A DNA stretch of 59,799 nt, from the IMG/VR virus record IMGVR_UViG_3300025694_000005, positions 1-59,799 of that record; one strand, written 5' to 3'. A model generated the notes under the pieces. The model saw only the letters and a program-made list of their open reading frames with translations, did no database searches and was not told the DNA's origin. Below are positions 1 to 59,799 of this stretch, one piece after another. Origin of the DNA: a virus. Lineage: Duplodnaviria; Caudoviricetes. The number at the start of each line of letters is the position of its first letter. Positions within the stretch are counted from its first letter, which is position 1. The position numbers and the translations under genes were made by a program.

Positions 1-19
1 TAAAGAGCAAGTAGATTTT

Positions 20-298
20 ATGCTAGAAACTTACAGCGGGGCCGAAGACAAGCAACTCGTCATAGACGATATCGCTATAGCTCTAAGCAAGAGCCGTCGT
101 TCGGTTATCGGAAAGTTATCAAGGCTTGGAGTCTATGAAAAGAAAGTGTATCTCACGAAACGAGGTGAAAACCCCGTAACGAAACAGGAGCTAGTACACT
201 TACTAAGTACGAAAATGAAGCTAGAATTAGAAAAGTTAGAAGGGCTTGACAAAGCCCCGAAAGAAGTTCTAAGGTATATGCTAGAATCTTCGTGCTAA
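20..298 (+). CDS. hypothetical protein, possible HTH DNA-binding (start may lie upstream)
   Basis: 92 aa ORF; IAIALSKSRRSVIGKLSRLGVY resembles an HTH. Confidence 0.6.
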   Translation: MLETYSGAEDKQLVIDDIAIALSKSRRSVIGKLSRLGVYEKKVYLTKRGENPVTKQELVHLLSTKMKLELEKLEGLDKAPKEVLRYMLESSC

Positions 299-302
299 TA
301 AA

Positions 303-680
303 ATGTTAGAGATAATATGTGTTGCCCTAGCGGTTTACTTCGAAGCCCGAGGTGAATCGCTAGAAGGCCAACGTGCCGTAGCTTCTGTGGTGTGGAATCG
401 TCGCAATGACGAGAGATGGCCCAACCATACCTGTGAAGTAGTAGCTCAGAAAGGTCAGTTTGAAAGCTGGCCTCTCATTAAATCTGAATTTCCTAGACTC
501 TATGGAGCGGAATATTTAGACCTCCCACCAAACGAGAGTATGAAAATCGCTCTTGCCCATGCGTCATATACAGCAGAGACGCCAACCACACCAGCATTGT
601 TTTTCGCTACACCCAACCTATTAAACTACAAAGAGCTAGAAATAATAGGAAATCACGTTTTTTATACCACACACGACTAG
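303..680 (+). CDS. cell wall hydrolase, SleB/Hydrolase_2 family
   Basis: YFEARGE, GQRAVASVVWNR, QFES and IGNHVFY motifs. Confidence 0.9.
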   Translation: MLEIICVALAVYFEARGESLEGQRAVASVVWNRRNDERWPNHTCEVVAQKGQFESWPLIKSEFPRLYGAEYLDLPPNESMKIALAHASYTAETPTTPALFFATPNLLNYKELEIIGNHVFYTTHD

Positions 681-846
681 AACAGGTTTTTCCACTCCAG
701 CGGGGCCGGGGCACATCTATCGACTAGAGGAAATCCTTCCTTGGACGTAAAAATCAGTACAAATCTTCCTTAAATTTACAGTAATCTCTTAGTTTTCCAG
801 TAAAAAGGGAGTGTAAATTTAATGAATATAACTCGACCCTTAAACT

Positions 847-893
847 TAAAAGACCGCATAGCCTACTTGGTTGAAGTAGAAACATGCGGTCTT
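847..893 (-). terminator. intrinsic terminator-like hairpin
   Basis: 10-bp stem 850-859/884-893 plus 6-bp inner stem 863-868/874-879, followed by a U-rich tract on the minus strand. Confidence 0.55.
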
Positions 894-1127
894 CTTGTAT
901 ATTGATTTACAAAAATTGCTTACAAATGAAGCATAAGTGTTTACGTAATCTCTCGATAAACTCTTCTAAATATCTTTCGTAGTATTACTCTCCCGCCCCA
1001 GACTGCTTTCGCGCTAGGGGCGGAGGTAATAATCAAACGATATAAGAAGAACCTTCGAGATTACGTTTGGAGATGAAGAAGTTGTTGTATTGGCTTCTGC
1101 GCGGTCTCATCATGCTTCACATAATAT
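848..1127 (-). ncRNA. candidate structured ncRNA (~280 nt), class unknown
   Basis: No credible ORF; promoter at 1134-1162; helices 927-934/1112-1119, 943-952/1057-1066, 962-967/1045-1050, 983-988/1026-1031, 993-999/1017-1023 with GAAA loop; terminator-like hairpin 850-893. Confidence 0.65.
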
Positions 1128-1133
1128 TTAATT

Positions 1134-1162
1134 ATAATAGCAGACAGATAACAAAATGTCAA
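1134..1162 (-). promoter_or_regulatory. sigma70-type promoter
   Basis: TTGACA-N17-TATTAT with an A-tract upstream. Confidence 0.75.
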
Positions 1163-1305
1163 GATCTTTTTTTCTCATCTATAAGGGATTGCTGCACAGC
1201 CTTGAGAAATTCATCAAAGCCTTTTTCGTCCTCCAACATAAGTGCGATTGCTAAATCTTTTTCTTTGCGTGCTTCTTTAATTTTATCAGAAAAAGAAAGC
1301 CCCAC
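1159..1305 (-). CDS. small hypothetical protein (48 aa), not in ORF track
   Basis: GTG start overlaps the MTase TAG; VGLSFSDKIKEARKEKDLAIALMLEDEKGFDEFLKAVQQSLIDEKKRS. Confidence 0.55.
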   Translation of the reverse strand: MGLSFSDKIKEARKEKDLAIALMLEDEKGFDEFLKAVQQSLIDEKKRS

Positions 1306-1318
1306 TACTGCGGGGCCT
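1300..1318. repeat. 19-nt direct repeat copy 1 (hairpin-forming)
   Basis: CCCCACTACTGCGGGGCCT identical to 2556-2574. Confidence 0.9.
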
Positions 1319-1874
1319 CATCGTACGTCTCTCTTGCTAACTCATTCGCTAAGTCACTCTGTTCCTTACTAGCGGGAGGAACGAAGAACACACCTTTCGG
1401 AAGCCTTCCAGTGTCGTCCCAAACATACCAAGCATAGTCAGTCGCATCAGTTCCTCGCCCCGTGAAGGACGGTCGCTTCGACAATACATGCAATGCCGTA
1501 GGAGTATTCTCCTTCCACCACTCATGACGCCCAATACTACCAAGAAAGTTAATTCTTAGTAGCATGAGGCAAGTATTACTATGTGCTAGTGAATGATCGA
1601 TAAACTCCTTAGCGATACTAAAGGGAGGATTTGTAAGAATCAGATCCGTACCTTCATTCCATTCGAAGAAATCTTTATCCTCAGTAATCTCACTATAGGT
1701 GCAGGTTAAACCGCACTCCTCTTCGAGAAAGTACTGAATGCGACCATCTCCTCGACAAGGCTCGTGAGCGTTCTCGAAGAGTGACCAATCTATTTCTAGA
1801 TTCTCATAACACCACGGCGGTGTTGCGTAAAAGTCAGTCGGGTTAAGCCGCAGCCCTGTTTTTTGTCTTGACAT
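1305..1874 (-). CDS. phage DNA amino-methyltransferase (N6A/N4C type)
   Basis: DFYATP, EPCRGDG (SAM motif I) and TNPPF (motif IV). Confidence 0.85.
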   Translation of the reverse strand: MSRQKTGLRLNPTDFYATPPWCYENLEIDWSLFENAHEPCRGDGRIQYFLEEECGLTCTYSEITEDKDFFEWNEGTDLILTNPPFSIAKEFIDHSLAHSNTCLMLLRINFLGSIGRHEWWKENTPTALHVLSKRPSFTGRGTDATDYAWYVWDDTGRLPKGVFFVPPASKEQSDLANELARETYDEAPQ

Positions 1875-1905
1875 TATCTATAGTTCCTCTCTTTGTAGGT
1901 TTTCC

Positions 1906-2466
1906 TCATGCTAATATTGCTTTTGCTTTTTGTGCTCTAGGAGGATACACTCCAAAAAATAAATAATGAGAGGCAGGTCTAGAAATATATAAGGATCTAG
2001 TTTTTTTAGCTTCTCCACCTTTCCCTTGAGTTTTAGAAACCCATATTTCTGTGTCTTTTTGTGAACAATTCATTGGGCCTTTTGAAATGATCCAATCTAC
2101 TTCTTTGTCAAAATATTCTTTAAATATAGGATTTTCTTCTAGTATTCTAAGAATTTTACAATATACAATTTGACCTGCTAAATTTCGACCTACAACTAAT
2201 ATGTTTTCTAGTTTCTTTTTAATATAGTCCTTTTCCCATGTGCTACAAATCCTAAAGTCTTCTTTTACCTGACCTTTTTCATTAAGAGAAAAAGTTTTTA
2301 ATTCACCATCTTCAAAGTCTAACTGCTTAGTACCAGGCTTAATACCTAAAATCTTTTCTAAAGCCATACCGTTAGCTCCTTTGTTTTTCTGAGTACTTTC
2401 TGCTAAGACGCACTCTGCACTATGTACGTAGGGGGTTATCAAATTATATGCTTCTTCAGTTTTCAT
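1906..2466 (-). CDS. MutH/Sau3AI-like PD-(D/E)xK endonuclease
   Basis: NKGANGMALEKILG...LDFEDGELKTF matches the MutH-type pattern KG-x-G-x-LE...DF...ELKT. Confidence 0.7.
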   Translation of the reverse strand: MKTEEAYNLITPYVHSAECVLAESTQKNKGANGMALEKILGIKPGTKQLDFEDGELKTFSLNEKGQVKEDFRICSTWEKDYIKKKLENILVVGRNLAGQIVYCKILRILEENPIFKEYFDKEVDWIISKGPMNCSQKDTEIWVSKTQGKGGEAKKTRSLYISRPASHYLFFGVYPPRAQKAKAILA

Positions 2467-2499
2467 TATAAGTCACTTTTTTAGTAAGTTTGAACATAT

Positions 2500-2528
2500 A
2501 TTATACACGGATCGAGGATCCGTGTCAA
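2500..2528 (-). promoter_or_regulatory. sigma70 promoter with a palindromic spacer containing two GATC
   Basis: TTGACA-N17-TATAAT; ACACGGATC-GAG-GATCCGTGT at 2505-2525. Confidence 0.85.
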
Positions 2529-2555
2529 GAATTATTTTTCTTCAGGTACAAAAAA

Positions 2556-2574
2556 CCCCACTACTGCGGGGCCT
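2556..2574. repeat. 19-nt direct repeat copy 2, terminator-like on the minus strand
   Basis: Identical to 1300-1318; followed by TTTTT on the minus strand. Confidence 0.9.
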
Positions 2575-2671
2575 TTTGGTTCTTGCGAGTATACTTAGTT
2601 TTATCTCGATACACTTTTGGCTTGTTAAACTTCCAAGCGTGTTTCGCCACGGGGTTTATGCGTCCATCCAT
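2561..2671 (-). CDS. small basic protein (36 aa), NPVAK-type phage family, loosely ArfA-like
   Basis: MDGRINPVAKHAWKFNKPKVYRDKTKYTRKNQKAPQ; below the ORF track cutoff. Confidence 0.65.
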   Translation of the reverse strand: MDGRINPVAKHAWKFNKPKVYRDKTKYTRKNQKAPQ

Positions 2672-2823
2672 AACTCTACTCCCCAGCTCCAAGTAAGCCA
2701 TGCGAAGATGAAACCATAGTCATTCGTCATCATGTCCTGGCTATGGTAGAGTGCGAAACTGGGAAGAACATGAAAGAGTCCTTCAGCTCGCCAAGTGTTT
2801 TGCACAGATTGTTGAATTTGCAT
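2656..2823 (-). CDS. small hypothetical protein (55 aa)
   Basis: MQIQQSVQNTWRAEG...WSWGVELWMDA; GGGGAA RBS; directly downstream of a promoter. Confidence 0.65.
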   Translation of the reverse strand: MQIQQSVQNTWRAEGLFHVLPSFALYHSQDMMTNDYGFIFAWLTWSWGVELWMDA

Positions 2824-2845
2824 AGTTCCCCCTTAATTTCCATAT

Positions 2846-2875
2846 ATTATACGCCCTTGACATCTCCATGTCAAG
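2846..2875 (-). promoter_or_regulatory. sigma70 promoter with an inverted repeat over the -35 box
   Basis: TTGACA-N17-TATAAT; CTTGACAT-ctcc-ATGTCAAG at 2856-2875. Confidence 0.85.
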
Positions 2876-2883
2876 AATTATTT

Positions 2884-2988
2884 TTAGCTAAACACATTTC
2901 TTCGAATGACGATAACAGGTACCGCCCTTATAGGCACTGGCGCTGCTTTTCGTATTGTTACTTGGATATGATTAGTTACATGACTCAT
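2884..2988 (-). CDS. small hypothetical peptide (34 aa)
   Basis: ATGA overlap with the upstream stop; MSHVTNHIQVTIRKAAPVPIRAVPVIVIRRNVFS. Confidence 0.45.
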   Translation of the reverse strand: MSHVTNHIQVTIRKAAPVPIRAVPVIVIRRNVFS

Positions 2989-3296
2989 GAGTTTTTACCC
3001 GAGTAAGCATTCGCTCCGAAGAAGGCCGCAACTAACGCACTAATTGCGATAAAGTATGTGGGTGCGATATCTCCAATGATACCCGCAGCTGTATCAAGCC
3101 CGAAGAGGCTAGTACAGAAGATACCGAAAGGATAGAGTAGCATTCCGAAGAGTGCAAACCATGTCATCTTTCTCATGGCATCACGCTGCGCATCTTCGTC
3201 TTCTAGTTTCTTTCGTTTAAATTCGAGGTGCATCATAAGCTCTTCGTCGCTTACATGACCGTCCCCATTTACGTCAGCTGGATGATGTTCACTCAT
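2985..3296 (-). CDS. EF-hand-like two-TM membrane protein (holin candidate)
   Basis: DVNGDGHVSDEE loop followed by two hydrophobic segments. Confidence 0.65.
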   Translation of the reverse strand: MSEHHPADVNGDGHVSDEELMMHLEFKRKKLEDEDAQRDAMRKMTWFALFGMLLYPFGIFCTSLFGLDTAAGIIGDIAPTYFIAISALVAAFFGANAYSGKNS

Positions 3297-3458
3297 TTAT
3301 TTCTCCGTTTTCAGAAGAGTGTATACTCCCCATGCTAGGCCGACATACGCGGCAATCTTGGCTAAGCCTCCAAACAGTATAAAAGCTCCACAAATTCCAA
3401 TTAACATCACACCATCTAAAGATGTGCGTTCTCCCATGAGTTTTCCAACGTATTTCAT
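3297..3458 (-). CDS. small two-TM membrane protein
   Basis: Likely start MKYVGK (GAGGAG RBS); two hydrophobic stretches. Confidence 0.65.
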   Translation of the reverse strand: MKYVGKLMGERTSLDGVMLIGICGAFILFGGLAKIAAYVGLAWGVYTLLKTEK

Positions 3459-3688
3459 AGTTTCTTCTCCTCTAGCGGGCAGTTTGTAGATTTCATATCC
3501 GTGCCCATCATGCTGACCCAATGAAGTTCAGCGATAATTTTATTATACCACATTCTGTCGTATTGATCATGGCACTTCGCAGCCTCTTCCGTCAACTGAG
3601 AAATGCGAACGTCGATATACTTGAGCATTTTAGATGTGTGTGCCACGTTTCTTATGTCCATTCCATGCGACGAAACCTGCAGCCGCAA
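3455..3688 (-). CDS. hypothetical protein (true start probably downstream)
   Basis: Packed ORF, coupled to its neighbours. Confidence 0.55.
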   Translation of the reverse strand: MRLQVSSHGMDIRNVAHTSKMLKYIDVRISQLTEEAAKCHDQYDRMWYNKIIAELHWVSMMGTDMKSTNCPLEEKKL

Positions 3689-4208
3689 GTGCCCAGTACG
3701 CCAAGTAGTTCAAAAACTTGAATCCGTTAACTTCGATACAAATGTCACGAAACAACTTATCCGCCTGTGATTGAGTCATCTTCTCCGTGTTATTTCCAGC
3801 TTTCGTCATTAGACAAGCATATTTGTAGATGTAATCATGTACAAGACCGCCCATCAACAATACACCCGTAGGTGAGAGCCACATTGCCAAAAACTTGGGC
3901 ACGCTGGCCCCATCAAATTCAAAACCTTTGGGAATCACGTACTCTACTCCGCCCAGTTTAAAATGAAAGTCGTCACAAATTTCCCACTGACGAACACCCA
4001 TTAACCAGTGCCAAATACCCTTAAAAAAGCCTTTGTCTTTCGTTGCAATCGGAAGAGGCTTCATGTGAGGCATTTCAGCATACTCAAAGCCTACACGATC
4101 TTCCCCTTGACCATCAAATTTACTAAAGATAAAACCAATTCCTACAAGCACTACAAATACTACCCACTGCCAAAATGTCATGGCAAGTTCCATCGCTGTC
4201 TCAATCAT
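3630..4208 (-). CDS. DUF1353 family protein with N-terminal TM
   Basis: IPKGFEFDGASVP and LVHDYIY motifs, ADKLF. Confidence 0.85.
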   Translation of the reverse strand: MIETAMELAMTFWQWVVFVVLVGIGFIFSKFDGQGEDRVGFEYAEMPHMKPLPIATKDKGFFKGIWHWLMGVRQWEICDDFHFKLGGVEYVIPKGFEFDGASVPKFLAMWLSPTGVLLMGGLVHDYIYKYACLMTKAGNNTEKMTQSQADKLFRDICIEVNGFKFLNYLAYWALAAAGFVAWNGHKKRGTHI

Positions 4209-4407
4209 AATTATCCTCCGCTATATTCATTATAGCGCTCTTGTTCAGTAACACTTCTTGACCGTTTGGCTGTAAGTATTTTATGAACTTATTTTCATTA
4301 TTCATTATCCAATGTAAGGCTTCTTTCGGTGGCATTGTTAGTGCTTCTTCACCGAGTAAAGACCCGTAGATAGTATTTCCACTTATAGTGACTATTCGTA
4401 CTTTCAT
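4201..4407 (-). CDS. hypothetical protein
   Basis: Likely start MKVRIV (GGAGG RBS, ATGA overlap). Confidence 0.6.
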   Translation of the reverse strand: MKVRIVTISGNTIYGSLLGEEALTMPPKEALHWIMNNENKFIKYLQPNGQEVLLNKSAIMNIAEDNYD

Positions 4408-4484
4408 AAGAAGATCATACCTCCTATCAGTCCGACAATTAAGCCGAACGTACAAAAAACTACTAATTTTTTAGTGTAGCTCAT
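4404..4484 (-). CDS. single-TM peptide (26 aa)
   Basis: MSYTKKLVVFCTFGLIVGLIGGMIFL; GGGGAA RBS. Confidence 0.5.
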   Translation of the reverse strand: MSYTKKLVVFCTFGLIVGLIGGMIFL

Positions 4485-4511
4485 TCAGTTCCCCCTGCTG
4501 AGACTAGTTTT

Positions 4512-5042
4512 TTACTCCCTCCCTGAACCTCCTGACGCTGTAGGTTCTAGCTTATCAAAATCAAATGATGCTAGTGGATTATCTAGTACTGCTTGTATTT
4601 TCATGTTCAGTCTATCTTCCAGAGCATTGATTTTAATTTCCGTATCTGTTTGTAAACTCTCCCTTTTGTTATCAAAGCGCTCATCTGCTTTGTCAATCAT
4701 GTCTTTTACTTTGTCTTCTAGTTCTCTATTCTGATCTTCAACTCTATCAACATTTGCTTCCATACGATTGAAGTCATCTCGTAAATCATTCTTGATGCTT
4801 CGTGAGTAGTCTATTGCTTCATCAACAGATCCTTGAGCCGCAGCAATTTTTTGTTCTATAATTTTATTGCGGTTCTCTATCTGCGTGGTGTCAATGTTAG
4901 CCACAATTTCTTTCATGTCCATGTAGTCAGCATAGAATTCAAAGGCACCCCAACTTGCTCCACCTAACGTAGAGAGAGCAGTGAGAAGAACCATCATCTT
5001 ACCACCTTTAAATGTCATGCCCCCAAACTCTACTTCTGCCAT
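4512..5042 (-). CDS. membrane-anchored coiled-coil protein
   Basis: N-terminal hydrophobic helix followed by a heptad-rich region. Confidence 0.7.
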   Translation of the reverse strand: MAEVEFGGMTFKGGKMMVLLTALSTLGGASWGAFEFYADYMDMKEIVANIDTTQIENRNKIIEQKIAAAQGSVDEAIDYSRSIKNDLRDDFNRMEANVDRVEDQNRELEDKVKDMIDKADERFDNKRESLQTDTEIKINALEDRLNMKIQAVLDNPLASFDFDKLEPTASGGSGRE

Positions 5043-5461
5043 TATTTTTTCCAGAACTTACCTTGAATGAGTTTCTTTACTACAACTAGAGGGTTATAGT
5101 AAAATTTATATTCCCACTTATACTGTGCGTAATCTTTTTCATATATGCTACGCGGAGTCCACTCTTTCTTCCAGTTGTCGACCAATAATCCTTCGTATTC
5201 TAGTACTGCATGACCACCATCCACATAACTAATAAAGCAAATCTTAATCTTTTTTGTGAGAATCATCCAAAGAAACTTCATACGACTCTGCCCTGCAAGC
5301 ATCCAGCCTACAGTAAGTGCATAATCTTCACAATCTCCTTGGTCTTTATCCTGACTCATATCAAGTACACGCCAATAGTCAGCAACTTGATACTGATCAC
5401 TATCGTACTGATATTCAAATACGTTGTTTACTTTAGCAACCGCTTCTACTTTATCCATCAT
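5042..5461 (-). CDS. transglutaminase-like cysteine peptidase (BTLCP/Peptidase C93, LapG-like)
   Basis: DYW...GDCEDYA...HAVL...VDN Cys-His-Asp triad. Confidence 0.85.
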   Translation of the reverse strand: MMDKVEAVAKVNNVFEYQYDSDQYQVADYWRVLDMSQDKDQGDCEDYALTVGWMLAGQSRMKFLWMILTKKIKICFISYVDGGHAVLEYEGLLVDNWKKEWTPRSIYEKDYAQYKWEYKFYYNPLVVVKKLIQGKFWKK

Positions 5462-5879
5462 CGTCCTCGAATTTTAATGCTCTTAGGTTATTTACCTCTT
5501 GCTGTAATTTTTGTAGTTCTATTCTCTGTCTTGTCAGCTCCAATTTATAAAGCTGATTACAATCTAATCTCGTTTTCGGTGCATTGAGTGGTATGATAAT
5601 CTTCGCATACACTCCAACATCTTTTACTAAACCTTCCTCATCGTAGTCTTCTGAGTAGCTCCCTATATTGCTAGTGTAGGGCCCATTCTGATTTAGAACT
5701 CCGACTACACCAAACTCTAAATTCACGCTTCCGCCAATCGCCATGGAACACTCGACGTTGCCATTTGTTCTTATTCTATCACTCGCATAAGAACCCGGAG
5801 TGCTAGGTAAATTTAAATTCAAAGAACTAGAGTCCGCCATTGCGTAAGCTGACACTAGCATTAATAATATAAATCTCAT
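5451..5879 (-). CDS. secreted protein, Cys pair and C-terminal coiled coil
   Basis: Signal peptide MRFILLMLVSAYAMA. Confidence 0.7.
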   Translation of the reverse strand: MRFILLMLVSAYAMADSSSLNLNLPSTPGSYASDRIRTNGNVECSMAIGGSVNLEFGVVGVLNQNGPYTSNIGSYSEDYDEEGLVKDVGVYAKIIIPLNAPKTRLDCNQLYKLELTRQRIELQKLQQEVNNLRALKFEDDDG

Positions 5880-6247
5880 TTAACTTTTGAACAAATCCTA
5901 GAAGATACGGATGTTTTTGCTGTACCTGTTACAACCAATTTTGATTTTGAACAGATGAAAACCACTTCTTCCTTGTCCTTCTCCCTTATGTAAATGTCAA
6001 CCTTCTTTTTTTCAAGGTGTTTGAAACGCATAACTTTCTGCTGCATAGCAAAGGGTACTTTCTCCCACTCCGCATTAAAAACACCAAACTCATAATACTC
6101 TACATCTTTTCGCATATTGAAAAGGGTCATTGTAGTATATAATACACCCTCAACGTAAGAATTTTTCAACTTTGGATAAGTTGGGGTGAATTCATGGGCA
6201 CTTGCGTACCCACTCATCACCAGTAATAAAATTAGATAGCGATGCAT
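5876..6247 (-). CDS. secreted protein, possible fimbrial chaperone-like Ig fold
   Basis: Signal peptide ...GYASA; FTPT...TMTLFN pattern reminiscent of PapD N-domains; two Cys. Confidence 0.55.
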   Translation of the reverse strand: MHRYLILLLVMSGYASAHEFTPTYPKLKNSYVEGVLYTTMTLFNMRKDVEYYEFGVFNAEWEKVPFAMQQKVMRFKHLEKKKVDIYIREKDKEEVVFICSKSKLVVTGTAKTSVSSRICSKVK

Positions 6248-6720
6248 TCAGCACTTACTATCGCACGATATACGCCGCCAGGAAATGCTTTGCCGTAGCC
6301 ATAATCTGCTTGTGATTCTGTTTTGAACCAGGTGCTACCAGCAACGGTCAAACTGAATTCAGTAACATTATCAAACTCAACCTTTGCTGCGTCATACCCA
6401 GACATGCCAGTATCTGATACTTGAGATGTAGCAACGTCGCCCGTCCATACTACAGTGTCATTCAATGTAGGTGATTCCGAAAAGGATGTAGGATACGAAA
6501 TCCTAGCTTTATAGCTGCTCGCTTCAATTACGTCAAATCGAACGACAGGATCAACTCCACCGTCCGTAGGATCAGTGCTTAACACATCTGATGTTGGGTT
6601 ACCAAATACACCTGCGGTATCAGGAGTTACTACACATTTCGAAGCAACATTCCCTACTACTTCCATTTCCTCCGCTTGCGCACTAAAGGCGCAAAATAGT
6701 AAAATAACTAATTTTTTCAT
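6232..6720 (-). CDS. secreted protein, possible fimbrial/pilin subunit
   Basis: Signal peptide ...FSAQA; VVGNVASKCVV N-terminus and GGVYRAIVSAEC C-terminal strand, as in chaperone-usher pilins. Confidence 0.6.
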   Translation of the reverse strand: MKKLVILLFCAFSAQAEEMEVVGNVASKCVVTPDTAGVFGNPTSDVLSTDPTDGGVDPVVRFDVIEASSYKARISYPTSFSESPTLNDTVVWTGDVATSQVSDTGMSGYDAAKVEFDNVTEFSLTVAGSTWFKTESQADYGYGKAFPGGVYRAIVSAECIAI

Positions 6721-6745
6721 AATAGAGTTCCCCCTCTATACTCTG

Positions 6746-7618
6746 TCAATCATACTGCGATTGAACCATTTTTTGGTGCAAAAGTTGCTGCGCAAAGTTT
6801 ACACGGCGACCATTTGCATTGTCAGGTAGGTCAGAATCTTTCAGCATCTCTGCATCCGGATACTCTCCCCCTTTTATTTGCCCAAAGTAACCTCTAGGCA
6901 AATAATTCGTTGACACTAATGCGTTATGCAATAATGTATCTTGTGCTTCTTGTAGGCTTGCTCCGAGGGATAAACCTAACATCTTCTCTAAACTATCTCT
7001 TACTTTCTCTTCAGTGGCTTTAGCAAATTTCTCTCGTTCTTCCTTCTCTTCTTCCTCTTTCTGTGCTTTCATGTTCGTTTCACGATCTAACTCTGCCTGA
7101 ATATACTCTTCACTCGAGGTATCTATTTCAGGCTCTTGAATTAGCGTGAGCGGGTCAATATAACCTGGGCATTCTGGGTCCGACTGAGGATTATCACACG
7201 GAACATACTGATATGTGTAATAAACCTCTGGATCTAAAACTGTTCCGAAGCCTTCCACTTCGATAGAACCATCACCCCAAAAATCAATTCCTATACCCCC
7301 TACAGGAATTGTTTTGTTAATCGTATTGCCTGGCAAACCTGACCAGTCGTCTGTGCTTCTAAAGATATATCCGTTTCCTTGAGCATTCTCATTTTGAACG
7401 TGAACCAACATATCATCTTCTGGGTCTTTCTCAGTGGTATATCTATAGATTACATTGTTTACGGTCAATCCTGTCGCTTGTGGTAAGATATTAGACATGA
7501 CCCAATTCAACCCAATATTCGCGGCGTTGGTGGTTGTTCCGTATACCTCTTCGCTAGAGTACGAGTAAGAGCAGTAGGCTAACAACACCGGCACTACCCA
7601 TGAGTGTCTTAGTACCAT
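6746..7618 (-). CDS. secreted protein with acidic coiled-coil region
   Basis: Likely start MVLRHSWVVPVLLAYCSYSYS (signal-like); CDNPQSDPECPGY. Confidence 0.7.
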   Translation of the reverse strand: MVLRHSWVVPVLLAYCSYSYSSEEVYGTTTNAANIGLNWVMSNILPQATGLTVNNVIYRYTTEKDPEDDMLVHVQNENAQGNGYIFRSTDDWSGLPGNTINKTIPVGGIGIDFWGDGSIEVEGFGTVLDPEVYYTYQYVPCDNPQSDPECPGYIDPLTLIQEPEIDTSSEEYIQAELDRETNMKAQKEEEEKEEREKFAKATEEKVRDSLEKMLGLSLGASLQEAQDTLLHNALVSTNYLPRGYFGQIKGGEYPDAEMLKDSDLPDNANGRRVNFAQQLLHQKMVQSQYD

Positions 7619-8120
7619 CACCGAGTCCTTTTTCCTTTTCTTCCGTCGTTTCATCCACGGACGGTTCCAGTTCCTCATTTGCTGCCCAAGCTGCTTTTGC
7701 TTCATTGCCAATCAAACCTTCGAAAGGACAAGGAGTTCCAGCCATTAGCATTGCGTCGAATACTCGTTCATCCTGACACAGTGTAGATACTGCTGCAACT
7801 TTCATTCCCATATCATACAGAGTTTTCGAAAGTTTTAACCGCTCACAGTTTGAATCAGTTATCTGAGAACCCATAGAGATACCCAGAATCTGCGTCTGAA
7901 CAGCCCCCGCAACTCCAAAAGTACACAAATCGCTGTTTGAAGTGTTGATAGTAGGCGTAATAGCAGACGCAGGAGGGGCTCTTAAAGTTGTTGATGTATC
8001 TGATCTTGTAGTAACCGTACTATTAGTAGTAGAGTCAGTACGAATAGTATTGTCCTCAATAATCGGGGCTTCTTCCGCAAATACGGGGAAGGCTAGTAGT
8101 AACAGTAAAATTCTTATCAT
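7554..8120 (-). CDS. secreted Cys-containing protein with C-terminal membrane anchor
   Basis: Signal peptide MIRILLLLLAFPVFA; four Cys; ends GVVSLLLLLVL. Confidence 0.75.
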   Translation of the reverse strand: MIRILLLLLAFPVFAEEAPIIEDNTIRTDSTTNSTVTTRSDTSTTLRAPPASAITPTINTSNSDLCTFGVAGAVQTQILGISMGSQITDSNCERLKLSKTLYDMGMKVAAVSTLCQDERVFDAMLMAGTPCPFEGLIGNEAKAAWAANEELEPSVDETTEEKEKGLGDGTKTLMGSAGVVSLLLLLVL

Positions 8121-8843
8121 TTATTGGTCTCTTAAATAGTTATGTAAAACTATATCAAAATTAATAGTACAAATACTGTTTCCGCTACTGCCTGTAGCAC
8201 GAAAATCAATATCAGTTCGTGGGGGTAATTCCAACGGTACACTAAATTCTTGTCTCTGAACGCTTTGATAGATATCCATCTCACTTTTTATACGAAAAGC
8301 CCCTGTAGCTTTTTCTCTTACATAAAGCTCTATAAGAGCATCATCTAGTTTACCTACGCCAGCCGTATACGAGACCAAATAGCCAATACACCCTTCAGGA
8401 ACTGTATAAACCCCTAACAATGTTTGAGCTTTACCCACTGGAATTTGTGCAACGACTGTTCCTGCGTGGCTTACCGTCTTCGCGGAAATAACCCCAGTAT
8501 TTGTCTCGCTATAAGTCATTCTATAAACCCTGCGAAAAGTGAGGGTAGTAGCAACTTCAGAAGGGCTTCCACCCAGATCCACAGTTTCTTTTTGTGTCTT
8601 CCAACTTGCTCCCAGACCTTCTATAGTAATATTTCCACCATCCGCTGCATCAGAACTAGAAACATAAATTATTTCGGGATTAGTTAAAGCGCTCCATGGA
8701 TATAGACCTCCGGCAGACCAAATACTTTCCGCAGATCCTCCTATTGCCGAATTCGATCCAAACTTATGAACATGAGTCCAAAATTTCCCATCAGTTCGTT
8801 TTTTAGTAGCAGAGAAACCGTTTATTCCTAGTATCATTACCAT
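8121..8843 (-). CDS. hypothetical phage protein (beta-rich, possibly virion-associated)
   Basis: 240 aa packed ORF, G/S/T-rich. Confidence 0.65.
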   Translation of the reverse strand: MVMILGINGFSATKKRTDGKFWTHVHKFGSNSAIGGSAESIWSAGGLYPWSALTNPEIIYVSSSDAADGGNITIEGLGASWKTQKETVDLGGSPSEVATTLTFRRVYRMTYSETNTGVISAKTVSHAGTVVAQIPVGKAQTLLGVYTVPEGCIGYLVSYTAGVGKLDDALIELYVREKATGAFRIKSEMDIYQSVQRQEFSVPLELPPRTDIDFRATGSSGNSICTINFDIVLHNYLRDQ

Positions 8844-9145
8844 TTCACCTTATTGGCCCAGTACGCTGCGGACAACTTCCCTCTGGCGATGTTAGCTGCA
8901 TGACGGGCTTTAAATGAACGACGACGAGCAGCAGCTGCCTTGGACTCACCCGCTTTCTTGGGAGAACCTGAGACACCTTGCTGACCGAATCGAATTGTTT
9001 TTACCTTGCCGCCAGCTTTTGCTACGACAACATGGGATTTTTTGGGATGCTTGGGAGTTCTTTTTGGTTTATTGAAACCAGAAACTCCTGCTCTTTTAAG
9101 GCGGGGATCTTTCTTTCTAACGCTTCTTCGTTTTTTTGCTGCCAC
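8837..9145 (-). CDS. highly basic conserved phage protein
   Basis: KTIRFGQQG...SFKARH...SAAYWANKVKW. Confidence 0.75.
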   Translation of the reverse strand: MAAKKRRSVRKKDPRLKRAGVSGFNKPKRTPKHPKKSHVVVAKAGGKVKTIRFGQQGVSGSPKKAGESKAAAARRRSFKARHAANIARGKLSAAYWANKVKW

Positions 9146-9281
9146 TTTTCTTTCTCTTCTTCTTAAACCCTGCTTTCATCAGGGAATAAGCTTTGGGCGA
9201 GATAGTAGACTTTTTCTTCGTTCTACTAGTACCCTTCTTTTTTCGGCGGTTTATATTTGCATACAATCCACGAGCAGCCAT
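9117..9281 (-). CDS. very basic small protein (54 aa), not in ORF track
   Basis: MAARGLYANINRRKKKGTSRTKKKSTISPKAYSLMKAGFKKKRKKSGSKKTKKR; TAATG coupling. Confidence 0.7.
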   Translation of the reverse strand: MAARGLYANINRRKKKGTSRTKKKSTISPKAYSLMKAGFKKKRKKSGSKKTKKR

Positions 9282-9409
9282 TATTTACGTTTCTTCTTTG
9301 ATTTTTTCTTTTTCTTCATGTTCTTCATGAAAGACATTGGCAGCTTTTGCTTACCTTTTTTGGCGGGACGACCTCTTTTTTTACCGTAAGTACCTTTTCC
9401 TGCTGGCAT
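9281..9409 (-). CDS. very basic AT-hook peptide (42 aa), not in ORF track
   Basis: MPAGKGTYGKKRGRPAKKGKQKLPMSFMKNMKKKKKSKKKRK; GGAG RBS. Confidence 0.7.
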   Translation of the reverse strand: MPAGKGTYGKKRGRPAKKGKQKLPMSFMKNMKKKKKSKKKRK

Positions 9410-9546
9410 GTATAAACTCCGTTTATAAAGCTCTGCGCAACCATTGGCGCAATACATTTACCACATTTTGAACCCACCTTATCAATAAGGGACGGGTCTC
9501 TTTCTAAGTCTTTAGTTGATATATTATTGCAAATACATACATACAT
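9325..9546 (-). CDS. Bfd-like [2Fe-2S] ferredoxin
   Basis: MYVCICN...CGKC; GAGG RBS. Confidence 0.75.
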   Translation of the reverse strand: MYVCICNNISTKDLERDPSLIDKVGSKCGKCIAPMVAQSFINGVYTCQQEKVLTVKKEVVPPKKVSKSCQCLS

Positions 9547-9560
9547 AAAGACCTCTAAAA

Positions 9561-10066
9561 TAGGCGGGGGCGCGTTACGCTTTAAGGCTGATTGCTCACC
9601 CCCAGGTGTTCGATGAGGTGTAGTGCTTCTTCGGGGAAGTCTTATCTACTCCATGACAGTTTGCCTCATCTCAGAAATAGTGGCCTTTTATTATCAGGAA
9701 AAAAGCCTTAAAACCTACACCCGGATTAGATCCTTTTGATTAACGTGGCGTGCATACACGGAGATGGTCTACGAGTTCTCTTCTCGGCAGGGGTTTATGT
9801 TTTAACGTCGTCTCTAGCCTGAAAGACTCGACGTGCCCATAGGAATCGGTACCAGTTTATGGGGCAACGGGGTCATTAGCTCCCCAAGGGCAGTTTATAT
9901 CCGCATCGGACTGCCTGCCGAAGAGTCACTTATCGTAGCAACTACGCCGTCTAACTAGGAGGAAGTTAGAATCCTCCACTCATTTACGCCTGAGGGGTAT
10001 GGGCGATACTCCAAATAACTAGGGGGTATCTCTAGTGGATTTTTAAAGAGCTTCCTCTCTTTTATG
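9561..10066 (-). ncRNA. candidate large structured ncRNA (~500 nt), class unknown
   Basis: GC-richer, ORF-free; own promoter and boxA; many nested helices and candidate pseudoknots (see findings). Confidence 0.75.
10041..10051 (-). promoter_or_regulatory. boxA-like antitermination element
   Basis: GCTCTTTAAAA versus rrn boxA TGCTCTTTAACA, ~15 nt after the predicted TSS. Confidence 0.6.
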
Positions 10067-10072
10067 AATACA

Positions 10073-10101
10073 ATTATAACGGTAAATAGGTTAAGTGTCA
10101 A
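10073..10101 (-). promoter_or_regulatory. sigma70 promoter
   Basis: TTGACA-N17-TATAAT with AAAAAATAG UP element. Confidence 0.9.
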
Positions 10102-10114
10102 GAACTATTTTTTA

Positions 10115-10300
10115 TTAACTGTCGAAAAAATCATCATAATTTGGGTAAGGTATCTCAAACTCAAACATTTCTCCAATATCATTTGTTACGGTATAAGTAA
10201 AAGTAGCAGTGTCAAAACTGTCATTTACTACTACAGAGATTGCTCTCTGTTTAGCTTTCTTATACTTTGCGAAATCAATAATATTAGAAGTAGTCTTCAT
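10115..10300 (-). CDS. hypothetical protein
   Basis: 61 aa, NIIDFAKYK motif. Confidence 0.6.
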   Translation of the reverse strand: MKTTSNIIDFAKYKKAKQRAISVVVNDSFDTATFTYTVTNDIGEMFEFEIPYPNYDDFFDS

Positions 10301-10541
10301 CAGTTCCGAATCCTGCGGAGGCTAATGCGTCTCCGTCCCAATCAAATAAATCATTGTCTCCATCATTGTAACCTTCTTCAATACGAATTTCGTTTACAAT
10401 AACTTGTTGGACTAACTCCCACGCATAATCTGCGCTAATTGAAAGCTGAACAGAAATTTCTGCTGCCATCTCTTCAGGTTCTTCGTCCCACATTGCTAAA
10501 ACAATGCTTTCTGCTTCCTGATACAACCTATCCATCATCAT
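10284..10541 (-). CDS. acidic hypothetical phage protein
   Basis: C-terminal DGDALASAGFGTDEDY motif. Confidence 0.7.
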   Translation of the reverse strand: MMMDRLYQEAESIVLAMWDEEPEEMAAEISVQLSISADYAWELVQQVIVNEIRIEEGYNDGDNDLFDWDGDALASAGFGTDEDYF

Positions 10542-10915
10542 ACTTGTTTCTCTTTGTAATCCTTTATCGCAGCTTTTATAGCATCTTCTGCTAATACGCT
10601 ACAATGAATCTTAACAGGTGGAAGTGCAAGTTCATTAGCTAAGTCCGTATTTTTTATATTACCCGCCTCTTCTAAGCTCTTACCCTTTACCCACTCACTT
10701 AATAGTGAGCTGGAAGCAATAGCGCTTCCACACCCATAAGTTTTAAATTTAGCGTCTAAGATAATATTATCTTCTACGTCTATCTGTAGAACCATTACGT
10801 CACCGCACGAAGGCGCACCCACTAAGCCCGTGCCAACAGTCTGGGAATCTTTGTCGAGTTTTCCCACATTCCGTGGGTTTTCATAATGATCCATAACCTG
10901 TTCGCTGTATGCCAC
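10538..10915 (-). CDS. iscU: Fe-S cluster scaffold IscU
   Basis: YSEQVMDHYENPRNVG, CGD, GCGSAIASSS and LPPVKIHC. Confidence 0.95.
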   Translation of the reverse strand: MAYSEQVMDHYENPRNVGKLDKDSQTVGTGLVGAPSCGDVMVLQIDVEDNIILDAKFKTYGCGSAIASSSLLSEWVKGKSLEEAGNIKNTDLANELALPPVKIHCSVLAEDAIKAAIKDYKEKQV

Positions 10916-11194
10916 TTAGTCCTCTCCTTCTCGAAGGTTTAACTCTTTCAAGTATTCGCCTCCCTCTACGGTGGTTTCGTGTGCTCTTTCCCACCTTTTA
11001 ATATTTTCTCGTATTCCATAGCACATTACAGAGTTAACATTACGAAAAGCAAAATCATCCAACTCTTTCATTTCCTCTCTACTGAGCTGTGCTAACTTTT
11101 TATCGTAGTTCAGCTCAATAAATTCAAGGCACACCATAACAAGCTTATCTTGTATATGTCTTTCCTTGGCTCTAAATAGCGGTGTATGAATCAC
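10916..11194 (-). CDS. hypothetical protein
   Basis: Packed ORF. Confidence 0.6.
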   Translation of the reverse strand: MIHTPLFRAKERHIQDKLVMVCLEFIELNYDKKLAQLSREEMKELDDFAFRNVNSVMCYGIRENIKRWERAHETTVEGGEYLKELNLREGED

Positions 11195-11469
11195 TTACCA
11201 ATATCCTTAATGTTATCTTTGCCAATTACCATGTAACCACCTTTATTATAGGCGATTGCTACAGTATAATTCTTACTTTCCTCCCGCTTGTACGAAACAT
11301 CCGCTGGTGGCTTATACTTCGTCATAGGAGCAGAAGGATAGTATTTATCCTCTCGACCTACTAACAAAGGCTTGGAAGCGGGGCGAAACACTGGTTCGGT
11401 CTTCCGAGTCCTTTTCACACTACGCTTCCTACCTGAGTAAGAATAATCAATACTTCCTGAAATTATCAT
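11191..11469 (-). CDS. hypothetical phage protein
   Basis: C-terminal VAIAYNKGGYMVI...IKDIGK motif. Confidence 0.7.
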   Translation of the reverse strand: MIISGSIDYSYSGRKRSVKRTRKTEPVFRPASKPLLVGREDKYYPSAPMTKYKPPADVSYKREESKNYTVAIAYNKGGYMVIGKDNIKDIGK

Positions 11470-11492
11470 AGTTTTCCCTCTTTTGAAATATA

Positions 11493-11521
11493 ATTATACT
11501 GGCAAAGAGGATTCTTGTCAA
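11493..11521 (-). promoter_or_regulatory. sigma70 promoter
   Basis: TTGACA-N17-TATAAT. Confidence 0.9.
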
Positions 11522-11766
11522 GAATTATTTTCCTGATGTAGTGCTTTTAATACTTCTGCCCACTGTTCCTCTGTAACACCTGCGTGATGGCCCGGAGCTG
11601 TTACCTTTTTCCATACTGGAAGTTCGCCCGACGGGGCTGTATTCACATAGCCGTCAGACGTTATCTTGAGTTCTTCTCCTTCTCGCCCACGTTCTTCGTT
11701 ACCGTCTGCATTCAGTTCGGTTAACGCCTGCTGAAGTAGTCTATAGTTCGGATTCGACATGTGCAA
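11518..11766 (-). CDS. hypothetical protein
   Basis: Packed ORF. Confidence 0.6.
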   Translation of the reverse strand: MHMSNPNYRLLQQALTELNADGNEERGREGEELKITSDGYVNTAPSGELPVWKKVTAPGHHAGVTEEQWAEVLKALHQENNS

Positions 11767-12037
11767 TCACCAGATCAAAAGCTTCTTGTAAGTCGTAAAG
11801 CTCTTCTTCTGCGGAAGGGTCAGTACCCTCAGCGCAAACTGCTTCTAGTTTTATAGCGACCATTGTTCGACGTTCAAACAACTCATCTGTAAATTCATCA
11901 TTTACAGACATTTCACAAGCCTTGAAAAACTTACGCAGTTTATGTCGTACATCAGCGTCATTCTTACTATCAAAGTCAAAAGAGATAGACTCATCGTTAT
12001 GGTCTCGATCTCTCATACTAAAATTAAAATTTCTCAT
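11741..12037 (-). CDS. hypothetical protein
   Basis: GAGGAG RBS, packed ORF. Confidence 0.65.
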   Translation of the reverse strand: MRNFNFSMRDRDHNDESISFDFDSKNDADVRHKLRKFFKACEMSVNDEFTDELFERRTMVAIKLEAVCAEGTDPSAEEELYDLQEAFDLVIAHVESEL

Positions 12038-12237
12038 AGCGCTACTCCTCGTTTTGCTAGTTCGTTTCGTGCCTTCGCACGGGTTTTCCTTTCACCCCGA
12101 CGTAAATCAGAGTCAGATTTTGTGCACAGTTCTACAAGCTCTGAAGTTTTCACTCCCGCAATTGGGAATACTTTCTTCGTCTTTACTTTCGTAGCTCGAT
12201 CCACAACAATTTCATTAGGCTTGAATTTTACTGACAT
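12034..12237 (-). CDS. basic hypothetical protein
   Basis: Likely start MSVKF, because the longer start collides with the promoter -10. Confidence 0.65.
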   Translation of the reverse strand: MSVKFKPNEIVVDRATKVKTKKVFPIAGVKTSELVELCTKSDSDLRRGERKTRAKARNELAKRGVAL

Positions 12238-12273
12238 TTTATATTTTTCCTTTGTTTCTTTTAAGATGTGCAT

Positions 12274-12302
12274 ATTATACGGGCTAAAGCTTCTTGTGTC
12301 AA
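12274..12302 (-). promoter_or_regulatory. sigma70 promoter
   Basis: TTGACA-N17-TATAAT. Confidence 0.85.
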
Positions 12303-12309
12303 ATACTAT

Positions 12310-13137
12310 TTACTTCTTTGAAACGTAGAATTTTCCAAGTTGATCTTCACCATCATAATCAAAAAACTCTATTGAAAAATAATTCTGAATTTTTTTATGC
12401 CACCATTCTACAGGTTTGATAATTAAATGAGCATTTCTTCCGTCGGGTAACTTTTTTATCGCAGGTCTACAGGAAATACAAAAATATCCTTTATCTAAAG
12501 TTACTCTTACCAAATCTTCTAGTACATTTTGTAGGTACAGAGGCTCTATATGTTCCAGAACATCTAAACATATAACAAACTCTTTAGGGATATTATTATT
12601 TTCTTTAGACAGAATCCCAGGGTCGTACTCAGTAATTTCAAAGGAAATGCTATCATCTCTTTCTAATAATTTTCTTTGGAAAGATCCTTTTCCAGAACCA
12701 TAATCTAGTATTTCTTTTACTGGTGTGTCTTTTAATAAAGACAAAACCTCATCAATTCTAGCATAAGGGCAGGAGCCCCAACCTTGATCAGTATTGTGTA
12801 AGGTTTTAAGTTGTTGTTCATACTCTGGAGAGTAAAGAGTTATAGAAGTATCTTGTACTTCTCTTTCTACAGAAGGTGCTATTGCAACTAACTTATCAGG
12901 AACTTTTTCAGTATTTCCCTTATAATTTATCTCTAGATCGATTAAGAGTTCGGCATAGTGAATAACTTTTCGCAAGTCATCAATACCACCCTTATCACGC
13001 CAGCGAGTAATATACTTTACTATACAACCTTCAGAGAAAGTAAGTCCATTTCTCTCCGCAAACTCCGTAGGTTGAATAGCATACTTCTTATAGTGGTCTC
13101 CACCAATCTGCCTGTCCCACGCGCTCATACATTCCAC
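12310..13137 (-). CDS. DUF3310 (SaV-like) domain fused to a class I SAM methyltransferase
   Basis: QIGGDHY...GCIVKYITRWRDKGGIDDLRK, then ILDYGSGKG and ICLDVLEHI. Confidence 0.85.
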   Translation of the reverse strand: MECMSAWDRQIGGDHYKKYAIQPTEFAERNGLTFSEGCIVKYITRWRDKGGIDDLRKVIHYAELLIDLEINYKGNTEKVPDKLVAIAPSVEREVQDTSITLYSPEYEQQLKTLHNTDQGWGSCPYARIDEVLSLLKDTPVKEILDYGSGKGSFQRKLLERDDSISFEITEYDPGILSKENNNIPKEFVICLDVLEHIEPLYLQNVLEDLVRVTLDKGYFCISCRPAIKKLPDGRNAHLIIKPVEWWHKKIQNYFSIEFFDYDGEDQLGKFYVSKK

Positions 13138-13328
13138 TCCTTTTGTTCTTCAATAGCCATTTGACACATTTGTATGTAGTCTTTATCCGCTTCATCTAAT
13201 ATAGACCAAAACCTACTTACTTCGAGAGTAAGATCGTAGGCCGCTTCTTCATTCTCCAGGTGTTGATTGCTTTCCATCATCTCCTGGAGCTTGTCCATTC
13301 TGTGATTGATTTTCTGTTTCAGTCTCAT
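13125..13328 (-). CDS. hypothetical protein
   Basis: 67 aa packed ORF. Confidence 0.6.
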   Translation of the reverse strand: MRLKQKINHRMDKLQEMMESNQHLENEEAAYDLTLEVSRFWSILDEADKDYIQMCQMAIEEQKEWNV

Positions 13329-13704
13329 AAGTAGTGGCCTTTTTATAGTATAGAATAATTTCTTTTGTTTCTTTAAAGTATCTGCGCAACTCTTGTAAAT
13401 TTTCGGACATCTTCTCGTACCCGTCTGGCGTCAGAGCAAATACTACAAACTGTCCATCAAGCATCTTTTCAATCTCTGCTCGTTTCTCCTGATAGTTTTC
13501 TTCAGTTATTATCCAGAAGTTAACATCGAGCATGTCTATTTCACGAGGCAGAGGCGGCTGATAAATACGAATAGGAACTGTCTCTATTTTAGTAATTACA
13601 ACAGGCTCCGGCATTACATATGGTGGTGGCATGTCTTTACCACCAAACCAAGAACATCCACTAACAAGTAGTAATGATGCTATACTAATCGTCCGCATTT
13701 TCAA
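13249..13704 (-). CDS. o-spanin-like lipoprotein
   Basis: Lipobox LLVSGC, Pro-rich linker, follows i-spanin and endolysin. Confidence 0.75.
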   Translation of the reverse strand: MKMRTISIASLLLVSGCSWFGGKDMPPPYVMPEPVVITKIETVPIRIYQPPLPREIDMLDVNFWIITEENYQEKRAEIEKMLDGQFVVFALTPDGYEKMSENLQELRRYFKETKEIILYYKKATTYETETENQSQNGQAPGDDGKQSTPGE

Positions 13705-14104
13705 CCTCCTTTGACTCTTCCTCTATTGTTCTAAAGATACCTGCGGTGGCTTTATTTACTCTTTTTTCAATTAAGCCAGGCTTTGCTCTTGCGAGGCGAG
13801 TAAGATTGTGGTCTTTAAATACTTTCATAAACCTAGACTTCTCCGCTTGTAAAGAGGCTGTTACAGCAGTGAGTTCAGTTACCTGAGCCTGCTGTTCCTC
13901 TCTTCGAGCCTCTAGTTCCGCGACCTTCGTCGCATTGTTTTCGGCCGCTGCCTGTAATACATTGTTGTTCTCTTTTAGAGTACGATTATTAGCTTCTAAC
14001 TGAATGACCGCATTCTCTAACTTTGCAACAGTGACTTGGTGATACGCGTATGCACCACCAGCAGCTCCGACTATACCTAGAACAAGTATGAGTTTAAGAT
14101 ACAT
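13685..14104 (-). CDS. i-spanin-like protein
   Basis: N-terminal TM, coiled coil, AKPGLIEKRVN motif. Confidence 0.75.
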   Translation of the reverse strand: MYLKLILVLGIVGAAGGAYAYHQVTVAKLENAVIQLEANNRTLKENNNVLQAAAENNATKVAELEARREEQQAQVTELTAVTASLQAEKSRFMKVFKDHNLTRLARAKPGLIEKRVNKATAGIFRTIEEESKEVENADD

Positions 14105-14540
14105 TTTCTAGTCGTACCATGAGGCGTTCCGCACGATTCGTCACTTGCTTATGCCAGCGAGAGTCTCGTCCTTCGACAGCAGCCTTCGGCCAATCGCCTT
14201 CCTCTAGTGCAGCGCAGAAGTTCTTAAACTTTGACAAACGAGGACGCCCCATATTGAACATCATGTTTACCACAATTTCTTGAACTTCTCCAGGAAAGTC
14301 ATGCCATTTGGGGCCAAAAAGAACTTCGCACTCATCAATAGATGTGTCCAGATCTTTCTCAAACGCTTCCCAAACTCGCTCCTCTGATACCGACGTACCC
14401 AAGGGCGAACCAAATTCCGAATCGCTCTCAATAACAAGATGACCAACACCAAAAGTAGCCAGGCCAAGATGGTCATTATAGATTTCATACTTGACACCTT
14501 CGTCCTCCTTTAATTGCTCAAACACTTCTTCTCTATTCAT
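14094..14540 (-). CDS. endolysin, T4-lysozyme-like (GH24)
   Basis: DEG...YND...TFGVGH, NMMFNMG and SRWHKQVTNRA. Confidence 0.92.
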   Translation of the reverse strand: MNREEVFEQLKEDEGVKYEIYNDHLGLATFGVGHLVIESDSEFGSPLGTSVSEERVWEAFEKDLDTSIDECEVLFGPKWHDFPGEVQEIVVNMMFNMGRPRLSKFKNFCAALEEGDWPKAAVEGRDSRWHKQVTNRAERLMVRLENVS

Positions 14541-14748
14541 TTATACTCCATTTTTTAATGGTAGACTTTTCAATGTCTTCCCATTCTCTTGCTTCTACAT
14601 CATAAGCAATAAGTTTGTTTGACAAGAGACTAAAATTTACTTTAAATATAGTTTTTAATGTATATGTTTTTGTAATCTCTTTTCCGCTGTTTAAACTTTC
14701 ATACGTTATATCGACATTGCCTTTTCTCAATGCCTCAACAAGTTTCAC
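14533..14748 (-). CDS. hypothetical protein (SH3/WYL-like beta fold possible)
   Basis: 71 aa, YDVEAREWEDI. Confidence 0.55.
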   Translation of the reverse strand: MKLVEALRKGNVDITYESLNSGKEITKTYTLKTIFKVNFSLLSNKLIAYDVEAREWEDIEKSTIKKWSINE

Positions 14749-15077
14749 AAATCTGCTTCCTTTACAAAGATGCCATCAACCATCTTTCCTTTGCGGTCTT
14801 TAATGTCAATCCACGCAGTCTCTAGACAATCCATCATAGAGTATCCATTACGTTCCATAATATTAATAAGCACAACCATAATATCGCCAATGTCGTCTTT
14901 CATGTCTCTGCCCTTACACATATTGTCTGACAGTTCCCCACACTCTTGAATCAACTTACAGAACTGATCTTTATCGGTACTACCATCAATCAAATTGCGG
15001 TCTCTATGCCAGATTCGTATGCGCTCTTGCATAACATCACTGTTTCCTCTTGACTCTCCATTCCAAACATCATTCAT
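14745..15077 (-). CDS. MazG-like nucleotide pyrophosphohydrolase
   Basis: KLIQECGEL...DDIGD...IKDRKGKMVDGIFVK. Confidence 0.88.
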   Translation of the reverse strand: MNDVWNGESRGNSDVMQERIRIWHRDRNLIDGSTDKDQFCKLIQECGELSDNMCKGRDMKDDIGDIMVVLINIMERNGYSMMDCLETAWIDIKDRKGKMVDGIFVKEADL

Positions 15078-15199
15078 AAGTAAGGATTTCCTTGATACAT
15101 TTCAGGGTGTTTGACAAGCATCATACTGCTTTGCCAGTTAGTATATAACAATCCAGCTAGAATTGCTATAGTTAAAATTGTATTTCTAATACGTTTCAT
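15074..15199 (-). CDS. small single-TM protein
   Basis: MKRIRNTILTIAILAGLLY; coupled to the thyX stop. Confidence 0.55.
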   Translation of the reverse strand: MKRIRNTILTIAILAGLLYTNWQSSMMLVKHPEMYQGNPYL

Positions 15200-15825
15200 G
15201 AGTCTCCCCAGACGTCTCCACCGTTTTGGCAGAGAATCTCTTTGCAGGCTACTGCAATTTCTGAACACTCTTTTTGAGTGCCGTTCCCACCTCGTAGGTC
15301 GCAGAAGTGCATCCACGAACGAAGTGTACCAGTCATATATAATCGAGAATGAGTGTTACCCTCGGGCAATACTGCCCTCGCCTGTTCTTTTGCAATACCC
15401 ATACTTATAGCCCATTTGTAGGCTTCAGTAGAGACATCGATTACTTCTCTCTGTTTAGCGTGCCAAGCAATTTCCAGCCCATCATTATCCGCAGGAATAC
15501 TATTCTGTCGGTTACGCGGGTCTTGCAGCCTAGCCTCTCTAGTAGAGAAATCTAATGCTTGAGTAGGGTCTGCATAGCGTTGACTAAATTCCTGAAAACT
15601 AAAAGAGCGATGCCGCAGAATCTGGCGAGCAATGTCTCTCGTAGTCTCGATTTCAATGCAAGCACTTGCCATTTCGAATGGGCTGAAGTGTGCTTCTTTT
15701 TTAAGGTACTTCAACAACTTCGGTGCTGTTCTCTCGTTGTCTTGATTTGCAGGATTACTAACTCTCGCACAATAGGCGATGACTTTCATGGCTTCGGGGG
15801 TAATCCAAACTAGGTTTACTTTCAT
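15196..15825 (-). CDS. thyX: flavin-dependent thymidylate synthase
   Basis: HFSPFE, RQILRHRSFSFQEFSQRY and EQARAVLP. Confidence 0.96.
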   Translation of the reverse strand: MKVNLVWITPEAMKVIAYCARVSNPANQDNERTAPKLLKYLKKEAHFSPFEMASACIEIETTRDIARQILRHRSFSFQEFSQRYADPTQALDFSTREARLQDPRNRQNSIPADNDGLEIAWHAKQREVIDVSTEAYKWAISMGIAKEQARAVLPEGNTHSRLYMTGTLRSWMHFCDLRGGNGTQKECSEIAVACKEILCQNGGDVWGDS

Positions 15826-15849
15826 ACAATCTCCTCTGATTAAGTGTAT

Positions 15850-15878
15850 ATTATACGATGTTAAGGCTTTTATGTCAA
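15850..15878 (-). promoter_or_regulatory. sigma70 promoter (leftward member of a divergent pair)
   Basis: TTGACA-N17-TATAAT. Confidence 0.9.
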
Positions 15879-15916
15879 GAATTATTTAGCCGATGGTAGT
15901 TGAGCAAAAAAGTTTC

Positions 15917-15945
15917 TTGACACAATTTGGTGTAGGTGATATAAT
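15917..15945 (+). promoter_or_regulatory. sigma70 promoter (rightward member of a divergent pair)
   Basis: TTGACA-N17-TATAAT. Confidence 0.9.
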
Positions 15946-16057
15946 ATACCCTGAAATTGATACCAGTCTAACTGTGTCTTTTTCAAAATCCGTAAATTAA
16001 AACGATTGTTACGCTTCCGAAAGGGGCAAGTTCATCTTTCTTAAAAGGAGAAAACTT

Positions 16058-16447
16058 ATGAATGCAGTAAATCTAGAAAAATTCTTTGTCGGTTTCGACA
16101 ATTTAGTTAACAGCCCATTGTATACTCAACAGGCGCCAGAATATCCTCGTTATAACATTGAAAAAGTAGAACACGGCTACGTAGTTCAAGTAGCTGTTCC
16201 GGGATGGAACAAAAACCAAATTTCAGTGAACGTTCACAAAAATATTCTTACCATTAAGGGTGAGAAAAAAGAAAATAACGATGGTAGAAGCTGGGTGCAC
16301 AAAGGTATATCAGGAAAAAGTTTCGAGAAACATCTAAAGCTTGACAACACCTTAGAGGTCTCTTCTGCTTCCATGGAAAATGGTATGTTAACAATAGAGT
16401 TATCGTATTCGCCCTCTAGTAAGCCCACGTCAATACCTATTGGGTAA
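16058..16447 (+). CDS. small heat shock protein Hsp20 (IbpA-like)
   Basis: YPRYNI, AVPGW, HKGIS and ASMENGMLTI. Confidence 0.93.
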   Translation: MNAVNLEKFFVGFDNLVNSPLYTQQAPEYPRYNIEKVEHGYVVQVAVPGWNKNQISVNVHKNILTIKGEKKENNDGRSWVHKGISGKSFEKHLKLDNTLEVSSASMENGMLTIELSYSPSSKPTSIPIG

Positions 16448-16459
16448 ATTGGAGATTCA

Positions 16460-16570
16460 ATGAAGAACTTCGTAAATGAAAAGTGGGATGTACTAGGGGC
16501 AGTAATGCAACTTGGTTTGGTACTATGTACCCCTGTTGTCTTTGCAGCTCTTAGCTATATCTCAGCTTAA
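16460..16570 (+). CDS. small membrane peptide (36 aa)
   Basis: MKNFVNEKWDVLGAVMQLGLVLCTPVVFAALSYISA; GGAG RBS. Confidence 0.6.
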   Translation: MKNFVNEKWDVLGAVMQLGLVLCTPVVFAALSYISA

Positions 16571-16578
16571 AGCGGGAG

Positions 16579-16602
16579 GGGGTCTTTCGAGACCCCTTTT
16601 TT
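16579..16602 (+). terminator. intrinsic terminator
   Basis: GGGGTCT-TTCG-AGACCCC-TTTTTT. Confidence 0.9.
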
Positions 16603-16605
16603 ATT

Positions 16606-17205
16606 ATGATTCAACAACAATACAAAAATAAGAAAGCCATTTTAATAGCTACAGGACCTTCTCTTACTGAAGAGGTTATTGAAACTATTCGTCCCTATAA
16701 AGATGATTTTGTTATTTTTGGCTGCAATGATAGCTACAAAGTAGTAGACTTTTTAGATTTTCATTATGCCTGCGATAATAAGTGGTGGGGGTTTCACTAT
16801 GATACTTTTAAAGAAAAGTACCCTCATCTACAGGCTTGGACTCAAGCAAAGGAATATCAAGATAAACTTACCATAATAAAAGGAAAGTCAGCTAAAGGAT
16901 TGAGTTTAGACCCTTCTTTAATTCATTGGGGAAGTAACTCTGGCTATCAACTATTAAATATAGCATTTCTAATGGGTTGTAGTAAGTTTATTTTAGTTGG
17001 GTATAATATGCGAGCAATAAAAGGTAAAAAACATTACTTTGGAGAACACCCCCCAGGATTAAGTAAAAATAGTCCCTACAATAAGTTTGTTACAGCCTTT
17101 AATACAATACAACCAGAAATAAAAGAATTAATAATAAATTGTACACCCAACAGTGCTCTAACAATGTTTAAACAGAAAGATTTAAGGGAAGTTCTGTGCG
17201 AGTAG
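16606..17205 (+). CDS. MAF_flag10/MptE-like (Cst-fold) glycosyltransferase-like protein
   Basis: IATGPSL, FGCND and NSGYQLLNIAFLMGC..ILVGYNM. Confidence 0.7.
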   Translation: MIQQQYKNKKAILIATGPSLTEEVIETIRPYKDDFVIFGCNDSYKVVDFLDFHYACDNKWWGFHYDTFKEKYPHLQAWTQAKEYQDKLTIIKGKSAKGLSLDPSLIHWGSNSGYQLLNIAFLMGCSKFILVGYNMRAIKGKKHYFGEHPPGLSKNSPYNKFVTAFNTIQPEIKELIINCTPNSALTMFKQKDLREVLCE

Positions 17206-17903
17206 CTATTTATAATGATGCTTTTCTCCCTGCTAGCCCTCATTTTGGCTGCGAGCTTGTGATGAAAACATTCAAAGAACAGTTAGATAGAGTGGGTATA
17301 GAGCTAGTTGGTACGGTTAAAGTAAACGATAAAAATCCTCATAGCAAGACCCTAGAAAAAGCTGATTTGGTGATTGTAAATGGAGAGGGCTCCTTTCACC
17401 ACAATAGAAGAAATGACTTGGCTGAGGTATCTCATTACTTTCCTAGTATACTTATAAATACTGTTTTTGAAGATAACTCGGTCGATCTTACTAAATTCAA
17501 ATACATATCCGCTAGAGAAACTATTAGCGCAAAAAATTTAAACTGCGATATTATTCCGGATATAATAGTCACATCTAATATATTAGAAACTATAAAACAG
17601 AAACGAGTAATACAAGGAAAAGGAGTAGGAAATATTAGACATCATTCTGGAATAAAAACTCTACAGATATTGGATAAATTTCTTCCTGAATTATGCCAAT
17701 ACTCTTCAGTAACTTCGGAAAGCTTTCATGGAATACTAGTATCCTACATATTAGGAATACCTTGCACCAATATTTTGCCTGGGTCAGGAGTCTTGTGGAA
17801 GACAAGCTCTGTAGCTAAAGACATTGAAATGAACGAAAACTATTTAGAAACTGGCAGGCATAAAGTCAATGCTCTATTTGAAAATTTACACTCATTTACC
17901 TAA
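17196..17903 (+). CDS. polysaccharide pyruvyltransferase-like protein
   Basis: HFGC, VIVNGEGSFHH, ARETIS and SFHG. Confidence 0.7.
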   Translation: MRVAIYNDAFLPASPHFGCELVMKTFKEQLDRVGIELVGTVKVNDKNPHSKTLEKADLVIVNGEGSFHHNRRNDLAEVSHYFPSILINTVFEDNSVDLTKFKYISARETISAKNLNCDIIPDIIVTSNILETIKQKRVIQGKGVGNIRHHSGIKTLQILDKFLPELCQYSSVTSESFHGILVSYILGIPCTNILPGSGVLWKTSSVAKDIEMNENYLETGRHKVNALFENLHSFT

Positions 17904-17918
17904 AAAGGGACGTATTAA

Positions 17919-18578
17919 GTGGAAACAATAAATATATTTGTAGGTACCTCGGTGGACGACGAAGATAGGGAGGCAGAAATAACCTTAGAGTATTCTTTGC
18001 GTAAGTACTCCTCTTCCCCTATAAAAATACACTATCTTAAAAATAAGGAAGAGGGTATAATGGGAGAATTTGATTCTTCTCAGTGGGCTACTCCTTTTGC
18101 GGGTATGAGATGGGCTATACCAGAGTACTGTAATTTTAAAAGCAGAGCTATTTATATGGATGTTGATCAACTAAATCTGAGAGACATAACAGAATTGTAC
18201 ACTTTAGACCTGAATAATAAACCCTTTCTTTCTAGAAAAGCTAGAAGCTGTGTTATTTTATTTGATTGTGCCGCCTGCGAGAATATTTTTGCTCCTATAA
18301 GCGAGCAAAAACAACAACCTAGCTATCATAGAACTAACTATGATAAGTTCGATATACAAAGGGGGGACTTAGATACCCGATGGAATGCTCTTGACAACGT
18401 AGATTTTGTATACAGTAATAATATTTTGCTAGAAGATGCTTGGCACATTCATTTTACGGAAGTTAAGTGGCAGCCTTGGAAGCCCTCCTGGTTTGACGAA
18501 CCTTTTGAAGATCACCCTAGACAAGACTTAGTAGAGTTATGGAAAAAACATAGAGAAGAGGCTTTTTCAATATTATGA
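17919..18578 (+). CDS. GT-A glycosyltransferase (GT8-like)
   Basis: WATPF..RWAIP, AIYMDVD, RWNALD and HFT...QPW. Confidence 0.8.
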   Translation: METINIFVGTSVDDEDREAEITLEYSLRKYSSSPIKIHYLKNKEEGIMGEFDSSQWATPFAGMRWAIPEYCNFKSRAIYMDVDQLNLRDITELYTLDLNNKPFLSRKARSCVILFDCAACENIFAPISEQKQQPSYHRTNYDKFDIQRGDLDTRWNALDNVDFVYSNNILLEDAWHIHFTEVKWQPWKPSWFDEPFEDHPRQDLVELWKKHREEAFSIL

Positions 18579-19195
18579 TAGATATAAGGTATAGAAATAA
18601 ACCTGCGGTAATAATTGCTACAGGACCGTCACTAACAGATGAAACTGTAGAAATTATTTCAAAGTATAAGAACTCCCATGTTTTTTTCGGGTGTAACGAT
18701 GCTTATAGAAAAGTTAATTTTTTAAATGAACATTACGCGTTAGATCATGCTTGGTGGGACTACCACGGAAATTCCGTGAAGGATATTTATAAGGGAGTGT
18801 CCTGGTGTGGGTGGCGAGATATATGTGATGATTTAAACTTACAGTATATACACGGTAGAGATAGAGAAGGACTAAGTTTAGACCCTAGGAGCATACATTG
18901 GGGGGATAACTCCGGATTTCAAGTTTTAAATTTAGCTGTTTTAATGGGTTGTTCAGAGTTTATTATGGTTGGGTTTAATATGGGTGTAAAAGAAGGGGAG
19001 AAAAAACACTTTTTTGGGGACCACCCTGAGCAATGTTTGCAAGCGAGTCCTTGGGATAGTTTTAAGAAGAGTTTCCAATATGTAGCCGATGTACAGCCAG
19101 AAATAGCTGCTAGAATAGTTAATTGTACGCCCAATACTGCTTTAGAATGTTTCAGAATTGGAGACTTGGAGACAGAGATGATAAAAACAGCATGA
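18575..19195 (+). CDS. second MAF_flag10/MptE-like protein, paralog of 16606
   Basis: IATGPSLT, FGCND, GLSLDP.SIHWG.NSG and INCTPN-like motifs shared. Confidence 0.7.
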   Translation: MIDIRYRNKPAVIIATGPSLTDETVEIISKYKNSHVFFGCNDAYRKVNFLNEHYALDHAWWDYHGNSVKDIYKGVSWCGWRDICDDLNLQYIHGRDREGLSLDPRSIHWGDNSGFQVLNLAVLMGCSEFIMVGFNMGVKEGEKKHFFGDHPEQCLQASPWDSFKKSFQYVADVQPEIAARIVNCTPNTALECFRIGDLETEMIKTA

Positions 19196-19860
19196 TAAAC
19201 CATAATTTTAAAATACTAAAAAAGTGCAAAGAGCCTTTTAACTACGTTATTATGGAAAATTTCTTAAGCATACCTATAGCTAAATTAATTTATAAACAGA
19301 TTAATTCTTTTTACTGTGGTAATAATTTTAGGGCCGTACCAGACACAACCCAGCAAGGAGTCCTTGCTTCTCCACAAAAATATTATGTAAGAAATTACTC
19401 AGAGTTACCTTATAATCCTTTGTTTAATACTTTAAACTATTTTTCAAGCCTAGAAAATTTGAATATTTTAAACTCTATAATTCCTTTAGGAAATATAGTA
19501 CCAGACCCTACCATGGAAGGAGGGGGGGTTCATATCACAAAGAAAGGAGGTTATTTAAACTTACACACAGATTTTAAACAATCTGCTTCCTTAAATAAAG
19601 GACTAACTAGAGTATCTAATTTATTGATTTATCTAACCCCTGATTGGAACGATCCAGGCGGAGATTTACTACTCAAAGAAGGTACAAAAACTATAGAGAG
19701 AATTTCTCCGGAGTTTAATAAGGCAGTATACTTTGAAACAAATAGTATTTCAATTCATGGACATCCCGAACCTATTGAAAATGACTTGGATAGAATCAGT
19801 TTGGCTTTCTATTATTATAAAATAGAGCCGAGCAAGCCACGTAGCGTAACTTGGTACTAA
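19192..19860 (+). CDS. 2OG-Fe(II) oxygenase
   Basis: GGYLNLHTDF...GGDL...HGHP...RISLA (HxD..H..R). Confidence 0.85.
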   Translation: MINHNFKILKKCKEPFNYVIMENFLSIPIAKLIYKQINSFYCGNNFRAVPDTTQQGVLASPQKYYVRNYSELPYNPLFNTLNYFSSLENLNILNSIIPLGNIVPDPTMEGGGVHITKKGGYLNLHTDFKQSASLNKGLTRVSNLLIYLTPDWNDPGGDLLLKEGTKTIERISPEFNKAVYFETNSISIHGHPEPIENDLDRISLAFYYYKIEPSKPRSVTWY

Positions 19861-19912
19861 TATAAAGAAACAAATATGCGAGTAGCTATTTATAACGATA
19901 AGGAAAAAGTAA

Positions 19913-20047
19913 ATGAAACAAACTAACTTAAACTTCCCTAAAGACACTAACCAGCCACCCTATAATGGGCAGTTCTGGTGCCATATTCGGCAATCCTTTC
20001 AGGGTTGGACCGACCATATTAATTTTTATAAGGTTAAGAATCTGTGA
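19913..20047 (+). CDS. small hypothetical protein (44 aa)
   Basis: MKQTNLNFPKDTNQPPYNGQFWCH...; AGGA RBS; GTGA overlap with the glutaredoxin. Confidence 0.55.
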   Translation: MKQTNLNFPKDTNQPPYNGQFWCHIRQSFQGWTDHINFYKVKNL

Positions 20048-20268
20048 TAGAAATTTATGGAAAGATGGATTGCAACTATTGTGTAGAAGCACAGAACGTA
20101 TGTAAAAACCTTAAACTAGATTATAAATATTATCACTTGGACGATCATTATACTATTATGGAACTCTGGGCAAAGGTTAAATTTAAAACCTTTCCTCAGA
20201 TTTTTGTAGATGATGTATGTATCGGAGGGTTTGACGAACTAATGGAATACACGAATGGAATTGAATAA
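20044..20268 (+). CDS. glutaredoxin
   Basis: CNYC, TFPQIF and IGGFDEL. Confidence 0.92.
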   Translation: MIEIYGKMDCNYCVEAQNVCKNLKLDYKYYHLDDHYTIMELWAKVKFKTFPQIFVDDVCIGGFDELMEYTNGIE

Positions 20269-20506
20269 GTTGAAACAATTAGTAATTACTATGGAAGAAT
20301 GTGGTGAATTAATTCGTGCCTGCTCCAAAGTGTTGAGACACGGAACTGAAGAGGACCCTAAGTATCTACAAAATCTTACTGAAGAAATAGCAGATGTCAT
20401 CGCTATGACACGCATCCTTAGAACATCTTACCATATAGATAGTAGTACCTTAGAAGATTTAGTTCAGAAAAGACTGACAAAAATGAAGCGGCAGGATTAT
20501 GCGTAA
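20255..20506 (+). CDS. MazG-like NTP pyrophosphohydrolase
   Basis: MEECGEL...EEIADV. Confidence 0.8.
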   Translation: MELNKLKQLVITMEECGELIRACSKVLRHGTEEDPKYLQNLTEEIADVIAMTRILRTSYHIDSSTLEDLVQKRLTKMKRQDYA

Positions 20507-20660
20507 GCTAATAACAATCTGGAAGTTTGCAATTGGTTCTTTTAGCGACGACAAAACAGAGGGCTACGACAACTACGTTATGGCGTTTCGTAGCATTCTC
20601 GTTCTAGTAAACTTTGTTACCTGCTTCTTCATAATTGCTAATACACTGCGTCATTGGTAG
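20499..20660 (+). CDS. small membrane protein (53 aa), marine phage family
   Basis: IWKFAIGSFSDDKT...FFIIANTLRHW. Confidence 0.7.
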   Translation: MRKLITIWKFAIGSFSDDKTEGYDNYVMAFRSILVLVNFVTCFFIIANTLRHW

Positions 20661-20679
20661 TTGAGGGCAAAAATAAATC

Positions 20680-20708
20680 TTGACATTTTTTTCTTCTGCT
20701 GTTATAAT
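20680..20708 (+). promoter_or_regulatory. sigma70 promoter
   Basis: TTGACA-N17-TATAAT. Confidence 0.9.
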
Positions 20709-20734
20709 AATGGAAATTGTGAAAAGAGTGTGTT

Positions 20735-21337
20735 ATGAATTTATTTTATCTTGACGACGACCTCGACCGTTGTGCCGAGTTTCATGTCGACAAACACATT
20801 GTTAAAATGCCTTTAGAAGTAGCTCAGATATTGTGTACCTCAGTCTGGATTGACGAGTACCTTGGCTTTGTGCCTCGCGCACTTGACAAGAATGAACGAG
20901 ACTATCTTAACGGTCTCAAGGCAGAAATCAAACATCTTCCACCAGAGGAAAGACCTTTGACCCCCTATCTACCAATGATGTATAATCATCCTTGTACGAT
21001 ATGGGCTCGCTCCTCTCTCGACAATCACGAATGGACTCACTGCTACGGTAATGCTCTTAATGAGGAGTATCGTTACCGTTACGGAAAAGATCATAAGTCT
21101 ATAGCCCAAGTAGTAAATAACCTACCAGAACCTCAAAGAATGGAGCGTGTAGGTTTTACTACTTTCGGGTTAGCCATGCCAGAAGAACTAAAAGATTATG
21201 ACGACCCAGTAGAATCTTATCGACGCTACTATCACCTTGACAAAGCTACTTTTGCAAGCTGGAAGTATAGAGACAAGCCTTACTGGTGGGATGAAGATTT
21301 TGCAGATTATCAACAACGAATTACGAGGGTAGCATGA
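20735..21337 (+). CDS. pyrimidine dimer DNA glycosylase/endonuclease V-like protein
   Basis: MNLFYLD...DKHIVKMPLE.AQIL, NHPCTIW and AMPEE...YRRYY. Confidence 0.85.
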   Translation: MNLFYLDDDLDRCAEFHVDKHIVKMPLEVAQILCTSVWIDEYLGFVPRALDKNERDYLNGLKAEIKHLPPEERPLTPYLPMMYNHPCTIWARSSLDNHEWTHCYGNALNEEYRYRYGKDHKSIAQVVNNLPEPQRMERVGFTTFGLAMPEELKDYDDPVESYRRYYHLDKATFASWKYRDKPYWWDEDFADYQQRITRVA

Positions 21338-21981
21338 GAAGAGGTATTAAAAAACAAGAAGGAGAAAATCTAACTGATGCAAACATTAAAAAGGTTATAC
21401 GACTTTTGTCAGCGGAAAAGCCGATTACAAAAAAAGAAGCGTGTAGTATTCTTAATATTAGCTATAATACCAGTCGCCTTTCTAAAGTTATTGAAGATTA
21501 TGAGAGCGACCAAGAGTACCGAAGAACCCGAAAAGCACAGAAGCGTGGCAGACCCGCTGACAATGCTGAAATTGCAGAAATCGTAGAGTCTTACCTTACG
21601 GGAGAAAGCTTTACCGATATTGCTAGAAGAATATTTCGCTCTGTTGCTTTTGTCAAAACTATCGTTGAGAAACTGGGAGTCCCAGGAAGGGTCGCTGGTG
21701 ATGAACGATATGAAATGGAATACTTGCCCGATGAGTGTGTATCCGATAGCTTTGCTGTTGGAGAAGTTGCTTGGTCAGCCAAGTACCACACTTCGTGTGA
21801 AGTAATGGCAACTCTTGACGCCACACACGAACAAGGCTACGGCCCCTGTTATCGTGTGTGGATAAGAGAGGTTAGTAATGAGGACAATCTTGGGGGAGGC
21901 TATAATGCTTTTGTTCCCGCATATGACCTCGGTAAATTGGAGCATTTGAAAACTTATGGAATCAATACCGCTAGAGTTTAG
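21334..21981 (+). CDS. T5 D2-like protein
   Basis: TKKEAC, YLTGESF..IA....RSVAFVK and CYRVW resemble T5 D2; synteny. Confidence 0.8.
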   Translation: MRRGIKKQEGENLTDANIKKVIRLLSAEKPITKKEACSILNISYNTSRLSKVIEDYESDQEYRRTRKAQKRGRPADNAEIAEIVESYLTGESFTDIARRIFRSVAFVKTIVEKLGVPGRVAGDERYEMEYLPDECVSDSFAVGEVAWSAKYHTSCEVMATLDATHEQGYGPCYRVWIREVSNEDNLGGGYNAFVPAYDLGKLEHLKTYGINTARV

Positions 21982-22228
21982 TTATTATGCCATATTTTGT
22001 TTAACAACTGTCATCTGTATAATCTACCTCAATGTAAAAGCATTTCGAGAAGTAGGTTTCAGATGGAATTTTACGGGTGGTCTCATTTATTATGGAACCA
22101 CAATACCTATAGTATTAGTGGGTGCTCCCGCATTTTTCATTGTTTTTATCTTTAGAAGCGATGTTTACTACGAAAGTTTAATTAACTATATCACCGAAAT
22201 ATATGTTGACTCAGATGACGAAAGCTAG
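21956..22228 (+). CDS. two-TM membrane protein
   Basis: Two hydrophobic segments. Confidence 0.6.
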   Translation: MESIPLEFSYYAIFCLTTVICIIYLNVKAFREVGFRWNFTGGLIYYGTTIPIVLVGAPAFFIVFIFRSDVYYESLINYITEIYVDSDDES

Positions 22229-22234
22229 TATAAT
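22206..22234 (+). promoter_or_regulatory. sigma70 promoter
   Basis: TTGACT-N17-TATAAT. Confidence 0.8.
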
Positions 22235-22341
22235 ATGTTTTTGAAATTGAGGAAAGTATGGGATATAATTTTTACATGCGACAACTTGAAGCGACTGGCA
22301 ATGCTGCCGGTCTACCTTTTAAACCAAACAGGAGAAAGAAA

Positions 22342-22704
22342 ATGGCGTGGACTGACGAATCCAAGCAACAGGCAATTGATGCCTACACAAGTGAAGAACC
22401 AACTCCAGAGAACTCTATGGAGATTGTAAAAGCTATCGCAGAAGACATGGGTGAGAGCCCTAATGGTGTGCGAATGATTCTAACCAAAGCTGGAGTATAT
22501 GTAAAGAAAACTCCTGCTGCTTCTAGTGGCGGTGCTAAAGCCGCTTCAACTGGCGGAACTCGAATCAGCAAAGCTGCCGCACAGGAAGCACTCACAGCAG
22601 CTCTTAATGATGCTGGTGTAGCTATTGATGAGGATATTGTTTCAAAGCTCACTGGTAAAGCTGCACAATACTTCGCAGATGCTATGAATAAAGTAGCTTC
22701 TTAA
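22342..22704 (+). CDS. T5 D3-like DNA-binding protein
   Basis: MAWTDE...SMEIV..IA...SPNGVRMILTKAGVYVKK; AGGAG RBS. Confidence 0.85.
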   Translation: MAWTDESKQQAIDAYTSEEPTPENSMEIVKAIAEDMGESPNGVRMILTKAGVYVKKTPAASSGGAKAASTGGTRISKAAAQEALTAALNDAGVAIDEDIVSKLTGKAAQYFADAMNKVAS

Positions 22705-22824
22705 AAGTCCACACGGGGGTTGAGTATGCTTAGCCGCGTATTCACCCTCGTGAGGCAACCACTAATAGTCCAAAAATTACAAAGACAAAAGAGGTTTTGC
22801 TCAATGTAATACTGGAGCTAATTA

Positions 22825-23088
22825 GTGAAAAAAGAAGAGCTAAAGAAGAAAGTAAATAGTGCTGGAGATGCAATTATAACTTACAGGAGTCCCAACTCCC
22901 GTAAGACAAAGTACAATGTATGTACGATTGACTTCAGCACGCCTTACATTCAAGACAAGAAAAATAGAGCGAAAGAAGATGACGATACTGTCCTAATGTT
23001 TTGTTGGGACACGGATTCTTTTCGCCTTATGAAAGCTGACAATGTTACCTCAGTCGTTCCCTTATCCAACGTGTTAAGGAATGAATGA
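22825..23088 (+). CDS. conserved T5-like hypothetical protein
   Basis: YNVCTIDF and DSFRL...VTSVVPLS; syntenic after D3. Confidence 0.75.
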   Translation: MKKEELKKKVNSAGDAIITYRSPNSRKTKYNVCTIDFSTPYIQDKKNRAKEDDDTVLMFCWDTDSFRLMKADNVTSVVPLSNVLRNE

Positions 23089-23366
23089 TGGAAGCATACT
23101 CAAAAATTATCGTATCAGAACCTTATAGACAGGTTCGACTAACGGTGAATGAGTTCCGAGAAGAAGAATATCTTCATTTTCGGGAATACTATCTTGACTT
23201 TGAAGAAGAATGGAAGCCCTCTAATAAGGGTCTCTCTATTCCTCTTGAAGTTGAAACCTCAAAAGAATTGTTTATTGCTATGGCGGAGATACTATCTTTA
23301 GCCGAGAGTAAACAAGTATTGGAGGAACATTTCGGAGAAACTATTCGAGACCTATATCAAAAATAG
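23085..23366 (+). CDS. PC4/p15-like ssDNA-binding protein
   Basis: VRLTVNEFR..YLHFREYY....EWKPSNKGLS. Confidence 0.85.
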   Translation: MMEAYSKIIVSEPYRQVRLTVNEFREEEYLHFREYYLDFEEEWKPSNKGLSIPLEVETSKELFIAMAEILSLAESKQVLEEHFGETIRDLYQK

Positions 23367-23369
23367 TTC

Positions 23370-23398
23370 TTGACATTTTAACGAAATGGCCTCATAAT
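23370..23398 (+). promoter_or_regulatory. sigma70 promoter
   Basis: TTGACA-N17-CATAAT. Confidence 0.8.
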
Positions 23399-23422
23399 GT
23401 TCTTTTTAAATCAAAGGTATTT

Positions 23423-24373
23423 ATGACTAATATGTTTCTTGCCAAAGCAGCCAAGGCTTATTATGAGGGCAACCCCATAATTTCTGATGCTGAGTTTGAT
23501 GTTCTTGCCGCTGATGCTAACTATACTGACGTAGGATATTCTGACGAATTCTTCGAGTTCGATCACTTGTACCCTATGTACAGTTTACAGAAAGCATTTG
23601 TAGGTGAAGAACATCCTCCTTACGACCACGCTACTGGAGCAACAGTAATCACACCCAAGTTAGATGGAGCAGCGGTTTCGCTGGGCTACTACGATGGTGA
23701 ATTAGTGCTGGCTCTTACTCGGGGTAATGGTAAGAAGGGTAGAAATATTATGAATAAAGTTAAACATCTTGTTCCTACTAGCATTACTCGCAAGGGTGTT
23801 GTTCAGATTACAGGAGAAGTTGTTGCCCCCGAGACTATTCCTAACGCTAGAAACTATGCTTCTGGTGCGCTGAATCTCAAGTCCGAAGAAGAGTTTCTCA
23901 CTAGAGAAGTTCGATTCGTAGCTTATGATATTCAGCCTCGTGTGGAAAAGTTGTGGACGGAAGACATGTCGAATCTCTCTTCGGACAATTTCGACACTGT
24001 TCTTGCGTCTAACTGGGCAGGATACCCGCAGGATGGTCTAGTGTTCCGTGTTGATAACAATGCGAAATATGAAGAGATGGGTTACACCGCTCACCACCCT
24101 CGTGGTGCCTTTGCTTTGAAAGAAAGACCTCCAGGTGTCGTTACGCGACTACTTGATGTGATCTGGCAAGTGGGTAAATCCGGTGTGGTTTCCCCTGTTG
24201 CTATCCTAGAGCCTGTGCTCATTGGAGAAGCTACTGTTGGTCGTGCCACATTACATAATATGCGGTATATTAACGAGCTTAACCTTGAAATAGGTTGTAC
24301 TGTCGAAGTAATTCGATCCGGTGAAATTATACCAAGAGTCGTGAGACGCATAGAAGGGGAAGTAAATGTTTGA
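23423..24373 (+). CDS. ligA: NAD-dependent DNA ligase subunit A (adenylation and OB domains)
   Basis: YY..P.ISDAEFD, KLDG, TRGNG, DGLV and WQVGKSG...RATLHN. Confidence 0.93.
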   Translation: MTNMFLAKAAKAYYEGNPIISDAEFDVLAADANYTDVGYSDEFFEFDHLYPMYSLQKAFVGEEHPPYDHATGATVITPKLDGAAVSLGYYDGELVLALTRGNGKKGRNIMNKVKHLVPTSITRKGVVQITGEVVAPETIPNARNYASGALNLKSEEEFLTREVRFVAYDIQPRVEKLWTEDMSNLSSDNFDTVLASNWAGYPQDGLVFRVDNNAKYEEMGYTAHHPRGAFALKERPPGVVTRLLDVIWQVGKSGVVSPVAILEPVLIGEATVGRATLHNMRYINELNLEIGCTVEVIRSGEIIPRVVRRIEGEVNV

Positions 24374-24662
24374 TGATAGTATAGAAGACGAAAACATCTT
24401 TGGGTGGATTGGTTTGAAAGACAATGGAAGTCATTATGTATCTGCCGCAGGCTTATATGATTATTTCTTTGCTATCAAAAAAGAAACTCGTGACAAGATT
24501 CTGGAAGGATGGATTACTGCTCTAGAAGCATATCTTGACCCAGGATTCGAGGAACGAATGGAAGAATCCGAAGACGGTATTATCTATATATCCGAGTCAG
24601 CAGATTCGGTAGAAGATAAACCAAGTGGTAATATCATCCCTTTTCCTAAAATTATAAGATGA
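24366..24662 (+). CDS. acidic hypothetical protein
   Basis: 98 aa packed ORF. Confidence 0.6.
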   Translation: MFDDSIEDENIFGWIGLKDNGSHYVSAAGLYDYFFAIKKETRDKILEGWITALEAYLDPGFEERMEESEDGIIYISESADSVEDKPSGNIIPFPKIIR

Positions 24663-25018
24663 GTGGAGTTTATAACCTTACTTATTTTGAAAATCATCCT
24701 GAAGAAGCTACCCGCGAAGGGGTACTCTACTGCGTAGTATTAGTTAATAAACTTACTATGAAACGAGAATGTCTCAAGATAGGCATCGCTTCAGGAAGAA
24801 ATTGGAAAGACGTTTTGAAAAGGAGTCGTGGGTTTAATGGCTACGAAATTCGTATACAGAGAACTTACCACGACTCACTTTTTAATGTGTGGACGCTAGA
24901 ACAAGCATTACACGAAGAATACAAACAATTCAAGTATATACCCCAACAAAAGTTCGGTGGATATACAGAGTGTTTCGAAATAAAGAAGGAGATTATTTTA
25001 GCTATTCCGAAAAAATAA
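24659..25018 (+). CDS. T5orf172/MUG113 GIY-YIG-like nuclease domain protein
   Basis: GVLY...KIGIA...R...EQALH...GYTECF. Confidence 0.75.
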   Translation: MSGVYNLTYFENHPEEATREGVLYCVVLVNKLTMKRECLKIGIASGRNWKDVLKRSRGFNGYEIRIQRTYHDSLFNVWTLEQALHEEYKQFKYIPQQKFGGYTECFEIKKEIILAIPKK

Positions 25019-25021
25019 TTC

Positions 25022-25050
25022 TTGACTTTTCAACTCAAACCCCGTATAAT
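25022..25050 (+). promoter_or_regulatory. sigma70 promoter for ligase subunit B
   Basis: TTGACT-N17-TATAAT. Confidence 0.85.
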
Positions 25051-25077
25051 ATCTATTCAAATGTAGGAGAAAGTCTT

Positions 25078-25830
25078 TTGAGAGAAATTGTAGCACCAAC
25101 ACACTGCCCGAGTTGTTCTTCACCTTTGGTGTGGGAAAACGATCAGTTGTTCTGCTATAATACTTCTTGTGAGTCTAAGACTTATAAGTTAATCGAACAC
25201 TTTTCCTCTACTTTGAAAATTAAGGGACTAGGGCCATCATCTATTCAGAAACTCAGAATAACTTCAATACCTCAAATCTATGAACTGAGTTTGGGTGAGA
25301 TGGTAGAGGCTCTTAATTCTGAAAAACTTGCAGCAAAACTCTTTGAAGAGATTCAAGATTCCAAGAAAGTTAGTCTTTCTGAAATCCTACCCGCTTTCTC
25401 TATTCCACTAATAGGTAAATCGGCATCATCAAAGTTATGTTCTGTAGTAAGTAGTATTTATGACCTGAACGAGGAGGCTTGTACTAAGGCGGGGCTTGGC
25501 CCTAAGGCGAGCAATAATTTGCTAACCTGGTACAATACCATGTTTCTCCGCGAGTACAAGTGGCTACCTTTTTCATTTGAGTCAAATGAAGTTGTTTCTG
25601 TTATTGAGCCTAAGGGTGTTGTCTGCATTAGTGGAAAACTGACATCCTTTAAAACTAAAGCAGAAGCAGAGAAAGTTCTCATTAGCAAGGGATATATTGT
25701 GAAATCCTCCTTAACAAGAGAAGTAACAATCCTAGTGAATGAGAGTGGACTAGAATCTTCAAAAACCAAGAAAGCTAGAGATAGTGGGGTCTCTATCACA
25801 ACTAACCTTAACCAATTATTAGGAAATTAA
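25078..25830 (+). CDS. ligB: NAD-dependent DNA ligase subunit B (Zn finger, HhH, BRCT)
   Basis: TTG start with AGGAG RBS; PTHCPSC..C...C, IKGLGP and C-terminal BRCT. Confidence 0.9.
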   Translation: MREIVAPTHCPSCSSPLVWENDQLFCYNTSCESKTYKLIEHFSSTLKIKGLGPSSIQKLRITSIPQIYELSLGEMVEALNSEKLAAKLFEEIQDSKKVSLSEILPAFSIPLIGKSASSKLCSVVSSIYDLNEEACTKAGLGPKASNNLLTWYNTMFLREYKWLPFSFESNEVVSVIEPKGVVCISGKLTSFKTKAEAEKVLISKGYIVKSSLTREVTILVNESGLESSKTKKARDSGVSITTNLNQLLGN

Positions 25831-25834
25831 TTTT

Positions 25835-26557
25835 ATGGCAATTCCAAAGTGGACTGACGAGCGAACTTCCGCTCTTACCAATTTCGTAGGTTCTGAATCC
25901 CCAGTAACTTACGCAACTGTTGTCGAAGCTGCTGACCAGCTCGAAACATCACCCCGTTCTGTAGCCTCTAAGCTGCGTAAAATGGGTCACGAAGTAGAAT
26001 CTTCTGCTTCTGTAACTACTCGTGCGTTCTCCGATGCACAAGAAACTACTCTGAATAGTTTCGTAACTGATAACTCTGGCCAGTATACTTACGGCCAAAT
26101 CGCTGAAGCCTTTGAAGGTGGCGAGTTTTCTTCCAAGCAAATCCAAGGTAAATTGCTGTCTATGCAATTGACCGAGCACGTCAAACCTACTCCTAAAGTA
26201 GAAAGTGTTCGTACCTTTAGCGATGCTGAAGAAGCAGAGTTTGTTAAGCACGCCTCTAACGGCGCATACCTCGAAGATATCGCAGAGGCTCTTGGCCGAA
26301 CCGTTAATCAAATTCGTGGTAAAGCTTTATCTTTGTTACGTCAAGGCTCTATTGCTTCTATTCCTGCACAAAAGGAAAGCAAGGCTGCGGCTAAAGCTGA
26401 TCCTCTCGAAGGTGTAGATGTAGCTTCTTTGTCTGTCGAAGAAATCGCAGAGCAAATTGGCAAAACTGCCCGAGGTGTCAAGACTATGTTGACTCGTCGT
26501 GGTCTTACTGCCTCTAACTATGATGGTGCAGCAAAAGCAGCTAAAGCTGCGGGCTAA
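25835..26557 (+). CDS. T5 D5-like DNA-binding protein
   Basis: Repeated HTH-like units, RGVKTMLTRRGL...YDGA; synteny. Confidence 0.88.
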   Translation: MAIPKWTDERTSALTNFVGSESPVTYATVVEAADQLETSPRSVASKLRKMGHEVESSASVTTRAFSDAQETTLNSFVTDNSGQYTYGQIAEAFEGGEFSSKQIQGKLLSMQLTEHVKPTPKVESVRTFSDAEEAEFVKHASNGAYLEDIAEALGRTVNQIRGKALSLLRQGSIASIPAQKESKAAAKADPLEGVDVASLSVEEIAEQIGKTARGVKTMLTRRGLTASNYDGAAKAAKAAG

Positions 26558-26572
26558 TCCCTAGTTCCCCCT

Positions 26573-26608
26573 GCTGGGGTGGGGTGTAGTGCCCCACTCT
26601 GGCTTTTT
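26573..26608 (+). terminator. intrinsic terminator
   Basis: GC-rich stem 26573-26585/26591-26603 followed by TTTTT. Confidence 0.8.
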
Positions 26609-26641
26609 ATCGCTTAATACTTATTACGGAGATGACCAATA

Positions 26642-27976
26642 GTGAACCTGGCAAGCGTTCTTTTCAAGACTATTATCGCGCAAAGCGATATAGAAACTTG
26701 GTCGAACTGCCAAAAGCACTACTTTCCAACTGAGTTTGCCTCTATATGGTCTTACATAAATAAGTATGTAGAAACTCATAGTATCATTCCTACTTTTGAT
26801 GACTTACGACTTTCCGTAAGAGACGCGACCCTTCGTGACCGTTTCTTCGCCTTGGAGAAAGTAGATGAAGTAGATATAGACGGTGCTACTCTACTAGAGT
26901 ATCTCAAGAATGAATACACTCAAATTGAAATCATGAATCAGTTAGAAACCTATCTTGCTGACTCGATTGCAATGGAATCCGCACAGGAAAATATTGAGAG
27001 CCTACAGAATATTGTATTATCCGTAGAGGAAAAAGTTGACCTCAAAGATACAAGTACAAACATGAGAAAAATGGAACTGTTTGACCCGATTGAAGAGTTG
27101 GAGAAGAATGTTCCTTTAGGATTGAATCACGATTTCGACCGTATTCAAACCTTTGGCCCGTCCGATCTTGTACTTATTGGTGGTAAGCGTGGTGCTGGTA
27201 AGTCTATTGCTTGCGCTAATATTGCTTCTAGCACTTATGAAGCCGGTCATTCCGTAATGTATTTTACGATAGAAATGTCATCACGAGCAACTATGCAGAG
27301 GATATGTAGTATATCTACTGGCGTTCCTGCGGCTGCAATACGTAACCGTAACCTATCTATAGGTGAGTGGGAACAGGTTGCTCGTTGGTGGTCTCAACGA
27401 TTTGAAGACGGCGAGAGAGCACTTTCTCGCTATCTTTCACATCGTGATTTTGATGTTTATCACAATGAGCTTACAGCGAAGCCTTTGCGAGAGAAGCAGA
27501 TTGACGTTGTATATTCACCGTCTCTTACTCTAGCAAATATTCGTACAGAGCTAGATAAGAAGATAGCAAGACTACAGCCACGAGTTGTAATCGTTGACTA
27601 TATCAACCAAGTAAAGCGTTCTATGGTTTCCAATGGGCGTATGGGTCAGTATGACTGGACAGAACAGATAGAAGTAAGTAAGGCGTTGAAAACTTATGCA
27701 CAAGACTATGGTTTTATTATGGTGTCTCCTTATCAGATTGATGCTTCCGGCGAAGCTCGATTTGCTAAGGGTATATTAGATGCTGCGGATGCAGCCTTTA
27801 CTCTTGACGCACATGCTAAAGAAGATAATATCATTAGCTTTAATTGTGCAAAAATGAGAAACTCTGATGAAGTAAGTTTTACTTCTACTATGGACTGGGC
27901 GTCTTTAGCTATTGGCCCTGAGACGGGTTATATTAAAGACAAAGACGGTCCCGATGAAGAGGTATACGAACTATGA
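26642..27976 (+). CDS. replicative DnaB-like helicase (T5 D6-like)
   Basis: Walker A GKRGAGKS, FTIEM and IVDYIN. Confidence 0.92.
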   Translation: MNLASVLFKTIIAQSDIETWSNCQKHYFPTEFASIWSYINKYVETHSIIPTFDDLRLSVRDATLRDRFFALEKVDEVDIDGATLLEYLKNEYTQIEIMNQLETYLADSIAMESAQENIESLQNIVLSVEEKVDLKDTSTNMRKMELFDPIEELEKNVPLGLNHDFDRIQTFGPSDLVLIGGKRGAGKSIACANIASSTYEAGHSVMYFTIEMSSRATMQRICSISTGVPAAAIRNRNLSIGEWEQVARWWSQRFEDGERALSRYLSHRDFDVYHNELTAKPLREKQIDVVYSPSLTLANIRTELDKKIARLQPRVVIVDYINQVKRSMVSNGRMGQYDWTEQIEVSKALKTYAQDYGFIMVSPYQIDASGEARFAKGILDAADAAFTLDAHAKEDNIISFNCAKMRNSDEVSFTSTMDWASLAIGPETGYIKDKDGPDEEVYEL

Positions 27977-28800
27977 GTGCAGTAATTGAACTACTTGAAG
28001 AGAGAGGTATTTATTACAAACTCTCTGGCAGAGATGTTTTAATTCGCTGCCTCAATCCAGAACATGACGATGGCAATCCTAGTATGAGGATTGACAAAGT
28101 TCTTGGGGTGTTCAATTGTTTCTCTTGCGGCTACAAAGGTAGTTTATTCCGCCACTATAATGTAGATTATAGTGAAACAGAAATGCGTAGGGAAAAACTA
28201 AAAAGACTTATCAATAACTTACGAGCTGCTGGTGTAGGTCTCTCGATGCCCGAAGGATTTATGTCTTATATCGGAAACTGGAGAGACATAAAGCCAGAAA
28301 CTTATAGAAAATTTGAAGCGTTTCGTCATCATGATAAGCAGTTTATAGGGAGGATTAACTTTCCTATTAAGGACGCCAGTGGAAGAATAGTCGCTTTCCA
28401 AGGTCGTGATGAAACAGGAACCTTAGACAATAAGTATATGTTCTACCCTAGTGGGGTAAAGCTACCTCTGTTTCCACAAGTTCGCCCACTACAGGGGCGT
28501 GTTATTCTCGTAGAAGGTATCTTTGATATGATAAATCTTCACGACAAAGGACTAGAGAATGCAGTATGTTGTTTCGGTGTTAAGAATTTTAACGAAACAA
28601 AGTTTAATTATTTAAAGATTTCAGGCGTTACGGGCCTTGACTTGATTTTCGATGCTGACCAAGCAGGAGTTCAAGCAGCAGAACACGTAAAGAAATTAGC
28701 GAGAGACTTTCCCGTTCGAGTAATTAGTTTAAAGTCTGGAGATCCAGGCTCACTCGGACAAAACCAAGTAACTGGACTGCGGAGAAAACTATATGGCTAG
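27973..28800 (+). CDS. DNA primase (CHC2 Zn finger and TOPRIM)
   Basis: CLNPEH..CFSC, VEGIFD and FDADQAG. Confidence 0.93.
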   Translation: MSAVIELLEERGIYYKLSGRDVLIRCLNPEHDDGNPSMRIDKVLGVFNCFSCGYKGSLFRHYNVDYSETEMRREKLKRLINNLRAAGVGLSMPEGFMSYIGNWRDIKPETYRKFEAFRHHDKQFIGRINFPIKDASGRIVAFQGRDETGTLDNKYMFYPSGVKLPLFPQVRPLQGRVILVEGIFDMINLHDKGLENAVCCFGVKNFNETKFNYLKISGVTGLDLIFDADQAGVQAAEHVKKLARDFPVRVISLKSGDPGSLGQNQVTGLRRKLYG

Positions 28801-31075
28801 TATAGCCTTGATTGAATCAAAACCAAGTAGAAACGATTACGTTCGCTTATTCGAGAATGAGTTTGAATTTGACCGATTCTCTCTTGCTTCAGACCCTACG
28901 CTATCCAAAGTTTTAATGAAGGACGTAGATCTGGAGTTTGACCCTGATGCCTATGAATGGATAATTCTAATTGGCTCAGAACCACTAAAATATTACACGA
29001 AAGTAACTCAAGTTATGCAATATGCCGGAACTATAGTAGACGATAAATTTCTTCCTACTATTAATCCTGCAATGCTATCTTTTAAGCCAGAGGCTAAGAA
29101 GACTTGGGAAGATGCTAGAAACAATATCATCGGGTATATTTCTGGCGACAAGAAGAAGGCCGAAATAAATGACGAAAAATTTGTCGGTATTACAACAACT
29201 GAAGGGACTTTGGATTACATTCAAAGATGTATTGACTCGCCCTACGACTTTATCGGAATCGACTCAGAGACTACTGGTCTGTATCCTCGGAATGGGTATA
29301 TTCTTGGTATTAGCTTATGCTATAAACCTGATTCAGGTGCTTATATTAATGCCGATACTATTGATGAGTCTGTAGAAGAGAAACTTCAGGAGTTATTTGA
29401 TAAGAAGCGAATGGTATTCCATAACGCTAAGTTCGATATTCCAATGTTTGAGTATCATTTCAATGTGAAACTCTCACAGTTTGAAGATACAATGCTCATG
29501 CATTATATGCTTGACGAGAACCCAGGCACTCACGGCCTGAAGATGCTCGCTATGAAGTATACAGACTACGGCGATTATGAAAAACCTATGTATACTTGGA
29601 TGGACGAGTATCGTAAGCAGAATGGTGTGCTAAAAGATGATTTCAAATGGGAGTGGATTCCTTTTGAAGTTATGCAGACTTATGCTGCTATCGATGCCTG
29701 TGCTACTTTCACAATCTTTGAGAAGTTTGAAAGAGCACTGAAGAAGGGTAATCCTAACTTGATGCGTGTGTACAAGACTATCTTGTTGCCCGCTTGTAGG
29801 TTCCTTATGGCTGTTCAAGATAACGGAGTTCCTTTTGATAAGGAAAGGCTCATAGCGAGTCAAGATCTTATGCTAGAGGAAATTACTGATGCTGTTGGTA
29901 AATTGCAAAGCCATCCTGGTGTGGCCGCTTTCCAAGCAGCAGAAGGTAAAGACTTTAATCCAAACAGTGTTCTACAATTGCGTAAGTTATTGTTCGACTA
30001 TGTTGGGCTAGAGCCTACTGGAATTAAGACGGAGAAGGGAGAAAACTCAACTAATGCTGAAGTATTAGAGAAGCTCGCTCTTCAACATGAGATTCCACAG
30101 TTAATTTTAGATGTTCGTAAGAAAACTAAGATTAAGAATACTTATCTCGATAAGATTATTCCACAGCTTGATAGGGACGGTCACTTACGGACCAACTTCA
30201 ATATTCATGGAACTACATCTGGAAGACTATCTTCTAGTGGTAAATTGAATATGCAGCAACTTCCTAGAGACAATCCGATTGTGAAAGGGTGTATTCGTGC
30301 TCCCGAAGGCCATCAGATTGTTGCAATGGATTTAACAACTGCCGAAGTATATGTCGCTGCCGTATTGGCAGATGACTTGGAGCTTCAGGACGTATTTCGT
30401 TCTGGAGGAAACTTTCACTCTACGATTGCACACAAAGTATTTAAACTAGACTGTGAAGTCGAAGATGTGGCAGAGAAGTATACGACCTATCGTCAAGCAG
30501 CAAAAGCAGTAACCTTTGGTATTATGTACGGAGCCGGTGCAAATAAAATCAGTGAGCAGGTTACTAAAGATGGAGGCAAGCTTTCAGTTGTCCAGGCTAG
30601 ACAAATCATCAAAGAATACTTTGGTGCTTTCTGGAAGCTAGAGGAGTGGATTGAGGTTCAGAAAGAGCTTATCAGAAAGAATGGAAGTATCTATTCTCAT
30701 TTCGGTAGAAAGAGAAGATTACCTGATGTTAAGTCTGATAACAAAGGAGTTCAAGGACATGCCATTAGATCTGGACTTAACTTCCTAGTTCAATCTGCTG
30801 CTTCCGACATAAACTTAATCGGGGCTATAGAAGCTCACGGAATACTAAACCAGAAGAAGATGAAGAGTAAAATCTTCGCACTGGTTCACGATTCCGTGCT
30901 TGCAGAAGTTCCGAACGATGAAGTAGAAGAATATTGTTCGATATTACAAACCGAAATACAAAGAGACAGAGGTATTTATATCTCCGGCGCTCCTGTAGGT
31001 TGTGACTTTGAGATTGGCGAGGATTACTCAATGGGTAAGTTCAGTAAAAAGTATGGTAATATCGTTAACATATAA
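28793..31075 (+). CDS. polA: DNA polymerase, family A, with 3'-5' exonuclease
   Basis: DSETTG, HNAKFD, TSGRLSS, DLTTAE, RQAAKAVTFGIMYG and VHDS. Confidence 0.97.
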   Translation: MASIALIESKPSRNDYVRLFENEFEFDRFSLASDPTLSKVLMKDVDLEFDPDAYEWIILIGSEPLKYYTKVTQVMQYAGTIVDDKFLPTINPAMLSFKPEAKKTWEDARNNIIGYISGDKKKAEINDEKFVGITTTEGTLDYIQRCIDSPYDFIGIDSETTGLYPRNGYILGISLCYKPDSGAYINADTIDESVEEKLQELFDKKRMVFHNAKFDIPMFEYHFNVKLSQFEDTMLMHYMLDENPGTHGLKMLAMKYTDYGDYEKPMYTWMDEYRKQNGVLKDDFKWEWIPFEVMQTYAAIDACATFTIFEKFERALKKGNPNLMRVYKTILLPACRFLMAVQDNGVPFDKERLIASQDLMLEEITDAVGKLQSHPGVAAFQAAEGKDFNPNSVLQLRKLLFDYVGLEPTGIKTEKGENSTNAEVLEKLALQHEIPQLILDVRKKTKIKNTYLDKIIPQLDRDGHLRTNFNIHGTTSGRLSSSGKLNMQQLPRDNPIVKGCIRAPEGHQIVAMDLTTAEVYVAAVLADDLELQDVFRSGGNFHSTIAHKVFKLDCEVEDVAEKYTTYRQAAKAVTFGIMYGAGANKISEQVTKDGGKLSVVQARQIIKEYFGAFWKLEEWIEVQKELIRKNGSIYSHFGRKRRLPDVKSDNKGVQGHAIRSGLNFLVQSAASDINLIGAIEAHGILNQKKMKSKIFALVHDSVLAEVPNDEVEEYCSILQTEIQRDRGIYISGAPVGCDFEIGEDYSMGKFSKKYGNIVNI

Positions 31076-31550
31076 ACAGATACTTCGATCTATAAAGTTT
31101 CCTGTGTATTCTCTAGGCACTGAGGATTTCTATCTTCGAGATGGCTTGCTACTTGTCAATGACCTAGTAGTAGATGATAGAAACCAGCCTGGAGATACTC
31201 TTGGAAAAAGGAGACTACAGACACCACATAAAAAGAGAAGACTGATTGTCGTATATGAAGAGTTTCTAGACATTGTAAAAAATAAAACTACAGTGTTGAT
31301 AGACAATAACGGAGTTATATTCTCATACGAAAAGACAAAGTTTCAGAAAATAAAATCAATAAAAATTGTAAGAAAAGACTTACAAAATACTCATTCAAGA
31401 ATTTGGCTAAAAGGAGTAAACTTCGCTTTTATAGTAAAAGAACCTCCATTAGCTATGGACTGGGCTCAAGTTTTACATTTAAACTCTCGCCCGTGGCTAT
31501 TATATAGTTTATCAGAGGATAAGCTAGAAGATAGCAGGAGGAAAATTTAA
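31053..31550 (+). CDS. conserved T5-like protein downstream of the polymerase
   Basis: FPVY and VVDDRNQPGDTLGKRRL; synteny. Confidence 0.75.
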   Translation: MVISLTYKQILRSIKFPVYSLGTEDFYLRDGLLLVNDLVVDDRNQPGDTLGKRRLQTPHKKRRLIVVYEEFLDIVKNKTTVLIDNNGVIFSYEKTKFQKIKSIKIVRKDLQNTHSRIWLKGVNFAFIVKEPPLAMDWAQVLHLNSRPWLLYSLSEDKLEDSRRKI

Positions 31551-32224
31551 TGGGAAGAAGGAATCAAAAAAGAGATGCTCTATCAGCGCTTAACTTTTAT
31601 TTAAAAGAGATAGAGCCTTTAACAAAGTCTCAAGTTGCAGTCTTTGATTCTGACAAGCACCTAATGTTACATGGATGTGCAGGAACGGGTAAAACCTTTA
31701 TCTCACTATATCTAGCATTAGATGACCTACAAAAAGAAGAGTACAGTAGAATAGTTCTAGTTAGAAGTGCCGTCCCCACAAGGGAAATGGGGTTTCTTCC
31801 TGGAACAGAAGATGAAAAATCTAAAGTCTATGAGGCTCCTTATGTAAGTATTATGCAAGAGCTGTTTAGTCGTGGAGATAATCCCTATGGACAGCTAAAG
31901 CAAAAAGGAGTTATCAATTTTTTAACTACTTCTTACATAAGAGGAACAACTTTTAATGATAGTGTGATCATTGTGGATGAATGTCAAAATATGACTTTCC
32001 ATGAGCTAGATAGCATTATCACTAGGGTAGGCAAGAATTGTAGGATTATTTTCTGTGGTGATTTCTTCCAGTCTGACCTTAAAAATAGTGGATTGAAAGA
32101 TTTTATTAAGATAATCAATGGTATGTACGAGTTTGATTTTATTGAGTTTGGCATACCTGATATTGTAAGAAGTGATTTTGTAAGAAGTTACCTTACTGAG
32201 AAATATACAAAAGGTATCATATGA
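31550..32224 (+). CDS. phoH: PhoH-like ATPase
   Basis: GCAGTGKT, GFLPG, RGTTF, DECQN and GD..QSD. Confidence 0.95.
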   Translation: MGRRNQKRDALSALNFYLKEIEPLTKSQVAVFDSDKHLMLHGCAGTGKTFISLYLALDDLQKEEYSRIVLVRSAVPTREMGFLPGTEDEKSKVYEAPYVSIMQELFSRGDNPYGQLKQKGVINFLTTSYIRGTTFNDSVIIVDECQNMTFHELDSIITRVGKNCRIIFCGDFFQSDLKNSGLKDFIKIINGMYEFDFIEFGIPDIVRSDFVRSYLTEKYTKGII

Positions 32225-32388
32225 AACAAGACGTAGTTATTGATGAGCTAACTCGAAAGTTGGACCAAACGCTAAGTAGATTAGACACTTTGACTGATAG
32301 ATTAGCCTGGGTAGAAAACTTCGTAGTTCATAAAAGAAAAGAAGAGTATCAAAAAAGAAAGCTAGAAGAAGAGATGTGGTCTAAATGA
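32221..32388 (+). CDS. small coiled-coil protein (55 aa)
   Basis: ATGA overlaps at both ends. Confidence 0.6.
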   Translation: MKQDVVIDELTRKLDQTLSRLDTLTDRLAWVENFVVHKRKEEYQKRKLEEEMWSK

Positions 32389-32939
32389 TCTTAAAATATA
32401 TAGGAACTCATAAAATTTACGAAGTATCGAATGAAATAATACTAGTAAAAAACTTTATGCGCAAAGAGCTTTGTTCCGAAATAATTAAAGAGTGTGAAAA
32501 ACTATCTAGCTGGAGAAGTGTAGATAATGATTCGTACCCTGGGCAAGAAATAAGATTAAATAAATTACCTGAGCTATACAAACAGTTTGAAGATATGTAC
32601 AATGATGTTATAGTTTATATTTCTGAAAAATATTGGAAAAAACTAACTTTGTGGGGTATACGAGACTGTTTTATAATAAAATATACTACAGAGACTCAGA
32701 CCTCGCTGGATTTACACCATGACCACTCCTTGGTTACTGGCAGTATAAAGCTTAGCGATTCTTATGTAGGAGGAGATTTATTTTTCCCTAGACAAAACTA
32801 TAGTAATAGGAAGACAGAAATAGGGGATCTTCTTTTATGGCCAGGACAAGTTACGCACCCGCACGAATCTCTACCGTTAATAGAGGGAGTAAAACATAGT
32901 TTTGTTCTCTGGACAAAAAGGTCTAATTGGGATGAATAA
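32385..32939 (+). CDS. 2OG-Fe(II) oxygenase resembling the procollagen lysyl hydroxylase catalytic domain
   Basis: FIIKY...QTSLDLHHDHS..T...GG...FPRQN...PGQVTHPHESLP...G parallels PLOD FVVRY..Q.SL.PHHD.S...GG..F.RYN...PGRLTH.HEGLP. Confidence 0.8.
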   Translation: MILKYIGTHKIYEVSNEIILVKNFMRKELCSEIIKECEKLSSWRSVDNDSYPGQEIRLNKLPELYKQFEDMYNDVIVYISEKYWKKLTLWGIRDCFIIKYTTETQTSLDLHHDHSLVTGSIKLSDSYVGGDLFFPRQNYSNRKTEIGDLLLWPGQVTHPHESLPLIEGVKHSFVLWTKRSNWDE

Positions 32940-32942
32940 AAG

Positions 32943-34232
32943 TTGAAAGCGGTAGTATCCAACAGAATTTATATGGACATTGATCCCCAGGCTTTTAATG
33001 CCTTGGATAAAGCTTTGACCTATAAAATAGATTCATATAGATCAGACGTAGCTCCTACCATGATTAAAAATGTTAGGAAGATACGAAATGGGTTAGTATC
33101 TATACCTGTTGGACGCTTCGACTTAATTCCTGAAGGGTATGAAATAAAAGATAAGCGAGTACTACTGCCCGTAGATTTTCCAAAGTTCGGATTTGACCTT
33201 CGGGAAAGTCAGCAGGATGTATATGACGCTATAGAAGATAATGCTATTATCAATGCTTTTGTATCTTGGGGGAAGACTTTTACTGCATTAGCCGTTGCTG
33301 CAAAGCTTGGGCAAAAAACTCTAGTAGTTACGCATACAGTGTCTCTACGAACCCAGTGGGAGAAGGAGATAAGGAAGGTATTTGGTATAGAGCCAGGGAT
33401 TATAGGGTCTGGGAAGTACGACATTTCTCCTCCTATAGTCGTTGGCAATATACAAACACTTTACAAGTTGCGTGGAAAAATAGAAAAAGAATTCGGAACC
33501 ATTATTATTGATGAGTGTCATCATATACCCGCTAACACTTTCAGTAAGCTAGTAGATGCTAGTTATGCTAGATATAAAATAGGGTTGTCTGGTACGGTTC
33601 AAAGAAAGGATGGAAAACATGTTATTATGCCTGATTATTTTGGGCATACTAAGTTTACTCCACCCAAAGAAAACTATATGGAACCAACTATAGAGGTTAT
33701 CCAAACAAAGATAAGATTTATGGATGGGGCTAAAATACCTTGGGCGAACCGTATTAATGATTTGGTTAGGCAAGAAGAGTATGGAAAGTTAATTTGTTTT
33801 CTTGCTGCGGCGTATAGAAAGCAAGGACATAAAGTTCTCTTGTTGTCTGACCGAGTTTACTTTCTAAAGAGAGTAAAAGAAACCCTAGGCGAACATTGTG
33901 AGTTGATTACTGGAGAAGTACCTCTAGCAGAGAGGGAAAAGAAAATAGAACGAGTTCAAAGTGGAAAAGTAGACATACTCCTAGGGACTCAAAGTATTTT
34001 CTCGGAAGGCATTAGTGTTAATCCTTTAAGTTGTTTAATACTTGCCACTCCAGTAAGCAACACACCTCTACTAACCCAGCTTGTAGGGAGAGTTATTAGA
34101 GAGTATCCAGGAAAGATAGATCCTGTAGTAGTAGATATTAATCTTAAAGGAAAGACGGCTGAGAAGCAAGCCAAACTTCGGTTAGGTCATTACCTTCAGC
34201 AAGGGTATAATGTTTTCTTTAAGGACATGTGA
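32943..34232 (+). CDS. T5 D10-like SF2 helicase
   Basis: SWGKT, DECHH and QLVGRV.R. Confidence 0.92.
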   Translation: MKAVVSNRIYMDIDPQAFNALDKALTYKIDSYRSDVAPTMIKNVRKIRNGLVSIPVGRFDLIPEGYEIKDKRVLLPVDFPKFGFDLRESQQDVYDAIEDNAIINAFVSWGKTFTALAVAAKLGQKTLVVTHTVSLRTQWEKEIRKVFGIEPGIIGSGKYDISPPIVVGNIQTLYKLRGKIEKEFGTIIIDECHHIPANTFSKLVDASYARYKIGLSGTVQRKDGKHVIMPDYFGHTKFTPPKENYMEPTIEVIQTKIRFMDGAKIPWANRINDLVRQEEYGKLICFLAAAYRKQGHKVLLLSDRVYFLKRVKETLGEHCELITGEVPLAEREKKIERVQSGKVDILLGTQSIFSEGISVNPLSCLILATPVSNTPLLTQLVGRVIREYPGKIDPVVVDINLKGKTAEKQAKLRLGHYLQQGYNVFFKDM

Positions 34233-34242
34233 AAAAAATTTC

Positions 34243-34271
34243 TTGACACGGGAGCTATTTCCCCGTATAAT
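34243..34271 (+). promoter_or_regulatory. sigma70 promoter
   Basis: TTGACA-N17-TATAAT. Confidence 0.9.
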
Positions 34272-34297
34272 ATACACTTGACTTCGAGAACATAGCA

Positions 34298-34687
34298 GTG
34301 ATTCTTTTTAACTGGGCAAAAATGTATGCGGCAACGCGTGGAGATTCTTCTTCCATAGTTACGCTGATTGCCTATTTAACATATCCTACTCTACCTAGAA
34401 ATAGGTACGACTCTATCTATCGCTTGTCACAACAAGACTGGTCAGGCAATAGTTTTATACTGCACCCAGAAAAAATAATATCAAACCGAAGCAAGTTCGG
34501 TGATAATGAGTTGGCCCAGTATGTGGCACTGGCCAGCTTTCGCAGCTATGCTGAATATGAAGCCACAACTAAACGCAGTTTGAATCTGTTCTTAGCACCG
34601 ATTCCTACTGAACTTATTGACAACAACAGGCTACTATCTAGAATAGAAGAGGAAGTATTCTTCTGCTGGGAAGAAGTCACACACTAA
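34298..34687 (+). CDS. conserved T5-like hypothetical protein
   Basis: GNSFIL.P and YVALASFR; lies between D10 and D11. Confidence 0.7.
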   Translation: MILFNWAKMYAATRGDSSSIVTLIAYLTYPTLPRNRYDSIYRLSQQDWSGNSFILHPEKIISNRSKFGDNELAQYVALASFRSYAEYEATTKRSLNLFLAPIPTELIDNNRLLSRIEEEVFFCWEEVTH

Positions 34688-34698
34688 AGGAAAAAACT

Positions 34699-35343
34699 AT
34701 GGGTATTAAATTTACATCATCTGCTGGTGGGGCTAAGAAGTCCTCACTAGAACAATTCACTTACAAGAACGGCGATAACTGCGTTCGTATTTTTGGAGAT
34801 CTTCTTCCTCGGTATATCTACTGGGTGAAAGGCGAAAACGAAAAGAACATTCCTATGGAGTGTTTATCTTTTGATCGACAGAAAGAAGCATTTGTAAACG
34901 TAGAAAAAGATTGGGTTAGAGACTTCTACCCTGATTTAAAATGCGGTTGGTCTTACTCTGTACAGTGTATTGATCCTTCAGACGGTAAAACCAAAGTATT
35001 TAATCTAAAGAAAAAATTAATGGATCAGATTCTAGTTGCTGCTGAAGACTTGGGCGACCCTACCGACTTAGATGCTGGTTGGGACATTCACTTTAAGCGT
35101 ACCAAGACTGGACCAAACGTATATAATGTTGAATATACTCTTCAAACTCTCAAATGTCAGAAAGGTATTCGTCCTTTAAATGATGACGAGAGAGCTGCTG
35201 TAGCTGGTGCTACTTCTATTGATGAGTTACTTCCTAGACCAACTCCAGACGCTCAGAAAGAGTTACTGGAACGAATTGCTACTGGCGGTTCTGGGAAGGA
35301 TGAAGTCGATTCCTCAATTGAAGACGAGTTTGACATTAGCTAA
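34699..35343 (+). CDS. T5 D11-like ssDNA-binding protein
   Basis: LPRYIYW...ECLSFDR, LGDPTD..GWD and acidic C-terminal tail. Confidence 0.88.
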   Translation: MGIKFTSSAGGAKKSSLEQFTYKNGDNCVRIFGDLLPRYIYWVKGENEKNIPMECLSFDRQKEAFVNVEKDWVRDFYPDLKCGWSYSVQCIDPSDGKTKVFNLKKKLMDQILVAAEDLGDPTDLDAGWDIHFKRTKTGPNVYNVEYTLQTLKCQKGIRPLNDDERAAVAGATSIDELLPRPTPDAQKELLERIATGGSGKDEVDSSIEDEFDIS

Positions 35344-35741
35344 TGGATACTTCTAGTATTTGTAGCCAAAAATGTCAAGGTTTTGAGGGAAACTACGGAG
35401 GCTGCTGTACGGTAGGTTCTAGAAACTATATAATAGGACCTATTGTAGATTCTTATCAGTTTATAGAACATTTAAAACATTTCTATAATAATAGAAACAT
35501 AAAATTTGAAGATGTTTTATACTCCTACGAAGAAGGTTCACGACTATTTCCAGATAAAAATACTTATCAAGATTCGGGGTCTTATCCAGCTATAAAATTG
35601 GATAGAACTAAAGAATCTCTTCCTTGTATTTTTTATTCTGAAGAAATTAGAAGCTGTACTATATATGACGTTAGGCCTTTATCCTGCAGACAATATGTCT
35701 GTAGTTATTTAAAAGAATTAGAGTTAATACATAAAGAATGA
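35343..35741 (+). CDS. YkgJ-family cysteine-cluster (Zn/Fe-S) protein
   Basis: C...C.......GCC ... PCIFY...CTIYDVRPLSCRQYVC. Confidence 0.85.
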   Translation: MDTSSICSQKCQGFEGNYGGCCTVGSRNYIIGPIVDSYQFIEHLKHFYNNRNIKFEDVLYSYEEGSRLFPDKNTYQDSGSYPAIKLDRTKESLPCIFYSEEIRSCTIYDVRPLSCRQYVCSYLKELELIHKE

Positions 35742-36694
35742 AAATACTATTCTCCGCCGATTGGCACATAAAATTAGGTCAGAAGAACGTACCCGTCAAT
35801 TGGGCACGTGCTCGCTATGACAGCTTCTTTCATCAGATTTATCTGTTGGAAGATGATGCCGACTTGCATATTATTGGCGGCGATATCTTTGATAGAGTTC
35901 CAACTATTGAAGAACTAGAATTATACTTCACTTTTGTAAAAGGTTGTCAGATTGAAACTCTCATTTATGACGGTAATCATGAGGCGACTAGAAAGAATAA
36001 AACATTCTTTACGGCGTTAAAAGAAGTAACCCATTCCTTAAATGATAAGGTTACTATTATTGACGAAGCATACGAAGATGAAAGAGGTTTTAGTATTCTT
36101 CCTTACTGTGATTTACACAAGAAGAATTCTATTGAGATGCTGAATAAGAACTTTCCGGTCTTTACTCATGTGAGGGGTGAAATACCCCCTCATGTTCAGC
36201 CGGAAGTAGACTTAGAAAGATTTGCAAGGTTTCCAAAAGTATTTGCGGGAGACTTGCATTCCCATTCTAATTGCCAGAAAAATATAGTATACCCAGGAAG
36301 TCCGATGACTACTAGCTTTCATAGATCGAAAGTAGAAACCGGAGTTCTAGTTATACTTGAAGACTGGGACTGGTATTGGGAGAAGATGGAACTTCCACAG
36401 CTTATTCGTAAAACAGTCAGTGACCCTGCTGAAATGACCACGGGGCTATATGACCATGTTATTTACGAACTAGAGGGAGATCTCGGAGACCTAGCAAAAG
36501 TAGGCTCCAGCGACCTTCTTGATAAGAAAGTTGTAAAACGAAGTTCTGAAGCGACACTTGTTTTGGATAAAGAGTTCTCCGTTGGAGAAGAGTTAGTAGA
36601 ATACTTAACTTACGTGCTAGAAATAGCTGAAGATAAAATACCCGAAATATTAGGACTATATAATGATTACGCTAAAAATATTGAAATGGAGTAA
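35738..36694 (+). CDS. T5 D12 SbcD/Mre11-like nuclease
   Basis: ADWH, GGDIFD, GNHE and GDLH. Confidence 0.92.
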   Translation: MKILFSADWHIKLGQKNVPVNWARARYDSFFHQIYLLEDDADLHIIGGDIFDRVPTIEELELYFTFVKGCQIETLIYDGNHEATRKNKTFFTALKEVTHSLNDKVTIIDEAYEDERGFSILPYCDLHKKNSIEMLNKNFPVFTHVRGEIPPHVQPEVDLERFARFPKVFAGDLHSHSNCQKNIVYPGSPMTTSFHRSKVETGVLVILEDWDWYWEKMELPQLIRKTVSDPAEMTTGLYDHVIYELEGDLGDLAKVGSSDLLDKKVVKRSSEATLVLDKEFSVGEELVEYLTYVLEIAEDKIPEILGLYNDYAKNIEME

Positions 36695-38459
36695 TTGTTT
36701 CTCTTATGGAGAAGGCAATGAACTCGATTTAGCTTCCACCAGACTTACCCAAATCTTGGGTTACAATGGCGCTGGAAAATCTTCTATTCCTCTCATTTTG
36801 GAAGAAGTTCTATTTAATAAAAACTCCAAAGGTATTAAGAAAGCTGATATTCCAAATAGAGAGTTGCAGAATGGATACTCTATTAGCCTTACGTTCAGTA
36901 AAGAAGCTGATGAGTATGAGATCGACCTTCAAAGAAAGTCTAACTTAAAAGTAAAGTTCATTAAGAATGGTGAAGATATTGGTAGTCATACGGCTACCAA
37001 TACTTATAAAACTATTCAAGAAGTGCTTGGCGTAGACTTTAAAACTTTTACACAAGTAGTATATCAACATCCTAACGCTAGTTTGAATTTTCTTACTGCT
37101 ACCGATGCGAACCGTAAAAAGTTCCTGATAGACTTGCTTGGTCTAGAAAAGTATGTAAATCTCTTTGAAGTTTTTAAAGAAGCTTCGCGAGGGGTTGAAC
37201 AAGAATATGCCCAGCTTGAAGGTCGTATTTCCACTGTTGAGAAATGGTTGGAAAATAATAAACTGACGGATACTACCCCACGAGAACTTGTAAATCTTCC
37301 GAAAATCTCAGATGAGGATGAGGAAGCATTGAGTTCTCTTATGGCTGAAATTAAAAATATTTCATCAACAAATCGTCAAATTTCTCAAAATAATCAATAT
37401 AAAAGTATGTTGAAAGAAATTAATATACAGGAAATTCAAGCAATTGAAGCTTCCGAGCATATTTCATACGATGAGTTGCAGTCACAGCTAGGCGCTATAG
37501 CGGGGTCTATCGGTTCAGGACAGAAAATCATCAAAAAGATGGAGAACTTGGAAAATGTATGCCCTACCTGTGAACAATCCGTTACAGAAGATTTTAAGAA
37601 AAAACACATCTCTGAAGAAGAAGAGAAAGTTAAAATCGAGCAAGACAAGCACACAAATATCCAGAAGAAAATTAAAGAGATTCAAGAGAACAATGAAAAC
37701 TTCGCACTAAAGTCAAAGAAACAGAAAGAGTGGGAGGAGTTATATCGCTCGGTTGATAGTACACTTCCTACTGTATTAGTTGACGAAGAAGTTCTCAAAG
37801 TTCGCATTACTAATATCCGGAATACTATTGCAACACAGAAAAATGAAATAGATGTATTGCAAAGAGAGAACGAAGCTCGTTCAGCTTATAACGCTAAAAT
37901 AGAAGTTATAACTGAACAAACGGCTGAGTTTGAAAAACAACTCGAAGAAGTAGTATCTCGGTATAATGTTCTAGGAATTAAGAAAGGTAATCTTGAAATA
38001 TTGAAAAAAGCTTTTAGTACAAACGGACTCATTGCATACAAGATCGAAAATCTTGTTAAAGAACTGGAAGAATTAACGAGCGAATATCTCGCAGAACTTT
38101 CAGACGGTCGTTTTACATTGAACTTTGCCGTGAATAACGATAAACTCAATGTAGAAATCACAGATAATGGAAACGTAGTAGATATTCTAGCACTTTCGAG
38201 TGGAGAATTGGCAAGAGTAAACACGGCTACTCTTCTTGCTATTCGCAAGTTGATGAGCAGTTTATCCTCTAGTCGTATTAATGTTCTATTTCTAGACGAA
38301 GTTATGACAGTACTGGATGAGGTAGGAAAAGAAAAGCTGGTAGAAGTTCTATTAGAGGAAGAGCTTAATACTTATTTAGTAAATCATGGGTGGTCTCATC
38401 CATTACTAGAGAAAGTAGAAGTAATTAAAAGCTCAAGTATAAGTAGGTTGGTAACATAA
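36663..38459 (+). CDS. T5 D13 SbcC/Rad50-like ATPase
   Basis: GYNGAGKS, CPTC hook, LSSGE and FLDE. Confidence 0.93.
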   Translation: MITLKILKWSNCFSYGEGNELDLASTRLTQILGYNGAGKSSIPLILEEVLFNKNSKGIKKADIPNRELQNGYSISLTFSKEADEYEIDLQRKSNLKVKFIKNGEDIGSHTATNTYKTIQEVLGVDFKTFTQVVYQHPNASLNFLTATDANRKKFLIDLLGLEKYVNLFEVFKEASRGVEQEYAQLEGRISTVEKWLENNKLTDTTPRELVNLPKISDEDEEALSSLMAEIKNISSTNRQISQNNQYKSMLKEINIQEIQAIEASEHISYDELQSQLGAIAGSIGSGQKIIKKMENLENVCPTCEQSVTEDFKKKHISEEEEKVKIEQDKHTNIQKKIKEIQENNENFALKSKKQKEWEELYRSVDSTLPTVLVDEEVLKVRITNIRNTIATQKNEIDVLQRENEARSAYNAKIEVITEQTAEFEKQLEEVVSRYNVLGIKKGNLEILKKAFSTNGLIAYKIENLVKELEELTSEYLAELSDGRFTLNFAVNNDKLNVEITDNGNVVDILALSSGELARVNTATLLAIRKLMSSLSSSRINVLFLDEVMTVLDEVGKEKLVEVLLEEELNTYLVNHGWSHPLLEKVEVIKSSSISRLVT

Positions 38460-38902
38460 TGGTAGATTCGAGAGCGAAAGGACAGCGAGGAGAGTATCTT
38501 GTAAGAGATATGCTTCGTGATGCCTCTGGCCTACAGTTTGAGAGAGTCCCCAGTTCGGGGGCTCTCGCTTATTTGAAAGGCGATTTATATATACCAGACG
38601 CTAATAATGCGTTTTGTATAGAAGTAAAGAATTATGAAAAATCCCCCCTAAGTGATAAGGTATTTACAAATAAAACTAATTACCTTTTATTGTGGTGGGA
38701 AAAGATAGTAAAACAAGCGGAACTTAAACTACAACAACCATTGTTATTCTTTAAGTACTCACGCTCAAAAGTATTCGTAGTAACTAGTATTAAACCGGAA
38801 AGTACAAAACATATGTATATTTCTTGGTTAGATTGCTATGTAATGTTAGCTGAAGAATGGCTAGAAAATGAAACTATGGAGTGGACTCGTGGCCAACTTT
38901 AA
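38459..38902 (+). CDS. T5 D14-like Holliday-junction resolvase-type nuclease
   Basis: DSRAKG.RGE, RVP.SGA, KGD...IEVK. Confidence 0.88.
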   Translation: MVDSRAKGQRGEYLVRDMLRDASGLQFERVPSSGALAYLKGDLYIPDANNAFCIEVKNYEKSPLSDKVFTNKTNYLLLWWEKIVKQAELKLQQPLLFFKYSRSKVFVVTSIKPESTKHMYISWLDCYVMLAEEWLENETMEWTRGQL

Positions 38903-39740
38903 AGAAAGAATAATGGAACCAAATAAGAATGCTCTTATTGTTGACGGAATGAATTTAGCATTTCGTTGGAAGCATCAAGGAAAACTAGATTTTGAACTAG
39001 ACTATGTGCGAACAGTGGAAAGTCTAGCTCAATCATACGAATGTAGTAAGATTATTATTGCAGGCGACTGGGGAAGTAGCGCATATAGAAAGCATATAGA
39101 CCCACAGTATAAAGAAAACAGAAAGGAAAGATATAAAGATCAAACGGAGCAAGAGAAGGAAGACATTAAACTTTTCTTCGAAGAGTACGAAAGAACACTA
39201 GAAACTTTAAACGATAAGTTTTTGGTTCTTCGATACTTCCAAGTAGAAGCGGACGATTTAGCGTCTTATGTTGCAGTTCATAGAGAAAAGTTCGGTATCA
39301 ATGATATCTGGCTAATTTCTAGTGACCGAGATTGGGATTTATTAGTAAATGAAAATGTGTCTAGGTTCTCTACTGTAACTCGTAAAGAGACTACAGTATT
39401 TAACTGGGATGAGTTTTTCGACTTTCCTCAAGAAGATTATATCTCTTTTAAAGTCTTGACAGGAGATAAAGGAGATAATATTGATGGAGTTCCAGGGATT
39501 GGCCCTAAAAGAGCTACTGAACTTCTTCAACAGTATGGTACAGCATTTGATATTTATGATGCTTTACCGATAGATAGTAGGTATAAATATATTCAGTCTC
39601 TTAATGCGAGCAAGGATCTAATACTAAAAAATTATAGGATGATGGATTTGATAAGCTATTGTGCTGAAGCAATTGAACATCCTGGGCATAGTCTACTAGA
39701 AATAGACGAACGAGTAAAGGAATATATAAATGTTAATTGA
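38868..39740 (+). CDS. T5 D15 flap endonuclease/5'-3' exonuclease
   Basis: VDGMNLAFR, YKENR, EADD, SSDRD and GDKGDNIDGVPGIGPKRA. Confidence 0.94.
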   Translation: MKLWSGLVANFKERIMEPNKNALIVDGMNLAFRWKHQGKLDFELDYVRTVESLAQSYECSKIIIAGDWGSSAYRKHIDPQYKENRKERYKDQTEQEKEDIKLFFEEYERTLETLNDKFLVLRYFQVEADDLASYVAVHREKFGINDIWLISSDRDWDLLVNENVSRFSTVTRKETTVFNWDEFFDFPQEDYISFKVLTGDKGDNIDGVPGIGPKRATELLQQYGTAFDIYDALPIDSRYKYIQSLNASKDLILKNYRMMDLISYCAEAIEHPGHSLLEIDERVKEYINVN

Positions 39741-41493
39741 TTATGGAAGAGATCGTCTTCTATCTAAGTTTGGTATTCAAACGCTAGAAGATAGATATTT
39801 TATTGAAGGTGAATCGTCGCCTCAAGACGCTTTCGCACGTGCGGCGAGAGCCTTTGCAGATGACGAAGCTCACGCACAGCGATTGTATGATTACGCAAGC
39901 AATCTGTGGTTTATGTTTTCTACTCCAATTCTTTCGAATGGAGGGACTACTCGTGGACTACCTATTTCTTGTTTTCTCAACTACGTTGAAGATAGCAGAG
40001 AAGGGCTAACAGGGCACTATACGGAGAATGCATTCTTGTCTTCCGTAGGTGGTGGCGTGGGCGGAAGCTGGAGCAGCATTCGCTCTGTAGGTTCACGCAC
40101 AAGTAACGGAAGCGAAAGCACCGGCGTTATCCCTTTTATGAAAGTGGTTGACGCAGAGATGCTGGCTTTCTCACAAGGAGTAACTAGGAGAGGTTCATAT
40201 GCAGCTTATTTACACATTTCTCATCCCGAGATTGAGGAGTTTCTCGATGTACGCAAGCCTACTGGCGGCGATATCAATAGAAAGTCTACCAATCTTCATC
40301 ATGCTGTGGTCATTCCTGATAGCTTTATGAAGCTAATCGCGCAAGCGACACAAGAGCCCGGATTTGATGATAGCTGGGATTTGGTTGACCCTCATAGTGG
40401 GGAAGTAACGAATACTGTTGCTGCAAAAGCACTCTGGGTGAAGCTCATTCAGAACCGTGTAGAAACTGGCGAACCTTACATTATGTTTGAAGACGCAGTA
40501 AATAATGACTTGCCCGAGTTTCAAAGAAACTTAGGCTTGCGTGTTCACCACTCTAACCTGTGTTCAGAGATTACTCTGCCTACAAACGAAGAAAGAACGG
40601 CAGTATGTTGTCTTTCTAGTGTGAATTTGGAAGAGTATGAAAGCTGGAAGAATATTCCCGAGTTCATTCCCGACTTAGTTCGTATGCTAGATAATGTACT
40701 AGAATTCTTCATTCAGCACGCACCTTCTTCTCTTGAAAAAGCGAAGTTTAGTGCAATGAGAGAGCGTTCAATTGGTCTTGGAGCGATGGGTTTTCATGCC
40801 TATCTTCAGCGACACAATATTGCTTTTGAAAGTGCGATGGCAAAGAGTGCTAATATGAGAATGTTTTCTCAAATCAAGACGGAAGCTGTAGCGGCTACAG
40901 AACAGCTTGCAAAGGAAAGGGGCCCTTGCCCCGATGATGCAAGCGGTCGAGTGCGTAACGCTCATCTTCTTGCTATCGCCCCAAATGCTAGTAGTAGTAT
41001 TATTTGTGGAAACACGAGTCCGAGCATCGAGCCTTATCGTGCGAATGCTTTCACTCAGAAAACAAAGTCTGGTACAAGTCTTCTGAAAAACGAATACTTG
41101 GAGCATGTTCTTGACGAGCTAGGAATGGATACAGACGAAGTGTGGAAAGATATTATGACACATGGAGGCAGCGTTCAGCATCTTGACTTTCTCGATACTT
41201 GGACGAAAGATGTATTCAAAACAGCCGTTGAACTTGACCAGCGCTGGGTTGTAGAGTTTGCAGCAGACCGACAGCAGCATATTTGCCAGTCACAATCTGT
41301 AAACTTATTCTTTCCCGCAGATGTAAGTAAGCAGGAACTACACAATGTTCATATGCTTGCTTGGCGACGTGGTATGAAAACATTGTACTATGCAAGAAGT
41401 GAAGCATACAAACGTGCAGAAGTTGTGTCTGACGAGAAACTAAGAGATTTTATATTTGACGACGAAGATTCGTGTCTAGCTTGTGAGGGGTAG
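39730..41493 (+). CDS. nrdA: ribonucleotide reductase class I alpha (no ATP cone)
   Basis: TP.LSN, ISCF, SNLCSEI, APNASSS, KTLYY and C-terminal CLACEG. Confidence 0.95.
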   Translation: MLIDYGRDRLLSKFGIQTLEDRYFIEGESSPQDAFARAARAFADDEAHAQRLYDYASNLWFMFSTPILSNGGTTRGLPISCFLNYVEDSREGLTGHYTENAFLSSVGGGVGGSWSSIRSVGSRTSNGSESTGVIPFMKVVDAEMLAFSQGVTRRGSYAAYLHISHPEIEEFLDVRKPTGGDINRKSTNLHHAVVIPDSFMKLIAQATQEPGFDDSWDLVDPHSGEVTNTVAAKALWVKLIQNRVETGEPYIMFEDAVNNDLPEFQRNLGLRVHHSNLCSEITLPTNEERTAVCCLSSVNLEEYESWKNIPEFIPDLVRMLDNVLEFFIQHAPSSLEKAKFSAMRERSIGLGAMGFHAYLQRHNIAFESAMAKSANMRMFSQIKTEAVAATEQLAKERGPCPDDASGRVRNAHLLAIAPNASSSIICGNTSPSIEPYRANAFTQKTKSGTSLLKNEYLEHVLDELGMDTDEVWKDIMTHGGSVQHLDFLDTWTKDVFKTAVELDQRWVVEFAADRQQHICQSQSVNLFFPADVSKQELHNVHMLAWRRGMKTLYYARSEAYKRAEVVSDEKLRDFIFDDEDSCLACEG

Positions 41494-41496
41494 TTT

Positions 41497-42450
41497 ATGG
41501 TTACAGATGAAAGAAATTATTACAAACCGTTTCAGTATAACTGGGCGTATGAAGCGTATAAGACGCAACAGCATCTTCATTGGATGCCAGAAGAAGTCCC
41601 GATGGCAGACGACCTTAAAGATTATCGTTCTTTGGATGATAGTAGTAAGCGTTTGCTTGGACATATCTTTCGTTTTTTCACGCAAAGTGATGTAGACGTT
41701 TGCTGTGGATATGCGAAGCATTATCTGCCTACGTTTAAAGCTCCTGAAGTACGAATGATGTTGTCTGCATTTGCAGCAATGGAAGCCGTTCATCAGGACG
41801 CATATTCTACTCTTCTAGAAACTCTTGGGTTTCCTGAAGAAGAGTATCAAATGTTTATGGAAGTCCAAGAGATGTCCGATAAACATGAATACTTGACTAA
41901 CTTTAATATGAACACTAAAAAAGATATTGCTAAAACACTAGCAGTATACAGTGGCTTTACGGAAGGAGTACAATTGTTTAGTAGTTTTGCTATTCTATTG
42001 AACTTTCCGCGTCACAATCTTATGAAGAATATGGGCCAGATTGTTACTTGGTCAATTCGAGATGAGAGCTTACACGTTGAAGGAATGTCAAAACTTTTCA
42101 GAACTTATATTCAAGAGAACCCTGAAATATGGAACGATGAATTAAAGTATGAAATTTACTGTGCCGCCGAGAGAGTGGTAGAGTTAGAGGACGCATTTAT
42201 TGATGTTGCTTTTGGAAGTGCTGAAGTGAAAGACTTAAAGGCTCCCGAAGTAAAAGCATACATTCGGTATATTGCCGACAAAAGACTTATGGGTCTAGGA
42301 ATGAAGAAGATTTTCAATTCTGAAAGTAATCCACTTCCTTGGTTAGACTATATGATAAACGCAGTAGAACATACGAACTTTTTCGAAAATCGTTCTACAG
42401 AATACGCTAGAGCCAGTACTACTGGTAACTGGCAAGACATTTTTAAATAG
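41497..42450 (+). CDS. nrdB: ribonucleotide reductase class Ia beta
   Basis: FFTQSD, EAVHQDAY (radical Tyr), EGVQLFSSF and RDESLH. Confidence 0.95.
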   Translation: MVTDERNYYKPFQYNWAYEAYKTQQHLHWMPEEVPMADDLKDYRSLDDSSKRLLGHIFRFFTQSDVDVCCGYAKHYLPTFKAPEVRMMLSAFAAMEAVHQDAYSTLLETLGFPEEEYQMFMEVQEMSDKHEYLTNFNMNTKKDIAKTLAVYSGFTEGVQLFSSFAILLNFPRHNLMKNMGQIVTWSIRDESLHVEGMSKLFRTYIQENPEIWNDELKYEIYCAAERVVELEDAFIDVAFGSAEVKDLKAPEVKAYIRYIADKRLMGLGMKKIFNSESNPLPWLDYMINAVEHTNFFENRSTEYARASTTGNWQDIFK

Positions 42451-42458
42451 GAAATATA

Positions 42459-42680
42459 ATGACTGATATTCAAGAAAAACCCACTCTGGTATTTAATGAA
42501 CAGACTTACGTTATTGAAGATTTATCAGATAATGCAAAATATTTGGTAGGACAAATTCAGGACTTAATGCAGCAGAAAACAGCTACTCAAGCACGACTTG
42601 ATCAAGTTGAAGTTGCTCGCAGAGGTTTCGAAGGACTACTTCAGACAGAACTAGAAAAAACTCCAGAAGTGGGAGAGTAA
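42459..42680 (+). CDS. small coiled-coil hypothetical protein
   Basis: Y.IEDLSD.AK motif, 73 aa. Confidence 0.7.
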   Translation: MTDIQEKPTLVFNEQTYVIEDLSDNAKYLVGQIQDLMQQKTATQARLDQVEVARRGFEGLLQTELEKTPEVGE

Positions 42681-42681
42681 T

Positions 42682-42707
42682 AAAAAGGGGCTATATGCCC
42701 CTTTTTT
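42682..42707. terminator. bidirectional intrinsic terminator between convergent blocks
   Basis: AAAAAGGGGC-TATAT-GCCCCTTTTTT. Confidence 0.9.
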
Positions 42708-43026
42708 ATGACCCCCAGGGAAATACTTCGTGAGTGGTATAATTAGGGAAAAGTCTATCATTAGCTTGTTGCATGGCTACAGCCTTTGTACTAGCCAGCT
42801 CTTCGTCAGATATCCAGCCCCAAACAGTTTCTTCTGTAAGCTCCTCCCAAAGAATATAGTTATCTGTATTATCAGTGTTTAGTTCCGCTGTAAATGCGCT
42901 ACTAACTTTTTTTCCTTCGTGCTCAAAGTTATAAACATATTGAACCGCATACGCAAAGTTATCTGGGTATGTCTCATGGTTAGTATATGTTAAAATATGT
43001 AAAATTTTTGTTTCTGTCGGTTCCAT
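42706..43026 (-). CDS. tail-fibre-associated small protein
   Basis: YILWEELTEETVWGWI...PW pattern, typical downstream of fibre genes. Confidence 0.65.
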   Translation of the reverse strand: MEPTETKILHILTYTNHETYPDNFAYAVQYVYNFEHEGKKVSSAFTAELNTDNTDNYILWEELTEETVWGWISDEELASTKAVAMQQANDRLFPNYTTHEVFPWGS

Positions 43027-43038
43027 AAAATTATCCTA

Positions 43039-43857
43039 TTAAACAAACCCGTAATAAATACCAATTTCTCGATAAATATCTGGTTGACTTGTTGCAGTTT
43101 CTCTAGTCCTAAAAATTAAGGGTGAAGATGCACTCGTATTTGAAATTACAGCTTCTTCCATTAAAATTCTAAAAGAGAGTTGAAAATTTCTTCCTCCGAA
43201 TACACTATCCATAGGATTAGTCATGAGGGAGTTCAAAAGGTTTCTTTCAACATTATCATTGTAAAAACGTATATTGCCAACACTCCAGTAGTTGGTAAAA
43301 TTCGCTCCAGAGCCCCCATTAGTATTAAATCTGTTCAAGGTCCTTGGATTGACTAAAGATCCATTAATCCAGCCCGAGCCAGGAGGTTGGACTGACATTG
43401 TAATCTTCCCGCCTGTATACGCACTTTTATACTGAATAGTAAATATTGCAAATCTACCCTGGAGGACACTTAGATTGCTTGGACCTAAGTTATTTCCATC
43501 ATAACCATACCCCAGGGTAGGAATAGTACCTCCAGTAGCCGAACTAGAAACTGTAGCAGTAACAAAACCAAAATCACTTAGTAACTCAACAGCCATATCT
43601 CCATTACTAAAAGTTGTTATAAATCGATTACTAAAAGAATCTTCATCGTAGCCATACCGTGTTTTACTATAAAAATCACTCATACTAAGATTAGTATCTT
43701 GAGGCATTCCAGGAGTAGAGTCACTGTCTAATGGATGTCCTATCCACCATCTCATACTTACATTACTTTGAGTCTTAACTCCTTCATAAACCGGACCATT
43801 CATCTCGGTAAAAATTTCACTAAAAGATAACGAAGACCCTGAAGCTTTTATTGTCAT
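43039..43857 (-). CDS. fibre-tip/adhesin-like virion protein
   Basis: N-terminal SG.LSFSEI..E and SMSDFY motifs; follows the S74 fibre. Confidence 0.6.
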   Translation of the reverse strand: MTIKASGSSLSFSEIFTEMNGPVYEGVKTQSNVSMRWWIGHPLDSDSTPGMPQDTNLSMSDFYSKTRYGYDEDSFSNRFITTFSNGDMAVELLSDFGFVTATVSSSATGGTIPTLGYGYDGNNLGPSNLSVLQGRFAIFTIQYKSAYTGGKITMSVQPPGSGWINGSLVNPRTLNRFNTNGGSGANFTNYWSVGNIRFYNDNVERNLLNSLMTNPMDSVFGGRNFQLSFRILMEEAVISNTSASSPLIFRTRETATSQPDIYREIGIYYGFV

Positions 43858-45326
43858 TGTTTTTTCTCCACAATCTCATTCAAGTCTTTGATCGCTTCAA
43901 TAAGTAGAGCACTAATTCTGTCATATTTAACGGCTAAAGTTCCATCAGGTCTCTCTACCACTAGTTCGGGCAAAACTTTTTTAAGTTCTTGTGCTATAAC
44001 CCCTACATCTTTTTTCCTCATAAAATAAGGATCTTCTCCCCCATGCTCAACCATGTACTCATCCGTCCAATCAAACGTTATTCCAGAGAGTGATTTTACT
44101 TTTTCTATGCTGTTGGTTATAGGAAGGATATTTTCTTTAAATCTTGAGTCTGAAGAGTAGAAAGCAGTAATATCCCCTGTTGCTCTAATAGACCCAGCTC
44201 CTCCGGTCGCGATGACCCCAACACCCAAAGAATTAACTTGTGCGTTAGAATTAGTTGAAAAGCCTCCTGTAGCTCCTTGAGCACCTTGAGCACCTTGAGC
44301 ACCTTGAGGTCCAGCACCACCTCCAGCACCTTGAGTACCTTGAGCACCTTTAGTACCTGTAGCACCTTGAGTACCTTGAGCACCTTGAGTACCTTGAGCA
44401 CCTTGAGTACCTTGAGCACCTTTAGTACCTGTAGCACCTTTAGAACCTTGAGTACCTTGAGCACCTTTAGAACCTGTAGCACCTTTAGAACCTGTAGCAC
44501 CTTTAGAACCTGTAGCACCTTTAGAACCTGTAGCACCTTTAGAACCTGTAGCACCTTGAGAACCTGTAGCACCTTTAGAACCTGTAGCACCTTTAGAACC
44601 TGTAGCACCTTTAGAACCTGTAGCACCTTTAGAACCTGTAGCACCTTGAGAACCTGTAGCACCTTGAGAACCTGTAGCACCTTTAGAACCTGTAGCACCT
44701 TTAGAACCTGTAGCACCTTTAGAACCTGTAGCACCTTGAGTACCTTGAGCACCTCCAGCACCTTGAGCACCTTTAGAACCTGTAGCACCTTGAGCACCTT
44801 TAGCACCTTGAGTACCTTGAGCACCTTGAGGACCTGGTTGAGAAGCTGCATAGGCTTCTGTAGCTAGAGCACTCCCCGCAACTTCTAGCTTACCTGACCC
44901 TATACTTAAAGTAGTACCGCCCATAACTAAACTAGTACCGCTTAAATATAAGTCTCTGAACTGAAAGGTAGGGCTACCTAGGTCAAAACCAGTGGTTCCG
45001 TCTGAGTTTACGTTCGGAATAATACTAGCCCCTACATTAATAGAACCACCGAACTCTGCTATTCGAACCTCGCCACCGGCATCCACTTCAATGCTAGGTA
45101 TTCCAGATCCATCCGCAACAGAGAAGATTGTTCCTGTTAAATCATTTGAAATTGAAAAGAGCTGACCTGCGCTGCCTTCGAAACTTAAAGTAGACGTTGT
45201 ACCATCGTCGACTGTGGATAACGTAATAGGATCGCCACTCGTTGCCCCGCTTGAGAATACTATCTTAGGGTCGGCAGCAGCGCTCGTATTTGGGGTAATA
45301 AGTATGTCTTTATCTGAATCTGCCAT
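43854..45326 (-). CDS. collagen-like tail fibre with C-terminal peptidase S74 chaperone
   Basis: About 60 G-X-Y triplets; SSDSRFKENI...GVIAQE...LLIEAIK. Confidence 0.9.
   Translation of the reverse strand: MADSDKDILITPNTSAAADPKIVFSSGATSGDPITLSTVDDGTTSTLSFEGSAGQLFSISNDLTGTIFSVADGSGIPSIEVDAGGEVRIAEFGGSINVGASIIPNVNSDGTTGFDLGSPTFQFRDLYLSGTSLVMGGTTLSIGSGKLEVAGSALATEAYAASQPGPQGAQGTQGAKGAQGATGSKGAQGAGGAQGTQGATGSKGATGSKGATGSKGATGSQGATGSQGATGSKGATGSKGATGSKGATGSKGATGSQGATGSKGATGSKGATGSKGATGSKGATGSKGAQGTQGSKGATGTKGAQGTQGAQGTQGAQGTQGATGTKGAQGTQGAGGGAGPQGAQGAQGAQGATGGFSTNSNAQVNSLGVGVIATGGAGSIRATGDITAFYSSDSRFKENILPITNSIEKVKSLSGITFDWTDEYMVEHGGEDPYFMRKKDVGVIAQELKKVLPELVVERPDGTLAVKYDRISALLIEAIKDLNEIVEKKQ
44264..44836 (-). 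repeat. 9/18-nt tandem repeat encoding collagen G-X-Y
   Basis: Unit ACCTTTAGAACCTGTAGC (GATGSK on the minus strand) and variants. Confidence 0.95.
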
Positions 45327-45367
45327 TATTTTTCTCTGGTGCTAGGAAACAAGTTTCCAAAGATTGT

Positions 45368-45396
45368 ATTATAAATTAAAAAGACCAAACTGTCAA
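45368..45396 (-). promoter_or_regulatory. sigma70 promoter for the collagen fibre unit
   Basis: TTGACA-N17-TATAAT. Confidence 0.85.
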
Positions 45397-45415
45397 GAGT
45401 TAAATTTTTCATGTT

Positions 45416-45631
45416 TTATCCTGGATTGACCGTATCAATATTGCAATCTATAAAGTATATTTCATTATTTACAACTTCGTATTCGCAATCAGCAACTTCT
45501 GGCCAGACTTCTTTTACTTTTGCGATTACATCTTCTGGATTCGTATAGTTAAAACCTTGACTATGATGTATACACCACACAATATCCCAATATGCATCAT
45601 CACTTGCTTTTAATGCTACTAATTCTCTCAT
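45416..45631 (-). CDS. small hypothetical protein
   Basis: Likely start MRELVALK (ATGA overlap). Confidence 0.6.
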   Translation of the reverse strand: MRELVALKASDDAYWDIVWCIHHSQGFNYTNPEDVIAKVKEVWPEVADCEYEVVNNEIYFIDCNIDTVNPG

Positions 45632-46329
45632 GCTGCCCAAATCCTTAATTCTTCCGCACGATCTTGAACAGATCCAGCACATTTATGATTGATTGCAGGA
45701 CCGCCTTCGCAGCTGGCATACCAACTCTGCACACAACTTTGTTCATAGTAATTACTCCAGCCACCAACAGCACCAGAACAACCTAAGCCGCTTGTACTAG
45801 TAATCCAGCCTGTCCAAGCTCCGTCAGGTCCCCACTTTCTTTTAAATCGTTGTCCCGCTGACCTATCCCCAGATTGCCAGTTATCTGGAAACTCAAATTC
45901 ATTGTACTGAGCGCTACGACCTGTTCCTGAAATCACACCAGTTGCCCAAACTGTACCGGGGAATTCAACACTAGAATGAAACCATTGAGTTCGTGTTTGT
46001 TTAATTCCATTATTTAAAACTGTACGAATATCATCATCAGCAAATTTATGTTGAGATGTGTCGGTTTCCAAAGGCACTGTTCCTCCGGGTGTGCGATTTG
46101 AAGTATTTACTGCAGCATTCACATAAGGAGACGTGGCTCTCGGAAAAGCTGTGAATACGAGATGCCAACCTACATCCGTATCTGTAGTAATATCACAGTA
46201 CACAAGAAAGCGTTCAGATGAGTCATTTTTTCCTTTCGGATGAATCATCACAGTTCGATTTCCTGCCGCTGGCGATACTCTTTTTAGTTCAGTAGCATTT
46301 TTTACTCTTGTTCCTGTAAAACATCCCAT
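45628..46329 (-). CDS. fibrinogen-C-like/lectin-like virion protein
   Basis: FLVYCDITTD..GWHLV motif; Cys/Trp-rich C-terminus. Confidence 0.65.
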   Translation of the reverse strand: MGCFTGTRVKNATELKRVSPAAGNRTVMIHPKGKNDSSERFLVYCDITTDTDVGWHLVFTAFPRATSPYVNAAVNTSNRTPGGTVPLETDTSQHKFADDDIRTVLNNGIKQTRTQWFHSSVEFPGTVWATGVISGTGRSAQYNEFEFPDNWQSGDRSAGQRFKRKWGPDGAWTGWITSTSGLGCSGAVGGWSNYYEQSCVQSWYASCEGGPAINHKCAGSVQDRAEELRIWAA

Positions 46330-46341
46330 TATAAGTACCTC

Positions 46342-47733
46342 CTAAACGTACTTGCTTTTCGAAGCATTATAATTCTGTTTGACTTCGCCTGCTGTTAGTG
46401 CTCGCTCGTAAACTCTGGCTGTGGCGATTTTGCCGTCCCAAGCTGTGGTACTACCGCCTCGCCTTCCTATTTCTCTGGGTGTCGCTCCTGCGGATAAAGT
46501 ATCAACAGAGCCTGTACTAACGGAACTCGTTTCTACTCCATTAAGATATACTTTAGCAGTAGATCCTGTCCAAGTATACGCTACGTGATACCAACTACCT
46601 GCAGTAATATCACCAGCGGATAGTGTAGTTGCTCCAGTGGTACTGCCTCCGCTACCATCGAACCAGCCCACACCCGATTTTTGTAAGTCTAATCCAAAAA
46701 ATATGCCTCCATTAAAATTATATAACGCCATCCATTGACTACTTTCTTGAACATATAGTTGATGATACTGGCCGGAAGGAGGAATAGTGTCCGGATAACA
46801 CCAAAACTCCCAGCTACCAGAAGTCTTTCCCGACATAAAATTCGAAGCCAATCCTAAATAACTACTGCTTCCATCAAACTCAAAAGTATTTAGATCGGTT
46901 GCATCGTAGGTTAAACTATTCGCTGTAATAGTATGACCACCAGCTATGTCAATAATAGCTTGACTGGTTGAACGACTGTCCGTTACGCCGGTGCTCGTAG
47001 AGTAGAGAAACTTGCTGGGAGTATTCCCTACTTCAAGTTGAAAGTTTGCAACTTTAGTGACTCCTCTGGTGGTATAGTGTCCATAATTGTATTGACTCCA
47101 TGTAGCATTTAATCCTCTATTTGCGCTAACGGTAAAAATTGCATATAGTCTTTGCCAAGTATGGGTTTTAGTATTAAATGCGGTAGTGGTTGCTGTGTTT
47201 GACAAACCATCATGAAAACCGTTTCCTGTGTTTGTTGCATTTTGTCCGTATAATCCACAGCGTGCAGACTTGCCTGTGTTGGTAGTCCACTGGTCCCACG
47301 AGATAACATAATTACTTCCAGTAGTTAGTCCCAGCTTCGTAGGTGTATTGATAGTAGCATCAAAACCAAATCCCGCATACATCCATGATCCATTGCCAAT
47401 ATCTCTCATTGTAGAAACTGGATATCCAAGCTCTTCATCAAAGGTCCAGATGCCGTGATATGTGTTTGTCCAATCAGTCACGCCAGTATTGATATGACTA
47501 GTAAGTTCAGTCCCACTGTGACTAAACACTCTTATAGCATCTTGGTGTCTCAAGTCCCAAGTGCCGAGAGCGGTGGCTGAATAAGTATTTCCTTGAAGTG
47601 GATTTGCTCCAAATCTTTCTGGATTAGCATTATGTGCATAGTTTGTCGTGGGCTTGCCCTTAAAACTTCTGTCACTGGACATATCATACATGAAAGTGAG
47701 TCCGGAAGTAACAATACTATTTTTAATAGCCAT
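46342..47733 (-). CDS. LamG/ConA lectin-domain protein with an inserted CBM-like domain
   Basis: IVTSGL..MYD, WYHVAYTW....VYLNG and VYERALT..EVKQNYNA. Confidence 0.85.
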   Translation of the reverse strand: MAIKNSIVTSGLTFMYDMSSDRSFKGKPTTNYAHNANPERFGANPLQGNTYSATALGTWDLRHQDAIRVFSHSGTELTSHINTGVTDWTNTYHGIWTFDEELGYPVSTMRDIGNGSWMYAGFGFDATINTPTKLGLTTGSNYVISWDQWTTNTGKSARCGLYGQNATNTGNGFHDGLSNTATTTAFNTKTHTWQRLYAIFTVSANRGLNATWSQYNYGHYTTRGVTKVANFQLEVGNTPSKFLYSTSTGVTDSRSTSQAIIDIAGGHTITANSLTYDATDLNTFEFDGSSSYLGLASNFMSGKTSGSWEFWCYPDTIPPSGQYHQLYVQESSQWMALYNFNGGIFFGLDLQKSGVGWFDGSGGSTTGATTLSAGDITAGSWYHVAYTWTGSTAKVYLNGVETSSVSTGSVDTLSAGATPREIGRRGGSTTAWDGKIATARVYERALTAGEVKQNYNASKSKYV

Positions 47734-48437
47734 TATGCTCTACCTCTGAGTACATTATATACTTTCATAATATCAGCATCATTGAGAGCTGTTTGCCAGA
47801 TAGCAACAAATCCTATGTCTCCCGTAAAGTAAGCTGTTCCTCCACCTGCTAGATCTCTGCCTATACTTAGAGGCCAATCATTTAACCCATTACCCACAGT
47901 AGTTGCAGTATCACTACCAGACAATTTTCCATTAATATATTGTCTGACTCGGTATACGCCTGTTGACCCACTGCCAGCATCGCCTGTGCGAGCCGCATAA
48001 GGAACAACCATTGTCACATTTACCCAATCATTCACTGCTGTAGCACCCACTGAATTAGTTGCTGCGTATACATAAGACCTTACGTTTGTTCCATCGTACC
48101 AAATGCCATATTCGGGTCCGGCATTATCGGTAATAATAGCTTTGTTTACTCCACCTTGATTTGAAGTTGGGCGAAACCAAACACTAACCGTAGACGCATC
48201 ATTGTCAGCTGTAAAACTATTAGGTGTCGATGGATTTGATTGAGCAAAACTTGTTGAGCCATTAAAAGAAAACCAACCTCCGGTATCATAAGCCACGCTA
48301 TTTAATGTAAAGTTATTGCCATATCCTGAAAGATCTGTCCAAGTGGTTCCAGAGCCTGAATAACTACTAGGATTTTTAGCGTCTACTAAACACCGAAGAA
48401 AGTGTGTAGGAATTTTTGAAGGGTATCCTATACTCAT
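47733..48437 (-). CDS. LamG/ConA lectin-domain protein
   Basis: DAKNPSSYSGSGTTWTDLSG.GN and YING...YFTGDI. Confidence 0.85.
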   Translation of the reverse strand: MSIGYPSKIPTHFLRCLVDAKNPSSYSGSGTTWTDLSGYGNNFTLNSVAYDTGGWFSFNGSTSFAQSNPSTPNSFTADNDASTVSVWFRPTSNQGGVNKAIITDNAGPEYGIWYDGTNVRSYVYAATNSVGATAVNDWVNVTMVVPYAARTGDAGSGSTGVYRVRQYINGKLSGSDTATTVGNGLNDWPLSIGRDLAGGGTAYFTGDIGFVAIWQTALNDADIMKVYNVLRGRA

Positions 48438-48535
48438 TCTTCTAATACTCCGGAGTTCAGGCGATCAAATTCCTCTTCGCATTCGGTAGAGCAGAAATTT
48501 TCTTCACATTCTTGATGACAATTTAAGCAGCTCAT
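48434..48535 (-). CDS. mini zinc-finger peptide (33 aa), not in ORF track
   Basis: MSCLNCHQECEENFCSTECEEEFDRLNSGVLEE; ATGA overlaps at both ends. Confidence 0.6.
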   Translation of the reverse strand: MSCLNCHQECEENFCSTECEEEFDRLNSGVLEE

Positions 48536-51500
48536 ACATCATACTCTACAGTTAATTTCTCAATATCCTTACGTTCTGCAAACACATGATAGAAGAACTT
48601 TTCACTTCCGCCTACGGTGATAGTATTATTTTCGATACTTTCTACCCATACAGAACCTGGTCCAATCGCTGTAAGACTTACTGTAATTGTATCTTCATGT
48701 ACAAGACCGAGCCAATAATCCGGAAGTTCGATGACTTGCTCTCCATCCATTCTTCCACGAACGTATACGCCGTTTTCCGGTCCTTCCAAAGATCCATAAC
48801 GTAGTCTCATACCTTCTTTAGTGGGATGTTCAATATCGAAGGACTTTGAGGTTGCAGTTAATGTACCAGTAACATCAACATTACTATCAATAGTAACAGC
48901 GCCTTCAGTATTTCTAATTGTAAAATCGGGATTGCCAGAAGAACCATAACCAATCCACGCCTTCTCTGCACTTCCCCTTTGAAAAGAAATATATCCAACC
49001 TGATTTGTAGCATTGGAAGCATCTGAGTCGTTAATTATAAATGCTGGAGATGAATCTGATATACCTAAACCACCACTAAACGTTTTATTACCCGTGAATG
49101 TCTGAGTACCGGAAAGATGTGCTGTATCAGTATCGAGATAAGCGGAAGCAATTGCAGTACCGTTCCAAGTACCAGTAGCAATTGTACCTAAAGTTGTTAC
49201 ATTCGTTGAGCCTTGATAGCCGTCTTTAAGTCCATCAGGAGTGACAGCTCTTGTCGCATCTGTTCCAGTTGTTGTTTCGGCTGTAGTTGCTAACTCAACG
49301 ATACCTTTTACCGTTGTTGATGCATTTGGTTCATCTCCTGTGTTAGTGCCACTGAGATTGCTGGCTGAAATAGCTCCTGCAAAGGTTGTGTTGTTTGAAT
49401 TTCCTTCAAACGTGACTTGAGTTGTCCAAGCCGCATTATTATTTCTTCTTTGAAGAATTAAAGGAGTATCTCCGTTTGAATTATCGAAGGAAACTAGTCG
49501 ATGTCCATAACCATCATTCACATCGGCAGTAAGAAATTCTATTCCTCTTCCATCAGTGCTTGGAGAAGCTTCACTGCCTCCCTTTGCAAGAATAATTGCT
49601 CCTGGTTGAGTGGCGTCAGGAGTAAGAGAGGTGGCTCCTCGTGTATAGATTGTGCCAGCAAATTTAGCCTGGTTTTCGTCTAAAGTAAGAACTGTAGTTG
49701 TTGGACTTGTTACTTCGTTTCCACTGACTTTAAAAACGTAAGAACCATAAGCACCCGTTCCTTCCGAATCAGTGTCTTCAATATAGTTAAACTCTGCGGT
49801 CGTATCCGTAACACCTATAGATAAAACTTGATTTGCATTTGATCCAGACCTTGATATATTTAAAGGAATAGTGCCACCGCTAGAATTAAAATTCTTTTGA
49901 CCCGTAAACGTTTGCGTGGTTGTTAGATGAGCAGTGTCAGCATCAAGATAAGCAGAAGTAATAACACTACCATTCCAAATACCAGACGTAATAGTACCTA
50001 CTTCTGTAATGTCTAATGCATTAATACTAGATTGTGTTTCGTCTCCAGTATTCGTGCCACTGAGATTGCTACCTGTAATGGGTCCAGCTGATATAATGCC
50101 GTGACTAAATTCAAATTTATCGCTGGTTGTGTTCCAAAGAATAGTAGCGTCTGTACTAGCATCTACAGCATCTTGAATTCGAATACCAGCTCCATTCGCT
50201 GCGGCTGAAGTATCTCCAGCTCCAAAGTTTAGAGTGATTTCTCCCTGTTCCACGTTTAGGTCTTCTACATTTACAGAAGTAGTTGCCCCCGTAACAAACA
50301 GATCTCCAGTGACTGTAACGTCTCCTGAGAAGGTTGCGTCGCCGGCGGAATCGATGCGCATGCGTTCTTCTGCTGATGTCCAGAACACCATTGAGCTGTC
50401 ACTATGGTCGTAGCGAATCAATCCTTGGTTTGCTTCGGTCCCTGAAGTGCCATCGCCAAAGCGAATTGCGCCTGTGCCCGATGTAGAAGTTGCCAAAGCA
50501 AGAGTGGAATCAGCACTCGTTCCGTAAGCTCCAATTTGAAAGTCGTAGATTGGCGAACTCGTACCAATCCCCACGTTGCCGCCATATGGGTTTAACAATA
50601 GTGAATATGGAGTTGTGCCCGGCCCATTACTACGCTGAATATACGCGTGGCCACCAGACACCCCACCGAAGGTAGTAATTGTACTATCTGCCGCGTGGGT
50701 TTTTAGCTGTAATGTTGATTTTGTTGTTGTTTCGGCTAAACTTGTAGTATATTCTGATAAAGGATGCACTACATGAAGCCTGCTATTTGGAGAATTCGTG
50801 CCTATTCCAACGTTGCCACTCCCAGTAATAACCATTCTGTCAAAAGTTTCACCTTTTGCGACATTACCAGAAGTCTCCGTAGCAAATGCGTCATACCCAG
50901 TTGCTGCGATTGTGAATGTAGTGGAGTTAGTCACCCCAGTAACTATGAAACTACCATTAAAATTTGTAGTGCCTTGAATAGCAACCTTATCACCGACTTC
51001 TACACCAAGACCCAAAGATGCGACGTGAACAACTGTAATGTCAGTTGTGTTCGCTGAAATGCTGGTGATAGCACTGTTTGACCGATCAGATACGGAAAAT
51101 ATTAAATCAGTTTCAAATTCTTCGCCCGGATCAACCGTATATGTTCTAATTCTGGCTTTATTAGAAGAATTACTGTCGGTATTAAAGAATAAAAGTGAAC
51201 TTCCCCCAGAGCCAAAATCTCCTCTGTAGGTTTGAAGTGTTAACATATCTTTTGTCACCCCGCCACCCACAGAAGAATAGATGTGTAGGGGTGTTACTGG
51301 AGCATTTGTGCCGATACCCACGATTCCGCTCGGAAATATTGCAACGCCATCTGATCGAAAAGTGGCAATCGTGGTGTCATAGATATTATCCGCAGTCCAG
51401 TCTCCTCCACCGGAGACGAAATCAATACTATCTGATCCGTCATTATCTCTAGTTGCTAATACTAATTTTCCGTTAAGTCCACCTTGAATCAAAGTCCCAA

Positions 51501-52896
51501 ATTGTGATCCGCTGGTAATGGTTTGTAGACCGTTAGTGGCACCAGCAGTGAAAGGACTTATAAGAAGTGTACTATTTTCGTTAGCTGAAATGCCTACTCT
51601 TAATAACTCTGTATTCGCAGCACCTTCTACGTCTAACAATGTCTGCGGTGCGTTTGTGCCGATACCGACATTGCCGTCAGAGGCTATAGTCAACTTAGTA
51701 GATAAAGCATTACTTTCATAGACACTGAAATCCATGTAAGAGTCGATATTAGCATCGTCAGCATCCCAAGTATTTCCCTCACGACCAACACGAATTCTGC
51801 CGGCTTGTGGCTTATGTGTACCACTATCTCTACTCAAACCGAAGTTTATAGCAACACTTTGAGTAGTACCAACACTAAAATTTTTATTAGAAATTAACAG
51901 CGGTTTAGAGTCGCCATTATTATCGTCTCTTACTTGGAGTTTGTAGTCTGCAAACATCGAGGATGTTTCGCCGATACCGACATTTTGAGCACTGTTGATC
52001 CTCATCACTTCGGTGCCGGTCAATGTTGTATTATTTGAGGTTGTCCAGAATCCAATACGAGTCGCTGCATTTTCTACACCGGACGAACCACCCAAATTAA
52101 TAACATTGTCCGATAATTCAGATCTAGTTTGGACAAACGTAAACGGCTCTTCCGCATTTGTATAATGTGCGTTTTTTATTCTTCCTATTTTATTACTAGT
52201 ATCTGTTTCAGTACTGGTTAAAGTAATCCCACCAGTGGCATCATTAGGCCCCAGAACTGTTAGTGTGGAAGGTGGCGAATCCGTACCAATACCCACGTTA
52301 TTAGTACCACCGTCAATGAACAGCGTATTCGCGCTGCCAGTGGTCGCCACTCTAAAATTAGCCGTGGTTTGTCCGCTATTAAATACAGACTCAGAACCCG
52401 CTGAACCTGCGTCGCCAATGCCATCGCTAGTGATTAGACGAGTTGCCGTGACGCTGCCCGTGACATCAATGCCTGTGGCTGTGGTTTCAAACTTTCTAGA
52501 GCCAGAGTGATAAAGATTGACCGCTCCGCTTTCTACAGCGTAGATATAATTTTGAGTATTAGCGGTATTTGCAACCAGAAAGTCTGATGCGCTTTGAATG
52601 GTTAATCTTCCAGTTCCACTGTCTTTAATGTAGCTACTAATCCCATCATGATAAATCTGTAGGTCACTGTCAGTGCCGAAGATGGCTTTTTCATTATCAA
52701 GAAAGTTAAGGTCGCCACTAGCTAATCCGCCAGCTCCGGTTACTTCTATAATAGTATCCGGGGAAGTTCCATCATCTTTTTTAATATAAACTTTGCCATC
52801 ATTTGTATTGATAGCAATTTCACCAAGTTCTAAAGATTCAAGAGAAGGGATAGCGCCCGGAGTGGCCGAGCGCTTTAATTTGATAGTTTGTGCCAT
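48532..52896 (-). CDS. long tail fibre protein (1454 aa)
   Basis: IKLKRS...LGEIAINTNDGK N-terminus, repeated GNVGIGT, gp53-like KGIVELAT, C-terminal KSFDIEHP...LEGPENGVY. Confidence 0.9.
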   Translation of the reverse strand: MAQTIKLKRSATPGAIPSLESLELGEIAINTNDGKVYIKKDDGTSPDTIIEVTGAGGLASGDLNFLDNEKAIFGTDSDLQIYHDGISSYIKDSGTGRLTIQSASDFLVANTANTQNYIYAVESGAVNLYHSGSRKFETTATGIDVTGSVTATRLITSDGIGDAGSAGSESVFNSGQTTANFRVATTGSANTLFIDGGTNNVGIGTDSPPSTLTVLGPNDATGGITLTSTETDTSNKIGRIKNAHYTNAEEPFTFVQTRSELSDNVINLGGSSGVENAATRIGFWTTSNNTTLTGTEVMRINSAQNVGIGETSSMFADYKLQVRDDNNGDSKPLLISNKNFSVGTTQSVAINFGLSRDSGTHKPQAGRIRVGREGNTWDADDANIDSYMDFSVYESNALSTKLTIASDGNVGIGTNAPQTLLDVEGAANTELLRVGISANENSTLLISPFTAGATNGLQTITSGSQFGTLIQGGLNGKLVLATRDNDGSDSIDFVSGGGDWTADNIYDTTIATFRSDGVAIFPSGIVGIGTNAPVTPLHIYSSVGGGVTKDMLTLQTYRGDFGSGGSSLLFFNTDSNSSNKARIRTYTVDPGEEFETDLIFSVSDRSNSAITSISANTTDITVVHVASLGLGVEVGDKVAIQGTTNFNGSFIVTGVTNSTTFTIAATGYDAFATETSGNVAKGETFDRMVITGSGNVGIGTNSPNSRLHVVHPLSEYTTSLAETTTKSTLQLKTHAADSTITTFGGVSGGHAYIQRSNGPGTTPYSLLLNPYGGNVGIGTSSPIYDFQIGAYGTSADSTLALATSTSGTGAIRFGDGTSGTEANQGLIRYDHSDSSMVFWTSAEERMRIDSAGDATFSGDVTVTGDLFVTGATTSVNVEDLNVEQGEITLNFGAGDTSAAANGAGIRIQDAVDASTDATILWNTTSDKFEFSHGIISAGPITGSNLSGTNTGDETQSSINALDITEVGTITSGIWNGSVITSAYLDADTAHLTTTQTFTGQKNFNSSGGTIPLNISRSGSNANQVLSIGVTDTTAEFNYIEDTDSEGTGAYGSYVFKVSGNEVTSPTTTVLTLDENQAKFAGTIYTRGATSLTPDATQPGAIILAKGGSEASPSTDGRGIEFLTADVNDGYGHRLVSFDNSNGDTPLILQRRNNNAAWTTQVTFEGNSNNTTFAGAISASNLSGTNTGDEPNASTTVKGIVELATTAETTTGTDATRAVTPDGLKDGYQGSTNVTTLGTIATGTWNGTAIASAYLDTDTAHLSGTQTFTGNKTFSGGLGISDSSPAFIINDSDASNATNQVGYISFQRGSAEKAWIGYGSSGNPDFTIRNTEGAVTIDSNVDVTGTLTATSKSFDIEHPTKEGMRLRYGSLEGPENGVYVRGRMDGEQVIELPDYWLGLVHEDTITVSLTAIGPGSVWVESIENNTITVGGSEKFFYHVFAERKDIEKLTVEYDV

Positions 52897-52939
52897 GTGG
52901 CCTCCGATTGCCTGCGTATATACGCGAGGAGATTAAATT

Positions 52940-54010
52940 TTAGTAGGTTCCGCCGTCTATGGAGTTTGTCCATGTTGGAGTTCCTGAGCTATTTACACTC
53001 AGAATTTGTCCTACAAGATTTGTTCCGTCCCAAGTACCTGCTGGAGTAACCTGCAGAGCATTAGCAGCATTTCCATATACAATACCATTAGAAGTAAAAG
53101 TAGAAACTCCAGTACCACCATATTGAACAGCTAAATCAGTTGATAACTCTAAAGAGCCAAAAATAGCTTTACCTGTGGCACCTGACATAAGATTGCCAGT
53201 GTTGGTAGAGTTAGGAATAAAAGTAAAAGCTTCCTCACTATCATCAAATCCGAAAAAGCCTGTTTTAGCTGTACCGTCATGCCACTTAAACTCAATACCT
53301 CTATCTAAGTTATCTTCGGAGGCTTGGTCTCCGTCTCCGCCTACAGTAAAAATAGGATCGTCAATTGTTACAGTAGTAGAGTTAACGGTAGTAGTAGTTC
53401 CATTAACCGTGAGGTTGCCTGTAATAGTAACATTTTCCGCCAAACCTACACGAATAGTATTGTCTGCCGAGACTTCTGTAACTACTTCATTCGTAGTACC
53501 TACAACACTAAGACTTTCTGATAGAAGAGCAATAGCAGCGTCAAAGGTTCCAGCATTACTATCGGCTAAAAAGTTAAGAGTAGTGGCAATAGTTGTTTCG
53601 CTGGCAGCACTAATCCTTCCTTTCGCATCTACAGTAAAACTCGGGATAGCGGTGCTGGACCCATAAGTTGCTGCCGATACTCCGGTATCTGTAAGAGAAA
53701 ATTCTAAATTAATATCACTTTGTGTGAGTAGTATAGAAGATGCTAATCCATCTGCTCCTGCAGCATAAGTAGACACACCTCCAGCACCAGTAATCTCTAC
53801 AGAAGCTGCTTCGATTAAGTTAGTATAATATTCACCACCTACTATTTTAGGGTTATTTGTTGGAGAGTTAGGATCACCGATAAATAGCTTTTTGCCGTAG
53901 CCTCCTGTGTTAGACCCAGCAGTATCATAGGCATAAACTAGCTCGCCTTGTCCAACACTCGCAGGTTTTGTACTACCTGTAGTACGTTTAATTTGTATAG
54001 TATTTGCCAT
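52940..54010 (-). CDS. tail fibre/baseplate-associated protein
   Basis: IQIKR...GELVY, GNLTVNGTTTTVNST and IDGGTY end. Confidence 0.8.
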   Translation of the reverse strand: MANTIQIKRTTGSTKPASVGQGELVYAYDTAGSNTGGYGKKLFIGDPNSPTNNPKIVGGEYYTNLIEAASVEITGAGGVSTYAAGADGLASSILLTQSDINLEFSLTDTGVSAATYGSSTAIPSFTVDAKGRISAASETTIATTLNFLADSNAGTFDAAIALLSESLSVVGTTNEVVTEVSADNTIRVGLAENVTITGNLTVNGTTTTVNSTTVTIDDPIFTVGGDGDQASEDNLDRGIEFKWHDGTAKTGFFGFDDSEEAFTFIPNSTNTGNLMSGATGKAIFGSLELSTDLAVQYGGTGVSTFTSNGIVYGNAANALQVTPAGTWDGTNLVGQILSVNSSGTPTWTNSIDGGTY

Positions 54011-54022
54011 TTTTACTTACTC

Positions 54023-54364
54023 CTAGTAAGAGCCTGCGTCTAAGTTATCTGAAGTTTCTGATTCGTTACTCACAATTATGGGCACCCAATCGAATACTCC
54101 GACGCTAGTTTCTCGATAAACTTTAAGCTGATCGTCATTTGTATCATACCAAAGATCACCTTCTTGAACATTAGGTCCAGTAGGCTCTTCGTCCGTTCGA
54201 TAGCTTTGGTCTGCTAATTGTTCCAAAGCTGTCTGTAAATCTGTTGCTGTTAATGGACCATATGGAGTTACTTGCACAACACCACCGACTAAACCACTTG
54301 AGTTTGCTATTTCCAAACTATCCATAAGAATTTTATTATTTTGATTGTCTAAAGTAATAGCCAT
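54023..54364 (-). CDS. tail-associated protein
   Basis: ATDLQTALEQLAD, EGDLWYDT and LDAGSY. Confidence 0.7.
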   Translation of the reverse strand: MAITLDNQNNKILMDSLEIANSSGLVGGVVQVTPYGPLTATDLQTALEQLADQSYRTDEEPTGPNVQEGDLWYDTNDDQLKVYRETSVGVFDWVPIIVSNESETSDNLDAGSY

Positions 54365-55134
54365 TAGAAGTTCACCTCTGTATATTGTACTTCGGCAGCC
54401 CACTTCGTTGGATTAGTAGTTGCTGCGGTTACTTCTAACTTTAAAGAATCATTCACATCGTCTGCAGTAATACTAACATCAAAGGCTGCGTTATCTTTGC
54501 CCAGTATAGTTTTTCCTACACTCCCGATAATTTGTGTAGTTGTTAAATCTTTCTTTAACGCTCCATATAATTGAAAGGCACAAGCTTCGCCCGTGGTATT
54601 ATCTCTTCCTATAATTAAGGCATCGAAGGATAGTACTCCTTCGTCAACTATAAAATATCTAGAATTAAGTATTCCACCTTCGAATATTTCAGTAGGAGAT
54701 GTGGAAGTAGTTTCTCCTGAGTATAAGATCTTGCCTGCGGCGGAAACAACTATAGCAGAACTTCCAGCATAATTCGCAGTTCTAGTAACATCGGCCTTTA
54801 CTCTTAATTTACCTATTAATAGAGTACTAATAACTCCAGTACTCGATACTTCCTGTAAATCGTAATTATAAGTGGCTGGAACTAAAGAGTCAGTCATACC
54901 AGAAGGAATCGACATTACTACCTTACCAAGAGGGGCATTAACTCCTGAAACCGCTATAGGGCCATACTGTAGTTCTGCACCGGGGTCTGTTAAGTCCACA
55001 GAGGACTTGAGCGTAAACCAGTACTGGTTTCCGGTAATATCTATAATCGCCCCAGTTGAATCTTGCATAAGAAACTCAAGATTCCAAGTATCACCACGAG
55101 CTTGAGCAGTTAAATCTTGTTGAATATATGACAT
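54364..55134 (-). CDS. BppU-like baseplate/tail protein
   Basis: RGDT...IDITG...YNYDLQ N-terminal domain. Confidence 0.7.
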   Translation of the reverse strand: MSYIQQDLTAQARGDTWNLEFLMQDSTGAIIDITGNQYWFTLKSSVDLTDPGAELQYGPIAVSGVNAPLGKVVMSIPSGMTDSLVPATYNYDLQEVSSTGVISTLLIGKLRVKADVTRTANYAGSSAIVVSAAGKILYSGETTSTSPTEIFEGGILNSRYFIVDEGVLSFDALIIGRDNTTGEACAFQLYGALKKDLTTTQIIGSVGKTILGKDNAAFDVSITADDVNDSLKLEVTAATTNPTKWAAEVQYTEVNF

Positions 55135-55328
55135 TAAAATGCTCCTTCTACGTCTAGCGACGAAACTTCTACTGATACTACTTCTATGGTTGCTACGGGC
55201 ACTGTTTCTATAATATCTACATTTAGCTGTCCTTCATCAAGAGTTAGTGTCTCATTAATATAATTATTAATTCCGAAAGTTCCTCTAAACCCTCTTGTTG
55301 CTATAGATAACCTTCTCTGTGCTGTCAT
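55134..55328 (-). CDS. small hypothetical protein
   Basis: TAATG coupling on both sides. Confidence 0.6.
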   Translation of the reverse strand: MTAQRRLSIATRGFRGTFGINNYINETLTLDEGQLNVDIIETVPVATIEVVSVEVSSLDVEGAF

Positions 55329-56995
55329 TATGGATTCACAAAAGGCGTAGCACCTTCATCATAGTTTCGGTCTGCAATCTGAAAGAGTGATATAGAAGTA
55401 TCCAGACTTGAAGATAAAGTTATATCAGTTTTAAAATAATTATATTCTACATTTACGGCAATTATTCTTACTCCCCCTGCCTGCGTAGTAGTATTATAAT
55501 TAAAAACTGCTTGATATTTTGTATTTCCTCCTGCATCTGTATAACTTGTAACAGTATCAAAAGTACTTGATGTGGGAGGAGACCCAGATAACTCTACGCC
55601 TGCTAATTCTGTGTATGTTGTTGGATCATTTATATCTGTATATGAGTATACCCGAACTTCAGAATCTACTACTATATTATCAATAGTAAGTGTTTTAGAA
55701 CTAACAATAGTCGTGGAAGCTCCTGTCCCATTACGAATAGTATAATTGGCTGAATTTCCTCCAGAAACAGTAAGCGTAAGAGACCCTCCAGTATTATTAT
55801 AAATTGCAGCAGAATTACTTGCATTTGCTCCATAACCTGAAAATTCTATATTAGTTAAGGTTGCGGCAGAACCAGAAGTAAATTCAATTGCATGACCGCT
55901 ACCCTCTTGTTTAAAAGTAACATCATGAATTCCGCTAGTAATTCCGAAAGTAGCGTCATCTATCACTGCTACCTGAGTGGCTGTTCGGGTTCTAATCTCA
56001 CAGTTTTTAATTTCACTTCCGCCTTGAGTAATATTTGCTGTATCTAAAACTCCCCCATCGAATGTGCAGGTTGACGTAAAATCTACTGTTCTCATACCTA
56101 GTAACGTGCAGTTGGTTATAGTAGCGGAGCCACTGGTTCCTGTAAAAATTAAGTCGGGTCTTGTAACTGCTCCGGTAGGATTACCTGCCCCTACTGTAGA
56201 ACCTGTTAGAGAATAAGTAGTAGAGGCGTTACCTAAATTAATCGTTTGTCCCATAAAATCAGTTGTAACCAAAGGTTGATTTGGGAAAATTACAGTGATA
56301 TTTGAATCACTATACGTAGTGGCTACTGGAGTTGCTGCCGCGGCATCTGAAGCGCCAATTATCAACCTAGCTTGACAGAAATAAATACCAGACTTTTCTT
56401 GAAGAACTCCTTTCAGCCCCGTTGAAGTATTTTGTTCGGCAGTAAGAACTTGACCAATGTTAGAAGTACCTGTCAGAGAATATCCAGCAGTACCGTAAAA
56501 AGATGCATCTGCTTGTACGTTCTTCAAGTTACCTGCAGTATTTCCCATAACAGCATAAATACCCACACCATTTACTGCTGTTAAGGTTGGGGTATTTGTT
56601 ACTGCACCATCAGCTGTTCTCGTTACATCAACCCATACAGGTATAAAACCCCCTTGAGTTAAAGGAAATTGAGCGGAAGGTACATCATGATATGCGTCTT
56701 GATTATTGCCGCTTGTAATAACAACTTGATAATTAGTAACAAGAGACCAAGTAATGGATCCCATCCATAAAACTAAGTGAGTACCTGTAGCACTTAAATT
56801 TGCCGACCCGCCAGCTCCTGTACTTACTGTCCATCCTAGAGAATTATTATCGATACGTCGCGATACAGCTTGGTCTCCTTGAAGAAATAGATCCTCATCA
56901 GTACCTGCACCCTGACCACCACCAATATTGGAAATGGAAACTGTATCAGTAGTGTCAACAGTATTATAAGTAGCTAAAAGATTTGTAGCGGTCAT
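55328..56995 (-). CDS. virion structural protein, possible beta-helix
   Basis: 555 aa, T/G/S-rich, within the tail block. Confidence 0.65.
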   Translation of the reverse strand: MTATNLLATYNTVDTTDTVSISNIGGGQGAGTDEDLFLQGDQAVSRRIDNNSLGWTVSTGAGGSANLSATGTHLVLWMGSITWSLVTNYQVVITSGNNQDAYHDVPSAQFPLTQGGFIPVWVDVTRTADGAVTNTPTLTAVNGVGIYAVMGNTAGNLKNVQADASFYGTAGYSLTGTSNIGQVLTAEQNTSTGLKGVLQEKSGIYFCQARLIIGASDAAAATPVATTYSDSNITVIFPNQPLVTTDFMGQTINLGNASTTYSLTGSTVGAGNPTGAVTRPDLIFTGTSGSATITNCTLLGMRTVDFTSTCTFDGGVLDTANITQGGSEIKNCEIRTRTATQVAVIDDATFGITSGIHDVTFKQEGSGHAIEFTSGSAATLTNIEFSGYGANASNSAAIYNNTGGSLTLTVSGGNSANYTIRNGTGASTTIVSSKTLTIDNIVVDSEVRVYSYTDINDPTTYTELAGVELSGSPPTSSTFDTVTSYTDAGGNTKYQAVFNYNTTTQAGGVRIIAVNVEYNYFKTDITLSSSLDTSISLFQIADRNYDEGATPFVNP

Positions 56996-56996
56996 T

Positions 56997-57608
56997 TTAC
57001 TCTCTAGTTATCGAAGTGCTTCCTGCACCAACTTCGCTCTGGGTAATAGTTAATGTAATACCCCCTGCGGTAATGGAAGTATCCGTAATAACTTGGTCTC
57101 CTGACAACCCTAAAATTTTCCAAATCTCTTCTAGTCTAGTTGTGGTGGTTGTGCCCCCAACAATAGCGGTTTCCGTAATGTTCGATCGTGTAAGTGTAAC
57201 AGAAACACTAGGTATTGGATTTACTGGGTTTTGTCCAGGTTCACGAGTGTATAAATTTCCTACAATATCTAAAATATAACCAGAGCTACCATTAGGCCCT
57301 GGCACCCATGGCTGTAATCTCCACCCATTTTCTAAAAAATAAGTGTCTCCAATAAAAGTTTCAGAAGTAATAGGGTCACCTCCTATAACAGAAATTGCTA
57401 TAGGCCACGAAGAATTGTCTCTAGTTCGCGCCCATTCTTTCCAGTTAGAGTATATATCTCGTTTAACATTTATAGATATTTCTTGTGGGTTAACAAGAAT
57501 TAACCTATTTGGGGCGTCAAAAGTAACTTTTTGAGGTCCATAGTAACCTAAAGCCTGGTTTCTATCCCAAAAATCATAGTGACCATAGTTGAAATGAATA
57601 GATGGCAT
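56997..57608 (-). CDS. virion structural protein
   Basis: IYSNWKEW...IGGDP...YFLENGWR. Confidence 0.65.
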   Translation of the reverse strand: MPSIHFNYGHYDFWDRNQALGYYGPQKVTFDAPNRLILVNPQEISINVKRDIYSNWKEWARTRDNSSWPIAISVIGGDPITSETFIGDTYFLENGWRLQPWVPGPNGSSGYILDIVGNLYTREPGQNPVNPIPSVSVTLTRSNITETAIVGGTTTTTRLEEIWKILGLSGDQVITDTSITAGGITLTITQSEVGAGSTSITRE

Positions 57609-59799
57609 TACTGTTGTTTAATCTCTTTCCACTCGACAACAAACATCGCTCGTGGATCTTGATACGCAGGTATCTGTTCGTGTGCGTAGAAACTTACGAT
57701 GTAATCAGGTCCAATATATCCATAGAGTTCTGCATCAGTGCCTGTGTAAGTACCTGTACTCGTTACAGGAGTAGTCCAAGTGGAATCTGCATACAACACA
57801 CCAGTATTTCTACCTGTAATAAACAAGTAAACGTCATTTGTAGAAAGTGTCATACCCTCAAAACCATCAGACTTAGTAGTGCCGTCATTGTTTCTTGCTT
57901 TGTATAGACCACCGCCGGGATTTGGATTAAACGTTTTTGTGTATCGTTCTGGCAATGTGTGACGATCCGCCGTCAAAGTAATCGCCACGGGATTGGTCAC
58001 AGTGATTGCTTCTCCGCCCGAGAAACTTCCTGAAGTAGAAAAGGGTCTGATTTCTACAGTAGTTGCATCTGTAATTGCATGGACATGATTTCCCGCAGGA
58101 ATGTTTGTGCCTGTAATAGAAGCACCTAATAGAAACCCAGCGGTAGATGCCACTTTAACTGTCTGACTATTACCAGCGTCTGCTAATGCAGTTGTGTTTA
58201 TTACTGTTGAAGGTGTAATAGTTGTTAACGGTTCTCCAATGGTTCCACCGTCATCTGATGCTTGTTTCCACGTACCATTCTGCAATCCGGTAACAGTATC
58301 CGTAAGTAATTTTTCACTTCTACCAATAGACATATCTTCAAAAAGTCGTGTCGCATCAGAGCCAACTGATGATTCGTAGTTAATTCCAGCAGTCGAAATT
58401 CGCATATTAGTGCCTGGAATATCTGACCAAACATGATTATGGTGAACCGTATTAAGAGATGCTCTCCAGTGAACGATTGCTTCTCTGTTTAGACCTCTAT
58501 CGGCATTGGTACCTGCGCCATCGATGTTAGCATCATAAGAGATGTTCGTAATCTTGGTAGGAACAATAATAGAATGGTTGGTGGATATTCCGTTATCTGC
58601 GAGAGGTTGAATGCCTATAGAGAACAAGTATTGAAAATCAGATCCATCTACTGCTTGGTGCCCTGTCGAGTAAGTTTTTGGACTTCCTAATTGTTGTATA
58701 TTAATATCCGTTTCTGTCCAAACTGCTTGACTGAACTCACGAACGAATACTTCGGTATCATTGATTGCTGTTGGTATAGGTGTCAATGCACTCCAATATG
58801 GGTTTGCGTCTAACTCCGCTTGCTGATATCCGTAAACTGCGGTACAACAAGGTAAAGAAATCGTCTGGTTCATAGGAAGAACATTACGGTTATCGTGATA
58901 GTATTCGTGCATAACTACACGTTCACCATTGTGGAAAGTTCCAAAACGAACCCTTCCAGCACCATGCCATTGATGATCAATCCAATATTGATTGTTCTTT
59001 GCAAGATCTAATAACATGCCGCTTGGATTCAATGCGCCTTTACCACCATTAACTAAATCTTTGTTGAACGTTTCAATGCCCAGAGCAGTTGCAGTTGTGG
59101 CATCAGAACATGCGACGAACGTATCTACCTTTGATCCACTATTAGAGTTTCTTCGTTCTAGATAGAGTACTCCATCAGGACCAACATGAAACATAAATCC
59201 GTTCTTCGAATCAAAAACACCAAAGCGTCTACTTGCTCCATTACCAACGGGAGCATTAACTGTTCCAGCACCGCTGAATAAACAAGTACCCATGAATAGG
59301 TGAGAAGATCCTGCCACATATGGGTGATATGTTGTTGCTGTTGCCGTAGCGATATCAGAGGGATTTTTAACTTTTACGTCTACATAACGCCCAGTTTCAT
59401 TAAAGGTTACAGAGGATGTCTCACTACCGTAAACTCCACTAGCACCTGCTTGATCCGCTACTCTAGAAAAATTATTATCAAGAACTTCCTGAGCAGAAAA
59501 TACATAGTCACCTAAGAGGGTTGCACCAGATGTTCGCAACTTACCCCATGCGTCTAACTGTGGTTGCCCTTCTGCGAATCGTACATTAGCAGATCCCAGA
59601 ACGTCAATATCAAGACCATATTCTGGGTTATCAAAACCCATAATGTTTTGAGTAGGAATGTAAACATCATATGCGGTAACAACTTGCCCAACAGTAACAC
59701 CATCTATTGAAATAAGAGCATCGGCAGCAGGCACAGTATTTTCAAACTTAGCAGTTTTGTTGTAGTGAACTGCCAGAATACCTGTTCCGTTTTTTCTAT
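57608..59799 (-). CDS. large virion structural protein (5' end beyond the window)
   Basis: Frame stays open to the window edge; QWHGAGRVRFG motif. Confidence 0.7.
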   Translation of the reverse strand, partial: RKNGTGILAVHYNKTAKFENTVPAADALISIDGVTVGQVVTAYDVYIPTQNIMGFDNPEYGLDIDVLGSANVRFAEGQPQLDAWGKLRTSGATLLGDYVFSAQEVLDNNFSRVADQAGASGVYGSETSSVTFNETGRYVDVKVKNPSDIATATATTYHPYVAGSSHLFMGTCLFSGAGTVNAPVGNGASRRFGVFDSKNGFMFHVGPDGVLYLERRNSNSGSKVDTFVACSDATTATALGIETFNKDLVNGGKGALNPSGMLLDLAKNNQYWIDHQWHGAGRVRFGTFHNGERVVMHEYYHDNRNVLPMNQTISLPCCTAVYGYQQAELDANPYWSALTPIPTAINDTEVFVREFSQAVWTETDINIQQLGSPKTYSTGHQAVDGSDFQYLFSIGIQPLADNGISTNHSIIVPTKITNISYDANIDGAGTNADRGLNREAIVHWRASLNTVHHNHVWSDIPGTNMRISTAGINYESSVGSDATRLFEDMSIGRSEKLLTDTVTGLQNGTWKQASDDGGTIGEPLTTITPSTVINTTALADAGNSQTVKVASTAGFLLGASITGTNIPAGNHVHAITDATTVEIRPFSTSGSFSGGEAITVTNPVAITLTADRHTLPERYTKTFNPNPGGGLYKARNNDGTTKSDGFEGMTLSTNDVYLFITGRNTGVLYADSTWTTPVTSTGTYTGTDAELYGYIGPDYIVSFYAHEQIPAYQDPRAMFVVEWKEIKQQ

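Follow-up and report, generated by a model that had tools for sequence, protein, structure and literature searches.

The window analysed here, a stretch of 59,799 nucleotides from a phage record that is 59% complete, carries on its minus strand a near-consensus sigma-70 promoter that faces no credible open reading frame. This raises the question of what such a promoter expresses. The earlier note had proposed a structured non-coding RNA of retron msr-msd or 6S-like architecture that serves as a phage decoy or regulatory RNA. In the following we argue with high confidence that the locus is indeed a phage gene in its own right, whose product is a structured non-coding RNA. The general idea of a phage-encoded non-coding RNA therefore stands, whereas its anti-retron and 6S-like versions found no support.

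All coordinates given previously agree with the sequence on re-checking, and the features are compiled in the table. The promoter matches 11 of the 12 sigma-70 consensus positions and has the TG extension in addition; the window contains 12 CTTGAC-N16-19-TAWWAT sites, this one included, where 0.26 are expected, and the promoter is near-identical across all related loci. An A-rich stretch lies upstream of it. From this arrangement we infer that the promoter drives an RNA of about 280 nt that is ended by an intrinsic terminator, both ends being predicted. On the transcribed strand no ORF of more than 43 amino acids is found between 1133 and 850. The one small ATG frame of 26 amino acids (1113..1033, minus strand) has no Shine-Dalgarno sequence and is shifted in frame by a 2-nt length difference in the relative L151. 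Downstream of the RNA no gene follows on its own strand. Contigs from RNA libraries (metatranscriptomes; four runs from three studies) span the locus together with the neighbouring genes, and because they also cover these flanking genes they indicate no ends, strand or level.

Table. Features of the RNA gene and of its surroundings in the window
Feature	Position	Strand	Remarks
Promoter	1134..1162	(-)	-35 TTGACA (1162..1157), 17-nt spacer, TG-extended -10 TATTAT (1139..1134)
Predicted RNA, ~280 nt	848..1127	(-)	predicted start 7 nt past the -10, predicted end at the terminator U tract
Alternative local 5' hairpin	1126..1107	(-)	UAUUAUGU-GAAG-CAUGAUG; favoured over the closing stem by the consensus fold
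Closing stem, 5' arm	1110..1124	(-)	pairs with 936..920 in the MFE folds of 7/7 type-A variants
Junction	1070..1108	(-)	GAGA (1108..1105)/UCUC (1073..1070) helix encloses hairpin P2
Junction motif GACCGCGCAG	1106..1097	(-)	
Hairpin P2	1098..1094 with 1081..1077	(-)	loop CCAAUACAACAA at 1093..1082
Hairpin rod	943..1066	(-)	124 nt, imperfect, 48 pairs, apical tetraloop GAAA at 1010..1007
Closing stem, 3' arm	920..936	(-)	UUAUGCUUCAU, UU and GUAA in this order
Small 3' hairpin in the linker	895..912	(-)	from folding
Intrinsic terminator	848..894	(-)	GAAGACCGCAUG...UAUGCGGUCUU hairpin and U tract
Terminator-promoter composites	1319..1296 with 1162; ~2574..2552 with 2528		

The stretch 1130..845 folds with a minimum free energy of -93.9 kcal/mol, compared with -57.95 +/- 4.76 for 200 dinucleotide shuffles (z -7.55), and none of the 200 shuffles reaches the native stability. 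All elements claimed before are found inside this fold, namely the closing stem, in which the 5' arm UGAAGCAU (1119..1112) is complementary to AUGCUUCA (934..927), the G following this arm (1111), the two short stems, the long imperfect rod with its GC-GAAA-GC cap and the terminator hairpin (894..850, U tract 851..848). A simple terminator scan did not list this last hairpin, though folding shows it. Relatives keep the outer stem of the terminator but differ in its inner stem and loop, of which there are three versions, each still folding as a hairpin. At the site of the small linker hairpin most relatives have a CAUCUGU...ACAGAUG hairpin instead. In P2 the pairing GAAG/CUUC is replaced by GUAA/UUAC in type B2, as direct comparison of the sequences reveals, and types A, B, B2 and D have the motif ACAACA(A) in unpaired loops, whereas types C and E lack it. 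The bulged GACCGC (1106..1101) had been read as one half of a switch or pseudoknot. It is in fact complementary to GCGGUC in the 3' arm of the terminator, but comparison speaks against the regulatory interpretation since GACCGC is kept in only 4/12 type-A variants, with GACCCC in 7/12 and GACCGA in 1/12.

The closing stem needs separate consideration. Its 3' arm reads CUUUACAU or GCUUUUGUA in relatives, each likewise complementary to the 5' end. A search for 5'-3' duplexes with long flanks was uninformative (z between -1.8 and +0.8), and a focused duplex test was used instead. Here shuffles did as well as the native sequence in 29/1000 cases for the window, 19/1000 for L155 and 3/1000 for L151; the corresponding values of 368/1000 for the L063-type and 332-874/1000 for types B-E are chance-like. 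Judged from these sequence statistics, the closing stem appears to be visible only in a part of type A, i.e. in the sub-type of the window and in L151.

The RNA gene is a member of a previously undescribed RNA family in one clade of uncultured marine phages. It forms the far end of a run of small early-type genes, which in some relatives also includes tRNA genes, and is always convergent to a gene for a cell-wall hydrolase. In metagenomes the RNA gene, complete or truncated where the contig stops, is present behind the same promoter and convergent to the hydrolase in all of the 37 loci in which the neighbouring hydrolase has at least 49% identity and at least 370 nt of downstream DNA are available. 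Nine further loci with the same convergent arrangement come from viral contigs. Together they yielded 31 distinct full sequences of the RNA gene, plus L151 and L165, and every member shares a common architecture: a 5' hairpin, a small second hairpin, a rod of 90-135 nt, and one or more 3' hairpins with the terminator. One copy of the RNA is present in a relative that is 91% complete. At the loci of distant hydrolase relatives the RNA gene is absent (0/71), and the L128- and L142-type promoters found there drive a protein gene. A scan of viral contigs with the promoter pattern returned 18 stretches, six of which belong to the family and 12 of which are unrelated promoters of protein genes. A methyltransferase neighbour was tried as synteny anchor and rejected, for the RNA occurs in only 1/35 of these viral loci (L005); synteny is with the hydrolase. 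Genes for tRNAs are located 0.7-1.2 kb upstream of the RNA and on the same strand in two of 11 related loci scanned, and none was found in the window.

The replication genes of the clade most closely resemble those of T5-type phages, and matches of its hydrolase are found in Demerecviridae. The DNA polymerase of the window shows 43% full-length identity to the polymerases of T5-like phages, and the T5-type assignment is based on this value and on the hydrolase matches. Among 50,697 records of cultured phages blastn with the type A and type B RNAs gave no match. A 20-mer of the type-B 5' hairpin has six exact matches in 185,579 species genomes, all of them chance hits in coding contexts and none a homologue. 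In the literature searched, no description of such an RNA was found.

Comparison within and between types of this family reveals how selection acts on the gene. In 12 type-A variants 4.5% of the columns vary in the 5' arm, 11.1% in the junction and 4.0% in the rod, in comparison with 34.5% in the 3' linker, 46% in the terminator and 29.6% in the spacer. Variable columns thus make up 4-11% of the 5' 190 nt and 30-46% of the flanking non-coding DNA. In the rod only 5/124 columns vary among these variants and every change is structure-neutral. The window copy itself lacks a 9-nt segment, AUCAACCAC, that is present in 11/12 type-A variants. In L151 the basal half of the rod has a different sequence that is still rod-forming, its ends CACACC and GGUGUG being paired. 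The support for the window's own rod type thus consists of conservation and this single half-rod replacement and not of many independent compensatory pairs. For type A with L151 the compensatory pairs number 7/85. In sister types compensatory changes are seen in the rods. In type B2 rods 93.1% of cells are paired, versus 34-46% in slid controls, and 11/40 pairs are changed on both sides, a number that 2/500 shuffles reach. In type B1 rods 98.8% are paired, with six pairs changed on both sides (0/500 shuffles), and for the whole of type B the compensatory pairs amount to 17/40. The covariation across related phages that the earlier note had asked for is hence found in the rods of sister types. 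The tetraloop occurs as GAAA, GUAA, GCAA and GUUA, so that mainly its second position varies. In 25/31 sequences and 9/11 rod types it is the transcribed strand that gives the more stable rod; in type B1' it is the opposite strand. Helix cells with G-U outnumber those with A-C by 110 to 6, a count with some circularity, since RNA rules had been used to predict the structures. Because promoter, terminator and synteny are conserved and both purifying selection and compensatory changes are evident, we regard the locus as a stand-alone non-coding RNA gene and neither as a chance fold nor as a DNA origin-like repeat field. A DNA origin or cruciform had been named as one outcome that would overturn the RNA interpretation, and the comparison favours the RNA gene.

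Between types the rod differs in sequence yet still folds as a rod. L177 (rod B1) and L178 (rod B2') contain different rods next to hydrolases that are 100% identical. The hydrolases of L160 (B2) and L162 (B1') are 85% identical, yet the rods of these two correspond to rods from phages at 59-63% hydrolase identity. The rod is thus exchanged like a cassette between otherwise near-identical phages. Such an exchange of a rod arm is a hint that the RNA takes part in conflicts of phages with their hosts or with each other. The hypervariability of the rod could also result from recombination at the conserved promoter and terminator cassettes, without selection for diversity.

Which function would fit a gene of this kind? 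The best explanation as a whole appears to be a stand-alone non-coding RNA gene of about 280 nt with the rod as recognition module, and we give it an about even chance of being correct. A stable RNA would be made early by the host polymerase. The apical two-thirds of the rod would represent a sequence-specific recognition module, whose partner would most likely be a host protein or one from a competing element, while basal stem and flanks would act as scaffold and stabilisers. As a stable decoy or sponge, the molecule would then serve the phage in takeover or counter-defence, and swapping of the rod would track variation of the partner. This specificity-module decoy mechanism is put forward tentatively, as a possibility that falls short of probable. 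Rather unlikely, in our estimation, is a more far-reaching proposal in which the rod serves as a specificity cassette, made of RNA, in an arms race. Each rod type would either mimic or bind one variant of a host immune component, such as the ligand (RNA or DNA) of a defence based on a reverse transcriptase, a nuclease or a cyclase, or would determine kin recognition or exclusion among co-infecting sibling phages. If it were true, phages would change their range of defence evasion or competition by exchanging a hairpin of 120 nt while the RNA flanks stay conserved, and the rod would be the RNA counterpart of swappable receptor-binding domains.

To our knowledge, phage-encoded structured RNAs other than tRNAs are few and their functions are mostly unknown. 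The present family offers a comparative handle since an invariant promoter, a fixed position and strong constraint within types are combined with a hairpin that is exchanged beside an identical neighbouring gene. Constraint together with module exchange is a pattern typical of conflict loci. If the partner were found, it would point to an RNA-based level at which abundant marine phages take over the host or counter its defences, and with a consensus sigma-70 promoter direct expression in laboratory bacteria should be possible.

Several other explanations have to be weighed against the recognition-module RNA. The two architectures named at the outset are the least probable ones. A retron-type msr-msd RNA that a phage or host reverse transcriptase would copy into msDNA, or a decoy that titrates a host retron enzyme, is suggested by the window copy with its terminal inverted-repeat stem resembling a1/a2, the G after the 5' arm, the short 5' stems and the long variable hairpin, and msd regions of retrons are indeed hypervariable like the rods of this family. 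Nevertheless, we find this reading scarcely credible. As had been stated before, no reverse transcriptase is present in the window (no RVT domain among its 83 ORFs), and PF00078 is likewise absent from 5 related records, including the RNA-carrying G001 (91% complete), with a control search being positive in 3/14 known genomes. The RNA is not followed by a gene on its strand, the a1/a2 stem does not appear to be a family feature, and the conserved part is unlike what a decoy against diverse retrons would need. Moreover, Rad, which has been published as the anti-retron factor of T5-family phages, is a protein of 189 amino acids and not an RNA. A 6S-like RNA, which would bind the host RNA polymerase holoenzyme and shift transcription to the phage programme, is very unlikely too, although the sub-type of the window is a rod-like molecule of about 190 nt, similar in core size to 6S, with a closing stem, an asymmetric junction and a long helix, and although a sigma-70 region-4 domain occurs in one of the proteins encoded by the window (25835..26554). 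The rod has small internal loops only and the large central bubble is missing; in place of the closing stem of 6S, types B-E have a local 5' hairpin, and in the commoner type-A version this stem is not significant. The covariance-model comparison with Rfam, which had been proposed as a check, gave no match of the RNA to 6S or any other family: none at the gathering score in the whole window, and chance hits at most in 600..1400 at E up to 10. In 11 related loci (E up to 0.5) it recovered only chance hits and, in two relatives, tRNAs.

A trans-acting small RNA that depends on an Hfq-type chaperone of the host, and either titrates this chaperone or pairs with host or phage mRNAs, we regard as improbable. 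Its chaperone-binding parts would be single-stranded A/C-rich loops (ACAACAA) and the U-tailed terminator, and both the recurrence of ACAACA(A) in the unpaired loops of four types and the strong U-tract terminator behind a strong early-type promoter are compatible with it, (AAN)n motifs being linked to the distal face of Hfq. But types C and E do without the motif, complementary targets longer than 12 nt are missing from the 59.8-kb window (chance level, E 0.78), and a conserved and swappable rod of 124 nt would be left unexplained. The position of the gene might also suggest control of the hydrolase (lysis-type) gene by convergent transcription or antisense. Early read-through from the strong promoter would time expression of the facing gene, or the double-stranded rod would do so by offering RNase III a site for processing; OOP RNA of lambda acts in this way on cII. 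The invariant convergent arrangement in the 37 metagenome and 9 viral loci, the conserved non-coding block between terminator and hydrolase stop, and the ~48 imperfect base pairs, which would make a plausible RNase III substrate, are in line with such control. However, a strong terminator is located ~170 nt before the hydrolase stop and therefore no overlap is predicted, selection is strongest on the 5' 190 nt and not on the hydrolase-proximal part, and swapping of rods between phages with identical hydrolases is unexpected for a gene-tuned device, so we consider this quite improbable. Finally, the hairpins might act at the level of DNA, as a cruciform or hairpin with the function of an origin, of a signal for injection stop or packaging, or of a hotspot for recombination. 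The terminator-promoter composites repeated in the window could drive recombination, and the position resembles that of the injection stop signal of T5. This signal, too, is found where genes converge: it occupies a long non-coding region flanked by plus-strand pre-early genes on one side and minus-strand early genes on the other. The region is described as rich in inverted repeats and palindromes, and the signal itself is defined by paired DnaA boxes and many repeats. The T5 analogy was rejected, as the region 680..1160 contains none of the nine DnaA-box matches of the window and no repeat arrays. A DNA-level element is also contradicted by the conserved promoter and terminator that bracket the hairpin at every locus, by the better folding of most rods on the transcribed strand and by the frequent G-U pairs in the helices, and its probability is accordingly very low.

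With regard to its proposed mode of working, the RNA may be compared with sponge or decoy RNAs. CsrB/RsmZ, CrcZ and adenovirus VA RNA are abundant, stable, structured RNAs that bind protein via loops or an imperfect duplex, and by analogy the RNA of the window might function in the same manner. It differs from them in having neither GGA-loop repeats nor other defining motifs, and no Rfam match.

A further comparison is with the stable RNAs of T5, of which the T5 record (AY543070.1) lists RNAI, RNAIII, RNAIV, RNA2H and RNAX, all of unknown function, in the tRNA region. Like the RNA described here they are phage-encoded, non-coding and promoter-driven, with 100-700 nt. They are situated among small early and tRNA genes, a setting that the present family may share. 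In contrast, there is no sequence similarity (best blastn E 0.012; 12 queries against T5 10-60 kb), and RNAIII, RNAIV and RNA2H fold with a closing stem and three arms instead of a single long rod. We know of no swappable module in these T5 RNAs. The tRNAs of T5-family phages have been reported to be counter-defence RNAs (PMC11464382).

The surroundings of the gene resemble the promoter-early stem-loop composites (PeSLs) of T4-type phages. In both a terminator hairpin, here GGCCCCGCAGTAGTGGGG, is followed by a near-identical early promoter, and this unit is repeated in the window, where repeat family D1 corresponds to the terminator and D2/D3 to the promoter. The genes beside the composites differ between close relatives, as do the upstream genes. 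It is thus the flanks of the RNA gene that qualify as a PeSL-type cassette, and not the RNA itself. PeSLs are described as regulatory and recombination linkers that flank protein genes (PMC2839356, PMC4122927). Here, in contrast, a conserved structured RNA is itself the unit behind the promoter, and only its inner rod is exchanged while the flanks of the RNA are conserved.

The minus strand from 1162 to 848 agrees with its description in the earlier note, and the ORF check revealed no credible reading frame on the transcribed strand of this predicted non-coding RNA. All elements downstream of the promoter are present in the minimum-energy fold of -93.9 kcal/mol, compared with -57.95 +/- 4.76 in 200 dinucleotide-preserving shuffles (z -7.55), none of which was as good.

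Elements of the predicted RNA gene in the window
Feature	Position	Strand	Basis or remark
Promoter TTGACA-17 nt-TG-n-TATTAT	1162..1134	minus	11/12 consensus positions
5' arm UGAAGCAU	1119..1112	minus	complementary to AUGCUUCA at 934..927
Short helix	1108-1105 with 1073-1070	minus	sequence and fold
Short helix	1098-1094 with 1081-1077	minus	sequence and fold
Imperfect hairpin rod, 124 nt, cap GC-GAAA-GC	1066..943	minus	sequence and fold
GC-rich hairpin and U tract (terminator)	894..848	minus	sequence and fold

The window is a viral contig of 59.8 kb with a completeness rating of 59%, and its element occurs at 93% identity in two viral contigs. Of 35 loci reached via the upstream methyltransferase, only one carries the RNA; most contain other genes at this position. 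The constant neighbour is a convergent cell-wall hydrolase gene (303..680, Pfam Hydrolase_2), whose alignment served as query for gathering 80 viral and 45 metagenome loci. A close hydrolase relative is found in 43 of the metagenome loci, the remaining two being L186 (hydrolase identity 28%, no RNA gene) and L187 (a short partial match). Leaving out six of the 43 with contigs ending less than 370 nt past the hydrolase, the RNA gene is present, complete or truncated at the contig end, in 37 of 37 loci with at least 370 nt downstream. It also occurs in nine viral loci and is absent from all 71 loci with distant hydrolases.

The promoter is near-identical throughout the family, (A-rich)TCTTGAC(A/T)TTT...TCTGCTATTATA, and 31 distinct full RNA sequences, plus those of loci L151 and L165, fall by sequence into five types, namely A (that of the window, 12 variants and the diverged L151), B (14), C (3), D and E (one each). 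Common to all is a plan of a 5' hairpin, a small second hairpin, a rod of 90-135 nt and at least one 3' hairpin, with the terminator last. The distance from the -10 element to the start of the rod is 64-68 nt in types A and B. In type B the 5' hairpin (GAUUUUG-GCAA-CAAAGUC) is invariant and the 3' domain conserved, and the rod exists in at least six versions of two unrelated sequence groups (B1, B1' versus B2, B2', B2'', B3). The Rfam search suggested in the earlier note returned no family for any RNA type (Rfam 15), 50,697 cultured-phage records contained no match to type A or type B, and nothing comparable turned up in the literature searched. Neither the family nor its swappable rod seems to have been described before; phage stable RNAs of unknown function are an old kind.

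This element is an independent, conserved and structured RNA gene under purifying selection, with an exchangeable rod. Among the 12 type-A variants the proportion of variable columns is 4.5% in the 5' arm, 11.1% in the junction (the two short helices), 4.0% (5/124) in the rod, 34.5% in the 3' arm and linker, 46% in the terminator and 29.6% in the spacer towards the hydrolase stop. All five variable rod columns are structure-neutral: two lie in the tetraloop, one changes G-U to A-U, one A-U to G-U and one belongs to an internal loop. Tetraloop sequences are GAAA, GUAA or GCAA (GUUA once), so that most of the variation falls on the second position, the free one in a GNRA loop. In L151 the apical half of the rod is kept and the basal half is a different sequence ending in a CACACC/GGUGUG pairing, the whole still being a rod in the minimum-energy fold. 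The terminator occurs in three versions, with the outer stem kept and a hairpin fold in each. Covariation across related phages, which the earlier note had proposed as a check, is found as compensatory changes in the sister-type rods B1 and B2, in sets that are small (4-10 sequences) and of mutually related members. In B2-group rods 93.1% of cells are paired, versus 34-46% with slid partners, and 11 of 40 pairs changed on both sides, a number reached by 2 of 500 shuffles; in B1-group rods 98.8% of cells are paired and six of 41 pairs changed on both sides (0/500 shuffles). For the whole type-B RNA the count, taken without shuffle control, is 17 of 40. Within each type the apical part of the rod is conserved and the basal stem drifts with compensation.

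The loci L177 (rod B1) and L178 (rod B2') have 100% identical hydrolases, and that of L175 (rod B2'') is 92% identical to both. L160 (rod B2) and L162 (rod B1') share 85% hydrolase identity, and their rods are homologous to those of phages with hydrolases only 59-63% identical to theirs. Since similar hydrolases accompany unlike rods, rod type does not track the neighbouring gene, and these sequence comparisons indicate that the rod moves between lineages and the RNA flanks stay. The window contains 12 consensus promoters (CTTGAC-N16-19-TAWWAT) versus 0.26 expected, each pointing along its own gene block. A terminator hairpin GGCCCCGCAGTAGTGGGG occurs twice (1296-1319 and about 2552-2574) with a consensus promoter after each, and the surroundings of the minus-strand promoters at 1162, 2528 and 2874 are themselves repeated. 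Such terminator-promoter composites, which resemble the PeSL cassettes described for T4-type phages (PMC2839356, PMC4122927), could supply recombination sites for the exchange.

The earlier note had read the RNA as retron msr-msd- or 6S-like, both readings leaning on the closing stem formed by the 5' arm and its complement. This stem of 15 bp is present in the minimum-energy folds of all seven type-A variants folded, and three alternative 3' arms, AUGCUUCA, CUUUACAU and GCUUUUGUA of L151, can each pair with the 5' end by complementarity, in differing registers. A focused duplex test supports it in the window (29/1000 shuffles as good), L155 (19/1000) and L151 (3/1000) but not in the commoner L063-type (368/1000) or in types B-E (332-874/1000). 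The consensus fold favours a local 5' hairpin of eight invariant pairs, at the same place as that of type B, with which the closing stem possibly competes. The duplex test and the consensus fold make the stem a trait of part of type A and not of the family. Neither reading is supported, Rfam matches being absent as well. As to the retron, the window contains no reverse transcriptase, as had been noticed before, and PF00078 is absent in five of five records including a 91%-complete relative with type-B RNA (the same search was positive in 3 of 14 control genomes). Rad, which counters retrons in the T5 family, is a protein of 189 aa (10.1101/2023.03.15.532788). The proposed terminator switch or pseudoknot is not supported either: of the 12 type-A variants, only 4 retain its GACCGC bulge, which is complementary to the terminator.

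A DNA element is a further rival. The T5 injection stop signal lies at a similar convergent junction and is built differently, of paired DnaA boxes and many repeats; none of the window's nine DnaA-box matches and no repeat array was found in the RNA region. Promoter and terminator, both conserved, bracket the hairpin in every locus, and the transcribed-strand rod is the more stable in 25 of 31 sequences or 9 of 11 rod types, B1' being the exception, whereas for B3 the wrong hairpin was scored. In the helices, G-U outnumbers A-C by 110 to 6 cells (structures predicted with RNA rules). Contigs from four RNA libraries of three studies cover the locus and its neighbours alike and show neither strand nor ends. 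Among RNA functions, a chaperone-dependent regulatory sRNA has to be weighed, as have control of the facing hydrolase gene and RNase III processing; potential antisense targets in the window do not exceed 12 nt. Discrete, exchanged rod types point to a variable partner. Our preferred reading, though a possible rather than a probable one, is a decoy or sponge for a protein of the host or of a rival element in takeover or counter-defence. The host polymerase would make the RNA early, the 5' hairpin and terminator would stabilise it, and it would act via sequence-specific recognition of the apical rod part, since this part is conserved per type over a drifting, compensated basal stem. A search of species genomes with a 20-mer of the type-B 5' hairpin turned up no cellular copy. 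The genomic location agrees with the decoy reading, as it is the region in which T5-family phages reportedly keep RNA-based and other counter-defence genes (10.1101/2023.03.15.532788; PMC11464382).

The adjoining DNA has its own peculiarities. A small ORF of about 47 aa (1159-1305, minus; no Pfam match) overlaps signals at both of its ends: the GTG start falls within the 3' arm of the terminator upstream, and the TGA stop within the -35 hexamer that belongs to the RNA promoter. Its protein sequence is conserved in 11/12 type-A, 2/5 B1' and 2/3 type-C loci and the type-E locus, and the ORF is missing from L063 and the remaining type-B loci. The spacer from the RNA terminator to the hydrolase stop contains a non-coding block (698-740; GGAAGGATTTCCTCTAGTCGATAGATGTGCCCCGGCCCCGC in RNA orientation) that can be made out in all types, D and E among them, the surrounding DNA being variable; this block may belong to the hydrolase transcript as a 3' element or may extend the RNA. 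At the hydrolase stop (window about 673-676) a palindromic insert some 28 nt long (type TGACATTT..AAATGTCA or GGAATTTCATGCTTTAAATTCC) is variably present or absent (L144, L147, L150, L156, L157, L170 and metatranscriptome contigs) and looks like a miniature mobile palindrome. Behind the perfect promoter 2874..2846 lies the coding sequence of a 55-aa protein (MQIQQSVQNTW..., 2656-2823, minus), conserved among 21 upstream ORFs in related loci, so this promoter drives a small protein gene and not an RNA gene. A weak GcrA-like match adjoins the hydrolase (2-298, E 0.0095), and a 189-aa protein with an NPPF motif (1305-1874) weakly matches EcoRI methylase; together they hint at methylation-linked regulation, and the pair might bear on host identity.

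The window encodes DNA polymerase A, DnaB-type helicase, primase, ribonucleotide reductase, ThyX, PhoH, MazG, Hsp20, a NifU-like and a sigma region-4-like protein. Its polymerase shows 43% full-length identity to those of phages which we take to be T5-like, and the hydrolase matches Demerecviridae endolysins. No tRNA genes were found in the 59.8-kb window; two related loci have them 0.7-1.2 kb upstream of the RNA gene (two in L066, 3951-4114, and three in L172, 3699-3954, both minus). In T5 (AY543070.1) the stable RNAs RNAI, RNAIII, RNAIV, RNA2H and RNAX, with functions unknown, are located among tRNA genes, and RNAIII, RNAIV and RNA2H fold as a closing stem with three arms. No sequence similarity to the present family was found; the two resemble each other in kind and location, not through homology.

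Follow-up and report, generated by a model that had tools for sequence, protein, structure and literature searches.

At positions 4512 to 8120 of the window (the whole stretch of viral DNA analysed here, 59,799 nt), seven tightly packed genes follow one another on the minus strand, reading from 8120 down to 4512 (Table 1). Consecutive genes overlap by 65, 16, 4, 11, and 1 nt, with a single gap of 25 nt. The longest overlap lies between the end of g7554 and the start of g6746, an open reading frame originally listed as 6746–7711; its true start is at 7618 (MVLRH...), and in relatives the methionine there is immediately preceded by a stop codon. Six of the genes (g7554, g6746, g6232, g5876, g5451, and g4512) are probably transcribed within one operon. 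The promoter-like site included in Table 1 was called purely by its match to the consensus.

Table 1 Genes of the module and features in its vicinity, in window coordinates
Feature	Position	Strand	Description
g7554	7554..8120	-	Module gene 1; signal peptide, Thr/Ser-rich spacer, four-Cys domain (~aa 46-145), C-terminal membrane helix
g6746	6746..7618	-	Secreted, 290 aa; conserved beta-rich N-terminal region, Cys pair, acidic coiled stretch, conserved C-terminal region
g6232	6232..6720	-	Secreted Ig-like beta-sandwich subunit (predicted), pilin-like; invariant C29 and C159; conserved, apparently free N-terminal strand motif
g5876	5876..6247	-	Secreted, single-domain PapD-like protein (chaperone domain 1, predicted); invariant C99 and C119
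g5451	5451..5879	-	Secreted, mature form 127 aa; SLNLNLP alternating Leu N-terminal motif, two Gly-rich beta segments, Cys pair, C-terminal coiled coil
g5042	5042..5461	-	Small transglutaminase-like (C93/LapG-like) cysteine peptidase without signal peptide; accessory insertion
g4512	4512..5042	-	Final gene of the module; N-terminal membrane anchor, periplasmic coiled coil, conserved C-terminal NPL motif
Sigma-70 promoter-like site	10073..10101	-	TTGACA-17-TATAAT, 12/12 to consensus; upstream of the module-bearing block, outside the module (context)

The products of g7554, g6746, g6232, g5876, and g5451 all begin with Sec-type signal peptides, consisting of a basic n-region, a hydrophobic core, and a small-x-small cleavage site (VFA↓EE, SYS↓SEE, AQA↓EE, ASA↓HE, and AMA↓DS). 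Signal peptides were scored with a crude hydropathy and cleavage-site script, a heuristic that flagged 13 of the 85 non-overlapping ORFs of at least 60 aa in the window; these included all five secreted genes, g4512 (as a signal anchor), a DUF1353 gene, and two spanins, with several of the remaining flags scoring weakly. The signal-peptide features of the five genes are conserved across all orthologues despite diverging letters. By the same heuristic, the ASA↓H cleavage-type signal peptide of g5876 is present in every orthologue, leaving an invariant His at the N-terminus of the mature protein. Invariant cysteine pairs were found in g6232 (C29/C159), g5876 (C99/C119), g5451 (C44/C107), and g6746 (C141/C150), while g7554 carries four invariant cysteines and a conserved C-terminal hydrophobic tail; g4512 has an N-terminal transmembrane segment followed by a coiled coil. 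The initial annotation, which had described five consecutive genes with Sec-type signal peptides, paired cysteines in most of the secreted proteins, a C-terminal membrane anchor in g7554, and a gene for a membrane-anchored coiled coil, is therefore confirmed on all four points, the first of them at the level of a heuristic script. We also considered g4512 as the inner-membrane member of a two-component spanin pair, which its topology fits, and rejected this assignment: the module contains no lipobox partner, and the spanin set of the phage lies at 13249–14540.

Co-occurrence of these genes in related phages had been put forward as a check on the proposal, and it was found. The six-gene order is identical in 27 of the 31 viral loci holding a g6232 relative (53–98% identity); the other four end at contig edges, and the order is broken in none. 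It is also present in six MAG contigs of the genome collection. The flanks of the module vary by lineage, with DnaB and ThyX in locus L019 and the terminase and portal in locus L030. The two central families are of similar size (290 relatives of g6232 and 278 of g5876), which, at ~280–290 members each in public metagenomes, makes the module a common one. Near-identical DNA occurs in sequencing runs of 14 studies, although 6 of the 20 holder rows may represent the source sample, and contigs from four RNA-library runs of three studies cover the module, a coverage that does not amount to proof of transcription. The locus holds a self-contained module of six genes, found in uncultured marine tailed phages, whose products are exported by the Sec route or anchored in the membrane.

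None of the five secreted proteins matched any named sequence family. Searches with g6746 returned nothing from Pfam, PHROG, NCBIfam, PDB sequences, or the ESM Atlas. At the same time, g7554 matched phrog_20531 (E = 2.3e-15) and g5451 matched phrog_37374 (E = 5.4e-12), the latter gene being represented in the ESM Atlas by viral 'hypothetical' clusters only. The g7554 domain is present in 16 cultured-phage records, including pelagiphages and roseophages, which offers a bench entry point to the outer part of the module, and at least 641 longer relatives exist. Homologues of g4512 adjoin g7554-like genes in HTVC115P, CRP-810, and a Manatee Spring podovirus. We read the usher-independent chaperone–subunit system proposed below as belonging to a broader envelope module of marine phages.

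The seventh gene, g5042, does not belong to the core. Across 29 loci, a gene of this type is found at this junction in 8, elsewhere in 3, and is absent from 18, and its 139-aa product lacks a signal peptide, as had been remarked at the outset, or any other sign of export. The earlier description of the locus as an operon with a LapG-like protease consequently misdescribes the unit. A C93-like peptidase gene does follow the secreted genes here, but its matches are weak and fall below the family cut-offs: Pfam PF06035 (C93) was hit at E = 2.3e-5 (24.6 bits, under the 27-bit cut-off) and NCBIfam LapG at E = 9.1e-5 (21.7 bits, cut-off 320 bits), while the alignment to the PDB LapG chain 4u65_E (E = 0.011) covers the GDCEDYA motif. 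C44, H84, and D95 are invariant in six sequences and are candidate catalytic residues, H84 and D95 being assigned by pattern alone. The motif surrounding the catalytic Cys is common to g5042 and LapG structures, and g5042 keeps invariant Cys, His, and Asp candidates; it differs from the LapG/BTLCP (C93) peptidases in its sub-threshold scores, small size, missing signal peptide, and accessory distribution, and no LapA-like substrate was seen. We conclude that the C93-like peptidase is an accessory, recently transferred, separate mobile gene.

To the product of g5876 the initial annotation had assigned a chaperone-like character, which the predicted structure partly upholds. Its AF2 model (pLDDT 87.0) gave 33 Foldseek matches in the PDB at E ≤ 1e-3, the top ones all being chaperones of the chaperone-usher pathway, with FaeE as the best (E = 8.7e-5, TMq 0.63) and DraB, PapD, SafB, SfaE, Caf1M, FimC, CsuC, and CfaA following. 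Chaperones of this pathway consist of two domains (PF00345 and PF02753). The modelled mature protein (106 aa) aligns wholly to the first, adopting the N-terminal Ig-like PapD fold, but the second, C-terminal Ig-like domain is absent and likeness does not extend to the sequence: PF00345 matched neither g5876 at E ≤ 1 nor anything in the window at E ≤ 10, Pfam returned no relevant match to a pilus family at E ≤ 1, hhalign comparison of the g5876 family with 11 E. coli PapD_N domains yielded a Prob of 0.4%, and the g5876 profile found no chaperone among PDB sequences.

The pilin-like character proposed for g6232 fared similarly. AF2 modelled it as a confident beta-sandwich (pLDDT 92.9), whose Foldseek matches are led by chaperone-usher pilins (CfaB, E = 4.9e-4, TMq 0.44; then CS17, FimG, the PapG pilin domain, CanA, AggA, and CsuA/B); ranked by Z score, however, MSCRAMM N3 domains come first (8.3), with pilins at ~5.5. 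As modelled, the fold is a beta-sandwich of a generic kind, of the type seen in adhesins or pilins. It matched no model in Pfam, NCBIfam, or PHROG, pilin families such as PF00419 (Fimbrial) included, and its profile, searched against PDB sequences and 1.84 billion representatives, was linked to no named family. When the family was aligned to 22 E. coli pilins with hhalign, the sole match was a non-significant one in the N-terminal segment (17 columns, E = 0.036, Prob 1.4%). That segment carries a motif with Gly at position -6 from C29 in 30 of 31 sequences and hydrophobic residues at -4 and -8 in all 31 and at -10 in 30, that is, the alternating hydrophobics and conserved Gly of a pilin-type N-terminal extension. 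It lies outside both the modelled strands and the confident interface with g5876.

For the pair g5876–g6232, three complex predictions reached ipSAE values of 0.73, 0.74, and 0.67, against 0.00 for the best of three controls, a score that may reflect memory of solved chaperone–pilin complexes. In calibration, 116 of 157 solved complexes scored this high, as did 2 of 215 mismatched pairs. At least 90% of the contacts are common to the three runs, with partner pLDDT of 85–87. In the model, residues 115–121 of g5876 pair with residues 154–161 of g6232 in ascending order (parallel) and residues 29–31 are also touched; the invariant K121 of g5876 contacts residues 160–161, and R46 lies within the interface. 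In PapD, Arg8 and Lys112 are the basic residues at the subunit's C-terminus. The last strand of g5876 is therefore predicted to run parallel to the last strand of g6232, which is the geometry of donor-strand complementation that the initial annotation had suggested looking for in these two proteins. Residues of g5876 conserved at the 90% level are enriched at the interface (12/23 vs 16/83, p = 0.003, one-sided Fisher test), and those of g6232 show no such enrichment (7/28 vs 27/118). The invariant C29 and C159 of g6232 sit on the two strands flanking the predicted inserted strand; if the two form a disulfide, the groove cannot have the geometry modelled here.

Taken together, we interpret the locus as an exported phage module centred on an usher-independent donor-strand chaperone–subunit pair, g5876 and g6232, which may give rise to a fibre or layer at the envelope, and we put the chances of this interpretation at about even. 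According to it, g5876 would hold g6232 by placing its own last beta-strand parallel to the last strand of the subunit and beside its first; subunits would then be released by donor-strand exchange and build up into a short fibre or a layer, within the envelope of the infected cell or on its outside. In this scheme g7554 and g4512 would reside in the inner membrane and, together with the secreted g6746 and g5451 (the latter with a donor-strand-like N-terminus), would supply anchoring or a platform. The likeliest purpose would be to remodel or mask the surface of the host while it is infected, for instance so that further adsorption is blocked. As the initial annotation had noticed, no usher is evident: the module contains no usher gene, and PF00577 was found in none of the six viral records searched, all of them fragments of 22–59% completeness in which a distant usher gene is possible.

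More tentatively, and with clearly less than even confidence, we propose that lytic marine phages cause the infected cell to put together a donor-strand-exchange fibre or coat that is encoded by the virus and needs no usher; it would consist of one Ig-like subunit, primed by a one-domain PapD-like chaperone, and be seated on a phage-specific membrane platform. If true, this would bring a virus into the donor-strand pilus world for the first time, with receptor masking, exclusion of rival phages, and cell clumping as its possible roles. Such a phage-borne version would show that a single PapD-like domain suffices for the chaperone step without a second domain or an usher, would provide a minimal system in which to study usher-free exchange, and would reveal abundant marine phages re-dressing the host envelope with their own exported machinery.

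The same predicted complex would also fit a stable, non-polymerising heterodimer of g5876 and g6232, whose two chains would act jointly in the periplasm or at the surface by binding a component of the host envelope (perhaps so as to block a receptor, a porin, or the pilus machinery of the host), with strand complementation as mere glue. Pilus operons usually hold several subunit types, whereas each module has one g6232-type gene, with no paralogue in the window; no usher was found in the fragmentary records searched, the second chaperone domain is absent, and by Z score the fold of g6232 is nearest to ligand-binding MSCRAMM domains. This alternative nevertheless leaves the conserved N-terminal motif of g6232, outside the predicted interface, without explanation, and four more conserved exported proteins accompany the pair; we regard it as a rather improbable though serious contender. 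Less probable still is an envelope-acting device for lysis or entry control, for instance a complex that reaches across the periplasm and resembles a spanin or serves superinfection exclusion, in which the Ig-like proteins would be mere structural spacers and the likeness to pili incidental. The i-spanin-like topology of g4512 (N-terminal transmembrane segment and periplasmic coiled coil) points in this direction, as do the position of the block behind a consensus sigma-70 promoter-like site and the occurrence, in the three cultured phages named above, of g7554-like and g4512-like genes without g6232, g5876, or g5451 and near tail-fibre or 'lysozyme' genes. However, a canonical endolysin, i-spanin, and lipobox o-spanin are already encoded at 13249–14540, PADLOC gave only coiled-coil noise, and neither the PapD-like fold nor the high-scoring strand-insertion interface would be accounted for. 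That the proteins are virion or assembly components with hydrophobic N-termini misread as signal peptides is highly implausible, even though the g7554-like gene of HTVC115P lies just downstream of tail-fibre-like genes, since n-region, h-region, and small-x-small features are kept in five proteins while the letters diverge, the invariant Cys pairs fit an oxidising compartment, and the surroundings of the module are non-structural both in the window and in L019.

Gram-negative chaperone-usher pili are assembled by donor-strand complementation, a principle that has recently been recognised also in archaeal filaments and a Gram-positive pilus. With the chaperone-usher pathway (PapD/FimC-type chaperones; Fim, Pap, Caf, Csu, and CFA/I subunits), the proposed donor-strand module of the phage shares Sec-dependent export, the modelled fold of chaperone domain 1 in g5876, the alternating-hydrophobic N-terminal motif of the subunit with its conserved Gly just before the Cys, and, in prediction, the parallel last strands and a conserved Lys beside the subunit's C-terminus. 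In contrast to that pathway, the phage module is virus-encoded and has no detectable sequence homology to it, its chaperone has one domain instead of two, an usher was not found, there is a single subunit type whose Cys pair, judged by position, links its first strand to its last, and four unrelated exported partners accompany the chaperone and subunit. Archaeal chaperone-free donor-strand filaments (Pyrodictium cannulae built of CanA, and Sulfolobus threads) are also among the closest known systems. The WxL/Elr pilus of Enterococcus is reported to undergo chaperone-guided donor-strand exchange without an usher, using a membrane-anchored chaperone (DUF916/DUF3324), a WxL-domain pilin, and sortase anchoring, and is confined to Bacillota by the authors' survey (bioRxiv 10.64898/2026.10.17.759780). 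Pfam gave no match in the module to these families. In contrast to the Enterococcus system, the chaperone-like protein of the phage is soluble, and the carriers are phages that encode spanins, and their hosts are therefore Gram-negative.

Matching the pilin-like gene 6232 (genes are named here by their left-end coordinate) against IMG/VR recovered 31 loci at 53–98% identity, with 6232 present in all of them by construction, as it served as the query. The six genes 7554, 6746, 6232, 5876, 5451 and 4512 were all present, and in the same order, in 27 of the 31; the remaining four loci were cut by contig ends, and the order was broken in none. The flanks varied by lineage, with DnaB and ThyX genes in one (L019) and terminase, portal and protease genes in another (L030). 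Because flanks differ between lineages while the order is kept, the six genes travel as a module. This module is real and strongly conserved, and the genes that the initial annotation had grouped into a secreted, fimbria-like operon do co-occur in related phages.

The same does not apply to 5042, the C93/LapG-like peptidase gene that had been counted as part of that operon. Among 29 loci with a visible junction, it lay between 5451 and 4512 in eight and elsewhere in three, and its absence from the other 18 overturns the claim; the LapG-like gene is a passenger outside the module. Copies of 5042 in the window and in three related loci (L008, L013 and L014) were 98–99% identical, though the adjoining module genes were only 59–92% identical, a disparity that suggests recent horizontal transfer among related phages. 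The product keeps the LapG-like Cys motif, with invariant His and Asp candidates; it lacks a signal peptide, and its scores stayed below the curated family thresholds.

The window (59.8 kb) is a fragmentary record of an uncultured virus (CheckV completeness 59%) and carries a T5-like replication block (split NAD-dependent ligase, D5-like regulator, SbcCD and family A polymerase) as well as tail-fibre genes. The NAD-dependent DNA ligase is encoded by two separate ORFs (phrog_3359 and phrog_3498; 23423–25830), as in T5-like phages. In the lysis cassette, an i-spanin with an N-terminal transmembrane segment and a coiled coil is overlapped by an o-spanin with the lipobox LVSGC.

Coordinates of the module genes, the peptidase gene and the lysis cassette
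Feature	Coordinates	Strand	Description
7554	7554–8120	minus	
6746	6746–7618	minus	
6232	6232–6720	minus	pilin-like subunit
5876	5876–6247	minus	one-domain PapD-like protein, putative chaperone
5451	5451–5879	minus	
5042	5042–5461	minus	C93/LapG-like peptidase
4512	4512–5042	minus	
Lysis cassette	13249–14540	minus	canonical: endolysin, i-spanin, o-spanin with lipobox

Successive gene pairs overlap by 65, 16, 4, 11 and 1 nt, with a single gap of 25 nt. The true start of 6746 (ORF listed as 6746–7711) was placed at 7618 because relatives have a stop codon immediately before that Met. The resulting overlap with the end of 7554 (7554–7618) measures 59–65 nt in relatives (e.g. 7061–7119 in L017), the shared DNA being read in one frame as the membrane helix that ends 7554 and in another as the signal peptide that begins 6746; in a database protein of 382 aa (P0350), 7554 and 6746 are read as one ORF. 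Upstream, the module adjoins a phrog_8198 gene (8121–8843) that is absent from many relatives; in three RNA-library runs it is bridged by contigs that connect 8122 with 8898. Upstream of the module, at 10101–10073 (minus), lies a site matching the sigma-70 consensus perfectly, which is a consensus match only, and no strong terminator-like site was found between the two. It is one of three perfect TTGACA-17-TATAAT promoter-like sites on the minus strand (10073–10101, 2846–2874 and 2500–2528), a pattern expected of strong host-polymerase promoters in T5-like early regions.

Contigs from four RNA-library runs in three studies covered the module. Strand, level and timing cannot be read from such contigs, which could also stem from DNA carry-over; they are compatible with transcription without proving it. 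The 16.7–19.3 kb stretch received almost no cover in four RNA-library runs that covered its surroundings; this gap may be strain variation, and is therefore invalid as a 'silent' control. Two phrog_4603 (sialyltransferase-like) genes occupy this poorly covered region (16606–19195).

The secretory features described in the initial annotation were upheld by alignment and a crude script (not SignalP). The N-termini of 7554, 6746, 6232, 5876 and 5451 each run from a basic residue through a hydrophobic core to a small-x-small site, and these features recur in all orthologues although the letters diverge. The script flagged 13 of 85 ORFs. Among them were these five, the signal anchor of 4512, both spanins and a DUF1353 gene; some of the others scored weakly. 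The paired cysteines are likewise invariant in each secreted protein, and the proposed membrane anchor of 7554 corresponds to a conserved hydrophobic helix at its C-terminus. The mature N-terminus of 5876 is an invariant His18 followed by xxTPxYP, within the predicted interface.

Sequence searches named none of the five secreted proteins, with no usable match in Pfam, PHROGs, NCBIfam, PADLOC or PDB sequences; the ESM Atlas gave no match for 6746 and viral 'hypothetical' clusters only for 5451. The families of 6232 (290 members) and 5876 (278) consist entirely of unnamed proteins without Pfam domains. A profile of the 6232 family retrieved 109 matches, many of them fragments, from 1.84 billion representatives, with no bridge to any named family; the sole long match (P0229, 727 aa, E 7e-4) was rejected as an unrelated repeat protein.

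Structural comparison was more informative. The model of 5876 (27-sequence alignment, pLDDT 87.0) gave 33 PDB matches in Foldseek at E ≤ 1e-3, headed by chaperone-usher chaperones throughout (FaeE, DraB, PapD, SafB, SfaE, Caf1M, FimC, CsuC and CfaA), in agreement with the chaperone-like character assigned to it earlier. MSP and ASH domains of the same superfamily, together with one glycosidase Ig domain, reached 9.4–10.4 in the comparison, so while the modelled fold class is firm, the subfamily is not. In BFVD, the matches to the same model were confined to small phage proteins that are themselves uncharacterised (best E 3e-5), profile–profile comparison with PapD_N detected no sequence homology (Prob 0.4%), and the second chaperone domain is missing. 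For 6232, modelled as an all-beta sandwich (31 sequences, pLDDT 92.9), the pilin-like assignment held in part: Foldseek placed pilins first (CfaB at 4.9e-4, then CS17, FimG, the PapG pilin domain, CanA, AggA and CsuA/B), whereas by Z, in a range common among unrelated sandwiches, MSCRAMM N3 domains led (FnBPA 8.3, SdrG 7.8), followed by CanA (6.2–6.8) and pilins (about 5.5). The reported lack of an usher was reproduced, with no match to usher models in the window or in five relatives' records, all of which are fragments.

Mature 6232 and mature 5876 were predicted to form a complex with ipSAE values of 0.73, 0.74 and 0.67 (0.00 in all three controls). In calibration, 116 of the 157 solved complexes and 2 of the 215 mismatched pairs attained this mark, although such a pass may arise from look-alike complexes already solved and known to the model. 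The runs shared at least 90% of their contacts, with partner pLDDT of 85–87. In the prediction, residues 115–121 of 5876 pair with residues 154–161 of 6232, and since the indices rise together the strands would be parallel. The same 5876 strand also contacts first-strand residues 29–31 of 6232, its invariant K121 sits beside the C-terminal residues 160–161, and the N-terminal strand of 5876 (residues 18–24) and R46 complete the predicted site. C29 and C159 of 6232 lie on the two strands flanking the predicted inserted strand, an awkward point for the model, with which a disulfide between them may not be compatible. Conserved residues were enriched in the interface for 5876 (12/23 versus 16/83, p 0.003) and not for 6232 (7/28 versus 27/118). 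We take this predicted geometry, with its parallel strand insertion, to be the donor-strand complementation of chaperone-usher systems, as the initial annotation had envisaged for the pair.

In mature 6232, the 12 N-terminal residues follow a fixed pattern ahead of C29 across the 31 sequences, with Gly at −6 in 30 and a hydrophobic residue at −4 and −8 in all 31 and at −10 in 30. The pattern persists in members just 26–28% identical. This segment falls outside the modelled strands, and residues 17–25 outside the confident interface; we infer a conserved free N-terminal strand, with the look expected of a donor strand for exchange. Alignment with 22 E. coli pilins was confined to the N-terminal motif and was not significant (17 columns, E 0.036, Prob 1.4%). 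The N-terminus of 5451 likewise carries an alternating Leu motif.

Among 50,697 cultured-phage records, tblastn found no match to 6232, while the Cys-rich domain of 7554 was present in 16, including six pelagiphages, two roseophages, N4-like JWAlpha and RSP15. A 4512-like gene lay near the 7554-like gene in three of six such loci examined. In HTVC115P, the 7554-like gene is followed by a large secreted acidic protein, small membrane coiled-coil genes and the 4512-like gene. Homology of 6746 to the large secreted pelagiphage protein was rejected, as only 35 C-terminal columns aligned with HTVC115P gp53 (Prob 9%) and nothing with Mosig_00201; we therefore claim conservation of the 7554-like and 4512-like pair only, not of a trio. 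Because 6232 is absent from cultured phages in which the 7554 domain and 4512-like genes are present, 6232, 5876 and 5451 look like an insertion into an older marine-phage envelope module. A bacterial origin was dismissed: the genome collection yielded only six copies, each on a short MAG contig bearing the same phage module, and the taxa of these contigs were inconsistent; therefore no cellular source was seen there. Gp51 of Roseobacter phage CRP-810 (L083, 5210–5632) is labelled 'lysozyme' in its record and has a match to the coiled-coil family of 4512 (E 2e-7); it lacks a Pfam lysozyme domain at E ≤ 0.01, and the record's annotation may be wrong.

Taken as modelled, the centre of the module looks like a pair working as pilus chaperone and subunit do; by sequence it belongs to no pilus family. 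In the literature searched, a phage-encoded PapD-like or pilin-like pair is described nowhere. Phage sortases and outer-membrane proteins have been reported for huge phages (10.64898/2026.10.24.761521), and in the searched passages of this preprint on huge-phage envelopes the terms fimbri, usher, PapD, pilin and adhesin do not occur. The mechanisms nearest to the 5876–6232 pair are the chaperone-usher pathway and the recently described enterococcal Elr/WxL pilus, which is usher-free and chaperone-guided and, according to its authors, confined to Bacillota and served by a membrane-anchored chaperone (bioRxiv 10.64898/2026.10.17.759780).

Follow-up and report, generated by a model that had tools for sequence, protein, structure and literature searches.

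Large ornate phage RNAs without a known job, such as GOLLD and ROOL, which are associated with tRNA genes, are a standing puzzle, and few families of them are known. A preliminary description of one phage contig raised the question of whether a stretch on its minus strand encodes a further one, proposing a single ~500-nt RNA with its own promoter, a boxA-like signal and several pseudoknots. Here, we examined this locus together with its relatives in other phages. The window, that is, the whole 59,799-nt stretch analyzed, comes from an uncultured marine T5-like phage (its DNA polymerase has 43% identity to T5-like phages), and the gene-free stretch holds two separate conserved folded RNA elements, which we call RNA-L and motif M. 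We favor, with a probability of about 0.6, a reading in which the two are independent: a stand-alone early RNA-L and a separate M that heads the next transcription unit. They extend the known set by two families, both with covariation support, from an abundant group of marine T5-like phages.

Coding potential and database matches

On both strands of 9547-10101, no ORF longer than 48 aa overlaps the stretch, except for the edge of a plus-strand 112-aa ORF (10064-10402), and the GC content is 0.46-0.51 within the stretch versus 0.30-0.42 in the flanks; in both respects the preliminary description was correct. Close homologs carry indels of 1, 2 and 7 nt and share no reading frame, which disfavors a coding reading.

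None of the 4227 families of Rfam 15 matched the window at the gathering threshold. Relaxing the threshold to an E value of 10 for positions 9400-10250 gave no match, tRNA and tmRNA models included, and RNA-L or M of five relatives gave nothing at E values up to 5. ARAGORN found no tRNA or tmRNA gene in the window, in line with the earlier statement that the RNA is neither; the same tools recover tmRNAs in six related loci (L079, L197, L230, L249, L250 and L193). A blastn search of the window region against GenBank phages returned no match. The L079 locus matched Pelagibacter phage Mosig only, through a 43-nt tmRNA piece, and the L196 locus only through its basic-protein gene (roseophages, cyanophages and pelagiphages). 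At blastn sensitivity, we found no cultured phage carrying RNA-L or M. No earlier description of either element turned up in the literature searched, which yielded phage two-piece tmRNAs but not these RNAs.

RNA-L is a conserved non-coding RNA with its own promoter

A sigma-70 promoter on the minus strand (10073..10101) precedes the stretch, with a -35 element TTGACA at 10101-10096 and a -10 element TATAAT at 10078-10073. All 12 consensus letters are present with a 17-nt spacer, as had been noted, and all 21 close homologs keep the promoter. The window has 13 TTGAC-N-TATAAT sites including this one, where 0.31 would be expected. From its position we infer a start site near 10066. RNA-L is then a ~390-nt non-coding RNA that extends from this promoter to a weak putative terminator (9681..10066, minus strand, approximate ends).

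Full-length homologs of RNA-L occur at 14 loci with 90-99% identity, and the close sequences total 28 distinct ones. The core (10000-9750) is 94-98% identical to that of L015, compared to 58-92% for the flanking genes. Relatives of ~130-470 nt, each behind its own promoter, occur in five other phage lineages, and the family has so far been seen only within this phage group; this natural size series, from the 130-nt form of L277 to 470 nt, hints at a minimal functional core. Promoters and terminators flank the unit in several lineages. In the X type (L193/L233/L220), RNA-L has its own consensus promoter and ends in a 10-bp terminator with a U-tract, and the Y type likewise has a 10-bp stem and a U-tract. 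These comparisons support a structured, conserved non-coding RNA, probably read from the minus strand, behind a strong promoter of its own.

Local helices of RNA-L are supported by variation

All 12 helices of the preliminary description are fully complementary. When their 75 pairs were compared across 21 distinct close homologs, one helix (9612-18/9664-70) covaried at two pairs and three were broken; the other eight, among them both helices of the proposed 5′ switch, never vary, so this set speaks neither for nor against them. One pair of helix 9747-51/9944-48 is unpaired in 11 of 21 sequences, and one pair of helix 9784-91/9914-21 in 20 of 21. Helix 9581-89/9704-12 has pairs unpaired in 6 and 4 of 21, and its partner strand is absent in relatives. 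Natural variation therefore contradicts the long-range helices, both the nested ones and the 3′ one, as do relatives in which one strand is missing. A local-helix model of RNA-L and M, tested on sequences at least 90% identical, leaves 99.3% paired, with 6 of 87 pairs covarying, a result reached by none of 500 shuffles. We also considered an RNAalifold consensus of 11 close sequences; its 3′ domain was dropped, as it is contradicted by the wider family.

The 5′ end of RNA-L forms a hairpin (10045..10061, minus strand). Nine letters after the promoter equal the core of E. coli boxA, an rrn-type antitermination signal. This boxA-like GCTCTTTAA is exact in just 4 of 21 homologs and is the 3′ strand of the hairpin, whose letters change. 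By eye, the hairpin persists in 13 of 21 homologs although its letters differ and its register is shifted; the boxA sequence itself is not conserved.

An H-type pseudoknot, PK-A (10005..10036, minus strand), follows, in which S1 (10036-10032/10022-10018) is crossed by S2 (10030-10023/10012-10005). S2 has two covarying pairs within the close homologs, and both stems are retained with different letters in all five long RNA-L types, with pairs placed by eye. The comparative data back this pseudoknot rather than those listed in the preliminary description.

Downstream of PK-A, a series of local hairpins spans the minus strand. Hairpin 9977-9972/9963-9958 (9958..9977), the first 5′ helix of the preliminary description, is complementary and invariant in 21 of 21 sequences. 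Hairpin 9914-9910/9894-9890, with an inner 3-bp stem (9890..9914), is unbroken in 21 sequences, where its inner stem changes once, from G-C to G-U; by eye, it is retained in the X and Y types. The core hairpin (9834..9865) consists of stem 9863-9858/9841-9836 with two outer pairs and a conserved 16-nt loop (9857-9842) centered on GGUACC. It folds in all seven RNA-L types, with stem changes from C-G to A-U (pairs placed by eye), and a pattern for its loop gave 27 hits in IMG/VR, among them 23 true contigs. Next to it lies a variable hairpin (9805..9834) with an invariant outer stem (9834-9829/9810-9805) and an inner part that varies, including a 7-nt insertion in 2 of 21 sequences; it is missing from the X and Y types (L193, L221).

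Toward the 3′ end, local hairpin 9786-9783/9775-9772 (9772..9786, minus strand) competes with the long-range helices proposed earlier. It is invariant in the 21 close homologs; by eye, L233 and L221 show a compensatory replacement of A-U by U-A. In hairpin 9760-9757/9747-9744 (9744..9760), 2 of 21 sequences have C-G in place of U-A, a double change. The unit closes with a terminator-like hairpin, 9707-9700/9689-9682 (9682..9707), and a U-rich tail. This stem is paired in all 21 sequences, is A-U-rich and is uncalled by a consensus terminator scan. A similar terminator-like hairpin lies 3′ of the tmRNA gene in L249.

Within the fully conserved core, a short frame encoding ANDPVAP-stop recalls proteobacterial tags, raising the idea that RNA-L is a very divergent tmRNA or a tmRNA coding piece. 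The frame exists; in the X type, two base changes turn it into ANDPIAP, with a residue of similar character; and in relatives true tmRNAs lie nearby, that of L249 followed by the shared terminator-like hairpin. However, only the W and X types retain the frame, which Y, Z and V lack, and in one X-type sequence it closes with Q. RNA-L has neither an acceptor nor a T-arm or D-loop-like part, ARAGORN and the Rfam tmRNA models are silent, and X-type phages hold RNA-L beside two true tmRNA genes. We consider the tag idea largely refuted and this origin of RNA-L highly improbable.

RNA-L also resembles GOLLD and ROOL (10.1101/2024.12.08.627333). These are likewise phage-borne, several hundred nucleotides long and built of many conserved helices with a pseudoknot, and they too lie beside tRNA-type genes. 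RNA-L matches neither in Rfam, is shorter (130-470 nt), and its shared core consists of a pseudoknot and one hairpin only.

Motif M combines covarying stems with an acceptor-like helix

The 3′ part of the stretch is motif M, a 125-nt element (9551..9675, minus strand) in which a three-stem hairpin is followed by an acceptor-like helix. The hairpin comprises P1 (9670-9664/9618-9612), P2 (9649-9646/9623-9620) and P3 (9639-9636/9629-9626) and holds an invariant UAAGAC internal loop (9644-9639). In the acceptor-like helix, GGGGG (9603-9599) would pair with CCCCC (9570-9566). This G5/C5 helix, which never varies in the sequences compared, encloses two small hairpins; UUAAAG (9585-9580) and a mini-hairpin (9580-9578/9574-9572) precede its 3′ strand, and a tail, RCCUA (9565-9561), places a purine-CC after it, much as the discriminator and CC follow the acceptor stem of a tRNA or tmRNA.

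A model of M, R1, has 66 instances, 34 of them distinct; they take in each of the 18 earlier loci as well as 48 of the 60 loci from a metagenome pattern search, and some of the 12 metagenome loci left unmatched may be divergent members. A first, strict pattern had returned only the 16 contigs already known. R1 found no M at 79 loci fetched via the downstream basic protein and confirmed none of seven loci from a pattern scan of genome contigs. Among 151 bacterial genomes of one class, it gave a single weak match, which we rejected as a coding sequence without the invariant letters.

Comparison of the 34 distinct sequences shows covariation at 12 of 23 pairs. Paired cells amount to 98.6%, versus at most 53.5% when the model is slid, in an alignment fitted to the model under test, which favors that model. 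Fourteen G-U cells are compatible with the minus strand only. HDV-like, hammerhead and twister folds were considered by eye and set aside for unsuitable strand order or core letters, and Rfam was silent.

Folding energies are uneven along the stretch. The whole 516 nt does not fold better than shuffled controls (z -1.44; 12 of 100 shuffles equally good), and the opposite strand gives z -1.33. RNA-L alone (9676-10066) reaches z -2.72 with 0 of 100 shuffles equally good, and M alone z -0.91 with 38 of 200. The whole-region value, together with a core loop that is quasi-palindromic around GGUACC, would fit conservation of a DNA-level element (an origin, packaging or operator site) or of a decayed gene rather than of an RNA. 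Against this, the compensatory changes with G-U intermediates suit one strand only, the unit is bounded in several lineages by a consensus promoter and by terminators, the depth in an RNA library is high (see below), and the indels without a shared frame argue against coding. We regard such an origin as very unlikely, and attP integration-site and DNA-palindrome readings were set aside on the same evidence.

The covarying stems of M surround invariant unpaired letters (UAAGAC, UUAAAG) in an aptamer-like pattern, and in most contexts M lies 10-25 nt 5′ of the next ORF's ribosome-binding site. M could accordingly be a riboswitch-like or protein-binding cis-regulator, with UAAGAC and UUAAAG as the pocket and the G5/C5 helix as part of the expression platform. 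There is a precedent in phage Melnitz, where a glutamine riboswitch is reported to be attached to ssrA, the gene of a two-piece tmRNA (PMC9004378). The Melnitz element lies on the 3′ side of ssrA and belongs to a known Rfam family, whereas M lies 5′ of the tmRNA and matches no family. The genes downstream of M differ by context and lack a common theme (Cys-rich ORF, basic proteins, tmRNA). No U-tract is conserved after the helix, where eight-letter tails vary, no conserved terminator or ribosome-binding-site pairing was found, and the ribosome-binding site was sequestered in none of the M folds. For a metabolite sensor, absence from the 151 bacterial genomes would be unusual. We consider regulation by M rather unlikely; should M prove to be a sensor, it would represent a novel regulatory RNA confined to phages.

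Relatives separate RNA-L from motif M

Directly 3′ of M in the window is a small Cys-rich ORF (9325..9546, minus strand) of 73 aa with a CxC...CxxC pattern. It has relatives at 13 loci and no match in Pfam or PHROG, and may resemble BFD-like [2Fe-2S] domains. Depending on the context, M leads this ORF or a basic-protein operon; in relatives, it can also head a permuted two-piece tmRNA gene. Such tmRNA genes follow right 3′ of M or of the Cys-rich ORF in L079, L197, L250, L230 and L249/L277. In L079, the first seven letters of the tmRNA coding piece are those of M's 5′ acceptor-like strand, and in L249 the tail of M abuts the first model position of the tmRNA. RNA-L, for its part, shares an RNA island with permuted two-piece tmRNA genes and tRNA genes in relatives.

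RNA-L and M are two separate units, not one ~500-nt molecule by design, because in relatives a terminator lies between them, together with a small ORF and another promoter-like leader, and M also occurs alone. In the X type, a small ORF and a conserved leader lie between the RNA-L terminator and M; in L227, a leader of ~70 nt separates them; and M is found without RNA-L, behind its own promoter, in L190/L194/L196/L198/L271. Thus, the earlier proposal of a single ~500-nt RNA holds for a structured, non-coding minus-strand RNA but not for its unity, as the stretch divides into a 5′ unit of 390 nt and a 3′ unit of 125 nt.

The units nevertheless abut in all 21 window-type sequences, and RNAalifold pairs a C-rich run of RNA-L with the G5 run of M. 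A single transcript of ~520 nt is possible in the window because the RNA-L terminator is weak and uncalled by the scan. On this alternative, 10066-9551 would be one RNA with M as its 3′ tRNA-like domain. The separated or solitary units of other lineages speak against it, and the linking helix is broken in up to 6 of 21 sequences and has no partner strand in relatives. We think it unlikely.

We infer the functions of both elements from their neighborhood only. Returning to two independent elements, RNA-L is probably a strongly transcribed early RNA, abundant, stable and acting in trans, whose target would most likely lie in the translation or tRNA-processing sphere served by its neighbors (tmRNA, tRNAs). 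M probably works in cis, as a leader or as a processing module. tRNA-processing enzymes (RNase P, 3′ trimming) may recognize its acceptor-like helix, and a cut there would detach the RNA on its 5′ side from the mRNA or tmRNA precursor that follows. In the window lineage, the separating ORF and second leader present in relatives would have been lost, and read-through of the weak terminator may therefore yield a fused precursor. If M serves in this way, it would reveal how precursors of several RNAs, permuted tmRNAs among them, are cut in phages.

Like tRNA-like processing elements (tRNA punctuation, mascRNA-type 3′-end formation), M has an acceptor-like helix, a small hairpin stacked via a continuous 3′ strand and a purine-CC, and sits between two functional RNAs; unlike them, it has no T-loop or D-loop letters. 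As judged by general properties of RNase P substrates, the helix of M is a candidate for cleavage by this enzyme, which offers a concrete biochemical test. The permuted two-piece tmRNAs of marine phages (RF04321/RF01849/RF01850) occupy the same island and have the same strong early promoters as RNA-L and M; M further resembles them in the seven-letter identity with the L079 coding piece and in the purine-CC after the 3′ strand. They differ from RNA-L and M in that the latter have no T-arm, no G3-U pair, no conserved tag frame and no model score. In M itself, a T-arm-like hairpin is not present and the third acceptor pair is G-C, not G-U. The consensus early promoters and the phage tmRNA and tRNA neighbors make both RNAs experimentally accessible.

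A bolder scheme, to which we give little credence, would unite RNA-L and M in a phage system of a kind not seen before, directed at ribosome rescue or at tRNA processing. M would mimic the acceptor stem of tmRNA in stripped-down, non-chargeable form and either compete for tmRNA/tRNA-processing factors or be excised as a ~50-nt mini tRNA-like RNA; RNA-L would be an abundant pseudoknotted partner or decoy evolved beside, and here instead of, the phage's two-piece tmRNA.

Representation in RNA libraries

The stretch is present in RNA libraries of four studies: six RNA runs cover at least 52% of its words in their contigs. Uncovered parts of the stretch in runs X18 and X19 were left out of the evidence. 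In X19, the summed depth of Logan contigs, a measure without strand or ends, is ~54,000-56,000 on 9808-9951, ~300 on 9448-9735 and 608 on 10024-10599. The RNA-L core is thus ~100-fold deeper than its flanks, and RNA-L may far outnumber neighboring mRNAs in one metatranscriptome, although part of the peak may reflect related strains pooled at the segment of highest conservation. The ~180-fold drop from the core to M further argues against a single ~520-nt RNA, in whose favor single RNA-library contigs span both units (X19 record 21 and X10 record 2). Three other RNA runs show flat depth across the region, and in one run a single 2.9-kb contig spans all of it, as DNA carry-over or a polycistronic RNA might produce.

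Two RNA units within one conserved stretch

The stretch at 9561-10101, taken in the preliminary description as a single ncRNA of ~500 nt, is indeed a conserved, non-coding and covarying RNA, but it comprises two units, each of which is also arranged separately in relatives. The 5′ 390 nt (RNA-L, about 10066-9681, minus strand) are a gene of their own and the 3′ 125 nt (motif M, 9675-9551, minus strand) a unit of its own, and both are marked by their conservation, covariation, promoters and neighbourhood. As to function, we infer that the best reading of RNA-L is an early RNA, abundant and acting in trans, which would belong to a phage 'RNA island' where relatives have tmRNA and tRNA genes, and that of M a cis element heading a transcription unit.

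GenBank phages gave no match to the stretch, and homologous loci were fetched via the flanking NifU protein and the downstream basic protein. These loci supplied 14 full-length homologs at 90-99% identity, and metagenome loci raised the total to 28 distinct sequences. Identity to the related locus L015 is 94-98% in the core (10000-9750), compared with 58-92% for neighbouring genes. Because homologs differ by indels of 1, 2 and 7 nt and have no frame in common, the stretch is non-coding; nothing longer than 48 aa is open within it, its GC content exceeds that of its flanks and the TTGACA-N17-TATAAT promoter match is perfect, all as originally described. ARAGORN found zero genes in the window, in agreement with the earlier exclusion of tRNA and tmRNA. 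The proposed novelty also stands against Rfam 15, which was silent at gathering and at E up to 10 and held no match for RNA-L or M in any lineage; a literature search outside supplementary material found no description of either. Folding energy was less telling: the whole 516 nt scored z -1.44 on the minus and -1.33 on the plus strand, so thermodynamics alone do not single out the stretch. RNA-L alone reached z -2.72, better than 100/100 shuffles, and M alone was unremarkable (z -0.91).

RNA-L is a separate gene, modelled with local helices

A BLAST search with the 5′ part revealed a core 73% identical in a group of five contigs (L192, L193, L204, L220 and L233; X type), where a consensus promoter is followed by a 5′ hairpin, a pseudoknot, the common core and a 10-bp terminator with a U-tract; beyond the terminator lie a small ORF, a conserved leader and then M. 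The Y-type (L221) and Z-type (L079 and L197) forms are further diverged and have their own promoters, and L277 and L249 carry a minimal ~130-nt RNA-L in the same operon as M and a tmRNA. A ~70-nt leader is retained between RNA-L and M in L227. The window lineage has lost the ORF and leader in between, and RNA-L and M therefore abut. A weak terminator-like hairpin at 9707-9682 (minus), not called by a terminator scan, resembles the hairpin that follows the L249 tmRNA.

All 12 helices listed in the preliminary description are complementary in the window. On alignment A5 (21 distinct window-type sequences), covariation is confined to one of them, P1 of M (9612-18/9664-70), and three are broken by natural variation: the nested long-range helices 9747-51/9944-48 and 9784-91/9914-21, and the 3′-domain helix 9581-89/9704-12. 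For 9784-91/9914-21, one of the two strands is missing from X and Y types. Homologs do covary, in P1-P3 of M and in local RNA-L helices, and the eight other listed helices are invariant in this set. In the 5′ hairpin, the 3′ strand is made up of the boxA-like letters, which are exact in only 4/21 homologs.

When local helices are modelled, pairing reaches 99.3%, 6 pairs covary and 0/500 shuffles match the result; the model was derived from the same sequences, which makes the slid control favourable to it. Towards the 5′ end, an H-type pseudoknot (10036-10005, minus) is kept in 5/5 long forms with differing letters, and a core hairpin with a 16-nt loop (9865-9834, minus) folds in 7/7 types, the cross-type coordinates of both being placed by eye. 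The local hairpin at 9786-9772 (minus), in which L233 and L221 have U-A in place of A-U, competes with the nested long-range helices. The conserved core loop (9842-9857, minus) and its homologs form a quasi-palindrome around GGUACC, which in the X type is perfect over 14 nt and could permit loop-loop dimerisation or lengthen the stem.

The invariant core also contains a short frame, ANDPVAP-stop (9853-9876, minus), that becomes ANDPIAP through two base changes in X-type relatives and ends in Q in L237. We considered RNA-L as a hidden tmRNA with this frame as its tag, and rejected the idea: the frame is missing from the Y, Z and V types, and X-type phages have two true tmRNAs beside RNA-L. One X-type contig, L193, carries RNA-L, M and two permuted tmRNA genes at 6623-6873 and 670-847 (locus coordinates, minus; 115.6 and 94.4 bits against RF04321).

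Representation in RNA libraries

At least 52% of sampled words occur in six RNA-library runs from four studies, as contigs only, which carry neither strand nor ends. Summed contig depth in run X19 was ~54,000-56,000 on 9808-9951 and ~4,400-10,900 on adjoining bins, falling to 608 on 10024-10599 and ~300 on 9448-9735. Three other runs showed flat depth, and in X10 a single 2.9-kb contig spans the whole region. These depths hint, short of proof, at an RNA-L core that greatly outnumbers its neighbours. The peak may be inflated by related strains pooling where conservation is highest. Contigs of three runs break within 9720-9790, where RNA-L also varies most among homologs; either strain variation or an RNA end may be the cause.

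Motif M is a covarying element found in several contexts

In three remoter contigs the BLAST match was limited to the last ~33 nt of the stretch, and on reading these proved to hold a 150-nt version of the 3′ domain immediately 5′ of a homologous Cys-rich ORF. A gapped pattern of its invariant letters found 35 loci in IMG/VR, and a second pattern 60 metagenome and 7 genome loci. A covariance model built from six sequences confirmed 66 instances (34 distinct), comprising 48/60 metagenome loci, 0/7 genome loci and 18/18 earlier loci. Across P1 (9670-9664/9618-9612), P2 (9649-9646/9623-9620) and P3 (9639-9636/9629-9626), 12/23 pairs are altered on both sides in the covariance-model alignment, pairing holds in 98.6% of cells, where slid partners give 53.5% at most, and the covariation score was reached by 0/500 shuffles; the alignment is fitted to our own model and favours it, yet the pairs are evident in the raw sequences. 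G-U cells are compatible with the modelled strand only. Two small inner hairpins have one covarying position apiece, and the putative G5/C5 helix (9603-9599/9570-9566), UAAGAC, UUAAAG and the CCUA tail are invariant. A search of 151 genomes from a single bacterial class found no M; its one weak match was rejected as a coding region without the invariant letters.

M lies 5′ of a Cys-rich ORF in the window group and three other lineages. In seven further loci M is followed by an operon of small, highly basic proteins; upstream of M are two hairpins and a consensus promoter of its own in five (L190, L194, L196, L198 and L271) and the conserved leader that comes after RNA-L in two (L205 and L221). 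A permuted two-piece tmRNA gene directly adjoins M in L230 and L249/L277, and the order in L079, L197 and L250 is M, Cys-rich ORF, tmRNA (ARAGORN; RF04321/RF01849); the window itself has no tmRNA by ARAGORN or Rfam. Comparison of L230:1564-1980 with L079:5502-6121 shows the ORF deleted in L230, so that it is dispensable for the M-tmRNA arrangement.

The G-rich strand of M has the same seven letters that open the L079 tmRNA coding piece, and its C-rich strand is followed by purine-(0-2 nt)-CC. M thus resembles a tRNA or tmRNA acceptor stem in helix outline, discriminator and CC, but differs in lacking a T-arm and in its third pair, G-C. Three features favour reading M as a tRNA-like processing signal: its acceptor-like helix, its purine-CC tail and, in L249, its placement exactly where the tmRNA precursor begins. 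The preference over a regulator that binds a ligand or protein is a narrow one; the glutamine riboswitch of phage Melnitz (PMC9004378) is a precedent for a cis-RNA coupled to a two-piece phage tmRNA.

A ~12-nt AATAGTTCTTG-like word stands 5′ of M in X and Y types, and just upstream of M in L250 and L205. In the window it occurs at 10096-10107 (minus), as the -35 region of the RNA-L promoter, with a similar word just before P1, and it may be a trace of unit rearrangement.

Phage and genomic setting

The 59.8-kb IMG/VR record, with an estimated completeness of 59%, encodes the large genes of a tailed phage (DnaB-like helicase, family-A DNA polymerase, ribonucleotide reductase, SbcC-like nuclease and tail fibres), and its polymerase shares ~43% identity with the polymerases of T5-like Enterobacter, Vibrio and Providencia phages. 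It has 13 near-consensus sigma-70 promoters (TTGAC-N-TATAAT) against 0.31 expected, an abundance typical of T5-type early regions. The sites form an early-promoter set on both strands, for example at 2500-2528, 11493-11521, 12274-12302, 15850-15878 and 34243-34271.

Just upstream of the RNA stretch are two small ORFs and a NifU/IscU-like Fe-S scaffold gene (10538-10915, minus; Pfam E 3.6e-50); at least 496 IMG/VR stretches encode a close relative of this gene. Downstream lies a 73-aa Cys-rich ORF (9325-9546, minus) with no match in Pfam or PHROG. The K/R-rich small proteins form an operon downstream of M at 8837-9457 (minus) in the window, L196:2725-3702 and L079:6114-6677, and include PHROG 7595, known also from roseophages, cyanophages and pelagiphages.
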